A stretch of DNA of 64,000 bases from Octopus sinensis (taxonomy: Eukaryota). The position numbers were made by a program, and so were the translations under genes. The notes under the pieces are model-generated. The model did not search any database and was not told the origin of the DNA. It was given only the letters and a program-made list of their open reading frames with translations. The stretch spans positions 164,424,001 to 164,488,000 of the forward strand of contig NC_042997.1 of assembly GCF_006345805.1 (NCBI RefSeq), in the 5' to 3' direction. Shown in pieces: positions 1 through 64,000 of this stretch (within the stretch, counting starts at the first letter, position 1; each line of letters begins with the position of its first letter).

Positions 1-1117
1 GGATTGCAAGAGGTGCTCTCTAACACTTTCATTCGTATTCAAGTAATTATTTAGATCTTTGTCTTAGTTGTCGTTTTCCTCAAATCTTTTGCTTTGATAT
101 TTACATTTTTTTAAATATTTTGCTGGAAGATTATTCCTACCCCTCTGTTTTGAAGATTTTAGTTTATTTCCTCCTCCTCTTTCTAAGTTATTTTGAAAGT
201 GTTAAATATGTTTAGCAGTGCAAAAGTAAGGATTTTCTCCATCCGGGAGTCTTTATCTCCCCTTTGTTTATTATTTATTTGTTATTCAAAAATTATTAAA
301 CTTGATAGCAGACCAAAGGCAGATATTGCTCTTTCTCATATTTATACTCTCCTGAAAGATGATGCAATATATTGTAAGAGTTGCATCATCACATAGAAAT
401 ACTGTATCACCCTATAACCTAGCAGATTGAAGGTGATGCAATACCACATAAATTTACAGGAATATTTTCATAATTTTTCCTGTTTTATCTAAAATTCAGC
501 AAATAAATTGAATACAATTTTATGTATTTTATATCTGATAAATATTTGATATTGCTTTTATTCTGTTTAGAATGACAAGAGTATTGTCTGAATTTAATTT
601 GAGGGTCTAATGGACCCATACAGTAATGTATAAAGTGAAATTTTCTAGCTTTTATAAGCATATGGAAAAGTTCCTGTTTGACAAATAAAAGAGAGTCTAG
701 AAAAAATAAGAGCCATGAGAAGTCAGCAGAATCAAATGATATAAACAATAGGAAAAAAGCAACTGAAATGGGTCTATTGGACCCATTGATTGACAGAAGG
801 TTAGGACAAAGAAATATAGATTCCAGAGATATGGTAGCAAAGACCTAATTTCCATAAAACAGAGTAACCCACTAATACTTAATGTTCTGGCTACAATTTT
901 TTCTAATTGCTCTGTAAATAATTTTTTCTGTTTTTTAGATGGCAGTTTCTAATAAAATCAAAAAAAGCATTTTCCACTTAGAAAAGATAATTTTTCTTTG
1001 ATTCATTAGTAAGATGTAAATGTGGCAACTGTAGAAGGATTTTACTCAGCTAGAATTCTTGTTTTGCATTCATTTTTTTCTCTCTTTTCACTTGCTTTTT
1101 CTTTTTCTTTTTTTCAG

Positions 1118-1376
1118 AAATGGACCCCCAAACAAATTTGCTCGGTTCGGTGGAGGTGGGAGAGGATTTCGGAACTTCAGCCGAGGGGGCAGCTTTGAGG
1201 GTGGGTCCCGAGGATATGGGGGTGGCTATGGCAGTAATTACCGTGGTGGGATGAGTACAGGGTTCACCAACAACTGGAGAGGTGGTGGCGGGTACCGCGG
1301 TGGATACAATCGTGGTGGTGGGTATAACAGAGGTGGAGGTTATCAGCGATCTGGGGGTGGTGGGGGTTACTACTGA
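1118..1376 (+). CDS. Terminal coding exon of an RNA-binding protein with an RGG/GY-rich C-terminal tail; resembles the DHX9 (RNA helicase A/maleless) C-terminus
   Basis: Long polypyrimidine tract ending TTTTCAG at 1117. Phase-2 start, then NGPPNKFARFGGGGRGFRNFSRGG...YRGGYNRGGGYNRGGGYQRSGGGGGYY and TGA at 1374-1376. GPPNKFARF recalls the DHX9 GPRPPKMARY motif that precedes its RGG tail (from memory, not searched). No upstream exons recognised in 1-1117. Confidence 0.7.
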
Positions 1377-1380
1377 ATTC

Positions 1381-1386
1381 AATAAA
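1381..1386 (+). terminator. Candidate proximal polyadenylation signal (AATAAA) just after the stop codon of the RGG gene
   Basis: AATAAA 5 nt downstream of TGA. The hexamer is common in AT-rich DNA, so use is unproven. Confidence 0.25.
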
Positions 1387-4300
1387 ATACCTAGAACACT
1401 ATAATAGATGAACGTTGTTTTCATCTTGGATGTTTGAGCTTTCTTTACCAGTTCCAGCTCATTATAACTGGAATTTCTGCTACAACTATTGTTAGTTGCA
1501 GTCACTCGACCAAAGGCCCAAATATTAGATTCATTTTCATCTCCCCTCCCCTTATAAATATATGTAGACTTATTTTGTTGTTTAGTTTTATATCTTGTGA
1601 AATTGGTTTAGTTCCTTTAGTTTGAAACAATGTGTTCTTGTTCTTATAAGTTTTATGTAAATCATTTTGCAGGTTTCCTAAAAACAGGCTTGTTCCCTTT
1701 ATTGAGGGCAAAAGGCAGTGTTTTGTCAAGGTCTTTTAATTACAGGTGTAGTTAAAATCTATTGTTATTTGTTTCTTCTGGCATAAAATTCCCTTATTAC
1801 TGAAGCTGCATGTTTCCGGTTTGTGAATTAGTAATTAAGTGAATAAGACTGTGCAAACAATCCATTCTGTATCACACAGTGTGTGATGGTTTATTCTCAG
1901 TAGGCTGTAACTCTTTTATTTTTGCTTATGAAAATGCCATATGTATTTTTACATAGGTGAAATTAGCTCCTTTATACAGTTGTTAATTAACCTTTTGTTA
2001 GTTTACTTTGAGTTTTCATCATATCTTTATCACTGACCATTTACAGTCGAGGCTCATAATTCTTTCATAACCCTCTTAGCTGCTACTTAAAAATCTGCCA
2101 GCCATATCTTCTTGTTAGTATTTCTGAAAATACTCCCACAGAGAAAAGAAATTTCCACTCTTACCACCGCGACCACCACCGCCACCACCTCATAGTTGAT
2201 TATCAGTCCGAGTGTTAAGAATTTATGAATGGCCACCCCCACCCCCCAGTCAGCTAAAAGTGATCAGTTAGTATTGACTCATTATTTTCTAAGCAGGATT
2301 ATCTCTTCTATAAAAACCAGGAAATTGTATTGGGAACAATATTATTTCTAATATTTCTCTTGTCCAAAATGAATGTAATTGCAGAAGTCTTATTGATTAA
2401 CATTAATATTGGTATTACAGCTTTTAAACTGTAAATTGGGAAACTGTTTTCATTTGGCAGGATGAATGAGATTTTTTTCCTGTAGTTTTTATTTATGGTG
2501 AAAGATTTTCTTTGATCAAAATTAACAACAAATGGTTTGATCTCTTGGCCAACATAAAATTCCTGTGGGGGTTGTAATAGGTATTTCCAATGTATACATA
2601 GTCAGGAATCATAAGTTTTTAATGTCTACATTTGTATAAAATACATTTTACATTTTCGGGCTCATTATACTCTCAGCAGAAAGTTCCTGATATCGCCACC
2701 TCCTAAAACTTTTTTTCCCCAAAAATTCCTTGTCACTCCAAACCCTAGTTTCATAAGCACATTGGAAAAGGAGCAAGTTTCATAACTCCTATTTTCCTTG
2801 CACAAAATGCATTATACAATTTTTTAATTTTAATTTTTTTTTCCCTTTTAGAAACCTCAGCACTCCATATTTTTTACTCTACTAGTTTCAAAATACATTT
2901 TTTGTCACATTACAGCCATTTAGTTTTTTTTTATAAATGGCACCACCTCCTTATCAAAACAAAAATTAGAAATAACAAATTAGTCAAACCCTTTCACCAG
3001 TGATGAAGATAAAATCATGGCAACTAAACAGAATTGAATGTGACAAGTTTCTATTTTTTTCCCCTCATTTGTTGCCTGTTATGATGGAAGGATTTTTAAA
3101 GACAATATTTTTATTGTCTTATCAAAAGTATAAAGAAGTAACTAACAAAGGCTAGCTTTAACTTTGGTACATTTTGTTTTTCCACTATCTTTTCTAGCCT
3201 TTACTCTCTCTACATTTACTTGCACCTTAAATTTATTTATTTCTAGAGCTTTCTACTCACATGTCCCCACCAGTTAAAAGAAAAAAAAAAAAAAAAAAAA
3301 ATTCCTAATCTTTAATTTTTTTTTTTGCGAGATCTGAAAGCTTCCAAGTAGTAACATTTGACTAACAAATTTGTTGCTCCACTTGTAAACAATATCTTCC
3401 TTGACCAACCTGCACTTTAACCTCTATTTTGGTCTCATTGGTTTAGTATCCTAATTTCAGCATTCAAGCACTTGCATCATTACATCATTATACCTATTGT
3501 AAAAAGGAAAAAAAAAAATTCAAAAAATAAAAACCCAATTCTAGCAGTGTTGCCTTATCTCAGAATTGAGGAATCATTTTTGTACATATAAACATCAAGT
3601 TGTTAGTTTACTGCAGGCTTCTCCTCCAAACTACTCTAACAACATCTGGGGATGTATAAACTTTCTTGGCTTCTAGAAGTTTTTCATTCACTTTTCTTCC
3701 TTCACTTTTCCAGAATCAAGCCCTTTTCAATTTCTAAAGATCAAAAATAAAGATTTCCATAGTTGTTCTGTGTTGTGTTATTTTTTTTTTTTTACCTCGG
3801 AAGCGTGAATGCTTACATTTGTATAGAGTAGTGTTGGCAAGTATGTCAGTACATGGAACATATAACTGTTAATGTTTTGACAGAAAGCCTTCAGAATTAG
3901 TTAGCATTTTGTTTTCAGGAAATAGAAAGTTATTTGGCATAAGTGTAAAATGACATTTTCAGTAGCCTTGATTTACATCTCTTAACCGATGCAAACCAAT
4001 AATGTACCAGACAGCTCAGTAAGTGGGGCATGAATTCTCAAAAGAAAGTTTTAAAGTATAACAACTTACAGAAATACACTGATTATATAATCTTTTATTA
4101 CAAATACATTTTGTTGCTGATATAGGGCAAGTGTTAACAATACTGGACAATTAGGATCAAGGATTATTTCTTTTGATTGGTGCAAAATAATACCTGTTCA
4201 GAATGGCAAGAGAATTTTAATTCAGGAGGCCAGATGTAACTTTGTCCACTCCCTTCCAGCTCGGATATTTAAAGTTATAAAATAGTCCTGAACTGAACCC

Positions 4301-5739
4301 AAAAGAAAATTTAACTTTTATTAAATCACTTTTGCACATATACCAAATCTGGCCTAACTTTACTGCAGCAAGCTGATGTGACAAGGGAGGTAAAAATTAT
4401 TTACTTCAATTTCTGTGAAAATTAATTCAGAAAGTCAATTGTGATAAAATGAAGCAGAAAGTGGGGAGAGCACCATGGAGACATTTGAAGGGTAATAGTT
4501 TTCAAAGTGGCACATAGAACAAATTTAACAGTAGTAGAAAGACATCTTTATTTAGCTTTGTTTATAATATTCTATTCTTGGTATCCACACTGGAGTTTGT
4601 TTTGTTATTTTTGAAGCCAGAATTTATTTTCTCAAATTCACTGATCTTATATAGAACTTTGACCATGACTAAACTTCAGAATTATAAGTTTAGAAGCACA
4701 GTAAACAAAACATTTAACTTAGTAAAACACTTAAAATCAATAAGCCAGTTTCAATATAGAATATCTCATGGAGATGCTAAACTTGATGTCCAAAAGCAAA
4801 GTTTAGGCAATAAATGAGATCAAAGTATCAGCAACATTGCTGTCGTATCAGATGAGAGATAGTGTAAAAGGGTAGAGGATTGGCAGATTTATTTCAGAGA
4901 TGCTATCAAATCTCTGGCATAACAGATTTCAGGTATTTTCTTACTTTGTCAGTTGTTTATGTTCAGTGCAAGTGACTGGCAGCATTGCAACCAGATAAAC
5001 ACAGTTACAATTATGTGGTAAAGACAATCACTTGGATAAAAAGGCAAGAAATAAATTACAGTGAAAGTAAAATGCAAGAGAGTTTAATTAGCTACGCCAA
5101 CATAATGAAATTACTTCTTTAACTCTTTCCATGCATTAAGAATGAGCAAAGAAGCATTCTCAACAATTGTCTGTTGAGGAAAGAAGCAACCAAATGAGAT
5201 TTGATGAAGTGAAATCACTTAAGAATAATGGAATTACTTTCACATATACCAAGATATAAACAAATGAAAATGTGTAGAAATAGCTATCTGAAAGTAAGCA
5301 GTTGGAGATGGATTGAATTAAACAAAGAGAATGTTGCTGTGATTTCATTTAGTGCCTTTCTTAATGTTGAGCAGACAATGTTTCAGGTAAGGTTGGCTAG
5401 ATATAAAAGTAATATGTCTGGAGCAGCAGTAAAATCAGCAATATGGATAGGGAAACAAAAAGAATTTCATAGGAAGCTTCAAATATGCACCAGGATTATA
5501 GGAGACGATACAGCCTGGTGGATGAAAGGAGGGAGGGGGGAATTTACATGGAAATTATCCCAGTCCCAAACACAGTTGACCAAATTAGAGTAGCAGAACA
5601 ATATAATTTGGTTATCTGCTGCCTTCATTTCATGGAGCCAACTGTGCTGGAGAGTGAGGAATAACGGTCACAGAAGTAGTATGTGTGGCTGGTGTTGGGC
5701 AAGTTTCACATTTCTCAACTTTACGTCTTTATAAAATGT

Positions 5740-5993
5740 CTATGTTTGAGGACTGGGAGTTTCTAACATTTCCATCAAGAATGTATCGATTGGAGTGTCC
5801 CCTATAAGTTTGAAGAAAAATAAGTGCTCCAGACACTTTAGTCCAATGCTTCTCAGTGCAGGCAAACGCAATAACAGTTTGGCAAAGCGGCCAGTTTCTT
5901 CTGGGTATTGGCATTTGCAATATTCTTCTAAACTAGCATAAACCTTTTCCCTCAGAGATTCAACTTCTTGTGTTGAAACTAGGCCTTTAGCAT
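5740..5993 (-). CDS. RXR: RXR last coding exon (LBD helices 9-12, AF-2)
   Basis: Acceptor TTTTCAG at 5994, phase 1. Encodes (D)[83 protein letters not shown], with TAG at 5742-5740. Diagnostic RXR motifs [20 protein letters not shown] and FLMEMLE. Confidence 0.97.
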
Positions 5994-7059
5994 CTGAAAA
6001 GATAAAACATTGTTGTTAATAACAAGAATAAAATTATTTCGGCATTAAATTTGTATTTTTCAACAATATCCATACTAAATGTATATGGAAATGTAGCACT
6101 GACATAAAACAATACTCCCGATTACAAAATGACAAAATTAAAGGAAACACAAAAATAACTTAAACGTCTTTTATGCAAGTTTTTAGCAGTTGGTCTAATA
6201 AATGTGTTCTCATTGTCTATTGGAAACAGTGGAATGCATGTGAATTAAGTACCAAATGGATTATAAAAGTTGGGTGCTAGGAAGTACAGTAATAGACAGA
6301 ATAAAGAAATATGTAAGATGTAGCATTGAGTATAAAATAATCGAAATATTCCATTACAGACCACCTTATGTCCCTTCCAATGTAGGTGAAAAAATGGAAG
6401 CGGGGGTATTTTGGCTAGATTACCTGTTTTATAGGTAAGCTCTTTAATAAATCACTATGTTTACAGCTCCTCAATCTCTGTAGTCTAATAAAAAGCCCGT
6501 TCTCATTTTTGTTCGTGCAAGTGCCGAATAAATCAATTACGACTATTGTGTAAGGGAGGTAACTCTAAAGTCGTGACGAGAATCCAATCGCTAAATGAAG
6601 GGACTCGTTGAGATAGAAAACTATTACATTATCGAGGCGATGTTTGAAAAACAATGGTTAAGATAGTGTTAACATTTAATGTAGACACTATCGAATGCTA
6701 AGTGAAATAACTGGGGGGTGGGGGTGATCAATAGATATTGACCAGAGATATTTTGATAATTTTGGTATATGAGGGGAGGTAATTCCAGATGTTTACGTGC
6801 TATGATTTTATAAGTGAAGCAGTTTTCATAATTGCATTAACAGCAATAGGAGAATTGTTTAATGTACAAATGGTTGGCGTAGAAATGAAGGTTACACTAG
6901 CAATTACCGATTTGAATCCCATTCCAAAGAAAAGCGATTTCTATGAACCAGCTCACAAGGACCTGTTATTCTTACACCCAGTACAACAATCTCTGGAATG
7001 ACTGGTAAGTAACGGCATCAGTTCTAAACCCAATCCATTACATTTCTTCCTCCAAGCCA

Positions 7060-7290
7060 CAAGCATTTAGCAATGTCTTCAAAACCTGCTCTATCTTTCA
7101 GGAAAGTATTTCCATAAACAGTTTCTCCAAGTGAACTTCCATGCTCTTGATATCAATACCAACACTCATCTGGCTAACTTTCTCAGCCATGTAAACATTC
7201 ATCTAACTAAGTCAAGATATTCTTTGGCAGCAGAATCTGATGATGGGAATACCTTTTTGGTTTTCTTCAATATGAAGAAATCTTTCTATA
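7060..7290 (+). mobile_element. Degenerate Penelope-like retroelement RT fragment
   Basis: Frameshifted remnants resemble the Penelope RT C-terminal motifs LPFLDI (GAACTTCCATGCTCTTGATATC) and PYSLARRIC (TATTCTTTGGCAGCAGAATCTGA). Boundaries approximate. Confidence 0.4.
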
Positions 7291-7298
7291 ACTTAAAT

Positions 7299-7455
7299 AG
7301 GCGCAGGAGTGGCTGTGTGGTAAGTAGCTTGCTTACCAACCACATGGTTCCGGGTTCAGTCCCACTGCGTGGCATCTTGGGCAAGTGTCTTCTGCTATAG
7401 CCCTGGGCCGACCAATGCCTTGTAGACGGAAACTGAAAGAAGCCTGTCGTATATA

Positions 7456-7515
<60 letters not shown>

Positions 7516-7740
7516 CTGTGTGTGTGTGTGTTTGTGTGTCTGTGTTTGTCCCCCTAGCATTGCTTGACAACCGATGCTGGTGTATTTACGTCCCCGTCAC
7601 TTAGCGGTTCGGTAAAAGAAACCGATAGAATAAGTACTGGGCTTACAAAGAATAAGTCCCGGGATCAATTTGCTCGACTAAAGGCGGTGCTCCAGCATGG
7701 CCGCAGTCAAATGACTGAAACAAGTAAAAGAGTAGAGTAT
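7299..7740 (+). mobile_element. Near-intact tRNA-derived octopus-type SINE with an internal (TA)n/(GT)n microsatellite
   Basis: Pol III A-box-like TGGCTGTGTGG and B-box-like GGTTCAGTCC in the head. 3' domain ends ...CAGCATGGCCGCAGTCAAATGACTGAAACAAGTAAAAGAGT. Related degenerate copies at about 33775-34115, 58110-58350 and 63590-63730. Confidence 0.85.
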
Positions 7741-7748
7741 CAACTTAC

Positions 7749-7973
7749 CAGGGTTGAAGAGCACTATTGCTCGTAAACATCCTAATTCTGATTTATCCAT
7801 CTTCATTTCCCTCATTTTGGCTACCAGTTCAGAAAGAACTCTGTCAAAAATAGTACCTACACCAGCATGGTGTGCACTACTTCGATGAACATGAATGCCA
7901 GTGGCTAACAAGATACCATCTTTGACAGGTATAGAACGGTGAGAGAAACCAGCAATTAGCAACTCATTCCAGC
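7749..7973 (-). CDS. RXR: RXR LBD exon (helices 5-8)
   Basis: Acceptor ATTCTAG at 7974, donor G|GTAAGT at 7748; 225 nt, phase 1 to phase 1. Encodes (G)[74 protein letters not shown](D). Confidence 0.98.
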
Positions 7974-8911
7974 CTAGAATAAAGGTAAAAGTTTAAAAAA
8001 TATTAGTATTGATTTCTTTTTTTTTTTTTTCCTTTCGTATTCCAAGACAGAAAAAAAAAATGTATTCAATAATTAGATTAATCTACCAAAATTTTCAAAC
8101 CATAAATATATAAAGTTTAAAATTTAAGAAATCTAAAATTAACAATATTTGAAAGAAACGAATTAAACAACATCCAGAGAATGTTTGTTATTAACGATTT
8201 GCATTCAACACAACTAGCACATGACTCAACAGAACTAAGCTAAAAATAAACAATTTTGTAACACGAGAGGAAATGGTTCAACCAATTTAAAAACCTCAAG
8301 TTAAAATTTATTAAGTAGAAGAACATAAACATAGCTCTAGTAAGTCAGGAGTTCACCTCAAACCCATATGGTCCCATGTTTGATCCCAATATGTGTGGTA
8401 CCCAGGCCAAATGTTTTCTTCATTGCTTTACACTGACCAATATTCAAGTAGAGTTCAGTACGCAGACTCCCATCATATATGTATGAATATATATTTGTCA
8501 CCAATGTACATTGGAATAAATAAATAAATACCACAGAGTAGCTTTGTGCGAACACTGGTTTATTGCTTTTCTTGCCATTGTTGCATAAACATTCCCTTGT
8601 CACAGTCACCATCAAAAATGTAGTGTGGGTTTTGCTACCATCTTCAGTCACTCAGAATATTGCCAGAGTGAGTTGCTGGGTCACAGGTTGAAAGTAGTAC
8701 TTTCTTCTGGGCAAAATACACAAAACTGCTAGTATTAATCCTCACCATTTTTTTTTTTTAAATGACCGAATTGTTAATACTTGGAAAGAAATCTAGCTGT
8801 AAAACCACTGTTCCAGCTATAAGCACACATCTTGAAATTCATCCCACTCAAATCAACAACAAAAATTAGATGCAAAATAATTATCAGAGACAAAAAGAAT
8901 AACTGAAATTT

Positions 8912-8938
8912 AAAAAAAAAAAAAAAAAAAAAAACAAA

Positions 8939-8973
<35 letters not shown>

Positions 8974-8975
8974 AT
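8912..8975. repeat. A23 run plus (AAAT)n microsatellite adjoining the RXR exon donor
   Basis: Directly visible. Confidence 0.95.
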
Positions 8976-8981
8976 ACAAAC

Positions 8982-9108
8982 CTGCCCTCAACAATGTCAC
9001 TTGATCATCAAGAGACAATTTAGTAAAGTGGGGAATTCGTTTGGCCCATTCGACCAGAGTAAAAAGCTGTTTCTCAGCAGCCTGAAAGATATTGGTCACC
9101 GGATCCTT
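8982..9108 (-). CDS. RXR: RXR LBD exon (helices 3-4)
   Basis: Acceptor CTCTTGTAG at 9109, donor CAG|GTTTGT at 8981; 127 nt, phase 0 to phase 1. Encodes [42 protein letters not shown](G). Confidence 0.97.
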
Positions 9109-11087
9109 CTACAAGAGATGCAAATATATGTTAATAAAGAACACAGTCAAATGCTACAATATGTAAGATAGCTTTCCTAACAATTCTACAGGTAGAAGGA
9201 AAGATAACTTCTTAAAAGAATAATGCTACATGAAATGTTCTCGGAGCTTAATCTAAGGGAGGAAGGACTAAACTTCAAGAAAATTTGTTTCATTGAAGCA
9301 ACTTCAAATATTTGATGAAAATAAGATTTGCATTGTAAAGTGAATAAATTAAGATGGCAAATAATATTATAATACTGTGTGGAAGTACAATTAATTCAAT
9401 CCAATACAACACATCATTATCAACAATTTTTCATTTCTGCAAGTCAAAATATTTTAACGGTCAACAACATATATCTTGTAATTACCATTATTGTTCATTA
9501 TAAAAATTGCTGCTTCTGAAACTTAGATTACTACATGTGTAGGTAATATTTATTTGGCATGTGGCAAAAAAATGACAACTATTAATACTGTCATATCTAA
9601 CACATAATGGAAATGCCCTTCTTTTAGTCAAATGGGATAATAAAGGGGAAAGACATAATTAACATTGAAAATTTCCTTTCATTAAAAATAAAAACATTGA
9701 TCAAATACAATAAGTCACTTATTTCATACTATGATTATGTCTTCAGAACATTTAATTTGGCATTGCTTAATCTAACTTTAATCCGGCACTAGTTTTCTTT
9801 CTTTTAGAAAGTTTGTGAGCTTGTCTGGTTTGATAATAGATAATTTGAGACCCAGAAAAAATATCAAAAGTAATGTCTGTTGATTTTTGATGATGCTTAC
9901 ATCGTACATTAAATAACAACAAAAGGTTAATTACAATTTCTTTACCAAACCAGCTCATCATTTAACACCAACACATCATAAAACGTAACACACTGAAGCA
10001 TCTCAAAAGTTTCCCTTTGGTTAAATAAATTTTCTCATGTGCTAACACTTAACAACTCGCTTGTTACAGGGCAATTAGTCTTATGTTTAATAAGCAGAAA
10101 ATGAATACATGAAATCAAAGTCTTAAGAAAGAGAAAATAGAGAGATGCATGCTTTTTTTTTTCATTTCTTTCAAGGGTAGTAGATATTGGTACAGTCAAA
10201 GATAGTAAAATACAATAAGGATTTCTAACAGACTCAAGGCCTACAAATTTATAGTTGATTAAATTAACTATAATTAGTTCTTATTTTATCAGCTCCCCAC
10301 CCTAATGAAAACAAGGATGAAAGTAAAAGATAACCCTTTGAATTAATAGCATTAATGGAAACCAGCAATAAATGGTATAAACTTACTTTTCACATGTATG
10401 TGTGTGTGTGTGTACGCGTGTATGTATTTCCAACAACTAATGAAACAAACAACTCTACTAGTTTATAACTGTAAAAAGAAGACTGACAAAGAATCCACAG
10501 ATTAAATTTTGCCCAATTTTACATTTCATAAGAACATTCAAGAGAAGCTATATAAATTATTTTGAAGTGAAGTCAGTATTATAAACAAATTTATTCCAAT
10601 CAACTTATCAACCTTCAGAGGCAAAATGTCGCTAACAGAACTTCCTTTATAACCTTATTTAACCACAGCCAAATTCGATAACTTGTGAAAGATGCACAGC
10701 TGTATGAGCCAGATGGTGCTTCTCAAATATTAAGAAATTGAAGATGAAGAGACGACAACTACATTTTGTCACGGGAAAAAAACAGTCTAGAACTACAATA
10801 TATTATAACAGCACAAAAGATTTAATTAAAATGAATTTTTAGATTAGAAAACAATTATCCGTTTAATGTCAGAAGAGAATCTTTTCAATGGTGATAAAAA
10901 AATGTAAATTTACAATTTTCTAGCACAGAAATATACGTGAAAATAACTTCAGTTAACTGGTTGTATACTCAGTGGAAAATATTCCATTCTATATCTAGGA
11001 AGATATATATATATATTTATATAATTTTCTGAAAAGAAAAAGTAAAGTTTTCTTTTCTTTTTTTTTAATATTTTTTTTTACACTTAC

Positions 11088-11135
11088 GTCATCAGTGTTG
11101 CCGGCCTTTTCTAGAGTGGAACACCCATCTGAGAC
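11088..11135 (-). CDS. RXR: Candidate alternative (cassette) RXR exon, 48 nt, encoding VSDGCSTLEKAGNTDD in the helix1-helix3 loop
   Basis: Acceptor CTTATTCCTTCAG at 11136, donor GAC|GTAAGT at 11087. Length is divisible by 3, phase 0 on both sides matches the flanking exons, no stop, 25/48 GC in very AT-rich flanks. No transcript evidence available. Confidence 0.65.
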
Positions 11136-11209
11136 CTGAAGGAATAAGTGGTGGTCTCAAAACATTACTCAGAGTATAACAACATACTACTAATAACTAA
11201 GATAAAATG

Positions 11210-11256
<47 letters not shown>

Positions 11257-12895
11257 AGAAGAAAAAAATCAAAGTGGAAGCAGGGAAGGAGAGAAAAATA
11301 AAAAGGAAAGAAAAACAGGAGGAAAGAAGCAAAGATGAGAAGGAAAAGAAAAGGAAAACTAGAATGCTTTTAATAATAGAAAATGCCTTTAAAAAATCTA
11401 AGTTATTTGCAGTGATAAAAAGAATGTTAAAAATGAAATAGTGCATTTCATGAGCAAAATACCACTCACCACTGACTTAAGGAATAGTTCTAATATTTTT
11501 TACAAGATCTCAAAGTTAAGCTTAGTTTAAAGAAATTAAAGTAGCTTTTAAAAGATACTGATTTAATTCAAAATTAACAAGGCAGTGAGTAGTGTTTGAA
11601 AGTTGATCGATTAATATTTTTGATGATAGCAACAACTTATCTATAATCAAAACAGCCCAAATGCCTAAACTAGAACACAAATATCCAACTGGTTTCAATA
11701 AATCAATTGAATATAGTTTTACAAAGCCTAATTCAGATGGATTGCATTCATTTGCTTTATTACTCATTTATGATTGTCTTAAATTAGGGAATAAATTTTT
11801 TTTAAAAAAGCAGGCCCCTTTTTCCCTTAACTCTGAAATGTGAAATGAAAAAAAAAAAACACTTTTAGTTCTAAGACATGAGAACATATTTTTATGCTGA
11901 TGCTAACTAAATTATTGCAATCAGCTTTGCAATATTAAACTTCCTAGAATAAGTATTGAATAAACAAGTCGTAACTATGGAAATAACTAAATGTAGGGCA
12001 GTTGATGAAAAAAATAATGAAAAACAGAAAAAAATTTCAATCATAACTAATTCGTTTACATGGGAGATTAGCGAAGTACTTCATGAACCCAAATAGCTTG
12101 CTATAACAGGATAGTTAGTCTACTAAAAATAACTAACTAAAGCTATATGTGTTATTTAGATTAACAGATTTCCTTTGGGGTTTCATTAGCAGCTACAACT
12201 AACAACCTTTATGAATACCATTCATAGAATATTTGTGTAACCAGCAGACAGAGTATCAATGACTACTTGACCAACCAACAACGTACACAGTACCACCATT
12301 GAAGCCATTCATTATGTGCTTTAATTTTAAAAGTCTAAATATAACTGTTCCAATATTTAAACTTTACTTAAAACTTTGTTAGCTAAGACTATACTGAGAT
12401 AGTCAAATTACTAAATGAAGAACGTAAATACTTTGCTATTTATTACTGCAGATATATGAATTCTATTAATTAAACAACACTTAAGGAAAGACTGGTAAGT
12501 GCACATCTAATATTTAATAAGACTTTTTAAAACAATTCACCAGTAATGTGCTAGTTTAATAAATATATCGAGTTTATTGCACTATATAAAGAGAGAGACT
12601 TGTACCTTCTTGTGACAGCATTTCAAAGCAAGATGTTTAAATTGTATGAAACTAATATCTTATCGATATCTTACTAAGAAAAAAGAAAAAACTCAAACTA
12701 TTTTAATTTATCAACAATGGCAAGAACTCTCCCTGATATGTTAAAATTGTCAAACCCATCCAATACTCAATTGATTTTGTAAGTTGACTAAGGGCAAATA
12801 CCATCAAGTACATCAATAGAGCAAACTTATTAAAATGTAACTTATTCACTCTTTCATTATAATGGCAAATTACCATATATATATACACACACACA

Positions 12896-13559
12896 TAGGG
12901 TGGCCATAAAGTTATGCACCATTGTGCAATATGTGAAACTGCTAACATTCTCTTTTTTGATCTCATTTCCCAACTGCCGATATTACTCACAACCCAATCC
13001 TCATTGGATGGAGGCAGATAATTTACAAAGCAGGGGCAAGGCGATGGTGTGGGATTTGGCACAATCAAGTAATCGGACCATTTTATTTTGAGGGATATGC
13101 TTGGCAAGACGATGCCTCTTGTGCATTCACTTGGAAGGAGAAATCCTGTCTGGTTACAGCAAGATGGGAGTTTGCCCCATTATGCATTACAGGTTTACGA
13201 TTTTCTGTATGTACATTTTCCAGGAAGATGGACTCAACCATTGTGGGCCAATTGAATGGGCACCACGGCCACCAAATTCAACTCCCATGGACTTTTTCTT
13301 CTGGGGCTACATTAAATCCTTCATGTATTCTGAAAAGATTTGTGACCAAGGACATCTTCAAAGGATTGTTGAAGCATGTGAACAAGTTGATTGCAATGAA
13401 GAGCTATTTCAGAGGGTTTATCGCAATTTCAAATTCTTTTTGAACACTTGTTTAGAGTTACATGGCCAACACTTTGAACATTTGTAATGGATTACCTACA
13501 TCACTGCTAATAAAGCATACTTGATATCTCCCATTGTGCATGACTTTGCGGCCACCCTA
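12896..13559 (+). mobile_element. Internally deleted Tc1/mariner-superfamily transposon (DD41D rosa/Visitor-like)
   Basis: Imperfect terminal inverted repeats CATAGGGTGGCCATAAAGTTATGCAC / GTGCATGACTTTGCGGCCACCCTATG. ORF 13101-13487 carries FQEDG...GPIEWAPRPPNSTPMDFFFWGYIKS...GQHFEHL, matching the WPPRSPDLTPLDFFLWG...GGHFEHLL pattern. Confidence 0.85.
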
Positions 13560-15344
13560 TGTGTATGTGTATATAAAATGGTAAAATACTAAAGTAAAGG
13601 TATGTCATCATATGTAATAATCATTAAGGGGACACGTCAGTTCTATGCTTCTTTTTTTTTTTTGGTAGCGCCAATTCAATTGCATTTAGACTCTTGTAAA
13701 GCTGGCATTACATTAAACATTTGAGAGAGAAAATATAATCTCTATATCAAACTGATCACAACTTAAAAACAAAAGGTTTCAAACTTTTAGCTGTTTCAAA
13801 TTGTAGATGTGATCAGCTGCACCAGCAGAGAGAAAAAGAACAGAAAGGTACAACCAGGAAATACAACTCATGAATAATATGTAAGCAAATGCAAACACTA
13901 ATTTAAGGGAATTGTTAAACGTATTATCATCTCAGTTATGGTCAGTAGCCGTATCACTGGAAATAACAGTTAATCCTTCTCTAGGCTTCCTTAGATAGTA
14001 ACTTGTCTCGTGTCTTTGCAGAAGTGCCATTCAATGCAGTGAAACATAAGCATGTAACAGTTTAAAATAGCTCCTCATCTTTACTTCATAGTTATATAAC
14101 ACTTGATGATTCAATAGAAACAGCTAATAACTAATGATGCCACAAACTTGTGACGCGATATAGTTTTGTAGTCATACAAAAGACCTGCATCCCATTAAAC
14201 CAAATAGAAATGTAGTAATATAGGACAAACGATTGTTATTGTTAAAAGTGAGAGTACAATATAACCAACTGTTTGGGTGTGCCCCATATGTCATGCTTCA
14301 AGCTACATAATGAGCAAAGTGCAGTGTAACTTGTGAGCTGTTTTCTATTTAAAAATATAAAAATGAAACTGACTATGAAGGCAGATTTCATCAACACTAT
14401 TAAGTGATTATAACAATCAGTTGTAATGTTACAATAGTGTAGTAGTACACTCAAAAAACATAAACTAATACAAAATATAGATATCTGAACCTGACTGAAC
14501 AAATTAGTCATTTAACCACGACTTATATTTCACTATGCCTGCTGGTTGAATCATAAGAGCATCAGATGGTGGCTGAATGGGCACAAGTTTGTAAATAGTT
14601 ACCATGAGGAGGTATAAATGTTGCAAGTGGAGAAGAGAGACAAATTAATTAATGTTTTTCATAAGTTGCAAGTGTCGATATCAATCTTCTCCAATTACAA
14701 GAGAAATGCCTCAATTTTACCCAGTAAATTCCAATACACTATAATACTAATACTATTTGGGATAAATTTCCATTGGACAAAATTTTTTTTCTGGTTGTTA
14801 CTATCATCATCATTATTATTTCTATTTGTATGTCTGTTCAATGCTAGCATGGAGAGTTGGGTGGAAAGGTGTTAAAAATTCAAACAGGTTGTAGAGTAGA
14901 GCAGATAGGAAGCATTTGGAGAATTCAGATTCTTTCATGCTACATATACATGCATTATACCTGGTTTAATTCATACCATAAAATATATTAAATCTGGCAT
15001 TAAAACTATCCATTTTAAAGTTTAATCCCAAGTCAGCCCTGATCAAGTAGACGACCATCCTCTCCATATTTATTTTCTTTGATTTTTTTTTTTTAGTCAG
15101 GAGGTAGGGGCAACTAGATGGAGGAAGGGAGAAAGGTTTATCCTAAAACTGGAAGCTTGGCCCAAATACTCGGCCCATTTGGAAGCTTAGCCCAAATGCT
15201 TGCAACATGGAGAAACTCCACTAAAGGCACTTAAAGTATCAGGTGGGCAATGAGTTATGTCTACCACCCAGAATGTAAAGAGCCAGAGCAAATTCTGCAG
15301 GGTGCCCAACCCGATGTTCTTACAGTTCAGCCAGTTAACCACCT

Positions 15345-15485
15345 TGGTTTGGTACTTTTAAAAAAAAAAAAAAAAATCAATCCTGAAAGGATGAACAACA
15401 AAGCTGACCTTGGCAGAATTTGGACTCAGGGAGCCAGAACAAACACTGCACAGCATTTTTTGTCTAATGACTGCCAATTCACCTA
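15345..15485 (+). mobile_element. Degenerate SINE 3'-domain fragment
   Basis: GGTACTTT...ATCAATCCTGAAAGGATGAACAACAAAGCTGACCTTGGCAGAATTTGGACTCAG resembles the repeat at 16905-17100. Confidence 0.6.
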
Positions 15486-16904
15486 ATAACCGAGCAACAG
15501 TTATATCTATGCTTAAATTATCATATTGGCACAGTTGCCCCGACCTTTTTTTTTTAATTGGTGAGATGTAATTTGGTTGCTATTTGTACCAGGCTTGTAT
15601 TTCCCCTTGTTGGCTTGTATTTTCCGAAGTAGAACATCATTATTTTAAATCAAATTGTGTTAATGTAAATGCTTTAAGATTTAAACTAACACTAAAAATA
15701 CCTGTTTTAAATATAAGCTGTTTAAAAGAAGAGTTTATATTTTGAAAAATTTGTTGCAGAAAGCTTAGAGTTAAAAGACCTAAGAAACCTTTCAAGGATG
15801 AAATGAAAATTGGGTTTGTAACTCTTACTTCATCATTGTTAGGTTAAATTAGCTAATGACAGTTTTAGAGAAAAGGATTATGCTTGCTGCTTCATGCAAC
15901 AGTTAAAGAGATACAAATAAGTGAGAACTGGGAATTGATAATGAAACGAAGTATTTTGATAAATCCAAAAAGAACCATTTAGAAAATTTAACAGGCGTAA
16001 GACTAAAAGTTATTATAGCCATCCAGAAGATAATGTTTTCAATATATATATATATATATATATATATCTTTTAAAGAGGCTGTCATCTTTTAAAGCTAAG
16101 TTACAGATTCTTCTGAAATGCACTGCATAGCATTATTACTTGATTCATTCAAATGGGTTTTTTTTCTTCTTCCAATTCATATGAAGTTTGGCTATGACTT
16201 AAATAAATGGTCTGTGAACCCGGTAGTCAATCTCTAGTAAGATGATATACCAGACTACATTACTCTACCAGATTAATCAATGAATTGTTATTAACATACT
16301 AAACTAGTATGGATCACAATTATAACCTTTGAAGTAATCACACTCAATATATGAACCAACTTCATTAAAAAAAAAAAATTGATTCTAAATAACTTGTAAA
16401 TAGTTCAAAGGGAAGCAAAAACAGAAGTGTGAGAATATCATCTAGCTACTGAATGTATTGTGGTAAAATACCATATAAAAATTAGGTTTCGGGAAAGAAA
16501 CAAAAAACTTTATGTGATCGTTCCTTTTTAAAGTCAATACAAGATTAACTTAATAATTTTTAAGAAACTACCACTACTGACAAAATAATAAATAACTATA
16601 AATTATGGCTTATTCTTTGTTTTCTAAAATTGCTCAGAAATTCATTTACAGGTTTCAGTTATTGTATCTTTTTATAATTTTATTTGTTATAAAGAACGAA
16701 TGTTTACAAATTGTTGTCTTAACTAATACCTGTTTCGTAAATTCCTGCATCATCAGAAAACCTGTTTGTTTCACTTATTACAGTTTTTGATAGAAAGTTA
16801 GATCATTCTAGCTATCCTATGCCATAACTCTTAACTTAAAGATTGAAAAAACCTGCTGAGCCTAAGAACTCCAAATCACAAATGAAGTGGCATGAAAGTG
16901 ACTA

Positions 16905-17100
16905 ATAATAACAATAATAATCCTTTCCATTATGGGCACATAGCCTCAAATTTTGGATGAGGAGGCTAGTTGATTACATTAACCCCAGCATTCAACTGGC
17001 ACTTATTTTATCAATCACAAAAAGAACAAAAGGCAATGTTGACCTCGCCAGATGCCACAAAGCATAGGTATGCTAATGATTTTGCCAGCTTGCTGCCTTA
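16905..17100 (+). mobile_element. Degenerate SINE fragment with a (TAA)n end
   Basis: AATAATAATCCTTTCC...GATTACATTAACCCCAGCATTCAACTGGCACTTATTTTATCAATC...GACCTCGCCAG, a common octopus-type SINE module. Confidence 0.6.
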
Positions 17101-17297
17101 ATAAATAAGTTGTAATTCAAAATGGGGGAGAGGGATTGATGGGAAATTTAGTTGCATTGTTTGTGTGTTGGTTAAAATAAGCATGTGTAAGTTAAAACAT
17201 ATAATAAAAAAAAAAAGGATTGTAGTGAATTCTGAACTGGAAATGATATTGAAATCCAATGATTTTAGTGGTGACCTTGAAAACATACATGAATGAA

Positions 17298-17300
<3 letters not shown>

Positions 17301-17360
<60 letters not shown>
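17301..17360. repeat. (AT)30 microsatellite
   Basis: Directly visible. Confidence 0.95.
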
Positions 17361-17367
<7 letters not shown>

Positions 17368-17994
17368 CGCGCACACACACATACACACCAAAATAATTGG
17401 ACATATATTGCACAGATATTTCAGACCAGTATCCTTATCTTATTTGTTAAGGTCATACCACTTTAGCCAGTGAACACTCTCATCTCCTTTGAGAAAGTAT
17501 CTGTTGTATTTCAGTAAAGTTCTTAGTATTTTTGAAGCAAACTCTTTATTAAATCAAGGCAAACATATTGTCCTCATTTTGTTGTTCCTGCCTGGGGTAT
17601 CCTATCAGTTATCCTCCTTCTTGTGATGTCACTTGCTCATTTTGCTTGAACCAGAGTATATCTTGCTGAAGTAGCACAGGTATTGAATTCACAGCCATAA
17701 GCCAAACCACTACACTTAAACACTTGACATTTAATCAACACATATTCAGTATCTTATTGTCCTAGAGAACAATTAAGTAATGGAAATATATAGGTTTAAA
17801 TCTAACTTCTGGTAATGAGAAGAATTTACATGACTGGTAGTAGGGAGGACAGTGTGTGCGTGTGAGCGTGCGCACGCGTGCTTTAATGTTTACATTCTAG
17901 GTCTTCACATGAAAGCGTTTTTCCTGAAAATTGTAAAATTTGTTGACATACCATGTCCATGAAAACAGATAAAGGTTAGCGGAAGATGTATCAT

Positions 17995-18280
17995 CATTTA
18001 AAGTTCATTCTCCATTTGTCTGTTTTGGCATGGTTTCCATGGCTGGATGCCCTTCCTAATGCCAACCACTTTATAAAATGTACTGGGAGCTCGTATGTTG
18101 TACTGGCATGGGTGCTTTTACACAGTACCAGCACTCACAAGCCTGGAAGACTAGGGTCCTTGGCTGAGAGAGGGATTTAGAGGACATGTTCATATGCATG
18201 GACAGTCACAATTTTACTCAGTTTGATGTGTCTTCTCAATCACAGCAAACTGCCTAAAGTGGTTGTAAAACAATACCTCG
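17995..18280 (-). mobile_element. Short 3'-end fragment of the RTE-type LINE family
   Basis: Shares GGCATGGTTTCCATGGCTGGATGCCCTTCCTAATGCCAACCACT with the 3' UTR of the LINE at 20752-23090. Similar stubs at about 45385-45530, 47955-48130, 50530-50700, 54430-54600 (opposite strand) and 59250-59350. Confidence 0.7.
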
Positions 18281-18337
18281 GTATATATCTGTCAAACCCA
18301 TATATACAGGGTTTGACAGATATATACTGTCAAACCC
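18281..18337. repeat. Perfect 19-bp inverted repeat (9-nt loop) followed by a third copy of the core in direct orientation
   Basis: GTATATATCTGTCAAACCC (18281-18299) and GGGTTTGACAGATATATAC (18309-18327) are exact reverse complements. CTGTCAAACCC recurs at 18327-18337. Confidence 0.95.
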
Positions 18338-21040
18338 AGTGAAAAACATAAAATGAACCTGTACACACATGTATGCATGCATGAACTCATGTTAAAGCTT
18401 CTAAATTTTATCACTTAATTGTTTGACATAGCAATTGGATAGAGAATACGTATGTCAGTACAAGCAGAAAGAGCAACATCACAAGTAGGGGAATGAGTAA
18501 GAAGGGACAACAGAATAAGAATTATCACTCCTCTGTGGTTTTAATAAAGGGTTCAGCTTAAAGCATCAAGAACATTACTGAATACAACAGGTACTTGAAG
18601 AAAACAGGAAAGTGGGGTGTTGCAATGTGACTATAACAATCAAGATGAGGACAAAATGTGTTTGTAAGACACACAAATATACACAAAATATTTGATAAAG
18701 GATAATTATGTATAAATAGAAGTTATGAACAAAATATATGTAACTAGATGTTGCTTGAATATGATAGTATATATTGTATTTTGAAGAAAATATTATCAAT
18801 GCTTTAACATCCATTTTTCATGCTGGGCATGAAGTTCACTCCAGTCACATAGTTATGAGTTCCTTGCCACTGTACAGCATCTTAGGCAAGTCTTTTTTAA
18901 CCATACATAACCTTTAAGTCAAACCATAGAATTTTGGGGTGAACACTGAGTCCATTGCCCAGTTTTTAACATCAACAGCTGGCTTTAGAATACTTTTAAC
19001 AGAGTTTTAAGCATTTGGATGAAGTTTCTAGCCTGGGGAAGACTTGATATTCTGTAATACACTACATTAGTCATGTTTTCTTCTTCCACCTCTCTCAAGG
19101 GTCTTGGAGACCCTGCAAAAGGTCAGAAGCTCTGAAGTTCCCCTTCTGACTAAAGCAGTTACATGTCTGCTCTACAGCATATGACTCATCTTGATTCTTT
19201 ATAATCCATCTGTGGGTCCTTGAAATCAAATTTCAACCACAATGATATACAAAATCAAATCTATTACATCACAAGATTTTAAACATAACTGAGTATCTTG
19301 AAAATTCTAATCATAATTTCATCTAGGTTATTAAGTGTGGAGAAGGAAAACGGAGGAAGACAATGCTAACATTTACTTTTGACAAGCCTTGTACAATGTC
19401 ATGTTTCCTGGACAACTTAGCTATCAGATTATAACTATAGTAATTATGTCAGCTTCAGGCTAGTACAACAAAATTACTAGGCCAAATATAAATCTGCTAA
19501 AAATGTATGAATAGATGGATGTTTAAAATTGAACAATTACTGTTATCTTCATTATATAGCAAGACATATCATCATAAGTAAATAGTTACTATTTTGTATA
19601 TTTGTTGATCAAAAATAATTTCAAGCTCTCACCTAAACGCCTCAACTTTCATGACACTAATAAAACCTGAAAACAGGTTTAACCCCAAATCTTTAAATCT
19701 TAAAATTTAAAACATTTTAAGCATACTCAAGATATCTCTATCATTACATGAAACAACCAGAAATGTCTATTCCTCTTACTTCACAGTAAAGTGATTGTCA
19801 ATATAAAAGAAGTAATTCAATAATTGCTGACAGACTCCATACCAATATTTAAATTTCAGAACAATACAATCTTGGTTAGTATAGAACTGGTGTAAAAAAA
19901 CATAAAAGGGCATTTTCTTAAAATGCCTGTTAATTTTGTTTTTAATTAGTTGCAATTGTTAAAAATTAAATTTTCATACAAACACACACTCATACATAAA
20001 ACAGCAGTTTTTAAAATATTGAAACACATCAACCAGAGAAGAAGCCGTTTGTTTAAATTGCCAACATAAGCAAGCAGGTATTATTAAACCAGTGAAATTA
20101 AGATGATCAAGAATACAAAATACTGCCACCATCTATTTACAATGTATACAAATTCATCAGTAACTTTTAAATCAAACAAATTGTTAATAAGAATCAAATT
20201 GCTATTAACACAGTATAAAATAGATAAGGACAAGTATGTTTTGCTGGACTAATTTCACTTTACAAAAATAAAATCTGTCAAGGGAGGAGGGCAGTAATTT
20301 TCAATAAGAACTGACCTGGACCATGACAACCTACCTAAACCATGCCAACATGGAAAGCAGACATAATAAAATGATGATGATTATAATGAAAGTTACATAT
20401 ATTACTGATATTATTCTTTGCTAAAATATCATACTAAATATTTTTGAAATTCTTTGTTATTTTCTATGCAAATTCATTTCTTTTACATAAATTTTTACCT
20501 GACACCCTTATTTTGATGCTTCTTTCGCATATAAACACTGACATGGTGTTAGATTATTGCACTTAGTATAGCAAACATATTCCACTAATCAAATCATCCT
20601 TACTTTTATTTCACAATACAGTCTGTGTGGTGAGAAGATCTTTGTCATTAACACATATAGATGTTATACTGAAGATAGTGAATTTACTATATAGCATCTT
20701 AGCCTCAACTACCAGATATTATTGTAAGACATTATGTGTGTGTGTATGTATATCATCATCATCATCGTTTAACGTCCGTTCTCCATGCTAGCATGGGTTG
20801 GACGGTTCGACCGGGGTTCTGGGAAGCCAGAAGGCTGCACCAGGCTCCAGTCTAATCTGGCAATGTTTCTACAGCTGGATGCCCTTCCTAACGCCAACCA
20901 CTCCGTGAGTGTAGTGGGTGCTTTTTACGTGCCACCTGCACAGGTGCCAGGCGGGGCTGGCAACGGCCACGGTCAGATTGGTGTATTTTATGTGCCACCG
21001 GCACGGAAGCCAGTCGAGGTGGTGCTGGCATCGGCCACGG

Positions 21041-21485
21041 TCGGATAGTGCTTTTTACGTACCACCAGACCAGGGATCCTGGCTGGTTCAATTCGATTTC
21101 GATTTCGCTTGCCCCAACATGTCCTCACAAGCAAAGGGGGTTGGCATGGGTGCCTGTCGTACGGTCGCATTGGAGTATTTTACGTGCCACGGCCACGAGT
21201 CGGATAGTGCTTTTTACGTACCACCAGACCAGGGATCCTGGCTGGTTCAATTCGATTTCGATTTCGCTTGCCCCAACATGTCTTCACAAGCAAAGGGGGT
21301 TGGCATGGGTGCCTGTCGTACGGTCGCATTGGAGTATTTTACGTGCCACGGCCACGAGTCGGATAGTGCTTTTTACGTACCACCAGGCCAGGGATCCTGG
21401 CTGGTTCAATTCGGTTTCGATTTCGATTTCGCTTGCCCCAACATGTCTTCGCAAGCATGGGGGGTTGGCATGGGTGTCTGTCGCC
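21041..21485. repeat. 159-bp tandem repeat (about 2.8 copies) in the LINE 3' UTR
   Basis: TCGGATAGTGCTTTTTACGTACCACCAG starts at 21041, 21200 and 21359. Copies 1 and 2 are almost identical; copy 3 has a 6-bp insertion and substitutions. Confidence 0.95.
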
Positions 21486-21567
21486 GGATGAGGTTCTATA
21501 TCGACTTCGCTTGCCTCAACCGGTCTTTGTGTCCAAGGGAGGAAAGGCATTCATAAGTGGGCTGGGC

Positions 21568-23088
21568 TCACTTGTCCTGCCTGGTCTTCTCACGTACAGA
21601 ATATTTCCAAAGGTCTCGGTCTCTGGTCATTTCCTCAGTGAGGCCTAAAGTTCGAAGGTCGTGCTTCACCACCTCGTCCCAGGTTTTCCTGGGTCTACCT
21701 CTTCCACGGGTTCCCTCAACTGCCAGGGATTGGCACTTTCTCACACACCTATCTTCATCCATTCTCGCCACATGACCATACCAGCGCAATCGTCTCTCTT
21801 GCACACCACAACTGATGCTTCTTAGGTACAACATTTCTCTCAAGGTGCTAACGCTCTGTCGAGTATGTACACTGACATTACACATCCATCGGAGCATACT
21901 GGCTTCATTCCTCACGAGCTTACGCATGTCCTCAGCAGTCACGGCCCATGTTTCGCTGCCATGTAGCATGGCTGTTCGTACACACGCATCATACAGTCTG
22001 AGCGAGAGGCCTTTAGTCACCAGCAGAGGTAAGAGCTCCCTAAACTTTGCCCAGGCTATTCTTATTCTAGCAGTTACACTTTCAGCGCACCCACCCCCAC
22101 TACTGACTTGGTCACCTAGATAACGGAAGCTATCAACTACTTCTAGTTTTTCCCCCTGGAAAGTGACGGAAGTTGTGTTCTGCAGATTTTCGGAGGTTAA
22201 TGCTCCCGAGCATCTGCCACATACAAAAACTATCTTCCCAGTTAGCCTACCTTTGACATTGCTGCACCTCTTATGTGTCCATAGCTTACACTGGGTACAT
22301 CTTATAGAGTTTCTACCTACACCTTTTCTACAGATCGAGCAGGGCCATCTTCCTGAAGATATTTGTGGATTGTCTACCTTTCTACTTATTAGTACTTTGG
22401 TTTTAGCTAGGTTGACTCTAAGGCCCCTTGATTCTAAACCCTCCTTCCACAACTGGAACTTCTCCTCCAGTTCTGATAGTGACTCAGCAATAAGAGCAAG
22501 GTCGTCAGCGTAGAGGAGCTCCCAGGGACAGCCTGTCTTGAATTCCTCCGTAATTGCCTGGAGTACTATGATAAATAGGAGGGGGCTGAGTACTGAACCC
22601 TGGTGGACCCCAACCTCTACTTTGAATTCTTCTGTGTACATGTTGCCAACCCTAACCTTACTTACGGCATCTCTGTACATGGCTTGCACAGTCCTCACCA
22701 GCCATTCATCTATCCCTAGTTTCCTCATTGACCACCAGATAAGGGATCGGGGGACCCTATCAAAAGCTTTCTCCATGTCAACGAAAGCCAGGTACAGGGG
22801 CTTATCTTTGGCTAGGTATTTCTCCTGCAGCTGCCTTACCAGGAATATAGCATCAGTGGTACTTTTCCCTGGCACGAACCCAAACTGCATCTCATCTAAA
22901 CTAACTCTCTCTCTAATTAGTTGGGCTATGACCCTCTCCGTAACCTTCATTACTTGATCCAACAGCTTGATACCTCTGTAATTATTTGTATCTAGGGCAT
23001 CATCTTTACCTTTGTAGCAGTTGACTAGTATGCTGCTGCACCAGTCATTGGGTATGACTCCTTCGTGTATCACCTGGTTGACTATACG
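21568..23088 (-). pseudogene. LINE ORF2 fragment: reverse transcriptase with an inserted PHD-type zinc finger, open for about 505 codons
   Basis: RT motifs NYRGIKLL, QFGFVPGKSTTDA, FVDMEKAFDRV, GVHQGSVLSPLLF, LYADD, FRYLG, YGSETW, RLRWYGHV, GRGRPRKTW. C4-H-C3 motif CSIC...CTQC...HKRC...CGRC. The first ~26 residues of the track ORF come from the flanking microsatellite. Confidence 0.93.
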
Positions 23089-23832
23089 ATATATATACAT
23101 ACATACATACAGACAATAAGCCCTGTACATCACAATTTTTATATAAGAAAAATTATGTTCCATTTATTGGTAAAAAGATAGTTGTATTACTATTTCATAG
23201 CAGTTGTAATAACTCTTCTCAATAAGAGAGAAATTTGTCACTAAACAAATTAAGAGCAATATCTTTTATAGTCACATCCTTACACAATGATGCTACTAGA
23301 AACAAATACCTAACTTAAAATGTAGTTCTTTCATTTTTTTTTTTTTTTAATGATCATAAAACTATTAGTGTGCATGAACTGTTTTATTTCTCAAGCTCTA
23401 TTTATACTGGGATAAACTTTCTTTGTCAAATATTTCAGACTTTAATAAAAGCAAATATTTATTACATAAATCTGTTATTTTTATTTCTTTCCAAAATACT
23501 GAAATATTATTAAAATTAGTTCCAAACTCATTGAACAGAATATTTCAAAAATATGTTAACTAGAAAAGACCAACTAAAAATGTATAGTGCTCATGGAAAT
23601 TAGTTAAAAATAATAAAAAAAGTATTATAAAAAATTAGGTTAATGTAAGGTGAATCTTAATGATCATCTGCACTCCAATTTTTTTTTCTTCTTTCTTTTT
23701 TTTTGAATTATTCAATTTTAGGCATCAGTAATGCTAAAGTAACAATACATATATTTGAATTACAACAAGCCATTGTAACATCTTTAAATATAAATCGGTA
23801 AAATTGATGGTTATTCTTGCAATGAAACTTAC

Positions 23833-23981
23833 CTGGGTGTCAATATATGTTTCTATCTTTGGTTCTACAGCTAATTCAGCTTCTAAGATTCGTTCAACAG
23901 GCATATCAACATTTGCACTGCTGGTGCTCTCTACTTCGCCTTCTCCTTTTTCTTTCACACGTTGACGTTCTTCTTGAACAG
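23833..23981 (-). CDS. RXR: RXR hinge exon (T/A-box and LBD helix 1)
   Basis: Acceptor TTTTGTCTTTTTGCAG at 23982, donor CAG|GTAAGT at 23832; 149 nt, phase 1 to phase 0. Encodes (A)[49 protein letters not shown]. Confidence 0.97.
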
Positions 23982-26900
23982 CTGCAAAAAGACAAAAGCA
24001 ACAATCAAACCTTTAACACCTTGTAAATTTATACCTGCAGATTTAGCTAAATGTAATCACTATGACATTGGAATAAAAAGCTCTTGAAGAATCAGTGGTG
24101 CTGACAGTTCAGTTTATCATTTACAGAGAGCAAAAGGAGATGGGAGAAATGAAAATGACAAACGAACAGTTTCTAATTAGAATCACTTGACATGAAAACG
24201 TAGTAACAAGAGATATAAAATAAAAAAAATAGACATTCAGAAAATCTTATTGTTTCTTTAGAAATTTAATCAGAGTTAATTACTGTATTTTCATATATTT
24301 TGCCTTTTGAAACATGTACACAGATAAAAGATAAATGAAATTCAATTCAGTGGTTAACTCTCCAAGAGATGCTAAATACATTTATTTGTTTGAGATTCCA
24401 TCTAACTGTATTTGCAGCAAACATGACAAACATGATTGTCACAGTCATTCTACAACACACAAAACTATAAAGTAACAGCAGTTAAGGTTTCTATTGTTAA
24501 ATAACATTGTAGATCTTATGTCTGTGACAAGTTGATATATTATAGATGCACAAAACACCTAATGATCAATAGATTCACAAAAGAAACAGAAATAAAAACA
24601 ACTGTGTTAGTATAAATCATATCTAAGAGATAAAAATTTAAAAACAGGAATGACAAATTGGCATAGTAACCAAGTTACTCCAGGCTGTTCAACTACACCT
24701 ACATTAAACCACTGAACTAAATCTCCTGTTCCACTTCGAAACATTTCAAATTGCTTTTATGTAACCTTGCAGTGAACATCAACCTCAAAATAGACGGGTA
24801 TTTCTATTTACAACCCTTTCAATACACCACTGACTGAGTGACTAAGTTACTTAATGACATTTAGTCATATCTAATGGCATCCAATGACAAAGAGCTGCAG
24901 CTGTCACATTTGATAAACTATGTATTAAGGACCTGACCCAAACATTAAATATTTATGTAACAAACCAAAAAAGCAATCAAATCATTTGACATATTGTTAA
25001 CAGTGAAAGATGAAAAGTTGAACAAACACATTTTCTCTATTCTGTTTCTTCTAGAGGCAGAATTAAACCTCAATGAACTTCATAAATTGTGTAACCTAAC
25101 GAAAACAAAAACACTTTTCTGGTTGAAAACTGCTGTTATCAAGTGACAGAGAGTCTGTTGTTAGCATCTCTAGGGAGTGAGTATATCATGCTACATTTCA
25201 GACTGTGACAGGAGTGTAAATCTGTGGTTATTGAGTTATATTCTCTGCACACTCTTCATCCATTACATTTTATTTTAAATTGTGGGAATTAGAATGGCAG
25301 GATTAGGTTTCCCATATTTCTGGGAGACTGGCAGATCTAAGATCAAAGTTCGTTGCTTAGCTGTATTTCAGATTAATCACCTGTGCTGTGTAGTTTTGTT
25401 AGTAAGTTCAAAAGCAGGACTAATAAATGCTGAAATATAACACTTGTCAAAAAGACAGTCTAAATAATTGCTTTCAAACTACTGAAATAAATATATAGAT
25501 TATAAATTGGAAAAAATTAAAATATACAAACATTCTTAAGGCTTTTTGAATGCAAGGATAAAACTTTTACTTAATAAACCATTATATTCTAGGTCCATTC
25601 ATACTACACAGAGCTTTAGATAAGTATCTTCTATATCTTTGGATTGATGCCTGACAATGAAATATAGAGAGCAAATTTCTAAGGAGCCTGTTGTGTGTGT
25701 GTGTGGATAAAAATCTGTGAAATAAATATAGCATGATGTCTACTACAATGTATGTTCAATCTCTCCAAAAGCCAAACACAGCCATTTAACAAATAGAGTC
25801 TGAAATATTAAGTACCAGACTAAAGTACTGGGGTCAACATAATTGACTAAAACTATTTAAGTCAATGTCCTAATTTGGATGTAATTGAAAGATACACACC
25901 ATCAAATAATTGTATTTACTGTATTTTTCTTTAAGAAATTAAAGTGTTTGTAGAAACTTGAAAGTTAAACAGTAATTTAAGACTATTAGCATAGAGCAGG
26001 AAATGAAAGCTGAACAACAAAAAGTCAATTTATTGCTTTTATTCACCATATGGTGCAAAATAAAACAAGAATATCGTAAAATTAACAATTTATACTCTGA
26101 AACTATGAGGTGTGTGTGCAATGAAGGTTCTATTACCTGGATCAATATTATCAACAAGCTGCTAAATAACAACACTAGAAAAGGAAACTAGAACCCCACC
26201 TACCAATATATGATACAGTATTATTAAATGTAAAATCTTGTACAGAAATCAGGCTTCAATGACATCTCAAAGTTAACAGACTAGAAATCTGCAGAACTGA
26301 AAACAAGAACAGCCTCAGTATTTATGATAAACTATCAACAATACAATCCTATGCATAATTGTTTGAGATAAAAACATCTCCTAAGAATGTCCATTCCTAA
26401 GCAAAGCACCTCCAGAAAAAGAAGGGTCAGAGATAATGTATTTTTGTAGAGAAAGATATGTTCAGTTTCAGCTTTCTGTTCATGTTGCCAAGTTTATTAC
26501 CAACTGCTCTTATGAATCCTCTAACCACAAACTAGTTATGTACTGAAAAGATAAGAAACGACAACAAAAATAGCACTTCAGCATACTGATGACCAAAATA
26601 TAAAGATATGCTATGTTTTTAAGTACAGTGTAAAGAATAAATAATTGATATCTAACATTCCTAACCACTACTTTGAAATATCTTCAGCTTAAGATATTAG
26701 ACAAGAAGAATGAGGTTAACTAGATAAATGGATTATACACAATGAGAAACATGTCAAGCAAATCTATTTCATGCAATCTCGACACAACATAGGTATTTTA
26801 TAGGAATATAGCTAAGTATTTAATAACTGCTCAAGTTGTTTGCAGCAAAACACAAGTTGTTCTATAACTTATCATGCAACATATTTTTTTCTATTGTAAC

Positions 26901-26999
26901 AAAAGTGCATTTAAATTTAACTACATGAGGTCAGGCAATGCTCTGATGTATGTGCTATATCAGTGTGCATGTATGATAAAGCATTAATGTTTTAAGAGA

Positions 27000-27890
27000 A
27001 AACCTGAGTAAAAGACATTAGATGTAGTGTGCTAGAGAGAAGACTGTGCTGGCATGGCCATATAATGCATATGGATGAGGAGAGCTGCAATAAAGAAGTG
27101 CTGGTATCTAATTGTAGAGGGAACCTGTGGAAGAGGTAGACCCAGGATGACATGGGACAAAGTGATGAGAAGTGATCTTCAGATGCTGAGCCTCAAGAGT
27201 TGACAAGGAACCGGAACAACTGGTGATTTGCTGTGCATGAGAAGACGTGCGTCAAGTTAAGTAAAATCACAGCCATACAAGCATGTCCTTCATGTCCAAA
27301 CCCCCACCCTGCCTCACAATCTATCCCTTATCAAAACTCTTCCACAACCAGTCTCCCCCCCCACTCTCCTTCATGTGCCTACCCGCACACATACTACATA
27401 CTCTCACATATCTACCATAGCCCTGAGCCACTCTAATTTCTCTCACCATCACCTTTTCCCTGTCTCTAAATATCTCAACTTGCATTCTTATGGAACATCT
27501 CCATCTACCCCAGCTGTACCGCATATTCACCCACACTGTCTTGTATGTATGAACCTCACCCTCATCGCCCTCCGCTGTTTTGTATGTACGAGTTCCACCC
27601 ACATCACCAATCTGTTTCTCTGTCTGTCTCTATCTTTCTAACTATCATTTCTTTTCCTACTTGTGGTAACCAAATATCTCACAAAGCCACCTCCCTCAGG
27701 ATCACTCCCTGTCACAGCCACATAAAAGCATCCAGTACATTCTATAAAATGGTTGGCATTAGGAAGGACATCCAGCCATAGAAACCATGTCAAAGCAGAT
27801 AATGGAGCCTAGTGCAGTTCTCTGGCTTATTGGCTCTTGTTTTACTATCCAATCCATGCCAGCATGGAAAATGGATATTAAATGATGATA
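27000..27890 (+). mobile_element. Degenerate 3' portion of the same RTE-type family, plus strand
   Basis: Translates roughly as ERRLCWHGHIMHMDEESCIKKCWYLIVEGTCGRGRPRMTWDKVMRSDL, homologous to the end of ORF 21568-23088. Ends in the family 3' motif GGCATTAGGAAGGACATCCAGCC...CATGCCAGCATGGAAAATGG. Confidence 0.85.
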
Positions 27891-28659
27891 TATAAACTCA
27901 ATAACAAAATTACATTTCTGTTATATTACGTATGTTATCAAATTACTTTGCACATATAAAAAATTAAATTAGGGAATAAAAATAAACATTCAGCTTGGCA
28001 CTATCAGGAAAGCATGACCCCATCCAATATCACTAAAATTTTAAGTATTCAGTCTATTTTGTAGCAGTGGCTGTAGTGCCTAAATGCTAGTATAGCCACT
28101 GATTTGTAGACAGACATGACACCAACAAGATTAGAACTTAGCAGTGTAAAGTCACAAACAAATAATTAAAAACAGACTTGACATGAAATCTTTTAAAATC
28201 TACCTCATAAATACAAACAACTAAATTCCCTCAGGGATAATCCAACATCACAACAATAAACTCAACTATTTTTGATAAATTTTTAAATTCACGAAGGATG
28301 TTGGATTAGCCAAGATCAATGTTTTTTGCTTTCAGAGAGTAGCCTACAGCAGTGTATGTGACCATGACCGACTAAATGGCCTTGTCCAGTTGACTGTAAG
28401 CAACTAAAGCACTTAACACAGATCCACATTTTAAGACAAAGCAAACATATAGTCAAATGAATTAAGCCTAGTATATTACTTATAGATAATTTAGCCAACC
28501 TTAGAGTAGGATGGTAAAGTCAACCAAAGTAGGGTTTAAAGAAACAGTTCAATTGTTCATTCTTGAGTATTCTGACTAAAAATCTTGCTTCATCTAGTCC
28601 AGAATTTTATAACATTTGGAAGCTACAAAAGTAATTTAAACTTATAAAAAGAGTTCTGT

Positions 28660-28870
28660 AACCTTTTGATACCAACTCACCTTCGACTACTTCTAAATCT
28701 AATACAAATCTTCCTGTTTCAAAAACAATGTCCATATTTGAATTAAAACTGTCAGTGCCTTTTCTTAAGTTATGTTCCCAACAACAATTTAATTACAAAT
28801 AAGTTAATTATTTTACTAAATCTTGCCAAATTTTTTTTATTATTTTCAAAATTGATTGAAACATACAGAG
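28660..28870. mobile_element. Degenerate copy of the piggyBac-type MITE family
   Basis: ACCTTTTGATACCAAC...TTATTTTACTAAATC...TTATTTTCAAAATTGATTGAAAC resembles the reverse complement of the 36070-36289 element. Confidence 0.55.
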
Positions 28871-29599
28871 AAAATATATTTTTCAGAGAAATATACAATG
28901 AAAGCTGTATAGAAATTTAGGAATAACAATACACACTCACACAAACCCAAATATTAATGTGAGTCAAAAAGCACAACATATGGACCATTAAGTACATGTA
29001 CTAGGCTTGATACCTGGATGGGGTACCATGCTCCTGAGCAATAAACTTCATTTCACATTGTACCAATCTACTCACCTGAAACAAAAACCAGCCTAGTGCT
29101 GGTACAGCACTCTCTCCCTCTAGCTGTAAACATACTAGATATTTTGCAAGGTCAAAGTTAGAAGGGTTGAGAAAGTGTTTATGACTGCTAGTGACTATAT
29201 GGGCACCAAAAATAAGTGGTGAAAGTGTGGTCCAGCAGAACGATAGACAGGGAATAAAATAATGATTCCAAGCGAAAAATGGAACCAACTTATTAAACCC
29301 TAGAGAGGGATAGAATTAAATGTGAACAGAAATTCTCAAGTCATGCCTTAATTTAATTTTCAAATTATGTAATTTCAACACTGTCCCATTAACAAAACAC
29401 TGCAGTCCTACGATCATCATCATCATCATCATCAATCATTATCTTTTATATGACAAATGTATCATAAAAAAATATAAACTAATGTACAAAAAATTTCATT
29501 TATTATACGAAATTTTTACAGACTTTATGTAGATGCATTATTCGTTGCAAAAGATACATTTCCATTCTTTGTCTTCACCAACTCTATCATGCAAATAGT

Positions 29600-29950
29600 G
29601 TCCCATTAAATATATACATACATATACATGTATATATATACATGCATATCCATATGTGTATATATGTACATCTATATACACGTATATATACATATGTATA
29701 CATATATACACATATACACATACATATGCATCTATACATACATGTACATATATATATATACACGTATATATATATATATATATATATACATACATATATA
29801 TATACATACACACATGTATATATACATACACACATGTATATATACATACACACATGTATATATACATACCTGATTATATATACACTTTAGATGAGTTGTA
29901 GTGCACCTGAGCACTGTACACAATTATTATTATTATTATTATTATTTTAT
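29600..29950. repeat. Compound (TA/CA/TG) microsatellite with a ~20-bp higher-order unit ATATATACATACACACATGT and a (TAT)n run
   Basis: Directly visible. Source of the spurious Y/I/M-rich ORFs. Confidence 0.9.
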
Positions 29951-29975
29951 ATACACACACATGTATATATACATA

Positions 29976-32095
29976 CATCATCATCATCATCCTCCTCGTT
30001 TAACATCCGCTTTACATGCTAGTTGGATTATTTGACTGAGGACTGCCGAGCCAGATGGCTGCACAGGCTCCAGTCTGATCTAGCAGAGTTGCTACTGCTG
30101 GATGCCCTTCCTAACATCAACCACTCTGAGAGTGTAGTGGGTGCTTTTACGTGCCACCGGCACAAGGGCCAGTCAGGCGGTACTGGCAACAGCCACGATC
30201 AAATGGTGTTTTTTACGTGCCACCTTCACATGAGCCAGTTCAGCGGCACTGGCAATGACCTTGTTCGAATGTTTTTTCACATGCCACCGGAACAGGTGCC
30301 AGTAGGGCGATGCTGGTAACAATCAGGCTCAAATGGTGCTTTTTGCTTGTCACCGGCATGGAAGACACTTTGTTGCTCTGGCAACGATCACGCTCGGATG
30401 GTGCTCTTAGCACTACACTAGCATGGATGACAGTCATCGAATTTGATTTCGATTTCACTTGCCTCAACAGATCTTCGCAAGCAGAGTTTAGTGTCCAATG
30501 AAGGAAAGGTACGGATAAGTGGGCTGGTTACACCCCTGGCATCAGCCACGAGATTATGGTCTCACTTGGTCACTAGTCATTGCCTTAGTGAGGCCTAATG
30601 TTTGAAGGTCATGATTCACCACCTCATCCCAGGTCTTCATGGGTCTGCCTCTTCCACAGGTTCCCTCAACTGCTAGGGTGTGGCACTTTTTCATACAGCT
30701 ATCCTCATCCATTCTCGCCACATGATCATACTAGTGCAGTCAACTCCTTTGCACATTACATCTGATGCTTCTTAGGTCCAACTTAGGTCTCTCAAGGTAC
30801 TTACACTCTATTGAGTATGCACACTGACATTACACATCCATCGTAGCATGCTGGCTTCATTCCTCGCGAGCTTATGCATGACCTCAGCAGTCATGGCCCA
30901 TGTTTCACTGCCATGTAGCATAGCTGTTCATACACATGCGTCATACAGTCTACCTTTTACTCTGAGCGAGAGGCCCTTTGTCACCAGCAGAGGTAAGAGC
31001 TCTGAACTTTGACCTGGCAATTCTTATTCTAGCAGCTACACTTTCAGCACACTGATTTGGTCACTTAGGTAACGGAAGCTATCAACTACTACTAGTTTTT
31101 CTCCCTGGAATGTGACAGAAGCTCTTCTCTGCACATTTTCAGTGTTTATAGCACCTGAGCATATGCCACATACAAAAACTATCTCCCCAGTTAGCCTTCC
31201 TTTGATATTGCTGCACCTCTTATGTGTCCATAGCTTACACTGGGTACATCTCATTGAGTTTCTACCTACACCTTTTTTACAGATCGAGCAGGGCCATCTA
31301 CCTGAAGGGATTTGTGGTTTGTCTGCCTTCCTACTTATTAGGACTTTGGTTTTAGCTAGGTTGACTCTAAGGCCCTTCAATTCTAATCCTGAAACTTCTC
31401 TAGTTCTGATAGTGGCTCAGCAATTACAGCAAGGTCGTCAGCATAGAGGAGCTCCCAGGGGCATCCTGTCTTGAATTTCTCTGTTATTACCTGGTGGACT
31501 ATGATAAATAGGAGGGGGCTGAGGACTGAACCTTGGTGGACCCCTACCTCTACCCGGAATTCTTCACTGTACTCGCTGCCAACCCTCACCTTACTGATAG
31601 CGACCCTGTACATTGCTTGCACAGCTCTCACTAACCATTCATCTATCCCTTGTTTCCTCACTGACTACCAGATAAGGGATCAGAGGACCCTGTCAAAAGC
31701 TTTCTCCATGTCAATGAAAGCCAGGTATAGAGGTTTATCTTTGGTTAGTTATTTCTTCTGCAGCTGTCTTACCAGAAATATAGCATCAGTGGTGCTTTTC
31801 CCTGGCACGAACATAAACTGCATCTCATCTAAACAGACTCTCTCCCTAATTAGTTCGGCTATGACCCTCATTACCTGATCCAACAACTTGATACCTTTGT
31901 AGCAGTTGACTATAGTGCTGCTACACCAGTCATTGGGTATGACTCTTAATTGCTTTATCTACCAAGGTACTGTCAACTCGGATAGCTGGTCCCTCTGTTG
32001 GGTTGACATTCGGCAGACTCTCTTTCTCCCATTCATTTTCTTTATTGAGTAACCTTTCATAGTGACGTCTCCAAACCTCTCGTTTTGCAGCCTCT
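29976..32095 (-). mobile_element. RTE-type LINE, copy 2 (older; frameshifts and deletions)
   Basis: Same (ATG)n tail, RT (LYADD) and PHD finger as copy 1, split over ORFs 31036-31380 and 31383-31661. Homology continues to KEAAKREVWRRHYERLLNKENEW at about 32030-32095, then stops abruptly. Confidence 0.92.
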
Positions 32096-33409
32096 TTTAA
32101 ATCTAGTCAGTGACCCTCAGCAGGCTGTCCCGTAGAAACCTTCAGTTGTCTTCTGCATCGTGTGAAGCTATATCCCCTTCTATTTTGTCAAAGGCTTAAT
32201 CTCCACCAAGGTGTGCACACACATTGACCCCCACATGAATTCAAAATAGCCACTGCCAATAACTAAATATCCAGCACTGAGGCTCTTCCACTGCAATAAA
32301 TGAAAGCGATTTCTAAGTGTAGCATGAGATAGTTAAAGCAGTAACAGCCTCTGCACTGCACAAGCTACTGCTAAGTACTTACTACTTCCTTCATCCATTC
32401 CACTAGCCATAGTATCTGGTGCTGCACGGGTCTTAATAAATTACCATGAAACTGCAGAAACATGAGGCCTTACACATGAGAAAAGACAGAAGACTGCAAT
32501 TCCCACTCCAGCCCAGCTTCACGACCAGACTCTTTCTCTGGCTGGACTTCTCTCAGAAGAGCCTTGCTTTTCCTATAGCCAACTGTACGTTGCATGCTCC
32601 AGAGTTGGCAGTAGAGACAGACTGTTTGTATTAACACATCGAGGGAAGACAAGAAACATAGTCCTACAATGAAGTGCTACGTATTTGCCAAGGCTGAAGT
32701 GGGAACGTTATTGCCATACATGCATATAACGGGGTACACTCAAATACTTTTACTATTTTTACTCATATCAGACAGAAGCATCAGAAAAGGGCACCTGCCT
32801 CTTGACACTCTGTGGTTTTATGAAACGCTTTTGTGTGGTGCTCCTACGATGGTAAAGAGGCGGTGATTCGTTGCAGTTGCACGATAATAATGTGAAGGAA
32901 CAATATTGTCAAACAGCTGCTACAAACAGGCCATAAGAGAGGCAGGTTCAGTATCACGTATTTGAGGATAATTCTGCTGCCTTCTATATAGTCGATAACC
33001 TCAAGTATGTTTATTCATAACATTAATGTAACCAATTCAACGGAAAGGATACCAATTTACAAAATGCATGGCAGCTACGTGTTTCATGAACCTCTTGAGA
33101 GCGACATTCCAGCTGATGACCATTAACCTCATTCAACTGGGAGCAAACTATTGCTCAAACACTTCCCTCATAGGACACACTGAAATTGTTCAACTTGTCC
33201 TCTTCCTACGCGCTTATCTGTGTGCTTCATTCTATGGCATCATTCACAAGTGTATGGTTCTAATCTGCGCTGGGCTGAGGAGTAAGGTGTTGAAATCAGA
33301 CGAGCATTGCGCAAACACGATAGCCAAGGTAGGGCTCCAAACATACATCTTTCCGCAGTTGAATGGTAATTTATTAAGACCTGTGCAATGCTGGATACTG
33401 CTGCTAGTA

Positions 33410-33768
33410 CATGATAATGCACCAATCCAAACATCTAAAGTTGTTACTGAATGGCATGAGGAACATTCTAGTGAAGTTGAGCATCTTATCTGGCCACCAC
33501 AGTCCTCAGATCTCAATATTATTGAATATTTATGGTGCATTTTAGAAAAACAAGTGAGGAGTCGATATCCTCCACTATCATCACCACAAGAACTGGAAAC
33601 TGTTCTAACTGAAGAATGGAAAAAATTCCTTTGAAAACAATTCAAACTTTGTACCAGTCTATACCTTCTAGAATTCAAGCTGTAATTACTGCCAAAGGCT
33701 GTCTATCCGATATTAAAATTAATTTGTTTGAAATTTTAAGGTGTTTCCATTATTTTATCCAACCCCTG
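33410..33768 (+). mobile_element. 3' part of a Tc1-like transposon with D36E catalytic spacing (Incomer-like)
   Basis: HDNAPIQTSKVVTEWHEEHSSEVEHLIWPPQSSDLNIIEYLW has 36 residues between D and E. After a 1-nt deletion the frame continues IPLKTIQTLYQSIPSRIQAVITAKG. Right end GTGTTTCCATTATTTTATCCAACCCCTG followed by TA. No matching left end found. Confidence 0.85.
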
Positions 33769-34280
33769 TATATATAAAGCATGGATGTGGCTGTGTGATA
33801 AGAAGTTTGCTTCCTAACCACACAGTTCCAGGTTTTGTTGCACTGCAAGGCACCTTAGGCAAGTCTCTCCTACTTGTCCCAGTCCAACTAAAATTCTGCG
33901 AATGGATTTGGTAAATGGTAACTGGAAGAGTCCTATCATATGTGTACATGTGTGTGTATGTATCAGTTTGTTCCCATTACTGCTTAACAACCTGTGTTGG
34001 TTTGTTTACATCCTCGTAGCTTTAAAGAAAATAAGTACTGGTTCAATTTGTTAGACTCCTTCAAAGTGGTGCCTACAGTTCAATCAATGACTGAAAGAAG
34101 TAAACAATAAATGATATATATGAATTAAACACTACTTAAATATTATAAACCTTAGAAAAAAAAATGTTAAAATTTAAATTTTACTTTAAGTTTCATGAAA
34201 ATCACTGACTTTGCAACAGCTTTGATAGGGTTTATTTTTAGAAAAAGAGTATTTATGTTCCATGCTATAATCAACTTTAA

Positions 34281-34385
34281 CCCTTTCATTACCAGCCTGG
34301 CTGAAACTGGCTCTGAGTACTAATGTCTTGTTTTCATAAATTTTAAATTAAAATTTATGTTCCTAACACTAGCTTAATGATAAAA
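34281..34385. mobile_element. Partial piggyBac-type MITE (one end), inverted relative to 36070-36289
   Basis: TTAA at 34277-34280, then CCCTTTCATTACCAGCCTGGCTGAAACTGGCTCTGAGTAC, close to the reverse complement of 36240-36289. Confidence 0.8.
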
Positions 34386-34404
34386 AGAAAAATTATGTTA
34401 AACA

Positions 34405-36033
34405 GTGTATGTCTCAGTATTAAACTACATTATTTCCTTTCTTTCCTGGCAAGACACATTCATTCCCTCAACTTCATTTTAAGAAAGAAAAAAATACAAA
34501 AAATAAATTTTGTCTAAAAAAATTGTCTTTTTTTTTTTTTTGTTAATCCATCAAACCATGCTAGTTTACAGAAATATGTTGAACAGTATATAAATCTGTA
34601 TGTATTGTCAAAGGATGAAAACACAGTGGTAAACCAGTGAGTGGTTAGAAATCTATAACCGATGAGTATTATTCACCAGTAAAATGAAAAACAAATCAAT
34701 AACTAGAGTTAACAAATCAGTTGGCTCCATTTCCTGTATTCAGACCAATTAGTGCCCTTAATTTCACCACAATCCTGGGGAACAGGTTTAGCATGATTCC
34801 AAGGAGTACCTAGTAACTAACTATAGCTCTTGCTTGATATAACGAAGACAAGTTTCATGTATGTATGTTATATGACAAATGCATTATGTGAGTATGCATG
34901 TTTCCTAAGTGTTATTGGTATAGTAAAAAAATTTAACTATTGGAAACACAGTATGCATAATTGCATCTTGGCTAATGTTCTGAGATGAGTTTTAAAATCT
35001 AATTGTATCTGTGTATTTTGAAAAACCTAAAAGTTACTGACACACACTTTTACTAATTTATTAGACTGATTATATATATATATATATATATCAAGATGGA
35101 ACCTTAAAATATGTACTTCTGTTGAAATATATCAAGTTACAATCTGTTGCCACCCAGCCTACCAGTCACACACACACCTAAGCAAAAATAAATTAACTGC
35201 ATGACCATAAATATGTATCTTATTTTTATTAGACTGGCACCTAGAAGGTATGAGAGTAAGATGTCCATCCACCTCAAACGTTGAGAAGTGAACACAGAGT
35301 ATTTACATCTCAACATCAGCATTGATTGACCAGAATCTTATGAGTGAAATTTAGCAAAGTGGAACTTATGTGTGAAAGACCAACAGATGAATTACCATAT
35401 CACTGTCACTAGAATTTCAATTGAGAATTTAGCTAAGGGTACACCCTGGAGTATTCAGCCACTAAAACCAGCAGATTCAGCTGACAGGACAATTGAATAC
35501 TCATTGTCCTTTAAACCCATAGGTCCATCTCCTTACATTTAGTAAATACAAAAATAATATCGATGCTGTAAAATTAGCTTCAGTTAACTATGTAGGAATT
35601 ATTTCTACTCAATGTTTGACTAGGTTAGAGGTAGGTAGAACATTTAAACTATAAAACAATTGCTCGGAACAGTTTAGATGCAAAGACACAAATCTGGAGA
35701 AGTAACCAATCTATTTTAGCAGAAAAGAAAAGAAAATCATTAAAAGCTAAAATATTATTAAGAACCTTTAGAGTAAAAGGTCATAAACCTCTTTACAGAA
35801 ACCAATTCAAAACCCTAAGCAATGATTTTGCTAGTCCAGAAATAAAACTAAAGACCAAAATATCTCAGTATTAAATTACATTGTTATTTTCTCTTTCTCT
35901 TGGCAAGATATATTCATTCCCTCAACCACATTTTAAGAAAGAAAGAAAAAATACAGAAAAGAAATTTTGTTTAGAAAATTCAGTCTCTCAATTTGCTAAT
36001 CCATCAAACTTGTGCTAGTTTACAGAAATATAC
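34405..36033. repeat. Dispersed local direct duplication of about 170 bp (34405-34580 and 35864-36033)
   Basis: Both contain CAGTATTAAA.TACAT...GGCAAGA.A.ATTCATTCCCTCAAC...TTTTAAGAAAGAAA...TAATCCATCAAAC...GCTAGTTTACAGAAATAT. Confidence 0.85.
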
Positions 36034-36069
36034 AATTTTTAAGGACTGCATCTGCCTGCAATCCTTTAA

Positions 36070-36289
36070 CCCTTTCATTACTGTATTTATTTTGAGATGC
36101 TCTGTGTTTCTTTCAATTACTTTAAATATAACAAAGAATTTAGTAAAATAACTTAATTATCATTCAGCTTGTGTTAGGAACATAAATTTTGACTAAGGTT
36201 TGGTGGAAGATTTTAATTCAAAACTTATGAAAACAAGACATTTGTACTCAGAGCCATAGCCAGTTTCAGCCGAGTTGGTAATGAAAGGG
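36070..36289. mobile_element. Complete 220-bp piggyBac-type MITE
   Basis: TTAA|CCCTTTCATTAC ... GTAATGAAAGGG|TTAA: TTAA target duplication and CCC-starting TIRs, no ORF. Confidence 0.9.
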
Positions 36290-37571
36290 TTAAAATTAAA
36301 ATAATAATAATTTCGTTTAATAATACAATAGACAATTGTAAATAATTTGAACAGAAAATTATGAAAAAAAATACCCCAACTATTTCAAATTTTTAAGCAA
36401 ACATTTTAAGGAATATGTTTTGTGTGTGATGTAGTAATGATGATGGTGGTGGTTGAAAGAGCAGTGGTAATAGTAAAGAGTTTAGACTTTGAGAGAAAAT
36501 GGAAGCACTAGATGAGTAAAAAGAGAAACATGAGCCTAACTGTTAAATTATCTAATTAGTGCTCTACTTTGTTATATGGCATTCAGTTTGCATCCTCAAA
36601 AGTAATCTTGCCATTTTCAAGTGGACATGAAAATGGCTATACAAGAATTCCAATTGCCACTTGACATTTACAGAAGAGATTACTGGCCACCTCTTTGATA
36701 GCTTGGAAAGTGCTGCCATTTTCTATGTAACATCAGCTTTCCACAGTAAAGTGAGCTTGGATAATGGTAAATCAATTAATATAGACAGAAACACACTGGG
36801 TATATTAAGCCATATCCAATTCAATAAAGTTTTAGCAACAACACCCATCAGTTAAATATGACCACAATTACAAGCAGTAAGGGAAAAATATATTTTGAAG
36901 CTCTAAAATAAACTAACCAACATGGAACAATGTCTAGATCAGATTTATAAAGATAAACTGTCAGCAGTTGCAGGTTGGAATCTTATATTTTTCCTAGAAT
37001 TTTATATAAATCAAATTTTATCTACTTGAAGACAATTCATTGTTTATATTTTTAAAGTGTTCAGACAATAGTGACTACAGTAGAAATCAAGTAGTTAAAT
37101 TTGAAACAGATTATTCAAAGATATTGTTAGGTCTCACATAAATTTCAGTTTTAATGTTAATAAAAATGATTGGCAAGTCTCTTCTTTCTTCGGATTATTT
37201 TGTGTAAGACATTTATACTTTACAAATAAGATACTAGTAATGTATGTAAAACAATGTCTTTATATCTACATGATCGGTTAAAGAAACTTGCCAATCACTC
37301 AAATTATTCTTATATATATATATGGATTATATTAAAGGTCAGTAGAAATTATGAAATAACTAAATTCTTTGAAAGAAAAATATAGGAATTTTATCATTAT
37401 GATGGTTAGTGGTATAAAATTGTAACCATAATCACAAGTCATGAGATATGATCAAATCTGCATTAATATAAATAATTTACAAATATATACATTTAGCTAA
37501 AAATTTATATTTTCACCAAACAGAATTAGTGACAAAAGAAACTTTTTAATTCAATCAACATTACAAGTAAG

Positions 37572-37795
37572 ATATACATACATATATACATACATACACA
37601 TACATATATACATACACATACAAATATATATATATATACATACATATATATATATATACATACATATATATATATATACACATACATATATATATATATA
37701 CACTACATATATATATATATACACATATACATATATATATATATTATACATACATACATATATATATATATACACATACATATATATATATATAT

Positions 37796-37848
<53 letters not shown>

Positions 37849-38151
37849 CATACATACATATATATATATATACACATACATATATATATATATACACATA
37901 CATATATATATATATATACATACATACATATATATATATATACACATACATATATATATATATATACATACATATACATATATATATATACATACATACA
38001 TACATACATACATATACATATATACATACATATGATTGATTGATTGATTGATTCCAGTTTCAGCTCATGAGCTGTGGCCATGCTGGGGCACCGCCATTTG
38101 GTGTTGCTACTTGGTTTCACTTCATGGAGGCTTTCTAGCAACTGCTATTTA

Positions 38152-38192
<41 letters not shown>

Positions 38193-39346
38193 ATACATAC
38201 ATACATATATATATACATACATACATATATATATATATACATACATATATATATATATACATACATATATAATATATATACATACATACATATATATATA
38301 CATACATACATATATATATATACATACATACATACATATATATATATATAATACATATATATATATTACATATATATATATATATACATACATATATTAT
38401 ACATATTATATATACATACATACTATACATATATATATATATATATATACATACATATATATATACATACATAATATATATATATATACATACATATAAT
38501 ATAATATAATACACATATATATACATACACATATATATACATACATACTATACATACATATATATATATACATACTATATATATATATACATACATATAC
38601 ATACATATATATATAATACATACATATATATATATATACATACATACTACATATATATATAATACATATATATATACATATATATACATATACATACATA
38701 TATATATATACATACATATACATACATATATATATATATACATACATATACATACATATATACATATACATACATATATATATATATATATATGTTATAT
38801 ACATATATATATATATATATGATTATATACATATATATATTATTAATATATTTATATATATATCATACATACATATATATAATATATATATACATACATA
38901 CATATATATTATATATGTATATACATATGTATATACATACATATATATATATATGTATATACATACATATATATATATGTATATACATACATATATATAT
39001 ATATGTATATACATACATATATATATGTATATATATACATATATATATATGTATATACATACATATATATATATGTATATACATACATATATATATATGT
39101 ATATACATACATATATATATATGTATATACATACATATATATATATGTATATACATACATATATATATATATATTACATACATATATATATATGTATATA
39201 CATACATATATATATATATATTACATACATATATATATATATATATACATATATATACATACATATACATACATATACATATACATACATATACATACAT
39301 ACACACACCACACACACACATACATACATATATATATATATATATA
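37572..39346. repeat. Very long (~1.8 kb) compound (TA)n/(TACA)n microsatellite, interrupted by a short SINE stub at about 38035-38150, with a ~22-24-bp higher-order array at about 38910-39200
   Basis: Directly visible. The higher-order unit is GTATATACATACATATATATATAT-like. Confidence 0.95.
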
Positions 39347-41856
39347 TTATAGAAAATGCTACAAATATGTAATATTTATTTAAAAAATTGGCCGAAGTTG
39401 CTTCTAAGTCGCAGCAGTATGAACAAATTAATATCACCTAAATTATTTCAATTGTACTTTTAATTACTTACTTAGCATTTAAGCTGGCCCAGATATTTTA
39501 CCTTTTTTTTATGTTCAAAAGGGCTCTTGGGACCAACCCTATTATGTCATTCTAAAAGTATACAACCACATCTTTAAAAAGCATGAAGCTTACAAGATAT
39601 TCCACGACTAATTGAAAATCATGTGAATAAATAAGAATTACATGTAATTTTTCCAAAACCGGACATGTCTATGTAAAATGGGTGGGGGTACTTTAATGCA
39701 CTACGACCCATTCCACCAAAATTCTATTCGGTAATGCAACAACTATACTTTGAAGCTGTAAATGACTTTCCTATTTTCTAATAATATTTGTCTGGCAATC
39801 CTGAACATTTAAAACTGTACAGTAACAAAGAATTAACTAAAATGTAAATGCTATAAATGTCGAATATGCAAGTCAGCATTTAAGCAGAGGCCTTGTGTAG
39901 CTTTCTCACAAGTTATAAAGAGGAGAATGCTAAGTAGCCTTTTTGTCTGCAAAACTATTAACTGCAGTAGATGTACAGACTATTTATTTAGTGAGTGAGG
40001 TGTACCAACCAGTAGGCTAGCTTCAACCAGAAATTCATCAAGGAAACCATGTTGAAGAACTATGATAAACACAGTAAACTTTAACCTCAAACAAATAATA
40101 GATTACCAATACTAGAAATTGACATTTTAACACAAAGAAGCTGGGTGGGAGCCTGACCTATCTAGACAATTAGTTTCTACCCCCATTTTTGCTGCAGTTT
40201 CCACTAAATCTAACTGCTGCAGATAAAAGGTCATACACCCAATCTATCAAAGTGACTGTAGTACAGACACAAAATGAGTATAAAAAGGTAAATACAAAAG
40301 GCTAAAATAGAGGAGGGGTATAACTAGCAACTTTTGATATAACTATCATTTTCAAAATAACCAGTTAAACAAGAACCAAAACATTTTTTTGTTATTACCT
40401 TATGACTTCTAAGAAGAGTTTATATGAATTTAAAATACATTATTGATTCTTAAACTAATTTTAAATTTTAGCCGAAAGCTGTCAGGTGTAAGAAAAGTTT
40501 GTTCAAATGTTTCGTTTATTTTTCACCTTTCTAAATACTTCAGACATAGGTGTAGGCATTTTTTTTCTTTTTTCAAAACATTTTTTTTGTAACTCTTGGC
40601 CCTTGACATCTCTTAGTAACTTCTGCCAATTATATACACACACACAAGTTTTGAGTTATATTTTCCCTCATTCCCTCATTGTATTAACATTGTATTAACA
40701 GATGTGTGTGTGTGTGTGTGTGATGTTCTCATGGATGAGAATGGTAGTTTTGTGGAACAAGATGTTAATCAGTGAAGCAGTTTTGTCAGATTAAACAGAG
40801 TAAGCTGAATTGTGTACTAAATATTCATTACAATGTTTAAATTCTGGCTGAGAAAACCAAGATCAAAGATATTTCAACCATGATCATCATCTCTTGACTA
40901 TATAACTAATTTTGTTCATGAGATATAAGGAGAGGTTTAACTGCTATTTCTAAAAGGTCAAAAGATCATGCAGAGGCCCCTTCATGGTGAGATTTGAACT
41001 TCCAACCATGTGGTGAGTAGTCTAGCATCTTTGCAGTTAACTTGTCTTGTAAACAATGTTTCAATAGCATCAAAATCACCATGCTCTTGACCTGGATTCA
41101 GTTTCAGAATAGAGCAATTATATTTTTCACTTCATATCAATGACATATACGGAAGTCCACTTTGCTCAGGATGTTAATATGTTTACATATATAAACTATT
41201 ATAAAAATCAGCAGTACAAATAATAATGCATATAGCCACTTATCAGAGTTGAAAGCATTTAAAAAGAAAGATGATTTTGTGTGTGGGTATATATATAGAT
41301 TCAGTTGAATTAGGTACTTAAGTTGAAGCACCAAAAATTAGGGCGGTATTATCTGTACAACTCAAAATAAGCAACAATATTGTTTAAAATCAATCACCTA
41401 TAGTACCCCACAATAAAATTTCCACTGTATTATTATCATTGGTTTTATTAGTGTCTTGCCCCTTTAACTGATAATTAGCATCATGATTAATCAGTTACTT
41501 TATACTACTTCAAAATAATCTAGACAAGTTTTATGACCATACCCACTATGTTCTGTCAACTCTCTCCTGCCCTTTCCTTACAGACACAATCCTCTAGTCC
41601 CTTAGATTTGGTATTAAAACTGAACCAAAATCCATTACAAGCTATGACCCCAACAAATCTTTTTCCTAATGTCTAGTAAATTCTAAGCTGAAGTGGTAGC
41701 AGCATAGTCTTTGTCTGTCTGCTAACTCTAGAGTATTTAAGTAAAATTATATTGTGTCCAACTGATTAAAAAATTGTTTATTTATGCAGCTGAGGATAGC
41801 CCTGCATTTAAATTGAGCCACTTGAAACAGTCATACTGCATCACCTCTGGACATCC

Positions 41857-41920
<64 letters not shown>

Positions 41921-44642
41921 TTATTGGTCTCAGTCTGAACTGTGACCATACAGGGGTATCCACATTCTAGAGTACAGCAGATAACATCAATCCCAATGTC
42001 CCAATACTTATTTTATTGATCTTAGAAAAATGAAGTCTTCCTAAGTAGGATTTGAGTCCACGATGTAAAGGAATATAATCAAATTGCAGGCTAAATTTTG
42101 TCCACTGCTCAATTGATTGTCACCTACCTAGTATTATATTTTGCAGTCAGATACAGTCAACAGTGTAACTAGGATTTACATCAGAGAAAGTCAATATTTG
42201 GCAGTCACAAAGTTAATGTCCCTAACAAATTTGGCTAGTTTTCCTATTATAATACTCCAACTTGTCACTCAAAGTAAATATCTAATATACTTTTAAGAAT
42301 TTTTTAAAATGGTAATGAAAAGCAATATATACTACATACACACATTTATATTAAATATATAGACAATTATTGATATATTTACAAGTAATGCAAAAAATAC
42401 AAAACATTTACTGAAATAAAAATATTCTAATTATATAACTTAAAAAGTAATGTCTTATTTGCACATATTTTTGGTTGTTTTTTAATAATTAATTTTGAAC
42501 TTAATTTCAAAACTATTCTTACAATCGAAGATGCAAATACATCAATATTATCAAAATTAGTGTTTGCTGTTTCCTCACATTTAATGGTGAACATGGTGAC
42601 AATCTACAGTCCCCACCACCACATCTGTTTTTGGCTTGGCTGTGCTTTCAAAATCAACTTCAACAGGCTGAAAGATAGTCCTCAGTAAGCAACTGGGACA
42701 TTATCAGAAAAGCTTCACTCAAATTAAAAACAGTATCTTGTTCAACCTAAAATTTCTCCATAAAGCTCAACTCCATCTATATCAATAACACACCTTAGTC
42801 AAATTGATAGAATGATTATTAACTTATTACAGAACTAGCTTTACAGTTTTCCTTAACTTCTATTGAATCAAGCAACCTTCAAACAGCATTTATCTTTTAC
42901 AAGTTGTTCCAAAATTATTTGCATCAAGTTTTCAGTATTTTTTGTTTCTGAATATGACTCATAAAAAAAAAAGTTTCCTCCTTAAACTCCATATCAGTAC
43001 AAGCTAATTTGGCCAGTTCTTGATGTGCTTGATTTGTAGTGATATCAAACAGGGCCAAAATAGCTGGCCTTATGAATGCTATGTAGCTATTTCTGGTGAA
43101 CAATACCAGCCATTAGCCAATACATTGATTTTACACTAATGGAGGTAAATATGGTATTCTTTCAGGTTCTTTTTCACATAACCAAGATGTTCTTTTGTGA
43201 CAGGTTCAGAGTCTGCCAACAATTTTAATACTCCTCTAAAATTTCCAAAATCATTTTCCTCTTGTTTATGGGATTCCTTGTGACCAAGCAATGCAATGTT
43301 TTGAGTTGCTTAAAATCTTTATGAAATAGAGAATCCTGTAGAGAATGTCTCACTAACACCACCACTAATGCAATTTGAACTTGAAGCTTCCTATCAATGA
43401 TTTCTCTTTTCTCTAAAATCTCACTATTTATCTCTCTCTTGAGTCAAGCAGTATCAATGATATGTTGCTTTTTCATGGATAATCTTTTCCTCATGATTTC
43501 CAATCCATTTTCTTGTTCCAATGAAGACATTAGTATTTCATGAAATAATAAATAACAAAAGCAAACTTGTAATTTCTTCTCTTGAGCCATCAGTGCCAAA
43601 CTTCTCTACATCCTTCCATTTACACCAACACCCATTCAGTAACATGCTTTAAGAGGAAAGGATTTTAAAAATACTTCTGAGTATATAGTTTGACATTATA
43701 ACAAACACCAAGAAACTTAGCCATGATGCCGATTAACACTTGGTTATATATGCTGTGCTATGTTTTTCTATTTCTCAATATTTGAGTTATTAGTACCTAC
43801 AGTCTCAAATACAGCTTCTGCTGTTTGTTGTAGGACATTTAATCCTTCTGATACACTCAGCAATACAATTAATGCTGATAAAATAGTAGACTGTTGAAGA
43901 AATGACACCATAAATCTATTGATTGTTTGTTGTCTGTTTCTTGCATTTTTTTTTTTTTTTTGGTTTCTTCCTGTCTTCTGTCTCAGTTTGATTTTCAGTA
44001 TTGGTAACATTCACTTTATGATCAAATTTTCCAAAAAACACATTCACAAAAGAACTGTTCAAATACCCACATTTTCAATGCGAGTAATTGTTGCTGATGA
44101 TTTTGTGAAACCAGTATATAGAATAGTTACATTTTTTTTTTTTAAGTTGCACATGTAATACAGGAATGGGGGAAGGAGAGGGTGAAAATATAAAATTTTT
44201 GTAATTCAGTTAAAATTAAAGAAAAATACTTCGAAACAAAATATAATTTTTTAAACACAAAAACAAAAAAGTTTTAAAGGAAAACCTATTTAAAAAATTA
44301 TTAACTTTGAAAAATACTTGTTTTTTTTCCACAGATTTGAGTCTTAGTTTTATGACAAAGCTGCAGAATTCTCTTTCTGATTCTACACTTGTCAGCTTTT
44401 GCGAGAAGATCCTGCTTGAAAACTAATTTTAGAATTTCAACTGTGAGGGCAAAATGATAAAATTTAAAAAAAAATTTTTTTTAAATGTGTGTATGAGTGT
44501 GTGGCAAAGATGAATATTTATGAGGAGAGCAGTACACCGAATCTGTGCAGGTCTTTACCATCCTCAAAAAACGAATGCCCTATGAAACTCAGTTTAGGAA
44601 ACTGAAATAAGTCAACCACGTTTTGAAATGGAAATACTCACA

Positions 44643-44644
<2 letters not shown>

Positions 44645-44730
<86 letters not shown>

Positions 44731-44736
44731 GTGTGT
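44645..44736. repeat. Long (GT)n microsatellite
   Basis: About 76 bp of pure GT followed by GTAT variants. Confidence 0.97.
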
Positions 44737-46259
44737 AGATAGACAGATATACTTAAGTGCATGCATCCACTTACACACGTGTGCCTACTTAGCTCAGCAG
44801 CAGTTATAATGAATGATGATTAATTTTAAAATATAATGAAGAATAATGAATATGTACCAAAGCCTATGTACATATAAATAGGTATTTTTTAATTGGCAGA
44901 TATAAAAGTAGTTTCAACAATAGAAAATTTCAGTGTAAACAATATTAGTGACATTATTGACATTGTCATGATATACCTACAGCACCCTGTGTAGTTGCTG
45001 ACAGAGCAATATAGAACTGTCTTTATGCAAACAGACCTATAAAGAACAGTACTGTTTTATTCCATAATTTACTGACTTACAGTGCAAAAATCATCTTGAA
45101 CTGGAAAATGTTACCGGCTGAGGGTCAATGACAGAGAAGTATCAGGTCTTAGTTCAAGTCTTGGTACTGTTACATTTTCACTTCTCTAACAATGTGCAAT
45201 GTAGCCTTTAATTATGCATTTATGTAAATGGATTATTTTAATTTTTGTTCCATAGCAAAATCCATTTGGACTCTTTCAAGTTTGCAACAACCTCAACATC
45301 ATTTGGAAAATATCTTCACAATAGTATCTACTTGTTCCCTCTCTTTCACAATGAGAAGCAAAAGATCAGCTACTTTTGGTACTCAGGAGTCAGTGGTTAC
45401 ATCATCATCATTTAATGTTCGCCTTCTATACTGGCTTGGGTCGGACAGTTTGACAGGAGCTGGCCAGGCAGGAGCCTGCACCAGACTTCTGTGTCTGTTT
45501 GGCAGGGTTTTTACAGCTGGATGCCCAAATCATTTTGAAAATAAAAAAATAAATAAAAGCTCATAACTACATATACATTATAGCAGCTCTGCAAACTTTG
45601 AAACAGAAAGCTTTTGTTGACAATCACCTGGACAAGTCATCATCTTGCCACCAAGAGGAAAAATCATTTTGCAAAAAGTAATGAAATTTGATAGATAGCT
45701 CCTACCTCAGTATTTAAAATGATTCAAACAGATGAATCCACAGATTCAAATTATTTTTTGCCAGTTTGCTGCAAACAAAAAACCCTTGTCAAAAAAAAAA
45801 AAAAAAGAGAGAGGAGGGTGTGAGAATTATCTGAAAAGACATTTACTTTTAAAAAGAGTACTGCAAGTTGTCTTTGTGATACTACAGAAAGGTTTAGTAT
45901 ACTTGATACGAGTTAGAGACAGTGTTTGTAATAAGGACAGCACAAATTAATACCAGAAACTTTGCAGAAACATATTGGAATATTTTGCCATGTCAAATTT
46001 ACCTTATTCTGAAATGGTCAGCATTTGTATATGTGGAAGTCTTCACTTCTGCAGTTCAATAGTGTAAACTAAACCTTCCACTTTTTTAAGTACCAATTTC
46101 AAACTGAATACTCAGAAAACAAATTTGGTTAGTCCTATAGTTTTTGTTGTACTTGAAGCTCTGCAACAACTACATAACCATTAGGATTACATGTAAATGC
46201 AAGGAACCAATCGAGCTTCAGTAGCAATGAAGAATGCTCACTGGGTCCTTTCAAGGACA

Positions 46260-47130
46260 TTTTGTACAACCTAGAACCCCAGTGAAACAAGTTGGAAGTA
46301 CAAAATCTCTCTCATATTTGAACTATCACTCTGCACTTGGTGCATCATGTCTAAATAATTGTACAGTAAGTTCCTATTGATTCTTTTGAATCCAATGGAG
46401 TCACGTCCATCAACAACATCCTTCTAATTGAAACACTGTTCTGTACACATAATAATCTATCTGGCTAAAGTTTTGTACAATCACACACGTCTCTTCGGAA
46501 CAAATGAAGTGTAATGGAACATAGATGTGATTCAGTTGATCATGCTTGAATAAAACAGTTTCATGATCACAATTTCCACCCGTTCTAGGTAGGCCAACTG
46601 AATGTGAAATATCAATGTACATGCAAATCTGAGAAAATCTGGGCCACATTATGAATCAGATATAATGTGCAAGAGAAGACTTCTCTGGTGTAGGCTTGTA
46701 AAGTTTATGGATGAGGACAGCTTTTGGGAAAAAAGTGTCAACTACTAACAAAGGATGGAATCCATGGAAGATGGTAATTCAGAAAGACATGGGATAAAAT
46801 AGTGCAGGCTGATCTCAGGATGTTGAGCTTTACAGGAGATGCCAAAGGACCCAGATGATTGGTGATATGCAGTATTCAAGAACATCTGCTAAAGATAAGC
46901 AAGCATGGCAAAATTAATGCTCTGAAGCTCAATGCACCAACTAGATTTTTCATTATGTCCTTGGCAAGTTTCCACTTTCTGTCACCTTCTATGACTCTTC
47001 TGCCGTAACTAATGAATGCAAAAACTAAGCCACCCTTCCAGTACCACTGGTTCTCTCTCTCTCTCTCTCTACAGAACCACCTCCTTTTGAAATCCACTCA
47101 CTGACATCCCCATTAATTTACCAACTGCAA
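46260..47130 (+). mobile_element. Highly degenerate RTE-type LINE 3' fragment, plus strand
   Basis: GGAAGATGGTAATTCAGAAAGACATGGGATAAAATAGTGCAGGCTGATCTCAGGATGTTGAGCTTTACAGGAGATG aligns to the GRGRPRKTWDEVVKHDLRTLGLTEEM region. Boundaries approximate. Confidence 0.6.
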
Positions 47131-47878
47131 CTCCAACCCTTATATAAATCTGACACCCTCTATCCCTGTTTCTAGTCATCTCCCACTATACCTCATACCT
47201 TTACCCCTCACCTCACTATCACTTTCATACCAACTGTATTTTCTGTTGCTGTAACTAATAAAGCAGAACCTGTAACTCCATCAACCTTTCTGTACTTGCC
47301 CAACATTCCTTCCTATCTCCTTCCCAGCTCATATTTACCAGACTACCCCCTACACTTGTTCACAATTTTCTACATTCACTCCTCAATACATCTAACCACT
47401 TTTACACCTATCTCAATCCATCTCTCACTCCCTACTCAATACTATTTATCCTTCCTGATTCTTTTATCTCCACTTTTTAATCTATACCACATCACTCGTA
47501 GATGTCAACTCCAGAGCAAATTTCCCTCCAGGCAGTGCAAGATGACATTGCAATATGTCAACTCTGAGATACATTTTGGCACCTCACCACAACAATCTTT
47601 ATCTCTTTCTGGTATCATTTCATCTACCTTCACTCACCCATATGAATTTCAACAATAAACCTGATTCTCCTATCTCTCTTCCAGTTCTGTAGTTGGCAAA
47701 GTTGTAAGGCAATCTTACTAGTACTGGTCCCATGAAAATAAGCACACAATACACTCTGTAAAGTAACTACAATGAGGAAGGGTGTCAGGCCACCAAAGTT
47801 ATGCCAAAATTTTCTCACCCACTTAATTCTGTTGAACTATACAACCCATGCAATTCATATATGTCTAAGTGTATTTGA

Positions 47879-47925
<47 letters not shown>

Positions 47926-48399
47926 TGCAGATAAAAATATTAAACAGGTTTTATGTATATGTCATCATTGTTTCAACATCTACATCTTCATGCTTGCATG
48001 GATTGGATGGAGTATATTGAGGCAGATTTTCTATAGTCAGATACCCTCACTCTTACCAAACCTCACTTTTTTCTAAGCAAAGAAATATTTCTGTCCATTA
48101 GAAAATATCTTGCTTGGACACAGGTAAAAGTTGGAACAGAAAATCTACCGTACACACACATATATATATATATATATATCTATCATCCATACACACTATA
48201 CAGATACATATGTAATGTTTGCCAATTTGATTTTTACATATTGCCACTTTCTCATTGCAAACAAACTTGCAGCTTAACATTCCTAGCATGTGACCGTAGA
48301 TGAACATCTTGCTCTGATATTGCTTTAAATTTTCCTAATAAAAATGATACATAATTTGGCCAAGATTCATACCAACTGCAACTTCATCTTTGTGCCTCC

Positions 48400-50300
48400 A
48401 CTCAAAATGCATTTTCAACTCACCAGTAGATAAGTACACCTTATGTACTTATCTATGCAATGACAGCAAAGTACAGCTTTGCTGTCATTACTGGAATTGT
48501 ATGCATACAAGCAATGACTATTGCTCTTCCAATAAGTAACTTTTGTGGATGACAAATCCAGCAATTCAAAGTGTAGTGATCTACAGACAAAGCAAACAAG
48601 ATAATGTTTGGATACTCTACAATGCAGTAATTCATCATTCTGTAGTTTTCCTGCATTACTTTTCACCATTTGATGAGCAATTTTTCAAACCCCAAGCTAT
48701 TGCTCCTCATTATAGACCATTATCTTCCTTTGTTCATAATGTGTTCCCAATAAACAGTGCTGATGTTGAAGGCCTGTAATTTGTTCTTGTAATATTATGA
48801 AATCTTATGGTTTGTGCTGAGAACACTTGCCAAAAAATCCTCCATAAAGTACTTGCTTTGGAAACTTGAAATCATCAAGATGCATGGCATGACTTATTCA
48901 CTGCATAAAAATATTTGAGGAGGTGAGCTTTCATACTGAAACAATCCACTTTTACTTGCACTTGTGTGTCAAGTGTAAAGATTTCTAACTCATGTTTAAT
49001 ATTTGCTTTAGACTCTTCTAGTAAAATGCCGTGAATATTTTGATGTGTTATCAGTATGGATCCAGGTCTCAGACAAATATGGCAGAGATAGGATTACATG
49101 TGTATTAAAGATGCTTGGTGGACAATTTCAAGTCCCTGTCTGGTAATAAGTGATGCTACTACGTCTCCACTGTAACTCAGTTAGTGTACTGTCAGTTCCT
49201 GAATAGATCTCTTTAACCTTAAACATTCAGTATGACATGAATCTGTCCAACAGAGCACATATCTGTCAGTTCTATAATGCCAGAATCTATCTGAAAATAT
49301 TCTTGTTTATATATACTTTTAAAGAAAGTAATGAACTCTAATTTAAGGAAGAAAATCATAATCTCTTCCTCTATCATTTCCTCATATTCTGTAATGTTTG
49401 CTATTAAAATTAAGGCTTGTGTTGCTTAACTTTTGAAATTTATTTACTTAAACCTTCATGCATATCTAGGTAAAATGTTTATGAAAGGAGTAAATTCAGA
49501 AAGATTATGTTTGTATGTCCATATCTGTTACTAATTGCATTTAATATATTACTAACATCTCTTTCGATCATTTCTTTTTTTTTAACCCTGAGTGAATCTG
49601 CCTTTTAGCTGCCAATTTTCATAAGCTAACCAGAAATATATATATAAGGAAATCCATTTTTAGATTTTTCAATCACTACAGGACTGAGTGTTTGACTGAA
49701 CATTTTCAACAGGATGTTTAAGTGTTAATTTTAACTTTGGCTATATTACTATTATTATTCACTTCCTCAATAACAGGATGCTGCAGGTCTTCAATAACTT
49801 TCCAATTTATTGTGGATGGATTGTGAAAAAGATCTGTGAAATGTTATGTCAATATCTTCAGAATACCTTCAGTGTCACTGATTAAAGTAGATCCATCTTT
49901 GGAATAGAGAGGAGCAGTAGTTTATTGGTGAGGACCAAACACCTGTTTTACATTATTCTGGAGATTTTTTTTTATCAAAAGCCAGTAAAATATTAATTGG
50001 ATATATAACTCTTCAATAATTTCTCTGCATTCAGATGTTACATTCAAGGTAAATTAGGTTTGTACAATTTCTAGCGTAATTCATGCTTGATGTCTAAGAG
50101 TTCCAACATTTCTGAGTTGTTTGCATGTTCTGAATGCCAAGATATTGGCAACAAGGGAATAATATTTTTTCTTCTAAGTGATTGTCAAAACTCAATCAAT
50201 GAATTTCCTAGCTTAGCAAAGATATTACGTTAGGTCACAAAGTTTGTCAGCATTTAGTCATTTACAACTTTCATGTTATTTGTCAAATTTTCCCTAACAA
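48400..50300 (-). mobile_element. Old RTE/BovB-like LINE remnant (different family)
   Basis: Broken minus-strand peptides TAPLYSKDGSTLISDTEGIL...HFTDLF, YLSETW and HAMHLDDFKFPKQVLYG...HKP resemble RTE ORF2 motifs (PLLSADGSTLL, YGSETW, GHVARM..RLPKQLLYG). Confidence 0.6.
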
Positions 50301-51129
50301 GCTTCAGATTTACTTACACTAGGCTGTAGACAACAAATGTCACATTTACATAATAAGACAATACTGTCCAAGAGTGGATCCAAAGACCCAACTCTGAACA
50401 TACCTGTTGCGGAAAATTCCTATCAATTTCAGCAAAATCTCTATATTTCACCTACCTATGCATGCGTGCACATACACACACACATATCTACACATGCGTG
50501 CACATGTGCGTGTTTGAGTCAGAGCACTGTGTCATGCTCCAATGTGTACTTTGGTATGGCTTCTATGGTTTAATTGCCCTTCCTAATATCAACCACTTTA
50601 CAGAGTATACTGAGTGTCTTTTGTGTGACTCCAGGACTAATGATGGCATCATGCAACTCACAAAACAAAAATTCCTTTCAAAGAACAGGTTTGTAGCTAT
50701 GAAGGGTCAACATGGCTACTTAGAAAATAGAAGAGATAGGAAGAGCAATCAGGGTAGCACTGAAAACAGATACAAGACAGTGGAAATAAGGTATCATGAT
50801 GGATCCTCAACATACAAAATGAATAGAAGTGGAGAGTGAACATGAAGTGCGGGTGCATAGAGGTTGCAAGAGTGTATGAATGAGTGAGAGAGAAATGAGT
50901 GGGAGGATGAGTATAACAAAGAACAAGGGTTCAAGGATATATATCAGAAGGAGAATGAGGAAAAGTAGATAACAGTAGAGAATGGGTAGGATTGAGGCAT
51001 GGATGCAGGGAATGGATTGATCTGCTCGCAGATGATGCATGTATATGTATAGATTTGGTGTACATTTATGTGTAAATGTGTATTCATATATATGGGTGTA
51101 TACACGCACACAAAGATATATGTATATGC

Positions 51130-53450
51130 ATAAATTTTATTTTATTGGCTGCCAACTGGCGGACTGTTATTAGCATTAAAGCTTGCTTTAGATTTATTGG
51201 AAATGATACTGGTTAAGTAGTGAGTTGGACAAAGCTGCCCGTCTAATATCTCAGATAAAAATTTGTCTAAACGTTCTTTGAACACATCCACTTCTCATAC
51301 AGCCCTGAAACCTTTTGGTGAGGTATTGAAAAGTTGGGGTGTTTGAACCCTAAGCTTTGGGTCCTTACTTTGGACTGAGACAACTAGGTCTTTTGTACAA
51401 GGCAGTGGCATCCAGTTCAGTGATTGGTATAGCTTTCTATCCTTAAGACGGTTACTAGACCTTCTAGGAACTTACATATAATCACAACATATCTTTCCCA
51501 TCTTATGTCTTCCATCTAAGAAGTAGAACCTCAATTCTTTTAGCCTCTCCCAGTAGCTCCTCTTTTGCATCAAAGCAATCTTGGTGTAGTGGCATTGGAT
51601 TGCCTCAAATTCTGCTGTTAGTCACCAGGATTACTACTTCTGATTATGATCACCACAAACGGAGAACAAATGTTCACGTGAGCAACAGTTTCCTTTTTCT
51701 GTGTTCTGACTATGAATGATCTCAAAATTTAAGAAATAATGTGCACATGAAATGAAACATCACAACTCATGCGGACACCTAGGTTATGCACTGGCTGACT
51801 CCAGGATTGAAACAGCTCATGTCCAGTGTATTCTGACAGCTATCCATTTGTGGGTCAATAGCAGTGTGCCTGAAGTTTGTTAGCATTGAACTACAGGATT
51901 TCTTGTATATTGTGTTCAGGTCTTTCTGTAGTTTTGAGTTAACGTTAAGGTCCTCGACTGCTTGTGATACTTTTGTATCATCAGTATAGCAAATGAGACT
52001 GACTGACTTTATGATAGAAGGTGCATATCTGAGAGAACCCCCAGTATAGTTCTTTGAGGGATCATCACTAGCTGCAACTCTCTGACTTCTATCTTTTGAA
52101 ACCATGCAGTCACTCCCCTAGTTTCTGAATGATACCAGTCACACATACTTTCTCATTCTTTTACTCATTTACTAGTTTCAGCTTGAGAAATGCAGCCATG
52201 CTGGTGTGACTGTTGAAGGCTTTGGTAAATTTGAGGTGTATCAGATCCACAGTTGATCTGCTGTTTCAGTATCCAGTCATAACGCTGTAGTGTATAAGAC
52301 AGCTCCTTCATGGATGGAATCCATGCTGTGTGTTAGTGAGAAAGCTATTTTCTTGTCTGAGCAGCAGGCCTGTACTTCTTACCAGCTGCTCTTCCATTGT
52401 GGTTAAGAAATATAATACGGAAGCGAGGAAATACTGGAAAAATACCTGCAGAGCTCTCTCATTGTTCTTTAAATGAATAATTTGTTAAGCCACCTGGGTA
52501 CATGCTAAGTTTGTGTGTTCAACTCCTCAATATTTGATATTATGTCTGTCTTTTTACATCAATGTAATTTATGGTCACATCCCACCCACCGTCCAATGTA
52601 GATCTTCAGTGTTGAAGAACTCATTAGGCTTGCTTATTTGAAGGCATCCCATTGAGGATGTGAAAACAGTTTACAATTGTTTATTTATTATTTCGTTTTC
52701 TGTATGCTGTCTGTCAGTGAGTTGGTTTCTTCAATCAGTGGCCCTGTTTTGTAGCACACAAAGGTATTTCTTTTGTAAATTTAAATGACTTAGGATTCAT
52801 TTTTATATTTTCAACTACCTGGTTTCTCTAACTTCGCTTTATTTTACATAGGAGAGTTTGAGTTCATTTTCTGTCTAAAAGTGCTTTTTTGAGGTGGGAC
52901 TTCTCACTGTTATTAAATTGTTCATTTAAGTGATTTGGGACCGCTAATTTTCATTTCATAAAGTCCCACATGTCTTGGGAAATGCTTTTGTGTGGCTCTT
53001 TTCTCTGGGACAGATTTAATGCATATGGCTTGCATTATTAACATAAATTCTGAGATTCATGCTAATGCCTTGCTTAGAGTCTTTTAGGCCAATTTTGTTT
53101 CAGGATCTCTTTTTGAATAGATTTCCAGTACAGTTTGGGTGCTTCTTGAGTAGTACACATCTTTAAATAATTTTGGAGCATAAATTGTTAGTTCTATTAT
53201 TTGTGGTCTGAGAAAATTGTTGGCAACACCATACCTTCACACTGAAGATAAATTCCATGTTATTGGTGAAACCAAGATCTAAGATGTTGTTCCTTGTTGG
53301 GAACAATATATTTTGTACCATATTATTTTTTTACAAAAGCAAGCAATGATTTTGCAAGATTCTGTTTTTTTTGCATGTCAGGCTATTTGATATTGAGAAG
53401 TTGGAGTTACACATCAGAAGTACCTTAGAGATTTGATTTAGTTTCATTAT
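51130..53450 (-). mobile_element. Degenerate CR1/L2-group LINE
   Basis: ORF 51779-52105 has CYTDDTKVSQAVEDLNVNSKLQKDLNTIYK, the CR1-type YADDTK...LQ.DLD.IY.W pattern. A related 3' fragment lies at about 57600-58090. Boundaries approximate. Confidence 0.7.
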
Positions 53451-54816
53451 TACTTCTTAAAGCTTTCTGCAAACTTTTCATTATGATTTGAGGAAGCAGG
53501 CGAATGATAGTGTGCTAATTACCACATAAATTTGCTTTATATGCACTATGAGTATGTCACAAACTGAATTTCAGTGTGAAACAGAATTAAATGTGTGATA
53601 TCTTCCCTAATGTATATGGCCACTCCCCTATGACTTTTCTTTTTCTCTTCTGCCACTACAAAACACAACATACTTAGATATATATGTATATCTGCATCAT
53701 ATGTCAGTAGATAGATGTGTTCTGGTACATACTATGCACATTTCCTGACTGCAGGCAGGTGTGTGTTTGTAGAAACTGTTACAAACCAATCATTGAGAAT
53801 TCTGAATACATTTAACACATATATTGCAAGTGGTATAACAATTGTAACATAAGCAGAAGACTCATCAGTCAATTACAAATGTGCATGTGTGTACATATGT
53901 ACAAATGTTTATGTGGTTTGCGTGTGAATGTCTATGTATTGCTACCCAGAACCATTTCCCTTGTTAGCCAGTTTTCATTTATTATTATTATTATTCCCTA
54001 CCGGCTTGTTACACTGATCCACTAAATTCTCTCATGTACAAACCTGCCTCTCCCTCAACTCACACCTTCTGTAACCTGACCACATGTCATTTCTCTTGTC
54101 CGCCTGCTGTTCTTACTCTGTTCACTTCTGCATCTCTGTAATTTCCCCAACTCATGTATCAATACTCATCCCTCATTTCCTACATTCACCCATCAACTCT
54201 AGTTGTTTCCTCCCTTCTCTCGCCCCTCCATATATTCTTGCAAACACCCCATCCACATTTCTAGTTCCTGTCTCACTCCTGATCATCTCATACATGCCCG
54301 AGAGGCCACCTGAACACCTCATCACCAATATTTCTTTGCAGCTCCATTACAAGAACCTGCTATACACCACCCACTTCTCTCAAAAGCCAACCCTCTTCTC
54401 AAGTTTCAAAGTCTTGCAAGCTGCAGGCAACCTCACATAATACACACTGTAAAGTGGTTAGCATGAGGAAAGGCATCCAACTGTAGAAACCAAGCCAAAG
54501 CCGGAACTGGAGAATAATGCAGCCCTTGGACCCAGTGGATCCTGTCAAACTGTCCAGTCCAGCAAGGAACATGGACAATAAATAAAACCTGCACAGATGA
54601 TTTGTTTATGACCAAATGCTTATACTGTACATTAAGCTCATTCCCTCCAATAAAATGACATTACCTGTAAAGGCACATGGTGTGCCATACGTCAGATGTC
54701 AAACTGATTGCAGAGTGGTGTGAAATGAAGTGAATTGCACAAGGATACAACACACTGCCTGGTCCAGGAATCAAAACCACAACTTTAGGATGGTGAGTAC
54801 AACATATATATGCATG

Positions 54817-54848
<32 letters not shown>

Positions 54849-55042
54849 GGCTGCACATATATACGCATGTGTATGTGTATATATGGTAGAGGGGTATTTG
54901 AGGCTACTTAATTGTCAGTATATTTACACTCTTCAGACCAATAAAAAAATATTTTTATTTCGTTCTGATCCCCTGTGGCAGAAAAATTCTTACAACTAGA
55001 AATGAAAGACATGCAGTCATTGTTGCTTTTGTGTGTGCTTAC

Positions 55043-55086
55043 TTTCTATATGTTACAAAGTTCAGATGGCCCTGGAAGCCTTTCAA
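55043..55086 (-). other. Candidate 44-nt poison/cryptic exon in the long RXR intron
   Basis: Very strong acceptor TTTTTTTTTCTCCCTTTTATACAG at 55087 and donor AAA|GTAAGC at 55042. In phase 1 it reads (V)ERLPGPSELCNI* with an in-frame TAG. Confidence 0.35.
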
Positions 55087-55929
55087 CTGTATAAAAGGGA
55101 GAAAAAAAAATCTAAACATTCAGACACTATAAGGACACGACAATTCACCCAATGGGTTCAAAGCATTATTGAAGGCGATCACCAAAGAATTTCAGATGTC
55201 AGATTGGACTCTCAAAACAATAATCAACAAGGACATTCAACACAAGTCATAAAAGCTTAAGGTTTAACTCTTACAAACAAGGTTTTCTTTGGTTCTTCTC
55301 TGATGAGAAATGCACTTTCCAAGACCAAAGGTCTAACAGGAAATGATAGATGGTTATGTGCCAATCCTTTTGATATCCCCAGAGTGATGTACACAAAGTT
55401 TACAGTGACGGTGACGGCTTTAGGAGAAGTAAATGAAGGTCATGTCATGTCACCTAACCTCTTTCTGCTTGGTCTTATATTTAATGTTACTGGTACATAG
55501 TGGAAAACCATATCTGCTCCAGCAATTTCTCACAAAGCTCACATAACTCAAGAATGGATCACAATCTTTATGATCATATAACACCAAACTTGTGGGCCCC
55601 CAAACTCGCCAGATTTAAATTGGGTAAATACATTTAAAGCCTTGTTGAAAGGGAGACTTAATTAACAACCTCAGCTTCACCGAAGGCTGCCATCAAGATA
55701 ATGACCAAAATGAATAAGGACCATTTAGTGTAAGCATCTCAACAATTTCAATCCCACAGTAAAGTACTCATTGAAGCTGAAACCATAGAATATAACATTA
55801 AGAATGTGCACAAATTTTTATTAAAATACATTTGGTTTCTTGAGAGATTAGAATTGTTTTATTTAATTACCAAATATATCCTCAAATACTTTTGTGTGTG
55901 CGTGATGAATATATATATGCATGTAATGT

Positions 55930-57270
55930 ACATACACACATATATATCATTTAGCAACCATGTTCTATGCCGGCATGGATTGGATGTCTTGACAGGATCT
56001 AAAAGATCCAAGGACTATGACTGTTTTAGCATGGTTTCTACAACTGAGTGGCTTTCTTAACTACTTTACAGTGTGTAATGGGTACCATTTTCATGACACT
56101 GGCACCAGTGAGGTCTCTATGCAGCTCACAATTATAACATTGCCTCTGAGTAGGACAAAAGTAGAAATAGAGAGTTTTAAGAAGGATGGATGGATATCAA
56201 GTGAAATGGTTCTGGATAGGGAAGAAAAGTTCTTACGGGGAAAAGCTGAAATAAGCATTTCTGCTCATGATTACAACAAAATATAATTAGGTAGGTGATG
56301 GGGATGGTTTGAAGAAATGGTGAGAGACCCAATTGTTCACACATGCAGTGCTTCTAGAGGTTCAGTTTCACCAAAATGGTATGGTCTTCCCGTATAATGC
56401 ATACTGCCAGTCATCTTAGTCCTTTGCCATTTCTGTAAGGGTGAAGGTGCTGAGATCAGCCTTCCACAATCCATCCCATATTTCTTGGATCTCCCTCTTC
56501 CACAAGCTCCATCCACATTAATAGACTGGCACCTACCTACACAACTGCCTGCATCCATATGCACAAATACATATCAGTGTTGTCCAATTCCTCTTATGCC
56601 TATGCCTTTTCCCCCTCACCCTGAAAGAAAAGACCTTCATTACCAGTAGTAGTAACAGCTCCTCGAAATTTCTCCACCTTATCTTTACTCTGGCTTATAT
56701 ACTTTTTTAACAACTACCTCTTCTGCTAATTACATCTAGGTAACAAAAGCTACCAACTACTTCTAGTAAACCACCATGGCGTCTATGAGAACATGGTGTG
56801 CCCATAGCACATTTGCCCCAGTGTATTCATCACATTCAAAGCTTATCTTCTGTTTGTCTGCCTTCATTCCACTATATTTTCTTATGTTCACTACATACAT
56901 TGGGTACAGAGTATGGAGTTCATACCTATTCCTTTTCTACATACCAAGCAAACTCACTTCCCTAAAGATACTAGGTTCCTGTCTTCTTTCTTAGTTACTG
57001 AAATCATCTTTGCTTAGTTTCCTTTGGAGCCTCCTAGTTCTAGGTTTAGCTTTCATTCCTGGAATTTCCTTGCTAACTCCACTATAGATTCAGTCATGAG
57101 AACTAGATCATTAACATATAGAAGTTCCATGGACAGCCAGTCTTAAACCCCTTTGAACTCTTGTGATGGCTCATAGGTCTAAGGTGAATAGGAGAGGACT
57201 GAGTCTTGATGGACTCCTACCTTCAGGTTAATTTCATTAATGAAATTGTTAACTCACTTTTTGCATTTTT
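55930..57270 (-). mobile_element. RTE-type LINE, copy 3 (heavily degenerate)
   Basis: Minus-strand remnants GVHQDSVLS and ELLYVNDLVLMTESIVELARKFQE, C-terminal VDGACGRGRSKK, and family 3' end at about 55950-56100. Confidence 0.7.
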
Positions 57271-59856
57271 GTACACAGTTTGTACAACCCTAAATAAGCT
57301 GTGTGTGTACATGCTAATATGTATACACATACATCTGTTCATATAGATTTGCACACAGTTTTACCTTACATATGTACATATATTACTTATATAAATTTTT
57401 ACTTTAATTGTTACTAGTTTCAGCCAGAGGCTGTGATCATACTAGAGCAATATCATATGTATGATTGCTAGTTTATTTCATTTCATGTACACATACCTTG
57501 TTCCAAGTTGCATTCACATGAATCAGTGAGTTGGACAATGGTTCCTTCATTTGTGTTTCTTCTTGTGATATGGATTTATCTAGTAACTCAATATAAACAT
57601 GTCAAAGTGTTTTTTGAGCATATCCATGTCTACACATCATAGACAAGGCCCCACCCACCAAATGTTAAAAAGCTATAGGCCTTCAACACAAAACTGCTAC
57701 AATATTGGGTCCTCAGTGTAGACGGAGAAGTTGGGATCTTTTGGCACTATACAGTGGTATCCAGTTTAAGGGATAGATTTCAATCTTAAAATTAGGTGCT
57801 AAACCCTCCAGGTTCTTCTGTACCACTGCCTATCATTCCTGCCTTCACTCTAGAGAGTAGAACCTCTTTAAGTTTCTTCCAGTTACTTAGCTGGTACAGT
57901 AAGGCAATGTTCTTGGTGTAACAGCATTAGAATGCCAGAATCACCAGCGTTAGTTTGACACTAAATGGTGACTATACCTATACAGACATGTCCATGGTAA
58001 ATAGATACACATAATCTTTACTTAACACTGAAAACCAGCAACAGGTACCATCCCTATGGATCTTCAAGATCAAATCTGATCAATAATTCTCCACTAAATG
58101 TAATTAAAAATCTCTATAAAAGTGTGTGTGTGTGTGTGTGTGAAAATAAGAGCTTTTGTGTAAATCCCCCACCACCACTTGATAACTTGCATTGACTTGT
58201 TTACATCCATGCAGCTTAGCAGTTCAGCAAAAGAGACCAATAGAACAAGTACCAGACTTAAAAATATAAGTACTGGGGTCAATTTGTTTAAACAAACCCT
58301 TCTAGGCAGTGCCCTGCAGTCCAATGACTGAAACATGCAAAAGTGCATACACATAAAAAATTATTAATAGGTGCAAGAGCAGATTTTAGTCAAATCAATC
58401 ACAGTTACAGGTTGAATTGATTTGTCCCAACAAATATTGTTCAAAATTGCATCAGGTACAAAAAAGTAAATGCCTCAATGGTTGAAACAACTGACAAAGT
58501 GGCTGGTATCATAGTTCTCAACCCACATCAAATTTATTTCATAGCTGATTATATCCTTTCTAAGAAGTAGCTTTCCAGGCAGTGCTGAGTTTCAATGTTG
58601 TTGCTTTGTACATGCAAAAAGTAGCTAGTAAATCAAAGTTGGCTGCAACTACCAGACTAGATTTTAGGCAATTATCTAGACGGATTAGTCTAGTTTTTAA
58701 TGAGAATATAATGAATATATTTACAAATTTTTGAAACCCAACAAAAGAAAAACAAAATAGCTATAAATTTGCTTTTAAAAACATTACTTCATTAATAAAG
58801 TTTAAAACAGGAAATATCTAATAAGGCATTAATAAATCAATGGCAAAACTTTGTAATGGTGGGGTGGGAGAACACTGCAATTCATTATGCATACCCTATT
58901 CTAGAAATATCAGAACATTACTAGGTCTTCAATGTAAACTGAAGTTGAGGTGCATTCTTTTTTCTCTCAGTGAGTTGGTATGGAAAAAAAAAAAAAAAAC
59001 AGAAAAAGAAAAAGAAAAAAGCAATTATTCAAAATTATTAATAATAATAATAATAATAATAATAATTGTGTACAGTGCTCAGGTGCACTATCAGAGTACT
59101 AACAAAATGTATATCAACTATATCGCTATAGTAGAGAGGTTAGTACATCCTAAAGTTAAATTTATAACTGAATTTTCCTAATGTAGGAAAACACTGGTAG
59201 AAGATTCAGAATCAAATACAAAAACTTATTTATGTTCACTGAGAATAGAAAATTAATCCTCATCATAATTTAGTCTGCTGGTATGGGTTGGGCAGTTTGA
59301 TAAGCTCTGGTAATTTGCTTTAGCATGGTTTCTATGGCTAGATGTAAATAATTAGCAAGGAAGCAGTACCTAGGCAAGATAAAATTTTCCAGTTTAAATT
59401 GCAAAACTTTTAACTTTCTTATTAAATCATTAATGCATTTCTTCAATAGATATATTCCTTTGTAATTTCAATTAAAAACATGGTACCTTATATACCAGAT
59501 ATCTTTCTCTTCACTATATACATCACAGAAGGCTTAATTGAAAATAAAAATATTTTCTTAGGAACTTTTGACACTGAATTGCTTAAGATAATGTCAAGAG
59601 TGTGTTTTGGGACACCATTCCTAAACTAGTAACCACAACTGCAAATATATTAAAGACATTGCTGCATTAAGAATAACAAAAAGGTTTGATACTTTACAAA
59701 TCAATAGAATGCATTATGAATTCGGATGCATAGGATTTCAAAAGTAAAATATTTAATCTCCAGTTCATTCCTGACTGATCAGACTTTATAGCCAAATACA
59801 CTGTTGCTATAATTTACTGTCTTCGTTTCATGTTTGTTTGTGTTTTTTCTGGCGTA

Positions 59857-59877
59857 GGGTGGGGAGGGGGGTGGGGG
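59857..59877 (+). other. G-quadruplex-forming motif
   Basis: GGG-T-GGGG-A-GGGGGG-T-GGGGG: four G-tracts separated by 1-nt loops. Confidence 0.7.
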
Positions 59878-62800
59878 CTATTTTACGCTGTGTATCTAAA
59901 ACTAGACTTTTTAATGTGGCAATATTTTTCTTTTCTTTTAAAAAACTATGGTGTGGCTTGACAAAAAAAAAACTGGTTACCAAATAAATATACCGAGGAT
60001 TCCCATTGTTAGCTCACCAACACAAATAGGCAAATAGAAATAATGCTAATAAAAATATAGATTAAATAGTTACAATGTGTCTTAGTATCTACAATACCTA
60101 CAATGACGCAGCTCTAATATACATTTTCTCAATATTGTAAAAACTTAAAGCAATACATTAAAAAAGTTGGAAACTTTAAACAGACAAACCCTACTATTCT
60201 CTCACTGGAAAAAAAAAAAAAAACTGAAGAGTTCAGGTAATTTACTATTCAACAAAATAAACAATGGTACACAATTTTGCAATACTATTTTCATAACTAG
60301 CTAATTCAATATTTTGTTTATTAGTTTTTGTTTTTTTTTAATTGTTAACTTCTAGTTGAATTGTTTATATTAAACCCCTTTAAGAAAAAAAAAGGTTTAC
60401 GAAGTATTTAATTGAAAATATAATATTAGTTTTTCCCATGGATCAGTCTAACAACAGTATCTCCGGAAGTATAAAGGCACATTCAATACATTAAGAATTT
60501 AGAAGATCTCCTACTGCCATCATCTAGCTTACTGTATAGTTTGAAACAATTTCTAAAATGTTATAGAATTAGAAAAATTTGTAAATGTTTTCATTTCCAT
60601 AATTACAAAGAAATGTAGATTTTATTTTTGCATTCACAGGAATTTTATTCAAAGGTGAAAAAAAGAAAAACCCGTTCAGTGCCATTGTTAATTTGAGAGG
60701 TTGACAGCATGTTACATACTAAGAATAAAAACATTTGTAGAAAGAATTCATTGTTTATGAATACATTTTTATGAAGAAACAGGAATATGCTTATGTGCGA
60801 AGATTCATAAAGAATATTAAGAGCAATATGTTACATGAGAAAAAAAAAAATTTTTAGGAGAGAAGATAAAAGAAAAAACTCTCAACACCGTAACACCGAG
60901 TTTTCTCTAATGAACTCTTGTCTTATTTACATGTCTCTTGTCACCATCACAATATGCTTCCATCAGATGACAAGTCAGCAAAATGAAATACTGCTATTAA
61001 TTAAAGATCAATTTTATCTGAATGAAGTGAAATCATGTAAGTATAAATAAATGTATGCCCACTCTAATGCACATATGCATCAAGTGAAAGTATGGGCATA
61101 TGTGCACATACGTATTTTACCAGCTGCATGTATCTGTACATGTGTGTGTACTTGTGCACATCTGTATGTATGGCAGTTATGATATAAAGCAAATGGCAAG
61201 TAAGTGATAAGATGAATAAATGCAACTAGATACTAGTTTAATGGTTCAAGCAGTCTTATCAGCAGATGAATTGAGGTTGACTCAGCACTAAGAAATTAAT
61301 GAATGATTTACAATATTAAGGGGCCTACCTTTAAAGTCTCGTTCTTTCCCCTGTCTTGACACATCTTTTAAAAAAAAAAATAAAAAATATATATTATAAT
61401 CAGAAAGTTACTAATCTTCTGATCCCTTAAAAGAAAATAAGGGTTTCTTCCATCTCAAATATTTTAACACAGATTCAAATTAATCTGTAATAAAATGGAA
61501 GCTCGTAAGTGTTTAACAAAGTCTAAATTGTGCCAAAATATTGGACGGTTGTGTAAGAGGCTTGGCCTGAAATCAACGGAAAAAAGGGAAAATAAAAATG
61601 AAGTAAAATAAACAAAATGGGAAAAATTATATATTTTAGTTTCAGTATTAAAATTAAATAATATAGAACATGACCAAGCCAATCTATGTATATATATGTA
61701 TAAAATAAATATATACATACATAAACTAGGACTGCTAAATGATAAGTGCAGTTTATAGTCAAGCTGGGTGTGAGGGGTAAGGAACAAGAAATGTTTGAAG
61801 CAATAATAGCGTGTTGTGTAGTTTCATTCAAGCCACAGCAGATTCGTCAAAGCTAAGAGGTTAGCTTAAGGCAAAGTCACAAGGACAACTAGTTGCAATA
61901 GTTTAAATACAGAAGTTTTAGGATAATTAAAAAGGGAGGGAGAAAATGACACCTAAACGAAGCTAAACATTACTACTTTTAGTTTTAGTAGAAAAAATTA
62001 GAATGGATGTATTAAACTTAAATGCTAAAGGTAATCTTAAATTTTTTTTTAAATTTAGTTTTTTTTTTATTAAAATTTTATTAGATAAATGAAAAATAAT
62101 TTTAAAAAATAAAAAAAACCTGCCGGTTACAATTTACATCTAATGTATAACCAAATATGCTTTTGAGTCACTAAGCACAATTTTCATAGCCTGGAAAAAC
62201 TATAAAGAGTGGAATATTATGGATAAAAAATAAATAATTTGAAATTTCTTTTTTTCCAACTAGTTATTAAATATAAAGAAATGAATAGTACATGCTGGAA
62301 TAACAAATAGTTGGGATATGGGTGAAAAGGCACATGCCATGTCTTCCCGAAAACAAAAAGAATGGTACTGTGATGGTGCCAGTGACTGGTGTTTATAGGT
62401 AGTACCTACAAATTATTATTGGTGAGAGAGATTAGAAAAATAGAAGGCAGTGAATGGAGAAGAATTATTATAAACAAGAAATTATAATAGATTAATGGCT
62501 GTATTTGTTTGTAGTATGTGTTTCACTCATGACTAAAGGATATCATCAAATGTGCTGTTAAGTGTTTAAGAAAAGGACTAGGCAGGTTTTGAAATGTTCC
62601 CCACATTTTAAATTTGTAAGGGATAAAAAGATAGAAAATAATCAAAAAATGTTAATCTGTTTCTTTTTTCATCATTAAAGATTACAGATTAAATATATAC
62701 AAGATACATTTTATTTTCTAAATGCAAAAAAGTAAAAAAAGAAAAAAAAAACGAGTAATTATAGTTAAAGCTCTAGTATTGATCTGTAGTTTAAAAGAAT

Positions 62801-63492
62801 TTCATAAACGCAGAAAACACACGCACGTGTGTAGGAACACAAATAAACATATAAAATAAAATACTGCAGCATAAATTTGTTTTCAAGAAATTCTGTCAAT
62901 GCATGTAGGTGTCTGAGTGTATGTGTAATCAATCATCTGATAACCTTTAGATTCCCAATCATGGCTAAGCTTCCAGTTCTTTAAACTTTGCAAATTTTGC
63001 AGTTTCTGATCATTAAATACATGAACTCCCATATACCTACCATCACCACCACCAGAAAAAAAAAGTAATGCACATAAAAATGAAGAGAAAATTTTAAAAT
63101 CCTTTTAAAATCTTCCCTATTAGTTTAGCAGCCATCACACACAAACACTTATTACTGAAGGACAGAAGAGAAAATAAGGAAAAAATTTTAAAAGAAAATC
63201 TGCTTTCAAGACACATTTTTCCAAGTCCTTTTAGGAAATCTGATATCGTAAGTACTCAGTGACAGTGCAATTATCTAAAGACAGAATCATTTTCCAACCA
63301 AGAAAATTATGCAAGCTGTTTATATCTAATAACATTTAATTATTTGCCAAGAAAATATACACATAAGACACATACATCTATGTATTCTATGTGCTACTCC
63401 CTTACATGAAATATCAAAATATTTGTAGTAATAAATGAACATGAAAAAACCTGCAAGTAATCGGTGTGTGTATATATATATTGGATAGTCTA

Positions 63493-63524
<32 letters not shown>

Positions 63525-64000
63525 GTGTGTAAAACAATGTGTTTATGTGCTAGTATATAGGCATATAGATCTGTGTGAATGTGTAGGGACAGGTATGGTT
63601 ATGTATTCAAGAAACTTAGCTCCCCGACAAGTTTCAGGTTAAGTCTCACAGGTGTCTACTATAGCCCCAGGTTGATTAAAGCCTTGTGAAGGAATTTGAT
63701 AAATAGAAAATGAAAGAAGCCCATTATGTGTATTCTTAAAAATGATGTGATTGTTGTAAACAAGGCATCCAAGCTGGGCCATTTGTCTCCAATCAGCCAT
63801 GGGAAAATACAGCCTTCCTTGAGACAAGGGCAGATTGGACAGAGGAAGGGCATCTAACCATAGAAAATCTATTTACTAAGAATTTTATCTGACCCATGCA
63901 AGCAAGTTAAGCAGGAATTAAAACGACACTATGTATACAAATGATATAAATGCATGCCTGTGTTATTCGTGTATACACATATATATATATATTTATACAC

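What the first reader, a model, noticed from the sequence alone, without database searches (positions are those of the whole stretch)
11088..11135. Hidden 48-nt in-frame cassette exon inserting 16 aa into the RXR ligand-binding domain
Seen: TTCCTTCAG|GTCTCAGATGGGTGTTCCACTCTAGAAAAGGCCGGCAACACTGATGAC|GTAAGT on the minus strand. It is 48 nt, stop-free, 52% GC amid AT-rich DNA, and phase 0/0, exactly matching the flanking exons. Inclusion gives ...[29 protein letters not shown]... Established: the helix1-helix3 loop is where arthropod RXR/USP genes (e.g. fiddler crab, locust, cockroach) make insertion isoforms, while the mollusc RXR isoforms I know of differ mainly in the T-box. Inference: this cephalopod may have an LBD-loop isoform switch tuning ligand binding or dimerisation. 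A long pyrimidine-rich tract about 130-230 nt upstream (11260-11360, minus strand) could be a PTB-type regulatory element. Internal AGs at +7 and +25 would give frameshifted products.
Basis: partly seen in the sequence, partly recalled or inferred. Interest (0 to 1): 0.72.

Follow-up and report, generated by a model that had tools for sequence, protein, structure and literature searches.

The report
Octopus RXR loop exon, already annotated
The 48-base segment is a real, alternatively spliced exon that adds 16 amino acids to a surface loop of the octopus retinoid X receptor (RXR) and is shared with cuttlefish, but public octopus gene models already include it, so it is unstudied rather than hidden.

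Summary
Window 11135-11088 (minus strand) is a 48-nt, stop-free, phase 0/0 segment with a ttccttcag acceptor and a gtaagt donor. It lies in the 14.7-kb intron between two RXR ligand-binding-domain (LBD) exons.

Sequence alone is weak evidence, because about 15% of shuffled introns give an equally good pseudo-exon. External evidence settles it:
- Octopus sinensis RefSeq isoforms X1, X2, X4, X5, X6 and X8, and four O. vulgaris GenBank models, contain exactly ...[29 protein letters not shown]...
- O. sinensis X7, two O. vulgaris models and O. bimaculoides X2/X3/X6 skip it.
- Spliced transcript assemblies from Sepia (VSHDCPTIEKEANSEE, 16 aa) and a third coleoid (VPNDSPTLEKEPYTTEE, 17 aa) carry a homologous insert at the same junction. 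Matching skipped transcripts differ by exactly 48 or 51 nt.

So this is a conserved coleoid cassette exon in the helix 1-helix 3 loop. It is not hidden, because it is already annotated. I found no paper describing it, and published mollusc RXR isoforms differ only in the T-box. Its effect on ligand binding, partner choice or phosphorylation is untested.

Interest is modest: a known kind of isoform, known from arthropods, in a new phylum.

The parts
11088..11135 (-). 48-nt alternatively spliced cassette exon, phase 0/0, encoding VSDGCSTLEKAGNTDD (RXR LBD helix1-helix3 loop insert)
   Evidence: Sequence and translation. The identical peptide is in O. sinensis XP_029641199.1 and other annotated isoforms. 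Homologous 16/17-aa inserts occur in Sepia and sp3 mRNAs.
11136..11150 (-). 3' splice site: cacttattccttcag (pyrimidine-rich tract + CAG acceptor)
   Evidence: 9 of the 12 positions before the AG are pyrimidines.
11082..11087 (-). 5' splice site gtaagt (consensus donor)
11259..11358 (-). 100-nt pyrimidine tract (92-94% C/T), 124-223 nt upstream of the cassette exon. Candidate splicing-regulatory element or plain low-complexity DNA.
   Evidence: It is the only tract of this quality on either strand of the window. Function not tested.
23833..23981 (-). Upstream constitutive RXR exon (hinge + helix 1): (A)VQEERQR...[15 protein letters not shown], ends in phase 0
   Evidence: Aligned to Sepia and sp3 mRNAs.
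8982..9108 (-). Downstream constitutive RXR exon (helix 3 onwards): [28 protein letters not shown]...LLRAG
7749..7973 (-). RXR LBD exon ([13 protein letters not shown]...IVLFNP)
5740..5993 (-). Last coding RXR exon (DAKGL...[13 protein letters not shown] + stop TAG 5742-5740)
61329..61364 (-). Second alternative micro-exon of the same gene: 36 nt encoding (D)VSRQGKERDFK, inserted in the T-box/hinge between MGMKRE and AVQEER
   Evidence: Present or absent among the annotated Octopus isoforms and in Sepia/sp3 mRNAs.

Best explanation
The segment is a real cassette exon of the octopus retinoid X receptor gene (NR2B family), conserved across coleoid cephalopods.

SHOWN:
- The spliceosome either joins exon A (ends 23833) to 11135 and 11088 to exon B (starts 9108), or joins exon A directly to exon B.
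- Inclusion lengthens the loop between helix 1 and helix 3 of the ligand-binding domain from 11 to 27 residues. The rest of the receptor is unchanged.
- Inclusion combines freely with a second alternative micro-exon in the T-box (61364-61329) and with alternative N-termini.

INFERRED:
- The insert is acidic (net charge about -3 to -4), rich in Ser/Thr and poorly constrained in sequence, so it probably stays a flexible surface loop.
- Its likely role is to change the dynamics, charge or phosphorylation of the loop that packs over helix 3. That would modulate ligand entry, co-regulator recruitment or partner choice, rather than creating a new binding site.
- Inclusion may be the major form, at least in cuttlefish.
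For: 1. Canonical splice sites, frame and phase.
2. The exact peptide sits at the exact junction in O. sinensis RefSeq X1, X2, X4, X5, X6 and X8, and in O. vulgaris CAI9716262/63/64/67. It is absent from O. sinensis X7, O. vulgaris CAI9716265/66 and O. bimaculoides X2/X3/X6. The O. vulgaris alternative forms were built by PASA from Iso-Seq and RNA-seq (PMC10700109).
3. Fully spliced mRNA contigs, with the DBD in frame through to the stop codon, carry a homologous insert at the same junction. In Sepia (one run is S. esculenta, PMC10571815) it is 16 aa. In a third coleoid it is 17 aa.
4. Skipped mRNAs from the same run series differ by exactly 48 or 51 nt.
5. The Sepia inclusion ORF was indexed in 45 assembly blocks, plus 10+3+1+1+1 contigs for related ORFs. 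The skipped form was found on 1 contig.
6. Evolution: the insert has dN 0.21-0.43 and dS 0.34-0.57. The constitutive LBD has dN 0.02-0.04 with saturated dS. Length is kept at 16-17 codons, with a core V-x-x-x-x-x-T-[LI]-E-K...[ST]-[DE]-[DE].
7. Alignment to solved RXR LBDs places the insert between helix 1 and helix 3, where human RXR-alpha has 8 more residues than the skipped octopus form.
Against: - I saw no junction-level read counts for Octopus itself. The Octopus support is annotation models, not reads.
- Ten guessed Octopus transcript ORFs were not found by exact look-up. That test is hit-or-miss.
- Contig counts are not expression measurements.
- The peptide is weakly constrained (38-56% identity, dN/dS 0.4-1.25 on only 16 codons). 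This is compatible with a tolerated but functionally neutral loop extension.
- The structure prediction was poor (mean pLDDT 52.8), so it says little about the insert's conformation.
- The single Argonauta hians model lacks the insert.
- No functional data exist for any cephalopod RXR in the literature I could search.
Confidence: 0.93

Rival explanations
1. Chance pseudo-exon: an intronic stretch that happens to have good splice-site matches and an open frame but is never spliced into mRNA.
For: The motif pattern alone is not significant. 15% of dinucleotide shuffles of the intron contain an equally strict candidate, and the same filter picks a transposon-derived false positive at 32451-32383.
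Against: The exact peptide is in ten annotated Octopus protein models. Homologous inserts of the same length at the same junction are in spliced mRNAs of two other coleoids.
Confidence: 0.01
2. The exon is real and conserved but functionally neutral. The helix1-helix3 loop tolerates insertions, and inclusion or skipping is splicing noise with no regulatory consequence.
For: - The peptide is weakly constrained: 38-56% identity, dN/dS 0.37-1.25.
- The loop length differs naturally between phyla: 11 residues in lophotrochozoans, 19 in vertebrates.
- The loop has no predicted regular structure (low confidence).
Against: - The exon, its frame, its 16-17 codon length, an acidic Ser/Thr-rich character and a T-[LI]-E-K core are retained in both the octopus and the cuttlefish lineages.
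- Its synonymous divergence is lower than that of the flanking exons, as expected for a regulated alternative exon.
- Both isoforms persist in every species where transcripts were seen.
- An exceptional pyrimidine tract sits just upstream.
Confidence: 0.3
3. Effectively constitutive exon: the long-loop receptor is the only physiological form, and the skipped transcripts or models are rare mis-splicing or annotation artefacts.
For: In Sepia assemblies the inclusion ORFs were seen on dozens of contigs and the skipped ORF on one. Six of the seven listed O. sinensis isoforms include it.
Against: Skipped forms turn up independently in O. sinensis, O. vulgaris (transcript-based PASA models), O. bimaculoides, Sepia and sp3. 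In sp3 the count is 2 skipped contigs against 3 included. Contig counts do not measure abundance.
Confidence: 0.15

Closest known systems
Annotated Octopus RXR isoforms (O. sinensis RefSeq XP_029641195.1/96/98/99, XP_029641200.1, XP_029641202.1; O. vulgaris CAI9716262.1-64.1 and CAI9716267.1)
   Same: They contain exactly VSDGCSTLEKAGNTDD between ETYIDTQ and KDPVTN. Their whole LBD is 100% identical to the window's exons. This is the same exon.
   Different: Nothing at sequence level. These are pipeline-generated models with no accompanying description, expression analysis or functional test that I could find.
Arthropod RXR/USP LBD splice isoforms (crustaceans such as Uca pugilator; Locusta migratoria and Blattella germanica long/short forms)
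   Same: Alternative splicing of a single RXR gene gives receptors that differ within the LBD. PMC3774650 says crustacean, L. migratoria and B. germanica isoforms differ in the LBD. That the difference is a short insertion in the helix1-helix3 region (about 22-33 aa) is from my own memory.
   Different: Different phylum. The insert is 16-17 aa. I did not compare the insert sequences or intron positions, so common origin versus convergence is open. The functional differences reported for crab isoforms (heterodimerisation, DNA binding; from memory) are untested here.
Mollusc RXR T-box isoforms (Reishia/Thais clavigera and Nucella lapillus +5 aa; Chlamys farreri +4/+20/+24; Crassostrea gigas +13)
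   Same: Same gene family and phylum, and small in-frame alternative exons or splice-site shifts. The octopus gene also has this type: the micro-exon at 61364-61329 (+12 aa) and a +4 'GVNF' variant. This mirrors the scallop +4/+20/+24 scheme.
   Different: Those insertions lie in the C domain at KRE|AVQEER and affect the DNA-binding dimer interface. The exon studied here lies 50 residues downstream, in the LBD. PMC3774650 states that all mollusc isoforms known by 2013 differ only in the C domain.
Human RXR-alpha helix1-helix3 ('omega') loop with the MAPK site Ser260
   Same: Same structural position. The human loop ...ANMGLNPSSPN... aligns with the octopus insert region. From memory, phosphorylation of Ser260 in this loop reduces co-activator recruitment, which shows the loop can be regulatory.
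   Different: The human loop is constitutive, 8 residues longer than the skipped octopus form and 8 shorter than the included form. There is no detectable sequence similarity to the insert.
Littorina saxatilis RXR-like models (XP_070176755.1-58.1) with the 19-aa insert VVAKGASEGVKMDTYVDVQ
   Same: An in-frame insertion at exactly the same ...YIDxQ|KDPVTN junction in another mollusc class.
   Different: No sequence similarity to the cephalopod insert. It is present in all six Littorina models I saw (four RefSeq isoforms, two GenBank entries), so it may be constitutive or an annotation artefact. It resembles a duplicate of the preceding exon end. The genomic DNA could not be fetched.

Membership tests
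Retinoid X receptor (NR2B) gene | Nuclear-receptor ligand-binding domain with RXR-level identity to solved RXR structures | tested here: met
   phmmer against PDB gave E=1e-131 to human RXR-alpha and 1.9e-124 to Biomphalaria RXR 1XIU. All relatives carry PF00104.
Retinoid X receptor (NR2B) gene | C4 zinc-finger DNA-binding domain in the same protein | tested here: met
   There is no DBD exon inside the window. However, annotated Octopus proteins whose LBD is 100% identical to the window carry PF00105 and CAICGD...CEGCKG.
Alternatively spliced cassette exon | Canonical AG acceptor with pyrimidine tract and GT donor; length divisible by 3; no in-frame stop | tested here: met
Alternatively spliced cassette exon | Present in mature mRNA or transcript-based models | tested here: met
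   Octopus models (PASA/Iso-Seq basis). Sepia and sp3 spliced contigs.
Alternatively spliced cassette exon | Skipped in other mature mRNAs of the same species, with precise junctions | tested here: met
   O. sinensis X7 and O. vulgaris CAI9716265/66. The Sepia and sp3 transcript pairs differ by exactly 48 and 51 nt.
Alternatively spliced cassette exon | Regulated (tissue- or stage-dependent) inclusion | not testable with these tools
   No read-level RNA-seq access. Contig counts are not quantitative.
Arthropod-type RXR/USP LBD loop isoforms | Variable segment lies between helix 1 and helix 3 of the LBD | tested here: met
   Alignment to solved RXR LBDs. The weak AF2 model shows H1 at 30-37, H3 from 69 and the insert at 51-66 between them.
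Arthropod-type RXR/USP LBD loop isoforms | Insert and intron position homologous to the arthropod ones (common descent) | not tested
   No arthropod isoform sequences or gene structures were retrieved. Only the literature statement that such isoforms exist.
Arthropod-type RXR/USP LBD loop isoforms | Isoforms differ in ligand response or dimerisation | not testable with these tools
   Requires biochemical assays.
Mollusc T-box RXR isoforms | Insertion within the T-box at KRE|AVQEER | tested here: not met
   The 48-nt exon inserts 50 residues downstream of AVQEER. A separate exon of the same gene (61364-61329) does meet this feature.
PTB-repressed or PTB-regulated exon | Extended CU-rich tract in the flanking intron | tested here: met
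   11358-11259 is 92-94% pyrimidine and unique in the window.
PTB-repressed or PTB-regulated exon | PTB binding and PTB-dependent change of inclusion; conservation of the tract in orthologous introns | not testable with these tools
   No orthologous cephalopod intron could be fetched. No binding data.

The most novel reading that the evidence does not exclude
The helix1-helix3 loop cassette is an ancient, regulated switch, present before octopuses and cuttlefish or squid diverged. It would give coleoid cephalopods two biochemically distinct RXRs that differ in ligand or organotin sensitivity, co-regulator recruitment or partner choice. It would be the first LBD isoform switch in Lophotrochozoa. 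It would either be convergent with the arthropod RXR/USP loop isoforms or reflect a shared bilaterian splicing hot spot at an old intron. Vertebrate RXR genes also have an intron at this loop.
Probability: 0.3. Interest if true: 0.55.

Novelty: already known. Interest (0 to 1): 0.3.

Why it matters
RXR is the common dimer partner of many nuclear receptors. In molluscs it is the target through which organotins cause imposex.

Published mollusc RXR isoforms differ only in the T-box (PMC3774650, PMC5398557). A 2025 systematic review lists RXR work in bivalves, gastropods and chitons but not cephalopods (PMC12965858).

If the long-loop and short-loop cephalopod receptors behave differently, this would be a second axis of RXR diversification in molluscs, parallel to arthropods. 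It would also matter for anyone cloning 'the' cephalopod RXR for ligand or toxicology assays. In Sepia the form most often assembled carries the insert, so a clone modelled on other molluscs would be the minor form.

As a discovery it is limited, because the exon is already in RefSeq and GenBank models. What this analysis adds is its conservation across coleoids and the matched included and skipped transcripts.

Tried and rejected
1. First protein search with a 109-aa query (exon A + insert + exon B) returned only ORF-style genomic fragments of 189 aa or less and none with the insert. The tool appears to limit hits to about 0.5-1.75x the query length. This hid the full-length isoforms until a 493-aa query was used.
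2. Exact look-up of ten guessed Octopus transcript ORFs (MGMKRE... start, all T-box combinations with and without the insert) found nothing. This is uninformative, because it depends on where a gene caller starts the ORF.
3. Fetching orthologous genomic DNA failed. Splice-site and pyrimidine-tract conservation in other genomes therefore could not be checked.
4. AlphaFold2 on the inclusion LBD with a 38-sequence alignment gave mean pLDDT 52.8. That is too poor for conclusions or a fold search, so I did not run one.
5. Species identification of the third coleoid (SRR24189498/503/504/505) failed by literature search. By nucleotide distance it is nearer to Sepia (83.5%) than to the window (79.3%).
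6. The idea that the exon sits in a repeat or transposon is rejected. No repeat family covers 11088-11135; only the flanking (TA)n and low-complexity tracts repeat.
7. The chance pseudo-exon explanation is rejected on transcript evidence, although the motif statistics alone would not exclude it.

Full report
OBSERVATION. On the minus strand, window 11135-11088 reads ttccttcag|GTCTCAGATGGGTGTTCCACTCTAGAAAAGGCCGGCAACACTGATGAC|gtaagt. It translates without stops to VSDGCSTLEKAGNTDD. GC is 52%, in surroundings of 27-30% GC. AG dinucleotides end at +7, +25 and +30.

GENE CONTEXT. The window carries the 3' half of an RXR gene on the minus strand:
- exon A, 23981-23833: ...AVQEERQR...[15 protein letters not shown], ending on a codon boundary and followed by gtaagt;
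- exon B, 9108-8982: [28 protein letters not shown]...LLRAG;
- exon C, 7973-7749;
- the last coding exon, 5993-5740, with stop TAG at 5742-5740.
No DNA-binding-domain (DBD) exon lies in the window. The candidate sits in the 14.7-kb intron between A and B, and its phase (0/0) matches both neighbours. The assembled LBD matches solved RXR structures at E=1e-131 (human RXR-alpha) and 1.9e-124 (Biomphalaria RXR).

IS THE PATTERN ABOVE CHANCE? Not by itself. I defined a strict pseudo-exon as at least 9 of 12 pyrimidines before a YAG, an in-frame stop-free body of 24-300 nt, and a GTAAGT donor. The candidate is the only hit in its intron. However, 15% of dinucleotide-preserving shuffles of the intron also yield at least one hit. 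The same filter finds a second hit in the window at 32451-32383. That peptide resembles the neighbouring DDE-transposase fragment and is in no RXR model. The motif match was therefore a lead, not proof.

DECISIVE EVIDENCE 1: ANNOTATED OCTOPUS ISOFORMS. A full-length query retrieved XP_029641199.1, 'retinoic acid receptor RXR isoform X5 [Octopus sinensis]'. It contains ...[31 protein letters not shown]..., and its LBD is identical to the window's exons. Fifteen of the 29 members of its 90% cluster are listed:
- The insert is present in O. sinensis X1, X2, X4, X5, X6 and X8, and in O. vulgaris CAI9716262.1, 63.1, 64.1 and 67.1.
- It is absent from O. sinensis X7, O. vulgaris CAI9716265.1 and 66.1, and O. 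bimaculoides X2, X3 and X6.
- The Argonauta hians model GAB1597777.1, which forms its own separate cluster, also lacks the insert.
The O. vulgaris annotation derived its alternative forms with PASA from Iso-Seq and RNA-seq alignments (PMC10700109). In Octopus, both inclusion and skipping therefore rest on transcript evidence. The exon is not hidden; it is in the public record.

DECISIVE EVIDENCE 2: OTHER CEPHALOPODS. Logan transcript assemblies contain spliced RXR mRNAs, with the DBD in frame through to the stop codon, that carry an insert at exactly this junction.
- One species gives [31 protein letters not shown] (16 aa; P0121-P0123, P0241, P0242, P0244). One of its runs, SRR25097171, is Sepia esculenta larval RNA-seq (PMC10571815). 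The contigs are 99.3-100% identical to each other.
- A third coleoid (SRR24189498/503/504) gives [32 protein letters not shown] (17 aa; P0243).
- Skipped partners exist in the same run series: P0126 from SRR8281688 and P0124 from SRR24189505. Aligned to the included forms, they differ by a clean 48-nt or 51-nt block between ...ACACAG and the next exon.
- The Sepia inclusion ORF P0241 is indexed in 45 assembly blocks, and related inclusion ORFs in 10+3+1+1+1 contigs, against one contig for the skipped ORF. As far as assembly counts go, the long-loop form is the common one in cuttlefish.

EVOLUTIONARY PATTERN. Between the window and Sepia the insert is 34/48 nt (71%) identical, against 77-80% for the constitutive exons.
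- Nei-Gojobori estimates for the constitutive LBD (251 codons): dN 0.02-0.04, with saturated or very high dS.
- For the insert: dN 0.21-0.43 but dS only 0.34-0.57.
With 16 codons this is noisy, but the direction is what is usually seen for regulated alternative exons. There is little constraint on the peptide, and some constraint on the nucleotide sequence, the frame and the length. Conserved features are the first Val, a T-[LI]-E-K core, a C-terminal [ST]-[DE]-[DE], and a net negative charge.

STRUCTURAL PLACEMENT. Alignment to solved RXR LBDs puts the insert between helix 1 (...ELAVEPK) and the start of helix 3 (DPVTNI...). Human RXR-alpha has 8 more residues there than the skipped octopus form. 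Across 250 retrieved RXR sequences the distance between these motifs is 11 residues in most lophotrochozoans, 19 in most vertebrates, 27-28 in the cephalopod inclusion forms and 30 in Littorina models. An AlphaFold2 run gave a poor model (mean pLDDT 52.8). It shows no regular structure across the insert (H1 30-37, H3 from 69), but it is too weak to rely on.

SECONDARY CLAIMS. The pyrimidine tract is real: 11358-11259 is 92-94% C/T and is the only such tract on either strand of the 64-kb window. Its position 124-223 nt upstream of an alternative exon is suggestive. It could equally be ordinary low-complexity DNA next to a (TA)n microsatellite. A PTB-type role is untested. Using the internal AGs would indeed shift the frame.

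LITERATURE AND NOVELTY.
- PMC3774650 (2013) states that crustacean, Locusta and Blattella RXR isoforms can differ in the LBD, whereas all mollusc isoforms known then differ only in the C domain.
- PMC5398557 reports a T-box variant in oyster.
- PMC7225927 does not mention cephalopods.
- A 2025 systematic review records RXR studies in Bivalvia, Gastropoda and Polyplacophora, not Cephalopoda (PMC12965858).
- Full-text searches for RXR + cephalopod/octopus + splice/isoform found nothing relevant.
The exon is therefore known to annotation pipelines but, as far as I can see, undescribed and untested. I rate it 'already known' because the identical isoforms are public. In terms of the published literature it would be a new member of the known arthropod-type class of LBD-loop isoforms.

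MECHANISM. What is shown: alternative inclusion of a 48-nt exon yields RXRs with an 11- or 27-residue helix1-helix3 loop, combined freely with a T-box micro-exon and different N-termini. What is inferred: the acidic, Ser/Thr-rich, fast-evolving insert is a flexible loop extension. Any effect would come through loop dynamics, charge or phosphorylation acting on helix 3 and the co-regulator surface. From memory, Ser260 phosphorylation in the human loop and the crab RXR isoforms both affect receptor function in this way. Rivals are a neutral tolerated insertion (about 0.3) and an effectively constitutive exon with rare skipping (about 0.15). A chance pseudo-exon is excluded.

LIMITS. I had no read-level RNA-seq. 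No orthologous cephalopod intron could be fetched, because the gene ranges were too long. The third species is unidentified. Contig counts are not quantification.

Noticed in passing
window 61329-61364 (minus): A second alternative micro-exon of the same RXR gene: 36 nt, acceptor tttaaaag, donor gtaggc. It encodes (D)VSRQGKERDFK, inserted between MGMKRE and AVQEER (T-box/hinge). It is present or absent among annotated Octopus isoforms and in Sepia/sp3 mRNAs, where the F is a Y. Some O. sinensis isoforms add a further 4 aa (GVNF) at the same junction, encoded outside the window. This gives +4/+12/+16 variants, reminiscent of the scallop +4/+20/+24 scheme.
   Followed up: partly
window 9085-9087 (minus; codon TTT in exon B): All four cephalopod lineages seen (Octopus, Argonauta, Sepia, sp3) have [11 protein letters not shown] at the start of helix 3, whereas every other RXR retrieved has NICQAADKQLF. 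That is a Phe in place of the Cys aligned with human RXR-alpha Cys269 (numbering from memory), plus Asp->Glu four residues on. This helix lines the ligand pocket, so cephalopod RXR ligand specificity may differ. The helix 11 Cys used by organotins (…[10 protein letters not shown]…) is conserved.
   Followed up: no
window 21568-23163 (minus) and 21032-21483: A 531-aa ORF with a reverse-transcriptase domain (RVT_1, E=4e-32), i.e. a non-LTR retrotransposon remnant inside the RXR intron on the same strand as the gene. Next to it is a 159-nt tandem repeat (2.8 copies, 95% match). Together they explain the GC-rich patch at 21-23 kb.
   Followed up: partly
window 33068-33634 (plus) and 32383-32451 (minus): A DDE_3 transposase fragment (E=2e-11). 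The only other 'strict pseudo-exon' in the window (32451-32383, FHGNLLRPVQHQILWLVEWMKEV) resembles this transposase. It serves as a built-in false positive for the splice-motif filter.
   Followed up: partly
window 37572-39351: A 1.8-kb degenerate (AT)n/(TA)n microsatellite (GC 16-19%) inside the large RXR intron.
   Followed up: no
P0127, P0245, P0247-P0249 (Littorina saxatilis RXR-like models): All six Littorina models I saw carry a 19-aa insert, VVAKGASEGVKMDTYVDVQ, at the same ...YIDAQ|KDPVTN junction. Its end (KMDTYVDVQ) resembles the preceding exon end (KIETYIDAQ), which suggests a partial exon duplication or an annotation artefact. The related Batillaria model lacks it. The genomic DNA could not be fetched.
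   Followed up: partly
P0007-P0012, P0015, P0025, P0037 (vertebrate genomic ORF fragments): Read-through ORFs from vertebrate genomic contigs show a short intron inside the same helix1-helix3 loop (…NS|V…intron…FQ|TNDPVTNIC). The intron that hosts the cephalopod cassette is therefore probably ancient. Some other invertebrate fragments lack it (P0002) or have an intron after NICQ instead (P0053).
   Followed up: no
The search for homologous proteins behaviour: Hits were confined to roughly 0.5-1.75x the query length: 60-189 aa for a 109-aa query and at most 468 aa for a 267-aa query. This hid the 480-494-aa Octopus isoforms until a full-length query was used. Others using this tool should keep this in mind.
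   Followed up: yes
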